Shown here: piece by piece, positions 1 to 20,000 of the stretch
How the letters are laid out: every line of letters starts with the position of its first letter
Numbering within the stretch: the stretch's first letter is position 1
IMG/VR virus record: IMGVR_UViG_2687453603_000006
From: an uncultured virus (IMG/VR IMGVR_UViG_2687453603_000006)
Taxonomy: Duplodnaviria; Heunggongvirae; Uroviricota; Caudoviricetes
Reading direction: 5' to 3' (one strand)
Length of the DNA: 20,000 bases
Notes under the pieces: model-generated
Seen by the model: the letters and a program-made list of their open reading frames with translations, nothing else
What the model was told of the DNA's origin: nothing
The model's database searches: none
Made by a program: the position numbers and the translations under genes

Positions 1-3000
1 AGTGAAGACACTAAGCAAATCGAAAGAAATAAAGTAGTTGATTTAGTAAAAAATAAATACTTAATTGATTATAGATATAACGGATATAGAGATATCTTTG
101 TAATTGATGATATTAAAAAATCTGCTAATGACTCTGACTTTATTACATTAAATCTAGACTCAAGAGCGTCTGAATTAAATAAGAAAGCTGCAAATGAAAT
201 TGAATTACTAGGCTCTACTATCCCTCAAATGATGAACAAAATCTTATCAATTTATGCTCCACTATGGAAACTTGGACATGTTGATGGAAAAATTATTAAT
301 GTTAAACGTGAGTTAACTGGTTCTAATACAACTGTTAACGCTCTTATTGATAATATTTGTTCTCTTTTTGACGCAGTTGCTATTTATAACAACATTAATA
401 GAACAATCAGTTTCTATCACAAAGACAATGTTGGTACAAATCGTGGTTTAAGAGTTAGGGAAAATAGTTATTTAAAATCATTTGAAGATCAATTTGTTTC
501 AAAGGATATCGTTACTAGATTATATCCATTTGGTCAAAGTGGTTTAACAATTCAAAGTGTTAACCCAGCTGGCTCTTCTTATATTGAAGACTTCTCTTAT
601 TTCATGTCTCCATTCAAACGTGATAATAACAGAAATGTATTACAACACAGTGATTATATGTCTGATGAATTATGTCACGCTTTGTTAGATTATCAAGAGT
701 TTTATGCTAGTAAGAAGGATCAAGCTGGTGAATTATCTAAACAATATAGTGCAATTCTTAAAGAGCATTCACAAGAAGACTTCAGATTAAATCAATTAAG
801 TGCTACACTTCAACGACTAAATGAGCGTGTTGAATTAGTTAAACCTAAATCAGAATATATTGACTTAGGAACAAAGGTTAAGAATTTCAAAATCACTGTA
901 CCTAAATCATCATATTATTTAATCATGATTAGAAATGATGGTAGTTTCACTAGAATTAAATTCAATAATAAACAGTATGATATTCCAAGTGGTGAATGGT
1001 TGTATATTAAACTGAAGACTGGTAAGTTCAATGACGCTACTAAGTTTGAAAAACAATTAGAATACCCTCTTGAAATATTAAGTGCAAACGCTAATCTAAG
1101 AGTTGTATACACTCGTTCTTCTGAAGGAGATTATGAAGAAGAAGATACTAAAAAAATCGAAGAAAAATATAACTTAGAAAAATATAAAACTTTAGTAAAA
1201 GATCAAGAAAAAGTAGTTGCTTCAATCGAAAGACGTTTAAAAGCTTTTGAAGATCAAAGAGCAAGTGTAATACGCTCAATGAATGCTAAGAATTTCTTAT
1301 CTGAAAAACTTTATAAAGAACGTGAGTTATATGTTTTTGAGTCTGTTTGGAATGAAGAAAATCATACAGACGCTCAAGAATTATATGATGACGCTGTAAA
1401 ACAAATGAAGAAACAAAAGAAAATCAATAGAACGATCACAGTTGATTTAGTTAATTTCATTCAATCACTTGATCATAAAGATGATTGGGATAAATTAAAT
1501 GTTGGAGATAAAGTTATTTTCCAAAACAAAATCTTCAATACTAAAATTAAAGCTTATATCACTGAAATGCAATTAGATTTCCAAACTAATCAAGTAAAAA
1601 TTACTATTAGTGATATTTTTGATTACAAAGATTTAGATATGATCATCGCTGAAAAATTAGCTCAAACTACTTCTACTTCTTCTCAAGTTGATTTCCATAA
1701 ACAACAAATCAGAGAGCAAACTGGAAGAATTACAGACATGACTCGTCTTATCGAAGGTGAGTGGGACGCAAATAAAAAGCGTGTAATGGCTGGTAACGAA
1801 ACAGTTGATATTGGTTCACATGGTGTTAAAGTTATTTCAAAAGATAACCCTAACGAATTTGTAATCATGGTTGGTGGCGTAATTGCTATGACTCGTGATA
1901 ATGGTGAAACATTTAAAACTGGTATTACTCCAGAAGGTATCAATGCTGAAATGCTTATCGGTAAAATGATCGTTGGTGAAACTTTAACTTTTGAAAATGA
2001 GTCTGGCACAGTTAAATTCGACAAAGATGGACTGTATGTTAACTCTAAAAACTTCCATTTAGTTTCAAATGATGGTGAAGAAAACTACTTCGATAAATTA
2101 AAACGTGAAATGTCCGAAAATGCTAAGCAACAAACAGACAGAATGTTGGAAGAGTATAAAAAAGAAGTTTCACAAACTATTTCTGAAGCTACTGATGTTA
2201 GAAACATTGTTGATAATGCAGCAGATATTCTTCAAGCAGCTTTTGCTGATGGAGTAATCACAGATGTTGAAAAACGTTTGATTTCTGAAACTCTTGCTCA
2301 ACTTGAAAAAGAAAATAGAGAATTCGAAGATAAAATTAACTTAGCTTTAAACCACCCTTACATCACTGAGGAAGATACTATTGAGTTAAATAATTCTATC
2401 GTTGAATATAGCTCAATGTATGAAACACTTGTTATTTCTATTAATGAAAGTGTTAGTGACAAGATGATCACACCTCAAGAGTCTGAAGAAATTAATCAAA
2501 ATATTATAAACTTCAGAGAAGAGATCAAAGACATCTTATCATTAGTAGAAGAAATTATTGAACGAACTAAAAATGCTCAACTACAAGCTACTTTAGAAGA
2601 AGCAAAAGATTATACAACAAGAGTTCGTGATGATATTAAAGATGAATTAAACGACTTAAATAAATCATTTAAATCTTTAAGCAGTACGGTTGAAGACTCA
2701 TTAAAAGATAATATCTTTGACGCTGCTGAATTAGAAGCCATCAAAACAGTTGTATTAGTAACTAAATCAGAATATCAAGATATTACAAATAGATATTCTT
2801 CAATGTCAGTAAATACAGATTTAAAATCAGAAAGTAAATCAGATTTAACAAAAGCTTATAAAACTTTAGATAGTAGCTTTAATGATTTTGTTAAATATAT
2901 TGACGAAATGACGATGGATAGAGTTGCCGATGAGACTGAGAAAGCTAATTACAAAAAGAAATATGATACATTACAAAAGAATTTATCAGATTATATGAAA

Positions 3001-6000
3001 AAATATGATAATTGTATTTTAGAAATATCTAAAAAGTATTCTAAAGACGAAGCTGATAAAGTATTAGGTGATTTCACAGCAATCGCAACTGAATTAAAAA
3101 ATGATTTTCAAGATGTCAAAGATAATTGGGCTGAGTTTAAACAAACTACTCTTGAGTCATTTAAAGACGGTATAGTAACTGAGGCAGAAAAAGCTCGATT
3201 AAGAGTACAACTAGATATGCTTGATCGTGAAAGTATGGATATTGAAGAACGATACAAAAGCTTACTTGCTAATCAATATACTGATACTAATATTAAAAAC
3301 CGTTTAGCTGCTTCACGTTCTCCTTACCTATCAGCTCATGCTAGTTTAAGGCAAACAATTGAGCAAATAATTACTGATGGACAGGTTGATGAAAGTGAAA
3401 AAACTTTAGCCAATAAGTCACTTAATACTTATAACACAACGTTAACTGCTTATTCTAAAGCAATTCAAGAGGCTTTAAATACATTATCACAAATCATCTC
3501 ATCTGATGTAGCAAGTAAAAAAGTTGAAGAATTCAATGGTGTAATAACTACAATTTCTTCAGACGTTGACACAATCAAGAAACAAAGAGATGGATCAGTA
3601 ATCACTTATTATTATAGTGGTGTACCTACATTATCTAATGATCCAGCTAAAAGTTGGACTACCAATGACTTAAAAGACTTACATATTAAAGATATGTACT
3701 TAGACACTAAATCTGGCTATGCATATACTTTTACTAAGTCTGGTACTAGCTATTCTTGGAAACCACTTACTGATCAAGTTATTGTTAGCTCATTGAAACA
3801 GGCAAAAAATGCACAAGACACAGCAGACAATAAGCGTAGAGTTTTTGTTACACAACCTATCCCTCCTTATGATCAAGGAGATATGTGGACTCAAGGTTCA
3901 CAAGGAGATATCTATGTTTGTGGAACATCAAGAACTACTGGCTCATTCGTAAGTAGTGATTGGGTTAAAGCAAGTAAGTACACTGACGATACAGTTGCTA
4001 AACAGGCAGCAAAAGATTTAGAAAATTATAAAGTTAAAATGACTAAAGACTTCAAAGATTTAAATGATGGTGTATCTACTTTTAAAACTGAGGTAATTAA
4101 AGACTTCAAAGATGGAATTGTAACTGAAGCTGAGAAAACTAGATTACGTGTTCAATTAGATATCTTAGATAGAGAAAGTCAAGATATCGAAGAAAGATAT
4201 AACAGTATCTTTAACAGTCAATACGCAGATACTCAAGTTAAGACCTCTATTTCTAACGCACGTTCTACTTATAATAATTCACTTACGAATTTAAGAAACA
4301 CTATTCAAACTATCATTGAAGATGGAGAAGTAACATCTAGTGAGAAAACAACTGCTAATCAAACTTTAACTACTTATAATAATGCTTTAACTGGTTATTC
4401 AACTGCTATACAAGAGGCACTAAGCAGCATGTCAAAAGTTATTGCTCAAAAAGAAGCTACTAGTCAAGTAAATCAATTTAATGAAGTTATCAATAATATA
4501 AACACAAATATTACTGATATTCAGAAACAAGTTGATGGTGCAATTGAAACGTTCTATTACAGTGGAGTTCCAACACTTACAAATATTCCCGCTTCAGATT
4601 GGAAAACTACTAATAAACGTGAAGCTCATCTAGGTGACTTATATTTAGATACCGCTACTGGTATTGTTTACCGTTTCTTGAAAAAAGGAACAACTTCCCC
4701 TACTTATTATTGGTCTGCAATCTCTGATCAAATTATTACAGACGCATTGAATAGAGCAAAAACAGCTCAAGATACTGCCGATGGAAAAAGAAGAGTTTTC
4801 GTAAATACACCTGTTCCGCCATATGACACTGGTGATATGTGGACACAAGGAGCTAGAGGTGACATTTATGTTTGTCAGACACCTAAAGCTAAAGGTGCTA
4901 TTTACTCAATAAATGACTGGGTAAAAGCTAGTAAGTATACAGATGATACAGTGGCAAATAGTGCTGTTCAACAATTAAACGAATACAAACGCACTAATAA
5001 TCTTGATATCGCAGACTTAAAGAGAAAAACTAGCGACTTTGAGAAAACAGTAGTAAATGCTTTTGACGATAGAGTTATTAGTATTTCTGAGTCCTCAGCT
5101 ATTAAAGGACAACTTGCTCTACTTAATCATGAAAAAGATAGACTAGCTAGACAGTATGAAAATATAATTGGAAACTCTAATCTTGTTGGAGCAGAAAAAA
5201 CCAAACTATCTACTACATATTCAAATATGAATACTAAGCTTAGTGATTTAAGTACCACTATTAATAGTGCAATTGTTGATAATAAAATTGTTGACGCTGA
5301 AAGTAAGTCTGTAACTTCAAAACTTGAATTATATAAAACTTCAGTTAATGAATATCAACTTGCTTTTGATAACGCTCTAAATTCAATTATTAGAGAAATC
5401 GCTTCTTCCCAAGCTAAAGATAGATTAGATGAATGGAAACGTACAGAATTTAGTACAGACTCAGACGGTATTATTGAAAGAGTAGCTGGTGCTAAGTTTG
5501 ACTCAAAATGGACTGATACTTGGAGAAGTACAGTTAACCCAGCTATTTCAAAAGTTCAAAGTTCATTAAATGATACTAATAATAAAATAAGTAATCTAAA
5601 AACTGGTGGAGTTAACTTACTTCAATCATATCGTGAAGAAACAAAGGCTGTTATTGATCCAAGTATTACTAGCACTAAAAAAGCTTCATTTGATAAATTG
5701 TGGGCTACTCCTTTATATAAACCTGATTATTTTAGAACATACTTACAGCCTAATACTGAGTATACTATTTCATATGAAATTCAAATCGACAACTTTAATG
5801 GAGCAAAAACATTAACAGGTCGATCTTTTGGTATGCTATTATACGATTATACTGACACTAAGGTTTTATCTAATTTCTCAGTTGAGACTCTACCAGAGAC
5901 AGTCGATCCCAAATTAGTTGGTAAGAAATTTAAAGCTACTAAAACTTTTACTACACCTTCTAGCTTCAAAAACAACTTAAACTTTTTAGCTTATGCTGGT

Positions 6001-8025
6001 TATTATCTAGCTAATGACGGAAGTCGTATTTATCCTTCAGTAACAATTTCTAATTTAAAACTAGAAACTGGTAATATCGTTAGTGACTGGACACCCGCCC
6101 CAGAAGACACTTCTACTACTTTACAAGATTACAATACTCGTATTTCTTCAGCAGAAACTTTTATCGAAAAGAATAAAGATAAGATTTCTCAAATTGCTAC
6201 TAAAACTGATGTTGACACTTTGCTTAGCAAAGTAGCTACTTATGAAACTCAATATAGTGTTTCTAGTGGAAATAACTATCAAGTCCCTCTTCAAGAATAT
6301 AATGGCTCATTCTTTACTGATAACTATACTTATGAAGTTGTTGCTAAGAACAATTCTTTAAGTTCTAACAATGTAGCAACTGCTATATTCGTAAGTAAAG
6401 GCTCAAACAATGGTTATGAATTAGTTGAATTAGACAATATGTCTAAAACTGGTGCTAACCCTAAATTTGTTTTGGATAGTAAGGGTAGACCTTCTATTTC
6501 TACTTTCTCTCCTCAATCTGCTACTCAAGATATTTCAGTTATTTACACTAAATATTTAGGTAGTGCTTCAACAATCAACACAACTAAATCATTGATTGAG
6601 CAAACTGCTAGTTCTATTGAATTACAAGTTAAGAAACTTACTGCTGAGACTGAATACAACAACATATTATTAAATTCAGACTTCTCTTCTGGCTGGGAAG
6701 GTTGGATAAATGTTGATCCTCAGTATAGTATTGTTGATAAAAATACTTTTGGTATCACTCTTCCTGACGCAATCACTAATAAAAATAAGAAATATAATAC
6801 AGTTAAAATGACATACAATAAAAATACAAATTACCCTTCTGTATTTTCTAATTTTATTTCTGTTGGAAAAGGTCAAGAGGTAGCTATTGGTGAACATTTA
6901 ACACTAACTTGTTATGCCTATATCCCTTCTTCATCTAAAGGTAAATTAACTGGTAACATATATATTGAATTCGCTGGTTACTATGAAAAAGACCAAAAAT
7001 CAAACCCAATGATTGCTAGACATGAAATATTACCTAAAGATTTTGAATATAATAAATGGTTCAGAATGACAGCTAGTACTGCTATTCCTTCTACTAACTC
7101 TGAGGGTAAAAAAATCAATTATATTAGAGCTTGTTTACGTTATGACGGTAAAAATCAAAGCGTAAATAATAGTGCTATATTCTATTATGCGTTACCTCAA
7201 TTAGAGCGTGGATCAAAACCAACCGAGTGGTCGTTATCAAGACTTGACGTATTTAGCACTGAACAATTGGCAGCTAAGATTGCCTTAAACCCAGAGAGTG
7301 TGGATATTATCGCAAGAAATATTGATTTCAATACTGACTCAATGAAGATTTATAATTCTAACGGTACATTAAACATTTCTGGAGATACTTTAACAATTAG
7401 TAACAACAATAGTTCTAATGAAGTAATTATAAATCCAAAAGGTTTTACACTTAAAAAAGATGGTGTAGTTAAGTTTAAAAATGGACTAGACACAAGCGAT
7501 TATAGTGTCCAAGCTTATGAACCACAGTTTAGTTCATGGAATAATATTAAAGCTACTGATCCCGCTGCTAAGAGTAAGTATAATTACATTCGACATATTG
7601 AGCCGGGGATGAATGGTTATTACACTATAAATACTGGTGTTTACAATTTTGCAGTACAACACAAACAACTATTAGAGGTAAATAATACAAAAAATGCGAG
7701 AGTTAACAGGTATACATATCTTTACAACAAAAGGTATTTAAAAATACAAATGTCTGCTTCTTCTCAAGGTAAAAGTAAGCTTTATATAATATTCAAGACA
7801 AAAACTGGAGATACTACTCTTCATCAAGAAATAGTTAGTTCTACATCATTGGTATACCCAGATATAACAATTGACTTACAGGCTAAATTAGGTTATCCGC
7901 CTAACAATTTGCCAGACTTTTTTGAATTACAAGCTGGTATTGCCTATGGAGAAAATAATTCTATTGATGGTTTCTTTAGAATTAGACGTATGGCAATGAC
8001 AGATACACCAAATGCGGAGGTTTAA
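1..8025 (+). CDS. Giant phage tail spike/central fibre (Tal-like, SPbeta YomG-like N-terminus), 5'-truncated
   Basis: Frame 1 is open from base 1 (AGT GAA GAC ACT...), so the true start is upstream of the window, not at 229. N-terminal prophage-tail motifs (DIVTRLYPFG...GLTIQSVNPAGSSYIEDFSYF; GGVIAMTRDNGETFKTGITPEGINAE), internal helical repeats, two carbohydrate-binding-like modules (GGVNLL...KLETGNIVSDWTPAPED; NNILLNSDF...PQLERGSKPTEW). Confidence 0.88.
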   Translation, partial: SEDTKQIERNKVVDLVKNKYLIDYRYNGYRDIFVIDDIKKSANDSDFITLNLDSRASELNKKAANEIELLGSTIPQMMNKILSIYAPLWKLGHVDGKIINVKRELTGSNTTVNALIDNICSLFDAVAIYNNINRTISFYHKDNVGTNRGLRVRENSYLKSFEDQFVSKDIVTRLYPFGQSGLTIQSVNPAGSSYIEDFSYFMSPFKRDNNRNVLQHSDYMSDELCHALLDYQEFYASKKDQAGELSKQYSAILKEHSQEDFRLNQLSATLQRLNERVELVKPKSEYIDLGTKVKNFKITVPKSSYYLIMIRNDGSFTRIKFNNKQYDIPSGEWLYIKLKTGKFNDATKFEKQLEYPLEILSANANLRVVYTRSSEGDYEEEDTKKIEEKYNLEKYKTLVKDQEKVVASIERRLKAFEDQRASVIRSMNAKNFLSEKLYKERELYVFESVWNEENHTDAQELYDDAVKQMKKQKKINRTITVDLVNFIQSLDHKDDWDKLNVGDKVIFQNKIFNTKIKAYITEMQLDFQTNQVKITISDIFDYKDLDMIIAEKLAQTTSTSSQVDFHKQQIREQTGRITDMTRLIEGEWDANKKRVMAGNETVDIGSHGVKVISKDNPNEFVIMVGGVIAMTRDNGETFKTGITPEGINAEMLIGKMIVGETLTFENESGTVKFDKDGLYVNSKNFHLVSNDGEENYFDKLKREMSENAKQQTDRMLEEYKKEVSQTISEATDVRNIVDNAADILQAAFADGVITDVEKRLISETLAQLEKENREFEDKINLALNHPYITEEDTIELNNSIVEYSSMYETLVISINESVSDKMITPQESEEINQNIINFREEIKDILSLVEEIIERTKNAQLQATLEEAKDYTTRVRDDIKDELNDLNKSFKSLSSTVEDSLKDNIFDAAELEAIKTVVLVTKSEYQDITNRYSSMSVNTDLKSESKSDLTKAYKTLDSSFNDFVKYIDEMTMDRVADETEKANYKKKYDTLQKNLSDYMKKYDNCILEISKKYSKDEADKVLGDFTAIATELKNDFQDVKDNWAEFKQTTLESFKDGIVTEAEKARLRVQLDMLDRESMDIEERYKSLLANQYTDTNIKNRLAASRSPYLSAHASLRQTIEQIITDGQVDESEKTLANKSLNTYNTTLTAYSKAIQEALNTLSQIISSDVASKKVEEFNGVITTISSDVDTIKKQRDGSVITYYYSGVPTLSNDPAKSWTTNDLKDLHIKDMYLDTKSGYAYTFTKSGTSYSWKPLTDQVIVSSLKQAKNAQDTADNKRRVFVTQPIPPYDQGDMWTQGSQGDIYVCGTSRTTGSFVSSDWVKASKYTDDTVAKQAAKDLENYKVKMTKDFKDLNDGVSTFKTEVIKDFKDGIVTEAEKTRLRVQLDILDRESQDIEERYNSIFNSQYADTQVKTSISNARSTYNNSLTNLRNTIQTIIEDGEVTSSEKTTANQTLTTYNNALTGYSTAIQEALSSMSKVIAQKEATSQVNQFNEVINNINTNITDIQKQVDGAIETFYYSGVPTLTNIPASDWKTTNKREAHLGDLYLDTATGIVYRFLKKGTTSPTYYWSAISDQIITDALNRAKTAQDTADGKRRVFVNTPVPPYDTGDMWTQGARGDIYVCQTPKAKGAIYSINDWVKASKYTDDTVANSAVQQLNEYKRTNNLDIADLKRKTSDFEKTVVNAFDDRVISISESSAIKGQLALLNHEKDRLARQYENIIGNSNLVGAEKTKLSTTYSNMNTKLSDLSTTINSAIVDNKIVDAESKSVTSKLELYKTSVNEYQLAFDNALNSIIREIASSQAKDRLDEWKRTEFSTDSDGIIERVAGAKFDSKWTDTWRSTVNPAISKVQSSLNDTNNKISNLKTGGVNLLQSYREETKAVIDPSITSTKKASFDKLWATPLYKPDYFRTYLQPNTEYTISYEIQIDNFNGAKTLTGRSFGMLLYDYTDTKVLSNFSVETLPETVDPKLVGKKFKATKTFTTPSSFKNNLNFLAYAGYYLANDGSRIYPSVTISNLKLETGNIVSDWTPAPEDTSTTLQDYNTRISSAETFIEKNKDKISQIATKTDVDTLLSKVATYETQYSVSSGNNYQVPLQEYNGSFFTDNYTYEVVAKNNSLSSNNVATAIFVSKGSNNGYELVELDNMSKTGANPKFVLDSKGRPSISTFSPQSATQDISVIYTKYLGSASTINTTKSLIEQTASSIELQVKKLTAETEYNNILLNSDFSSGWEGWINVDPQYSIVDKNTFGITLPDAITNKNKKYNTVKMTYNKNTNYPSVFSNFISVGKGQEVAIGEHLTLTCYAYIPSSSKGKLTGNIYIEFAGYYEKDQKSNPMIARHEILPKDFEYNKWFRMTASTAIPSTNSEGKKINYIRACLRYDGKNQSVNNSAIFYYALPQLERGSKPTEWSLSRLDVFSTEQLAAKIALNPESVDIIARNIDFNTDSMKIYNSNGTLNISGDTLTISNNNSSNEVIINPKGFTLKKDGVVKFKNGLDTSDYSVQAYEPQFSSWNNIKATDPAAKSKYNYIRHIEPGMNGYYTINTGVYNFAVQHKQLLEVNNTKNARVNRYTYLYNKRYLKIQMSASSQGKSKLYIIFKTKTGDTTLHQEIVSSTSLVYPDITIDLQAKLGYPPNNLPDFFELQAGIAYGENNSIDGFFRIRRMAMTDTPNAEV
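2242..5400 (+). repeat. Intragenic repeats of the tail protein: five helical units plus two beta-rich inserts
   Basis: Acidic D-x6-E turn motifs (e.g. DGIVTEAE) start at 2248, 2458, 2707, 2917, 3166, 3376, 4111, 4321, 5068 and 5278. Segments ~3160-4104 and ~4105-5061 are clear paralogues (FKDGIVTEAEKxRLRVQLD; RRVFVxxPxPPYDxGDMWTQG; DWVKASKYTDDTVA). Confidence 0.9.
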
Positions 8026-8027
8026 AA

Positions 8028-8402
8028 ATGGAAATCATAAAAACTTATGACTCACTCATTAATTTAGAAAATGGAGATTATTATACGGATCGCTATGTAT
8101 TAGCTGTTCCATACACTTCTATTGATGAGGATGGAAAGATATCCGGTGATTACTCTTTTGGCTCAACCTTTCACACGGTTGTTCCTTGTGCTACTTTAAT
8201 TATTGACGAAAATACGCATAATCAACTAGAAAGTTTAAGACTTAAAATTATTGATGGCGTATATAAATTAGTAGCACCAGACGGTTATAAATTCATAACT
8301 ATTGAAGATAATGAAAGCGAAGAAGACCGTGAAATTCGTGAATTAGAAGAAATGTTAGCAAAATTAAAATCGAAAAAAAGGAGTTTAAATAATAATGAAT
8401 GA
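8028..8402 (+). CDS. Hypothetical tail-associated protein (124 aa, C-terminal coiled coil)
   Basis: GGAGGT RBS in the end of the upstream gene; ATG 2 nt after its stop; acidic/helical C-terminus EEDREIRELEEMLAKLK. Confidence 0.8.
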   Translation: MEIIKTYDSLINLENGDYYTDRYVLAVPYTSIDEDGKISGDYSFGSTFHTVVPCATLIIDENTHNQLESLRLKIIDGVYKLVAPDGYKFITIEDNESEEDREIRELEEMLAKLKSKKRSLNNNE

Positions 8403-8562
8403 AAATGATTTAAATATACAAATACAAAGATTACAAGCACAAAATGAGAAGTTATCAACTGTTGTTGGAAATCAAGCAAATTATATTGCTGAGCTTGAAG
8501 TGACGAATGAAATGTTGTTATCTCAAATTCAAAATAATGATGAACAAGAAGCTCAAGGTTAA
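8395..8562 (+). CDS. Small coiled-coil protein (55 aa, MNENDLNIQIQRLQAQNEKLSTVVGNQANYIAELEVTNEMLLSQIQNNDEQEAQG), not in ORF track
   Basis: AAGGAG at ~8378-8383, ATG 8395 overlapping the upstream gene end, TAA 8560-8562; fills the gap; heptad pattern. Confidence 0.75.
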   Translation: MNENDLNIQIQRLQAQNEKLSTVVGNQANYIAELEVTNEMLLSQIQNNDEQEAQG

Positions 8563-8580
8563 TACCTTGAGTTTTCTTAT
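8551..8580 (+). terminator. Putative intrinsic terminator/hairpin
   Basis: CTCAAGGT-TAAT-ACCTTGAG perfect stem followed by TTTTCTT. Confidence 0.55.
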
Positions 8581-8603
8581 GTAGAATACAAGGAGTGTTT
8601 TAA

Positions 8604-11273
8604 TTGTCATATTTTAATAATGTCTATACGTTAAAATTAGATATCAAGCAACAAAACCCTAACCCAGTAATTCGTATTGTTCAATATGACTCAGCTGTTT
8701 TTAAAATAGAGTTATATGATAATGGACGAAAAATAGATATCAAAGATGGCGAGAGATTTACAGTTAGTGTAGAACATGAGGCTACTGGTGAAACTCATTC
8801 TGGTATCGCTAAATACGATGGTGAACAATTTGTTGTTTATGATTTAAGAAAAGCTGATATGAAAAATATTGGTACATATAGAGCAAGATTTGCCTCTTAT
8901 AAAGATAGAAACCGTGTTTCTTCACTAATGTTCAGATATGAAGTTTATGAAGATTATGAAACTGTTGGAGACGCTAGTGAATTAACTATGCTCCAAGAAC
9001 TATTCCAAGAAGTTGAAGAAGTTGGAAGAGTTACACAACGTCAAGGTGAATATGCTGAGGATCGTGGAGATTATGCTAATGCAGCTGGTGACTATGCAAA
9101 CCGTGCTGGAGACTCTCAGATTATGAATTGGCTACCTTACGTTAAGACCTTAGCTGAAAGAAATAAACTATATCCAAACCCGGAAAACGGCGATACTGTT
9201 TATGTTATTGATGAAAATAAAGTATTCAGGTATGACGGAATTGACGCATTAGACTGGGAAGCAATTTCTGGATATGACACTTCAGTTATTCAAGACATTT
9301 ATAATACTAAAGAAGATAAAACAGTTGTTGCTAAATTAAGAGAAGATTTAAATTCATTAACTATTGGTGCTAGAAACTTACTCACAGGTACAGATTTCGA
9401 AAAACCTATGAATTTAAAATATACCTCACCTACCTTTACTTTCACTCAAAATAAATCAGACTCATCTATGACATTAGCCCCTACTGATAAATACGTTTCA
9501 ACTTCTGCTGTATACTTTGATTTAGAAAAAGAAGCTCTCGAAAATAATTTCTTTACCCTTTCATTTAACGTAAAAGTATTAAGTGGTAGTGCTACACTCA
9601 AGTTTAAAGTTGGTGACGCTGCTTATTCTGAGCCTGTTACTGTAAAAGCTTCATCTAATTACCAACGTGTAGTATTAACTGCTTCAACTCAAGATTTAAA
9701 AACGAATAAAACTAACCTTTTATTGCAAACTACAAGTGCTATTGCCATTGAAAAAGAAAGCTTTAAAGCAGAAATCGGTAATAGAGCAACTACTTGGACA
9801 CCTTCTTATCTAGATGTAAAAACAAAACTGGATGACTATGGTACTAGAATTAAAGGTTTAGAAGTTGAAATGAACACAAACGTAGTTAAGAAATCGGTCT
9901 ATGAAGCTGATAAATCTAAAAATGAAGAGAAGCTCAGTAAGATTATACAAGACGCTAATAGTTTAACATCTATCGTTTCTAAGAAAGTTGATAAAGGTCA
10001 AGTTAAATCTATGATCAACCAAACTGCTGAACGTATCAAAATTAAAGCAAGTAATATTGATTTTGATGGAGTAGTTGTATTCAAAAACAGAAACAATAAG
10101 ATTGATCCTAACGCTTTTGTAAGAATTAACGGTGGAGAATTAACTGCTAAAGGTTACTACCGAAGAGTATGGCGTGATGGTAAAGCTCGTAACCGTGTTC
10201 AAGTTGTTCAACTTACAGACGGAATGCTAAGAATTTCCGATCCAAAAGGTGACTTAGTTGACTCAACAAAAGATAGAGACTATCGCTATGATATTGATGT
10301 TAATGGTAAGAGAGTTTATAGTACAGTTCGTTCTCTTTACTATTCTTCAGATGGTGTCTCTACTTACCGTGACGGTTCTGGTAAAGCATTTAATAAAGAA
10401 GGTAAAGTAGTTTCTTCTGGTACTATCGAATTCTTCTCACATGAATATTCTAGAAGTCGTGGTTTAACATTATATTCTGCTGGTGGTGCAATTGGTTTAC
10501 AAGCAGCTAACAATGCTATTCATATTGACGCAGCGGCTACTTTATATAATCGTTCAAGACAAGCTAATGTAATCATTCGACCTCATGAGAACGTTCGTAA
10601 AGGTATCAACGACTTCAAATTTGGTATTAGTGCTGATAATACAGGTAGACTTGTTTATGGTGATGAAAGTAAACGTTTAGGTGTAGGACTTAGATTTTCT
10701 AAATCATCTAAAAACAAAGTAATTACAGGTATTGACTCAACTGGACGTGCTAGTTCAGATGTACGTTTGGAAATTGGTGAAGTAAGAGCTAACAAAATTT
10801 TATCAAGAGATGGTAAGGAAACAGTTTACTTCAACAATGCTGGTAGTGGTAACTTAACTCAATCAGCTACTTTACGTGCTGGCGGTATCAAAACTAATGC
10901 AACTAACTTCTATGTTGGTGTACGTGGTGAACTACGTGTTACTAATACTAGAGGTGCTAACTTTGGTAAAGGTATTGGTTACATGCCTGTAAGAGCAAGT
11001 AAATTTAACTCTGTATCTAGTAGAAAATATAAAACAAATATTAAAGATTTAGAAATTAATTCTTTAGATGTTTTGAATTCTACTGATATTAAACAATACA
11101 ATCTTAAATCTGATTTAAATGACGGTATCGACAAAGTTAAATATGGTGTGATCCTTGAAGACTCTCATGACGCTTTAAAAGAAGGAGACGCAATTGACGT
11201 TTATACTATGACTTCTATCCTTTGGGATGTTGTTAAAAAGCAACAAAAAGAAATCGAGCAATTGAAAAAATAA
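8604..11273 (+). CDS. Tail fibre/receptor-binding protein: BppU-like N-terminus, CBM-like module, gp58-like/beta fibre, C-terminal peptidase S74 intramolecular chaperone
   Basis: TTG start with AAGGAG RBS; N-terminus IRIVQYDSAVFKIELYDNG (BppU/DUF2479-like); IGARNLL...AEIGNRATTWTPS module; SMINQTAERIKIKASNIDFDG; C-terminal VSSRKYKTNIKDL...YGVILED...LWDVVKKQQKEIEQLKK typical of S74 chaperones. Confidence 0.85.
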   Translation: MSYFNNVYTLKLDIKQQNPNPVIRIVQYDSAVFKIELYDNGRKIDIKDGERFTVSVEHEATGETHSGIAKYDGEQFVVYDLRKADMKNIGTYRARFASYKDRNRVSSLMFRYEVYEDYETVGDASELTMLQELFQEVEEVGRVTQRQGEYAEDRGDYANAAGDYANRAGDSQIMNWLPYVKTLAERNKLYPNPENGDTVYVIDENKVFRYDGIDALDWEAISGYDTSVIQDIYNTKEDKTVVAKLREDLNSLTIGARNLLTGTDFEKPMNLKYTSPTFTFTQNKSDSSMTLAPTDKYVSTSAVYFDLEKEALENNFFTLSFNVKVLSGSATLKFKVGDAAYSEPVTVKASSNYQRVVLTASTQDLKTNKTNLLLQTTSAIAIEKESFKAEIGNRATTWTPSYLDVKTKLDDYGTRIKGLEVEMNTNVVKKSVYEADKSKNEEKLSKIIQDANSLTSIVSKKVDKGQVKSMINQTAERIKIKASNIDFDGVVVFKNRNNKIDPNAFVRINGGELTAKGYYRRVWRDGKARNRVQVVQLTDGMLRISDPKGDLVDSTKDRDYRYDIDVNGKRVYSTVRSLYYSSDGVSTYRDGSGKAFNKEGKVVSSGTIEFFSHEYSRSRGLTLYSAGGAIGLQAANNAIHIDAAATLYNRSRQANVIIRPHENVRKGINDFKFGISADNTGRLVYGDESKRLGVGLRFSKSSKNKVITGIDSTGRASSDVRLEIGEVRANKILSRDGKETVYFNNAGSGNLTQSATLRAGGIKTNATNFYVGVRGELRVTNTRGANFGKGIGYMPVRASKFNSVSSRKYKTNIKDLEINSLDVLNSTDIKQYNLKSDLNDGIDKVKYGVILEDSHDALKEGDAIDVYTMTSILWDVVKKQQKEIEQLKK

Positions 11274-11279
11274 TCTCTA

Positions 11280-11310
11280 AGGTGGCTATTTATTAGTCAC
11301 CTATCTTCTT
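11280..11310 (+). terminator. Hairpin after tail fibre gene (weak terminator candidate)
   Basis: AGGTGGCTA-TTTAT-TAGTCACCT stem (one G:U) followed by ATCTTCTTT. Confidence 0.4.
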
Positions 11311-11328
11311 TATAAGGTGGTGATAACC

Positions 11329-11781
11329 ATTAGAAAGCTAAATGAGTTAAGAGAACTGTTCAAGAAAAACTTGTTACAGTTAAATATAGCCACAATTGGT
11401 TTTGATGTATTAATCATAAGTACAAGTATAATTGGTATGATCAAATCAATAGAATGGATCAATAAGAACACTAGTGAATTAAAAAATGCTTCTATATTCT
11501 ACTATAATATCTCTGAAGTTGTTGATATACAGATAATGGGATGGTTGCTTTTAGTATCATGTTTCTTATTATTAATTTCAGTATTCATTAGAACACCAAA
11601 TGAATTCAGACTTATGATTTTAGGTGGCTTGGTATCAGGCTTAGTTTATTTTGCATTTGGCATTCTTGCAGTGGATAACGCTTCTTTATACGCAACATAT
11701 TACAACAATCTTATCAATGGATGGGTTCAAATAATAATAGCAGGAATGGGTGCAATTGGCATATGGAAAACGAAAGTATAA
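11329..11781 (+). CDS. Membrane protein, ~4 predicted TM helices (lysis-module associated); start uncertain (ATT 11329 or GTG 11317)
   Basis: Four hydrophobic stretches; strong SD AAGGTGGTGA at 11314-11323 covers the GTG calls and lies 5 nt before an in-frame ATT. Confidence 0.75.
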   Translation: MRKLNELRELFKKNLLQLNIATIGFDVLIISTSIIGMIKSIEWINKNTSELKNASIFYYNISEVVDIQIMGWLLLVSCFLLLISVFIRTPNEFRLMILGGLVSGLVYFAFGILAVDNASLYATYYNNLINGWVQIIIAGMGAIGIWKTKV

Positions 11782-12275
11782 TCGAGGTGCAATTATCTGG
11801 TATTAAGGAAGATGTAACAAAACTACAAGAAGATCATGACAAAACAAAAGAGCGTCAAGATAAACTTGACACTAAAATTGAAAAAACTTTAGATAGAATG
11901 CAAAAGTATCAAGATATGAACAATGAAAAGTTTTTACAATTAAGTATAAACAATGCTCAAATGTTAGAGATGACTAAAAATGTAGAAAAGAATACTGAAA
12001 GAACTGCGGATATCATGGAGAGAATGGTTGAAGACGATAAAGAAACAAAGGCTTCAATTGATAAAAAGTTTGCAGAAGTCGATGACGATATTAGTGACTT
12101 GAAATCAGAAATTCATACTAAAATCAATTCTATTGAGACTACTAGTATTAGTGAAGATGGAGAGTCGAGAATATCTGGTAAGACTTGGGGGACAATTTTG
12201 ATTGCCCTTTTTGCACTTATGGAAACAATGATTAAGGTAGTAGCTCCCCTACTAGCTCCGTTAATCACAAAATAA
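11763..12275 (+). CDS. Coiled-coil protein with C-terminal TM anchor (XhlA/BhlA-like lysis accessory candidate), ~170 aa
   Basis: Probable start ATG 11763 (AGGAATGGGTG upstream), overlapping the previous gene; long heptad region, then WGTILIALFALMETMIKVVAPLLAPLI; directly upstream of the holin. Confidence 0.7.
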   Translation: MENESIIEVQLSGIKEDVTKLQEDHDKTKERQDKLDTKIEKTLDRMQKYQDMNNEKFLQLSINNAQMLEMTKNVEKNTERTADIMERMVEDDKETKASIDKKFAEVDDDISDLKSEIHTKINSIETTSISEDGESRISGKTWGTILIALFALMETMIKVVAPLLAPLITK

Positions 12276-12296
12276 ATTTAAAGGAGATAAGATATA

Positions 12297-12626
12297 ATGA
12301 TTAAACTTGATAAAGGATCACTTGTTAGAGGTGTTTTAGGTTTGCTTGCTTTCGTAAACGTAGCTTTAGAATTGTCTGGTCATAACCCTATTCCTATTGA
12401 TGAAGGTGCAATTAATACATTTATTACTCTAGCCTTCTTAGGTGCCACAACTATTCTTGGCTATTATAAGAACTTCAATGTAACTCAAGAGGCACATATT
12501 GCTCAAGCTAACTTAAATGCTTTGAAACAACAAAAGAAATACGCACAAAACACAGGCGGAGTAATCTCAGCAGCTATGGCTGATGAAGATAGTCTTCCTA
12601 ACAAACATTTAGATCAAACTATTTAA
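12297..12626 (+). CDS. Holin, SPP1 family (XhlB/BhlB-like)
   Basis: DKGSLVR...LAFVNxxLxxxGHNPIPIDE...YYKNFNVTQEA signature of Holin_SPP1; two TM segments; AAAGGAG RBS. Confidence 0.88.
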   Translation: MIKLDKGSLVRGVLGLLAFVNVALELSGHNPIPIDEGAINTFITLAFLGATTILGYYKNFNVTQEAHIAQANLNALKQQKKYAQNTGGVISAAMADEDSLPNKHLDQTI

Positions 12627-12629
12627 TCT

Positions 12630-12658
12630 AAGCCGAGTTATCTATTAACTCGGTTTTA
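12630..12658 (+). terminator. Putative intrinsic terminator after holin
   Basis: AAGCCGAGTTA-TCTAT-TAACTCGGTTT stem followed by a short T run. Confidence 0.55.
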
Positions 12659-12677
12659 ATTAATAAGGAGTGCAATA

Positions 12678-14339
12678 ATGAGAAGAAATTTAATTAATAA
12701 TTATCGTTTCTTAGATTTCCCACAAGAGACTTCTATTGAAATTAAGCAAGGTGACTTTACTCCTATCACTGTTAAATTAGACTCTACTGAGACGATTAAA
12801 GATGATGGTAAAGACGCAAAAGTTATCTTAATCAACACTGACAATGAGAAAGTTTTTGAAACTAGCGTACCAGCAAAAAATAGAATTATCGAGTTTGCTA
12901 TTAATAAGAACTTACCTAAGGGAAGATACTTTTTAGAGATTGTCTATAATCAAATGAAGTTCCCTTCTAGAGATTATAAAACTATCATCATTAATGGTTC
13001 AGCTTCACTAGGTAGTTTAAAAGAAATTAACATTATTAGTGAGGATGACGTTAAAAATAGATTTATCTCTGAAGCTAAAAAAGAATTATCAGCAGATATT
13101 GATCAACTAGTTAGTGAAAAACTTAATAAGTACGTCACTGAAAATCAAGAAGATTTAAAAGGTCAATCTATATCTATTGCTAGTCATGAATTCGATAAGA
13201 ATGGTAATTTAAATATAACTTTTAGCGATGAAACTTCTATTCAAATACCTAAAGGTCAAGATGGTCGTAACGGTGAAAATGGTAGAGATGGTTTGAACGG
13301 AAGAGATGGTCAATCTACAACTACTATTACCGAGCGTGGAACAAGCGATAATCGTAACGGTGTGTTTATTCGTACTTACAAGGTTGATCATGAAGGTATT
13401 AAACAAGATTTAATAAGTGAAACTTTTGTTTCTGATGGAAGAGATGGAAGCAACGGTCAAGACGGTAAACAAGGTAAAAATGGTAATGACGGTCAAGATG
13501 GTCATTCTGTCAATGTTGATCATGTTGAATATGATGAAGATGATAATACAGTTATACATTTCACAGATGGAAAATCTGCAATTATCAAAAAAGGTATTCA
13601 AGGTGAACGAGGTGAAGATGGTCTCAATGGTAACGATGGTATATCAGTGAGCATTAAGAATATTGAAACAGACAACTCTGGAAACAAAGTTGTAAACTTC
13701 ACTGATGGAAACTCAGTAACAATACCTAAAGGTGAACGTGGACTTGATGGCAAAGATGGCACTAACGGAAAATCATTCACATATTCTGACTTTACTCAAG
13801 AACAATTAGAAAGTTTAAAAGGTAAAGACGGAAATGATGGTAAGCAAGGTGCTGACGGTAAATCAATTACTATTGAAGAAACTACAACTAATAATCAAGG
13901 TGATAAAGAAGTACGCTTCTCTGATGGTACTACTCTAGTTATTCCAAAAGGACAAAATGGACAAGATGGAAAACAAGGAGAAGCCGGTAAGAATGGTGAG
14001 AATGGAACTGATGGCCAAGACGGAAAATCAGTAACAGTTACTTCTGAACGTGGAAAAGATGATGAAGGAAACAGTGGAATAAAATTCACATTTTATCATG
14101 AAATTGATGGTGAAAAAACACAGGTAATAACGTCTTCTTTCATACGTGATGGAAAAGATGGTAAAGATGGTAAATCTTTTTCTTTTAGTGATTTAACTGA
14201 AGAAGATTTTAAAAAGATTTTAGATTACGGAATTAAAAATAATTACTTTAACTCTAAAAGTGAAACTGATTTTTTAATCAGTAATAACCCACCTTTAGAT
14301 AAAAATAAAATTTGGATAGATACAGGAGTCGATGAATAA
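12678..14339 (+). CDS. Collagen-like side fibre protein with BppU-like N-terminus
   Basis: AAGGAG RBS; N-terminus IKQGDFT...GRYFLEI...FPS (BppU-like); many Gly-X-Y tracts (GQDGRNGENGRDG) separated by repeated small domains. Confidence 0.85.
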   Translation: MRRNLINNYRFLDFPQETSIEIKQGDFTPITVKLDSTETIKDDGKDAKVILINTDNEKVFETSVPAKNRIIEFAINKNLPKGRYFLEIVYNQMKFPSRDYKTIIINGSASLGSLKEINIISEDDVKNRFISEAKKELSADIDQLVSEKLNKYVTENQEDLKGQSISIASHEFDKNGNLNITFSDETSIQIPKGQDGRNGENGRDGLNGRDGQSTTTITERGTSDNRNGVFIRTYKVDHEGIKQDLISETFVSDGRDGSNGQDGKQGKNGNDGQDGHSVNVDHVEYDEDDNTVIHFTDGKSAIIKKGIQGERGEDGLNGNDGISVSIKNIETDNSGNKVVNFTDGNSVTIPKGERGLDGKDGTNGKSFTYSDFTQEQLESLKGKDGNDGKQGADGKSITIEETTTNNQGDKEVRFSDGTTLVIPKGQNGQDGKQGEAGKNGENGTDGQDGKSVTVTSERGKDDEGNSGIKFTFYHEIDGEKTQVITSSFIRDGKDGKDGKSFSFSDLTEEDFKKILDYGIKNNYFNSKSETDFLISNNPPLDKNKIWIDTGVDE

Positions 14340-14866
14340 TGAACGCAATACCTAAAATTTATGATGAAGAAAAAAACGAATGGGTTGAATTAGTAACTAA
14401 ACCTATTGCTGAAGAAGTTGTAAGAATTATGGAAGACAATTTCATGAAAAATAAAGGTCAAATTAAGTTATTAAAATTACCATATGGAAAATATTATAAA
14501 GAACAAGATGTATATGAATATACATATTATATGTTCTATAATTCTAAAGTATCACAAAAAGTTGTTGATGAAGCATATGGAACACTAAAAGGATCAGTTC
14601 AATATGTATATGACTCGCTACCAGAAAAAAGAGAATTGACATACAATGATTTAAAACAAGAATATTCTTTCCGTGCTTTTGAAAAGGCTATATTAGGGTT
14701 TAATGTGCTTTATCAAGATGAATTTGGTAGTACAGCAGTTGTTCATAGTAAAGATGTTAGTGAATTAGAATTGTATAATGTGATAGGTTCTTATAACTTC
14801 ACAGTATCTTATATCTTCAATGATAACCCGATAGAAAAAAATCAATTCGTACACAAGGCATATTAA
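14339..14866 (+). CDS. Hypothetical protein (175 aa), translationally coupled to the collagen fibre gene
   Basis: TAATG stop/start overlap at 14337-14341; AGGAG at 14324-14328. Confidence 0.8.
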   Translation: MNAIPKIYDEEKNEWVELVTKPIAEEVVRIMEDNFMKNKGQIKLLKLPYGKYYKEQDVYEYTYYMFYNSKVSQKVVDEAYGTLKGSVQYVYDSLPEKRELTYNDLKQEYSFRAFEKAILGFNVLYQDEFGSTAVVHSKDVSELELYNVIGSYNFTVSYIFNDNPIEKNQFVHKAY

Positions 14867-14960
14867 TTAAATATAAGTTACATACCCAAACAACTAAATC
14901 TAAATAAAATTACAATTTTATCTTATATTATAACACAAGAAATAACATATAAGAACCTTA

Positions 14961-14990
14961 AAGAACTAGTTAACGCTAGTTCTTTTTTTT
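14961..14990 (+). terminator. Intrinsic terminator upstream of the endolysin
   Basis: AAGAACTAG-TTAACG-CTAGTTCTT followed by a T run to 14990. Confidence 0.7.
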
Positions 14991-15022
14991 ATTACATAAA
15001 TTTAACTAAGGAGTGTTGTTCT

Positions 15023-16525
15023 TTGAAAACTCAAAAACAAGTCGCTGAAAGATTGCGTGCTTACGTTAACGGTACTGTTGATAGTCCATATCGAGTTAGA
15101 ACTTGGACTCATTATGATGATGATTTTGGAACAATGGAACCGGGTTGTATTGATGTTGATCGTAGCTTCCATGCTCAATGTATGGATCTCGTAGTTGACT
15201 ATTGTTTATGGATATCTGATAATCAATTCAGAATTCGTGGTAATGCAAAACAAGCTATCGACAACCCTCTTCCAAAAGGCTGGAAAATTATTCGTAATGA
15301 AAGAGCCACAGTGCCGAAACAGGGCTGGATAGGTGTTAATACAAGCACATATTATGGTCATATTTGGCTCGTTGATAAAGGTGCTACTCAAATGACTATG
15401 CCTGTTATTGAGCAAAACTGGAATTCGTTAGCGAACTTAAAACCAAAACGTAGACTTGATTACTACTATGGTTGTACTCACTTTATCGTTCCGCCAATTA
15501 GTTCAAATAATGCTATTGTGAGAGCTGCTAAGAACGTTTTACCTAGTCCTAAACCTATGAAAGTATTACTTGTAGCTGGACATGGTAAAGGTGCTTATTC
15601 AAACGATCCTGGTACAGTAAATACTGAATTAGATATTTGTGAAAGAGACTTTGTTAGACAAAAAATCGTTCCTAATGTTGCTAAGTATCTTAGACAAGCA
15701 GAAGTTAATGTACAATTGTATGGTGGTTCTACTATGAACCAAGACATGTATCAAGACACTAAATATGGTGTTAATCTTGGAGATACTAAGAGATATGGAA
15801 TGTACTGGGCTGCTCGACAAGGTTTCGATCAAATTGTCGAATTCCATTTGGACTCAGCTGGCTCACAAGCTTCTGGTGGCCATGTAATTATTGATAATAA
15901 CGTATATCAAGATAAGATTGATGAAAGACTTCATAAGGTTATTGATAAATACGTTGGTACAATTCGAGGTATAGACAAGCGTGATAACTTATTGAATGCT
16001 AACGTATCTGCCGACCTAAACCAAAATTATAGATTAGTTGAATTAGGTTTCATTACTAATAAAACTGATGTAAGAAATATCGAGAGACATCTTGAAGACT
16101 TCACTAAAGAAATGGCTGAAGCTATTGTTGGTAATGTTATCGGTAATAACTTAGGTTCTCAAGATATAAAGCCTTCTACTAAAAAAGGTAGTAAATCTAA
16201 ACCTTCTAAGAAAAAACCTAAACCTCAACAAATTGAGTGGAAGTGGTCTGGCACTTTCTACCCTAATACATTGATCAAAGTTAGAAGAAACTGGGGGCTT
16301 AACGGTGAAGAAGTTCCTAGAAAATTCTGGCTTAATGGAGAAAAAGACTGGGTATATATCCATTCAGTTATCAAAGACACTAAGAATAAATTATGGTGGG
16401 CTAAGATGACTTATCCTCAAAACAAGGAAATTAAATACTTCTATTGTGCTTTAGGTAAAATCACTGATAAAGAAGCCAAAATTAAAAAAGAAAAAGAATT
16501 ATATGGTAAAATTAAATGGAAATAA
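15023..16525 (+). CDS. Endolysin: CHAP (LysK-type) + N-acetylmuramoyl-L-alanine amidase_3 + SH3-like cell-wall-binding domain
   Basis: TTG start with AAGGAG RBS; CHAP catalytic motifs HAQCMDL, YGHI, IEQNW; amidase_3 motifs LVAGHG, ERDF, EFHLDS, LVELGFITN; Lys/Pro linker; C-terminal WKWSGTFYPNTLIKVRR...WW...YFY domain. Confidence 0.93.
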   Translation: MKTQKQVAERLRAYVNGTVDSPYRVRTWTHYDDDFGTMEPGCIDVDRSFHAQCMDLVVDYCLWISDNQFRIRGNAKQAIDNPLPKGWKIIRNERATVPKQGWIGVNTSTYYGHIWLVDKGATQMTMPVIEQNWNSLANLKPKRRLDYYYGCTHFIVPPISSNNAIVRAAKNVLPSPKPMKVLLVAGHGKGAYSNDPGTVNTELDICERDFVRQKIVPNVAKYLRQAEVNVQLYGGSTMNQDMYQDTKYGVNLGDTKRYGMYWAARQGFDQIVEFHLDSAGSQASGGHVIIDNNVYQDKIDERLHKVIDKYVGTIRGIDKRDNLLNANVSADLNQNYRLVELGFITNKTDVRNIERHLEDFTKEMAEAIVGNVIGNNLGSQDIKPSTKKGSKSKPSKKKPKPQQIEWKWSGTFYPNTLIKVRRNWGLNGEEVPRKFWLNGEKDWVYIHSVIKDTKNKLWWAKMTYPQNKEIKYFYCALGKITDKEAKIKKEKELYGKIKWK

Positions 16526-16548
16526 TCATTTAAGATTATTATAATTTA

Positions 16549-16591
16549 TCCCCTCTGACTATTTAAAATAGTTGGAGGGGAATTTTTTTTT
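16549..16591 (+). terminator. Intrinsic terminator ending the late operon
   Basis: TCCCCTCTGACTATT-TAA-AATAGTTGGAGGGGA stem followed by T9. Confidence 0.85.
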
Positions 16592-16600
16592 GTCTAAATT

Positions 16601-16807
16601 TTATACTAGCTTTAAATTTAATTTTGTTTGAGCCATCAAACAATTTGTTACTATTGTGCTTGTCTGTAAATCAGTTAGTCTTATAGTGTAAGAACCTTCT
16701 TCAGTCCTTATAACGATCATTACATCTTCAATTTTTCCGTCTCGATATCTGGAATAATTAGTCCTTGTGTAGCTTTACCAATAAAATTTACGTTCATTTC
16801 CATTCAA
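16601..16807 (-). pseudogene. Small disrupted ORF (68 codons, internal TAA) or two coupled mini-ORFs
   Basis: GGGAGG RBS (16820-16815) 7 nt before TTG 16807; in-frame TAA at 16777-16775, then the frame stays open to TAA 16603-16601. Alternative: ATG 16803 (27 aa) whose TAA overlaps ATG 16720 (39 aa). Confidence 0.45.
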
Positions 16808-17091
16808 ACATTATCCTCCCGTTGTATTGTAAACGTAGTAAAAATGTGAAACTACTTGTAACTATGTAAACCCTTCTTGATACTTAGTTGATAACCCTTA
16901 ACTTTTATTTAAGAGTTGGAGTAAGAATTAATAAATACATAAATAGGTAATTTAACTTAGTCTAAAGAAAAATGTTTATATAATTACTAAAAAACTTAAT
17001 TGTGTTTCCCAATTATTTACACTCTTAAATGCATAATTTGAAATCGCTAAATAAATATATCACGAATATAAAAAATATAGTATAAGTAACA

Positions 17092-17108
17092 TTTACATAA
17101 AATTTACA
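17092..17108 (-). promoter_or_regulatory. WalR-type (OmpR family) direct repeat TGTAAA-N5-TGTAAA
   Basis: Minus strand reads TGTAAA TTTTA TGTAAA, an exact fit to TGTWAH-N5-TGTWAH; an extended -10-like TGnTATATT lies downstream at 17062-17054. AT-rich context lowers significance. Confidence 0.4.
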
Positions 17109-17185
17109 AAAGTAACTTATTTGTAGCAATTGTGTGTATTTTATAGAATTTTTTTATATTCCCTAAACATTTCTTTTTTAAACAT

Positions 17186-17362
17186 TTATATTTCTTTAAA
17201 TTGTATATTAAAATCTTTTGTACTTTTTATAACTATTGTTCTCCCCTCTTCATTCGCTCTAAGAACTGTGACTATATCAAAAATATTTTCATTAGAGAAT
17301 TGTAGCAGCTCCTCTTCTGTGAAATCTCTCTCACCTTCAATTACAATTCGATATTTTTTCAT
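17186..17362 (-). CDS. Small hypothetical protein (58 aa, MKKYRIVIEGERDFTEEELLQFSNENIFDIVTVLRANEEGRTIVIKSTKDFNIQFKEI), not in ORF track
   Basis: AAAGGATGATG RBS, ATG 17362, TAA 17188-17186; own promoter and SOS box directly upstream. Confidence 0.8.
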   Translation of the reverse strand: MKKYRIVIEGERDFTEEELLQFSNENIFDIVTVLRANEEGRTIVIKSTKDFNIQFKEI

Positions 17363-17394
17363 AGTACATCATCCTTTCGCAAAATTTAAATATG

Positions 17395-17443
17395 AGAACG
17401 TTTGTTCGGTATTTATATTAAGGTAATTTTAGAACGTTGTCAA
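17395..17443 (-). promoter_or_regulatory. Sigma-A promoter with LexA (SOS/Cheo) box
   Basis: -35 TTGACA (17443-17438), 17-nt spacer, -10 TAATAT (17420-17415), then CGAACAAACGTTCT (17408-17395) matching Firmicute GAAC-N4-GTTC at the predicted +1. Confidence 0.8.
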
Positions 17444-17444
17444 C

Positions 17445-17482
17445 AAAAATAAAAAGCTCAATGGTAAATAACCAAAGAGCTT
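17445..17482 (-). terminator. Intrinsic terminator of the 549-aa gene
   Basis: Minus strand AAGCTCTTTGGT-TATTT-ACCATTGAGCTT followed by TTTATTTTT, ~15 nt after the TAG. Confidence 0.7.
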
Positions 17483-17496
17483 ACTAGATATTTGTT

Positions 17497-19146
17497 CTAC
17501 TTCGACTTATCTTCCACTAAATATTCTACTGGAATTTTGCTAAGTATTAAATCTTTTGACAGCTGTTCGTCATATTTAATAATAATTAGTTTCACATCAT
17601 TTTGATCGCAAAGTTGCTGTTTATGCTTATCTCTAGCTTGTTGTTTCTTTAAACTTTCTTCTCCTCCCCAATGCTCAACTGGTTTATAGTGTTGAATACC
17701 ATTATACTCAAAGCCTAGTTTTAATTCTGGTATATAAATATCTATTTCTAAACCTTCAAGGAAATTTGGTCTACAATGACGTTCGCACTCATAACCTTCA
17801 AATATATCTTCGACAATTCTAAACATCATAGTTTCAGATATCCAACCTTCTCCTATCTTAGCTACACCATATTCTTCTCTAAGAATATTTTCAGCTTCTT
17901 TTCCATAGATATCGTTATCTAAGTCGTTTTCTATTTGCACTTGATCAATATACCAACCATGATACTTCCTAAATTTACTATCATTACTTGAATATATACG
18001 ATTAGGAGTTGTTTTATTACATCTAAAGCAGATATTATCTTTGAATTGAATTTCATTAATTATGTCAGTATTTTCATCATTTAGATATGCTTTAATCACT
18101 GGAGGTAAACATTCTTTTACATTTAGTTTATTTACTTTTAATTTATGTAAAGCTTTTTTAGTACAACTACACATATATGGTTCTTGATCAAATGAGTCTC
18201 TAAATGCAAAGAATTTTGTCTGATGGTCTAATGGATAATAAGTTATATGTGCTCTATTGTCATCATTTAATACAAAATCAAAACTATCTCCATAGCTATA
18301 ATTTAATATTCTCTTAATTCTATTTTCGGTATGTGATACAAATTCTCTGTATTCGATTAAATATTTTTTGTATATCTTTCCTTCTAAATAAATTTCTTTA
18401 TTTTTCCAATTCTTAATTAAAAAGAATATATTTTCAATGTCATCTCTATGTTCAAGATATTCCATATCGCTAGTTACTTTTATACTATATTTATTATCTT
18501 CAAATTCAAAGTTGTCGAAACGCTTCATTAAATTGATCGCAGTCTCGAAATACTTCGATTTACTTTTAGATATTGTAATTCTTAATAAATCTTTTTCTTT
18601 ATTCAATTCGTCTAATTCATCTATGTTAGGTTTGTATTGATTAGGGTTATCTAACAAAAGTCCGTCTAATGCTCCATAATATTTACCATTTATCTCAACT
18701 TCCTCAAAACGATCATTCAAAGGATGTAGCTGTGGTCTATTATCTACAAGAACCTCTTCAATTATATTATGAATATGATTTTGAGTATCTCTACCTCTCT
18801 CAATGACATTAATAATTTCTTTAGAGTCCTTTATAGTTCCAATACTGATATAATTTGTGAAACTTCTTTTAGTATCACCATAAGTTATTCTAATAGGTTT
18901 GTTTCCTAAAGTTTCATCTAACTCTACTTGAATAACATCTTTAAAAGGAATTTTATATGCGAAATCTTCTTCTTGATTTACCATATAAATTGAATTAATT
19001 GATAAATAAAATGAACAGTATATATTTCTGTATGTGCCATCGAAGGTATACTCAAAGTTACAAACAGTTTTATAATAAATTTCAACATTGCCAAACTTCT
19101 TTTCAAGATATTCATCGTTCATTTTTAAATCAGAATAAAAGTCCAT
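17497..19146 (-). CDS. Multidomain protein with C-terminal Vsr/DUF559-like PD-(D/E)xK endonuclease domain, Cys motifs and PH-like N-terminus
   Basis: AGGAG RBS; C-terminal WISE...LEIDIYIPELKLGFEYNGIQHY...QARDKHKQQLCDQNDVKLIIIKY fits the Vsr-like E-x-[DN]-G-x-x-H and RDxxK pattern; CSC and CFRC motifs; KIPFKDVIQVEL...IRITYG resembles bacterial PH domains. Confidence 0.75.
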   Translation of the reverse strand: MDFYSDLKMNDEYLEKKFGNVEIYYKTVCNFEYTFDGTYRNIYCSFYLSINSIYMVNQEEDFAYKIPFKDVIQVELDETLGNKPIRITYGDTKRSFTNYISIGTIKDSKEIINVIERGRDTQNHIHNIIEEVLVDNRPQLHPLNDRFEEVEINGKYYGALDGLLLDNPNQYKPNIDELDELNKEKDLLRITISKSKSKYFETAINLMKRFDNFEFEDNKYSIKVTSDMEYLEHRDDIENIFFLIKNWKNKEIYLEGKIYKKYLIEYREFVSHTENRIKRILNYSYGDSFDFVLNDDNRAHITYYPLDHQTKFFAFRDSFDQEPYMCSCTKKALHKLKVNKLNVKECLPPVIKAYLNDENTDIINEIQFKDNICFRCNKTTPNRIYSSNDSKFRKYHGWYIDQVQIENDLDNDIYGKEAENILREEYGVAKIGEGWISETMMFRIVEDIFEGYECERHCRPNFLEGLEIDIYIPELKLGFEYNGIQHYKPVEHWGGEESLKKQQARDKHKQQLCDQNDVKLIIIKYDEQLSKDLILSKIPVEYLVEDKSK

Positions 19147-19214
19147 TCCTATTTCTCCTAATTTATTAATTTAATTATCTTATATTTTACAATACTTTTA
19201 ATAATAATAAATAC

Positions 19215-19254
19215 AAAAAATAACCCCTTGATTAAGAAATCAAAGAGTTATTTT
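19215..19254 (-). terminator. Intrinsic terminator downstream of sasX/sesI
   Basis: Minus strand AAAATAACTCTTTGATT-loop-AATCAAGGGGTTATTTTTT. Confidence 0.75.
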
Positions 19255-19298
19255 GGAGTTTAGATTTTATTGTGTTTTATGGATATGATACTTATAAA

Positions 19299-19913
19299 TT
19301 ATTTAGAATTAGAAGTACGTCTAAATGCTAATAATGAACCAGCTGCTAATAATACTGAAGCAATGATTGTTACTAAACCAGAATTAGATTGTCCGCCTGT
19401 TTCTGGTAACGCTTTTGTTGTTGTTTGAGCTTCGTTAGTTTGAGTTGATTGAGTTGATTGTGTATTGTTTTCTTGAGTAGAAACATTGTTATCAGTTGTA
19501 GCAGTAGTGTTGTTATTTGTTGCTGCTTGAGTATTGTCAGTGCTTTGTGTATTGTTTGGTGCGTCAATTGTTAATACATTGTTTGCGTCTCTAGGAGTCT
19601 GAGCTTCAATACGTCCATCTTTATAAACTTTTGCAGCACCTACACCATTGTCTTTTTCACCAGAAAAAATAACAGTATAATAGTCACCATTGTCTTTTAC
19701 TCCATTGTCTTTATCAGTAACGCCACCACCGTGTCCTCCAATTGATACAGAACCCGCTTCAGTATATTTTGAACCAATAGCATTTTTAGCATAATCTCTA
19801 ACATTTGAGTCATTTACATAATCAGCTGCATGTGCATTATGTGTAGCTCCTACACCTGTAAATAATAATGCTCCCGCTAATGTAGTTGTTGCTAAAACTT
19901 TAGATTTTTTCAT
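19299..19913 (-). CDS. sasX: LPXTG cell-wall-anchored surface protein SasX/SesI family (204 aa)
   Basis: True start ATG 19913 with GGGAGG RBS (not 20000); signal peptide MKKSKVLATTTLAGALLFTGVGATHNAHA, Thr/Asn/Gln-rich stalk, LPETG, TM helix, RR tail. Recognised as sasX/sesI from sequence and SPbeta-like context; the allele (sasX, sesI or shsA) cannot be resolved by eye. Confidence 0.85.
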   Translation of the reverse strand: MKKSKVLATTTLAGALLFTGVGATHNAHAADYVNDSNVRDYAKNAIGSKYTEAGSVSIGGHGGGVTDKDNGVKDNGDYYTVIFSGEKDNGVGAAKVYKDGRIEAQTPRDANNVLTIDAPNNTQSTDNTQAATNNNTTATTDNNVSTQENNTQSTQSTQTNEAQTTTKALPETGGQSNSGLVTIIASVLLAAGSLLAFRRTSNSK

Positions 19914-19973
19914 TTTTATTTTCCTCCCAAAAAATAATATGTAATCACGGTTTAAATATTCAACCCGTGTATA

Positions 19974-19992
19974 ATTAATGATAAACATTAGA
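19974..19992. promoter_or_regulatory. Candidate Fur box upstream of sasX/sesI
   Basis: TAATGATAAACATTA (19976-19990) matches 14 of the 15 central bases of GATAATGATAATCATTATC and contains a minus-strand TATCAT -10 candidate. Confidence 0.5.
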
Positions 19993-20000
19993 GTGGACAT

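Follow-up and report, generated by a model that had tools for sequence, protein, structure and literature searches.

A Vsr-type nuclease with a PH-like N-terminal domain, encoded in the cargo region of an SPbeta-like Staphylococcus prophage, is a candidate single-gene phage-defence protein

The gene described here belongs to an SPbeta-like Staphylococcus prophage, where it is flanked by the endolysin gene and by a gene for an LPXTG (sasX/sesI-like) protein, within the 20,000 nucleotides that were analysed (hereafter, the window), and its product is a nuclease as judged by predicted fold and intact catalytic residues, with DNA as the presumed substrate. Its PH-like N-terminal domain is, by sequence comparison, homologous to the N-terminus of staphylococcal homologues of PD-Lambda-1/SNIPE, a relationship that we report as new. 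We consider the gene a good candidate for single-gene phage defence. The most likely reading, to which we give about an even chance, is that the protein is expressed in the lysogen as an exclusion or defence nuclease that would cut incoming phage DNA directly.

The open reading frame is exactly that described in the first-pass annotation (549 aa, ATG start, minus strand), and AGGAG is located 8 nt 5' of the ATG; the features of the locus are listed in Table 1. The gene had been called very AT-rich, which is only modestly so, given a GC content of 27.3% for the gene when the window as a whole has 31.1%. Paired with each of three SPbeta-like alleles, the gene gave dN/dS of 0.10-0.11, with values of 0.04-0.06 in the nuclease domain and ~0.1 in the PH-like domain. 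The gene is intact, real and constrained, and every module of its product is under strong purifying selection. A PHROG search returned phrog_27771 (function unknown), which matches the protein over its full length. No Pfam family and no system model of PADLOC-DB 2.0 (dated 2023) matched the protein at E <= 1, NCBIfam did not recognise it, and within the literature library searched no paper treated the gene or the wider family, defined below, as a defence system. The earlier remark that this is not a named system thus holds for PADLOC-DB 2.0, but the type of nuclease can be named, its affinities being with the Vsr-like 'EDxHD' lineage of homing endonucleases.

Table 1. Features of the nuclease gene and its flanks (positions in the window)
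Feature	Position	Strand	Basis and remarks
Whole gene, 549 codons + stop	17497..19146	(-)	ORF list; ATG start
PH-like adaptor domain (predicted), residues 1-125	18772..19146	(-)	Foldseek, VIA, BLASTP, hhalign; acidic, pI 4.9
Linker with beta-hairpin, residues 126-184	18595..18771	(-)	Model secondary structure; restricted to Staphylococcus forms
Ferredoxin-like alpha/beta domain (predicted), residues 185-300	18247..18594	(-)	Separate model; in part of the wider family
Four-cysteine module (C326, C328, C373, C376), residues 301-414	17905..18246	(-)	Conservation; family-defining
Vsr/EDxHD-type PD-(D/E)xK endonuclease domain (predicted), residues 415-549	17500..17904	(-)	Fold match and conservation
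Terminator-like hairpin and U-run directly 3' of stop codon	17445..17482	(-)	RNA fold
Promoter-like site TTAAAA-16-GATAAT, upstream of gene	19174..19201	(-)	Consensus scan only, 9/12 matches
Terminator-like hairpin closing the upstream LPXTG (sasX/sesI-like) gene	19217..19254	(-)	Terminator scan

The AlphaFold model of the protein is confident (pLDDT 92.2, lower at residues 121-140) and comprises, from the N- to the C-terminus, a PH-like, a ferredoxin-like, a four-invariant-cysteine and a Vsr-type nuclease module. The Vsr-like C-terminus and the nuclease fold proposed from the letters of the DNA were borne out by this model and by a VIA fold search, in which the C-terminus matched E. coli Vsr (PDB 1CW0; 1cw0_A, Z 9.7, rmsd 3.2, 104 aligned) and I-Bth0305I (PDB 3R3P; 3r3p_B, Z 9.6, rmsd 3.1, 94 of 98 residues aligned, 20% identity). 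The C-terminal motif is intact, as had been claimed, and reads S437-E438, E467-I-D469-I-Y, F479-E480-Y-N-G-I-Q-H486 and R505-D506-K-H-K509. Residues E438, D469, E480, H486, D506 and K509 are invariant in all 18 sequences of one alignment (A1). A second alignment, of 93 relatives, shows D469, E480, H486 and D506 without exception, and conservation of E438 and K509 is at least 90%. The designation 'Vsr/DUF559-type' was borne out for the Vsr fold and the catalytic residues but not for the Pfam families themselves, since neither DUF559 (PF04480) nor Vsr (PF03852) matched; among the 93 relatives Pfam detected DUF2726 weakly in two and DUF559 in none. HMMER searches of PDB sequences with the protein or with the 93-sequence profile gave nothing below E 0.09 and found neither 3R3P nor 1CW0. 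At the sequence level the nuclease matches the PHROG homing/intron nuclease families 9084, 7140 and 3339, as well as intron-encoded VSR endonucleases of Staphylococcus Twort-like phages (E 4e-7).

The Vsr fold could be taken to indicate a housekeeping or phage-life-cycle role, with the protein nicking mismatches as Vsr does, assisting recombination or packaging, or serving as a regulator derived from a domesticated DNA-binding protein. Terminase or head genes adjoin some relatives (phiCTC2A_29 is beside terminase), and weak ESM Atlas leads to DUF723, DUF4379 and CapR-type phage proteins were obtained; however, the best score of these, 0.77, is within the range of shuffled controls. The protein also differs from E. 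coli Vsr in that it lacks a Pfam Vsr match, carries ~400 extra N-terminal residues, and is encoded with no cytosine methylase gene adjoining it in the window; its cysteines lie outside the catalytic domain, whereas the Zn loop of Vsr is internal, according to PMC3239194. Given that the catalytic residues are invariant, which argues against a dead regulator, and that most Staphylococcus genomes lack the gene, we regard a role of this kind as very improbable.

Sequence conservation places the core of the family in the four-cysteine (Cys4) module together with the Vsr-type nuclease; this core defines a very large family, found in 2,574 clusters at E <= 1e-10, and has no Pfam or defence-database model. 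The CSC and CFRC motifs noted at first reading correspond to C326-S-C328 and C373-F-R-C376. All four cysteines are invariant in the 18 sequences of alignment A1, and in the 93-sequence alignment C373 and C376 are invariant and C326 and C328 at least 90% conserved, a pattern that would probably reflect a Zn site. Pfam had no match for the module, and tblastn of the module alone against phages found only four SPbeta-like records, so it is too divergent for BLAST. Residues 140-420, when modelled separately (pLDDT 91.5), gave weak fold matches only (Z <= 4.3, to Cas2, VapD and ACT-like ferredoxin folds) and nothing for the Cys4 part, and Foldseek found no match at E <= 0.001 for the same residues. 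The ferredoxin-like domain is matched by phrog_559 together with the modules that follow it (residues 196-542). The PH-like domain and the linker are confined, in alignment A1, to the long Staphylococcus forms.

A PH-like N-terminal region had been suspected, and structure prediction, Foldseek and VIA all supported it. The Foldseek PDB list was full of PH domains (e.g., 1eaz, E 5e-4, TM 0.70), VIA gave Z values of ~10 (e.g., 7yis_A, Z 10.3, rmsd 3.0, 96 aligned), and PH, PTB and Ran-binding domains dominated both lists, with a beta-sandwich and a C-terminal helix cap covering residues 25-120; no bPH family of Pfam matched residues 1-130 at E <= 0.01. The sequence relationship to SNIPE came from a Staphylococcus protein of 608 aa (locus L088), which has DUF4041 and T5orf172 and matches the PADLOC PD-Lambda-1 model over residues 156-606 (E 1.2e-121). 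Its extra N-terminal ~120 aa align with residues 18-121 of the window protein (BLASTP, 26% identity, E 2e-9), and a profile-profile comparison with the N-termini of staphylococcal DUF4041 + T5orf172 proteins gave an hhalign probability of 97.3% (E 2.2e-11). A profile of the domain matched in 13 of 199 genomes of the order: four matches are homologues of the window protein, four are DUF4041 + T5orf172 proteins, two are short domain-only ORFs, and the others are one protein each with SAP, with HIRAN and with a partial RNase_T exonuclease. The domain is acidic in all seven alleles of the window protein (pI 4.2-4.9) as opposed to pI 5.9-9.3 in the SNIPE-type proteins, which makes binding of anionic lipids doubtful. 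No TM segment was found in the window protein (best 19-residue hydropathy 0.59). Membrane anchoring was considered as a family trait and rejected, as a TM-like segment is present in just 3 of 93 relatives.

SNIPE (PD-lambda-1) is a proven membrane-anchored anti-phage GIY-YIG nuclease and cuts phage DNA while it is being injected; PMC13190303 describes its N-terminal region as variable, with PH domains at the N-terminus of some TM-less homologues, and as an adaptor that localises the enzyme so that it cuts incoming DNA directly, rather than an abortive-infection trigger. The window protein resembles SNIPE in that one polypeptide combines a variable N-terminal region, here a putative adaptor, with a middle domain and a conserved nuclease at the C-terminus, and in that its PH-like domain is homologous to that of staphylococcal SNIPE homologues. 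It differs in that it lacks DUF4041, T5orf172 and MUG113 (Pfam) and any PADLOC PD-Lambda-1 match, its nuclease is a Vsr-type PD-(D/E)xK enzyme and not GIY-YIG/T5orf172, and its putative adaptor is acidic. That the Vsr-like fold is used for defence is shown by its occurrence as the cleavage domain of the restriction enzymes AbaSI/PvuRts1I and BpuSI, as stated in PMC4081097. By that description the modification-dependent AbaSI/PvuRts1I enzymes likewise combine Vsr-like cleavage and a separate recognition domain in one protein, but the order is reversed, with the nuclease N-terminal, and the recognition domain is SRA-like.

In the reading that we favor, the protein would be a stand-alone DNA endonuclease of four modules, carried as accessory cargo beside the integrase end of the prophage, and its expression in the lysogen would lead to direct cutting of incoming foreign (phage) DNA. 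The C-terminal domain would cut by metal-dependent phosphodiester hydrolysis through E438, D469, H486 and D506. The ferredoxin-like and four-cysteine modules may hold the DNA or select the target, the fastest-changing part being the loop between the Cys pairs (residues 321-369 have the lowest mean pairwise identity, 0.73-0.80, among 11 close alleles). The PH-like domain, as a putative adaptor, may set the location or the partner of enzyme action, and by analogy with the SNIPE N-terminal region would hold the nuclease away from chromosomal DNA. One could further envisage, more tentatively, that the protein represents a Vsr-type second branch of SNIPE-like 'entry-site' nucleases, by which the SPbeta-like prophage excludes rival phages and tells self from non-self by position. 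A portable staphylococcal PH-like adaptor would then place at least five DNA-acting effectors (GIY-YIG nuclease, Vsr nuclease, SAP, HIRAN and DEDD exonuclease) where phage DNA enters, by a principle based on neither sequence nor modification.

The first-pass annotation had instead proposed a nuclease activated by N-terminal domains that act as sensors of a phage protein. Spelled out as abortive infection, the PH-like and Cys modules would bind a phage protein during infection and release an otherwise inactive nuclease, with indiscriminate DNA destruction and cell death or arrest as the outcome. The multi-domain layout, in which the nuclease is conserved and the N-terminus varies, fits this proposal, as does the position of the most variable stretch within the Cys module; some relatives adjoin abortive-infection or toxin genes (AbiU2, RES, HEPN and ParE), and a constitutively expressed nuclease would need restraint. 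However, ATPase, STAND and nucleotide-signal sensor domains are absent in Pfam and PADLOC searches, and the PH-like domain is missing from nearly all relatives and so cannot be a family-wide switch. Furthermore, SNIPE, the sole characterised family that shares the adaptor, cleaves directly, is spatially confined and is not abortive. The proposal of a phage-protein sensor was thus not supported, and we consider a sensor-effector mechanism distinctly unlikely.

As first noted, the gene runs opposite to the late operon, with the endolysin gene (15023-16525, plus strand; CHAP/Amidase_3/SH3b in Pfam), the holin gene and the structural genes all on the other strand, and it forms a monocistronic unit of its own, carried as cargo at the prophage end nearest the integrase. 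The description of terminators on both sides was also correct. The terminator scan found two hairpins against 0.6 expected, and missed the hairpin downstream of the gene as it requires three G-C pairs; RNA folding gave the latter -18.2 kcal/mol and a z of -4.77, with none of 200 shuffles as good. Promoter-like sites, such as the one upstream of the gene, occur in the window no more frequently than in shuffled sequences. We found 14 RNA runs, from four studies, that contain the window stretch, and contigs covered the gene in the four of four runs examined. The late structural genes were covered too, and the contigs thus do not demonstrate lysogenic expression; in two runs contigs were 13-49 kb long, and DNA carry-over or induction is possible. 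In run X6 a separate contig (16584-19155), the deepest of that run (121), has borders that match those of the predicted unit, which we take as a hint at most. In the reading favored here the gene would most likely be expressed in the lysogen. A 58-aa ORF downstream (17186-17362) was considered as an immunity or antitoxin partner and rejected, as it accompanies the gene only in SPbeta-like loci (L001, L002 and L092) and is not found beside the S. pragensis homologue.

A genome scan uncovered 395 relatives, spread over the chromosomes of cellular organisms from many phyla, archaea included; a long homologue is sporadic, being present in 4 of 113 Staphylococcaceae genomes. Neighbourhood analysis placed homologues near defence genes, as had been anticipated, and also in lysogeny modules: relatives of the Cys4-nuclease type often adjoin prophage repressors and integrases, and sometimes defence genes. 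A CI/Xre-type regulator lies within three ORFs in six of nine annotated non-SPbeta viral loci, and in three of those six it is directly upstream on the same strand (gaps of 24 nt and 3 nt, and a 4-nt overlap); in five of six non-SPbeta proviral loci (E <= 1e-36) the provirus contig ends no more than 3 kb away. Genes of defence or toxin type were found within three ORFs in 7 of 24 genome loci (RES, AbiU2 + MNT/HEPN, ParE, PDC-M48B, FRG/PDC-S15, CARF and GmrSD) and directly adjacent in 7 of 51 further loci (RES, FRG, AbiU2, HSDR_N, Mrr_cat, TIR_2 and methylase-ParB), all neighbour counts being raw, with no matched background, and including some loci that are copies of one element. Several relatives (L004, L037, L043 and L072) have housekeeping genes around them, which weighs against a defence role. 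A scan of viral contigs for the integrase gave four loci, three of which end at the integrase; in the 113 Staphylococcaceae genomes the integrase search yielded only proteins of 38-40% identity, in three genomes. No 'empty' SPbeta-like site was found among the four viral integrase loci and the 113 genomes.

Part of this distribution would suit a free-standing selfish homing endonuclease gene of the EDxHD type, which would cut gene-less alleles of related phages or chromosomes near its own insertion site and be copied by repair, with no host benefit and with the N-terminal modules as DNA-recognition apparatus. Between a core acyltransferase gene and a PTS gene, 3 of 20 Staphylococcus loci (S. 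petrasii group) contain a 1.6-kb insertion consisting of the single gene, and the acyltransferase-PTS spacing is 124-559 nt in 12 of the other 17. Haloarchaeal copies share the gene alone (~1.2 kb, 85% identity) and have unrelated flanks. In these insertions and in the haloarchaeal copies the gene behaves as a mobile unit on its own, which is equally compatible with homing and with a defence islet. One staphylococcal copy (G104) is apparently split over two reading frames, as is often the case in decaying selfish genes, one relative (L023) adjoins a GIY-YIG/NUMOD1 gene, and the sporadic distribution points the same way. To this can be added the closeness of the fold to I-Bth0305I, the matches to homing and intron nucleases, and the presence of genuine intron-encoded members (Terranova_079, inside the terminase large-subunit gene) and terminase neighbours in the nuclease clade.

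Comparison with the known members exposes the limits of the likeness. With I-Bth0305I and its EDxHD relatives the window protein shares the C-terminal catalytic fold, the acidic/His/Asp set E438, D469, H486 and D506 (the correspondence to I-Bth0305I being taken from the fold match) and, as described in PMC3239194, a modular layout with the nuclease C-terminal and a phage-borne occurrence that includes free-standing forms. Instead of a NUMOD/HTH N-terminal region it has PH-like, ferredoxin-like and Cys4 modules, its gene is in a lysogeny/cargo region and is not associated with an intron or intein, and HMMER finds no sequence link to 3R3P. The VSR endonucleases of Twort-like phages, from the same host genus, align in the nuclease core and conserve E438, D469, E480, H486, D506 and K509; however, they are 312 aa long, are encoded inside a group I intron, have repeated CxxC zinc-ribbon-type units at the N-terminus, and lack both the C-x-C ... 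C-x-x-C module and the PH-like domain. The absence from the window protein of NUMOD/HTH or treble-clef repeats, its PH-like domain in common with SNIPE-type defence proteins, and the strong purifying selection on all modules argue against homing. So do the position of the gene at the lysogeny end and its transcription opposite to the lytic genes, the repeated co-orientation of relatives with CI-type repressors, which is unexpected for lytic-cycle homing genes, and the spread of relatives over cellular chromosomes of many phyla and archaea. On balance we judge the homing interpretation unlikely, although the kinship with the EDxHD lineage keeps it a live rival.

Large SPbeta-like prophages that carry sasX/sesI are clinically relevant. 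If the protein is a defence enzyme, a phage-exclusion gene would accompany the surface-protein cargo of such prophages in S. epidermidis, S. haemolyticus and S. aureus, with consequences for phage therapy and for the range of phages able to transduce into strains of this kind. If it is a homing endonuclease, the EDxHD family would gain a new DNA-recognition architecture. The shared PH-like domain, as a putative adaptor, offers a concrete and testable link between the Cys4 + Vsr-type family and the newly described SNIPE mechanism.

The 549-aa protein matched no Pfam or NCBIfam family and no PADLOC model, the last a check proposed by the first-pass annotation; in PHROGs the full protein fell in a family of unknown function and its C-terminal third matched families that carry homing- or intron-nuclease annotations. 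An AlphaFold model built from 93 relatives was confident (pLDDT 92.2, pTM 0.79), and its fold matches bore out the PH-like N-terminus and the nuclease C-terminus that had been read from the sequence; the nuclease assignment is firm. The ferredoxin-like and Cys4 parts were taken from a separate model of residues 140-420, and a fold search with this model gave no match for the Cys4 part. The cysteines C326, C328, C373 and C376 are invariant or almost so in family alignments, and the Cys4 module is a putative Zn site; close alleles differ most in the segment that separates the two Cys pairs. Every motif named in the first-pass annotation was found in the translation, all on invariant columns of the family alignments.

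Features of the nuclease gene region (window coordinates) and modules of its protein (residues)
Feature	Position	Strand	Details
Endolysin	15023-16525	+	CHAP, Amidase_3, SH3b_P2
Acidic ORF, 58 aa	17186-17362	-	phrog_23230, function unknown
Promoter-like site of 58-aa ORF	17443-17415		near-consensus, TTGACA-17-TAATAT
Hairpin and U-run downstream of nuclease gene	~17482-17445	-	folds much better than shuffles, z -4.8
Nuclease gene ORF	17497-19146	-	549 codons, uninterrupted
Promoter-like site of nuclease gene	19201-19174	-	
Terminator-like hairpin closing LPXTG gene	19254-19217	-	upstream of nuclease gene
LPXTG surface-protein gene	19299-20000	-	other flank of nuclease gene
PH-like domain	residues 1-125		Foldseek E ~4e-4, TM <=0.70; VIA Z ~10
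Ferredoxin-like domain	residues ~185-258		weak likeness, Z <=4.3
Cys4 module	residues 301-414		four conserved cysteines
Vsr-type nuclease	residues 435-543		Vsr 1cw0_A: Z 9.7, rmsd 3.2, 104 aligned; I-Bth0305I 3r3p_B: Z 9.6, rmsd 3.1, 94/98 aligned

The ORF and hairpin positions agree with the proposed placement of the gene between the endolysin and LPXTG genes with flanking terminators, and AGGAG lies 8 nt upstream of its ATG. The gene had been called very AT-rich; it is richer in AT than the window, but only modestly so (27.3% versus 31.1% GC). Among the loci compared, the 58-aa ORF was seen solely in SPbeta-like ones, and it is therefore no partner that the nuclease has kept across loci. The window region matches an IMG/VR provirus record and shows 92-93% identity with the records of four SPbeta-like phages (S. 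epidermidis, S. haemolyticus), which share the order endolysin, two small ORFs, nuclease gene, LPXTG gene and serine integrase. The dN/dS ratio was 0.10-0.11 in three allele pairs, with constraint on every module, and 11 close alleles were 544-549 aa long, the exception being a fragment of 305 aa from a contig of 1 kb. In an IMG/VR provirus carrying a 96% identical allele (L092:4188-7647), the serine integrase is followed directly by the nuclease gene after a 275-nt gap, and the sasX/sesI-like LPXTG gene is absent between them; it is therefore the surface-protein gene that varies as cargo, the nuclease gene being the more constant of the two. In the reference SPbeta-like phage NC_029119 (L001:3248-4385), the stretch from a virion structural gene to the endolysin contains IS3-family transposase fragments. 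RNA-library contigs covered the nuclease gene in all four runs (four studies), but the late genes were covered equally, and the contigs are thus not evidence for lysogenic expression. At 16583, within the T-run that follows the endolysin terminator, contigs from three runs were one base short, and at 17393 contigs from three runs had C instead of T; both are probably strain differences.

A survey of Staphylococcaceae linked the N-terminus to a validated defence nuclease. Residues 12-141 matched a 608-aa protein of another species that is a homologue of PD-Lambda-1 (PADLOC E 1.2e-121, spanning residues 156-606 of that protein; DUF4041 + T5orf172), and the additional N-terminal domain of that protein is homologous to the PH-like domain by BLASTP (E 2e-9) and by profile-profile comparison (hhalign 97.3%, E 2.2e-11). 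When 199 genomes of the order were searched with a profile of the domain, 13 gave a match: four homologues of the window protein, four DUF4041 + T5orf172 proteins, single SAP, HIRAN and partial RNase_T exonuclease proteins, and two domain-only short ORFs. The PH-like domain is thus a portable module that fronts different DNA-acting effectors at their N-terminus. Eight such loci in Staphylococcus genomes (L146-L153; G073, G110, G070, G074, G024, G025, G100 and G029) encode the domain followed by a coiled coil, with fusions to SAP (517 aa), HIRAN (339 aa) and the partial exonuclease (269 aa), or the domain by itself (ORFs 140 aa and 150 aa long); they look like an uncharacterised DNA-acting set with a common adaptor.

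Saxton et al. (PMC13190303) describe SNIPE, made from a PD-lambda-1 clone, as membrane-anchored, cutting phage DNA during injection, and toxic without its anchor. The same source describes SNIPE homologues as highly variable in their N-terminal part and reports N-terminal PH domains in some homologues lacking a TM helix, one example being aligned to GRK2 (2BCJ), which was also among the Foldseek matches of the window protein; its Supplementary Table 3, which lists N-terminal domains, may help to tell if staphylococcal forms had been recorded before. The PH-like domain of the window protein is acidic, and few members of the Cys4 + nuclease family have TM segments, which argues against a plain transfer of the SNIPE membrane model. 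The adaptor ligand is more likely a protein partner than a lipid, and the proposal that the N-terminal domains sense a trigger and activate the nuclease gained no specific support.

In an exhaustive HMMER search, cluster representatives numbered 12,125 at E <= 0.001, falling to 2,574 at E <= 1e-10 and to 222 at E <= 1e-30, and just one other cluster (Staphylococcus) covered the N-terminal 185 residues. The conserved core is Cys4 + nuclease, preceded by 0 to 347 residues, and when each species was scanned through a single genome, 395 relatives turned up, spread over Bacillota, Bacteroidota, Chloroflexota, Planctomycetota, CPR groups, Proteobacteria and archaea. Taylor et al. (PMC3239194) define the EDxHD family by two features, a Vsr-like domain in which Glu/Asp/His/Asp are conserved and N-terminal NUMOD/HTH modules; the 549-aa protein has the former but not the latter. 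Phage Terranova's intron-encoded VSR homing endonuclease has only the nuclease core and catalytic residues in common with this protein, and different Cys repeats make up its N-terminus. In a Formosa MAG, the gene directly downstream of a relative (L059:4942-6735) encodes a protein of 597 aa that contains six DUF4379 treble-clef zinc-finger repeats, a type of repeat fused to Vsr-like nucleases in giant-virus proteins (BFVD fold list).

A selfish (homing) role of the gene is still alive, as the lineage includes homing members and the gene shows a single-gene insertion pattern. In the S. petrasii group, a core acyltransferase gene, found in 81/81 Staphylococcus genomes, is parted from a PTS gene by the full-length homologue, which stands there alone as an insertion of 1.6 kb; the two are spaced by 124-559 nt in 12 of 17 loci of other species. 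One S. petrasii-group copy, in genome G104 (L143/L125, C1:1151807-1153433), is apparently split across two frames: overlapping pieces in different frames cover residues 1-249 and 239-544, which points to a frameshifted pseudogene or else to an error of assembly. Two copies within a single haloarchaeon and one from another genus have only the gene itself in common.

Viral contigs yielded 22 relatives, 10 loci being annotated. A CI/Xre-type regulator lay within three ORFs in six of nine annotated non-SPbeta viral loci and, in three of these six, immediately upstream on the same strand (gaps of 24 and 3 nt, and a 4-nt overlap). Integrases were close by in L095 and L099, and five of six non-SPbeta viral loci with E <= 1e-36 were no more than 3 kb away from where a provirus contig ends. 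Among 24 genome loci with long flanks, five were in integrative-element or lysogeny modules, one was among phage head genes and about six had housekeeping neighbours only; in 51 further loci, a recombinase, excisionase or homing-type gene was found in five. Proximity of homologues to defence genes, another suggested check, was found: defence or toxin-type genes lay within three ORFs in 7/24 and a defence-type gene was the immediate neighbour in 7/51, counts that, like the other viral and genome neighbour counts, have no matched background, some loci being copies of one element. FRG-domain genes (PADLOC PDC-S15) directly adjoin the relatives in L026 and L056, and AbiU2 genes those in L040 and L041. 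Several Clostridia MAGs share a mobile element in which the start of the relative adjoins an ORF of 159 aa whose N-terminus is hydrophobic (L008, L012, L015) and the relative's stop is overlapped by an 81-83-aa ORF (L011, L012, L015, L017, L019). Neither has a Pfam family; both could be partners of the relative, the 159-aa protein possibly as a membrane anchor in trans, and these loci, being 90-100% identical, are not independent.

Because the adaptor is common to a validated defence nuclease, the positions are linked to repressors and integrases, and the gene is oriented as it is, we favour a lysogen-expressed enzyme that would attack incoming DNA; the defence and selfish readings are not mutually exclusive.
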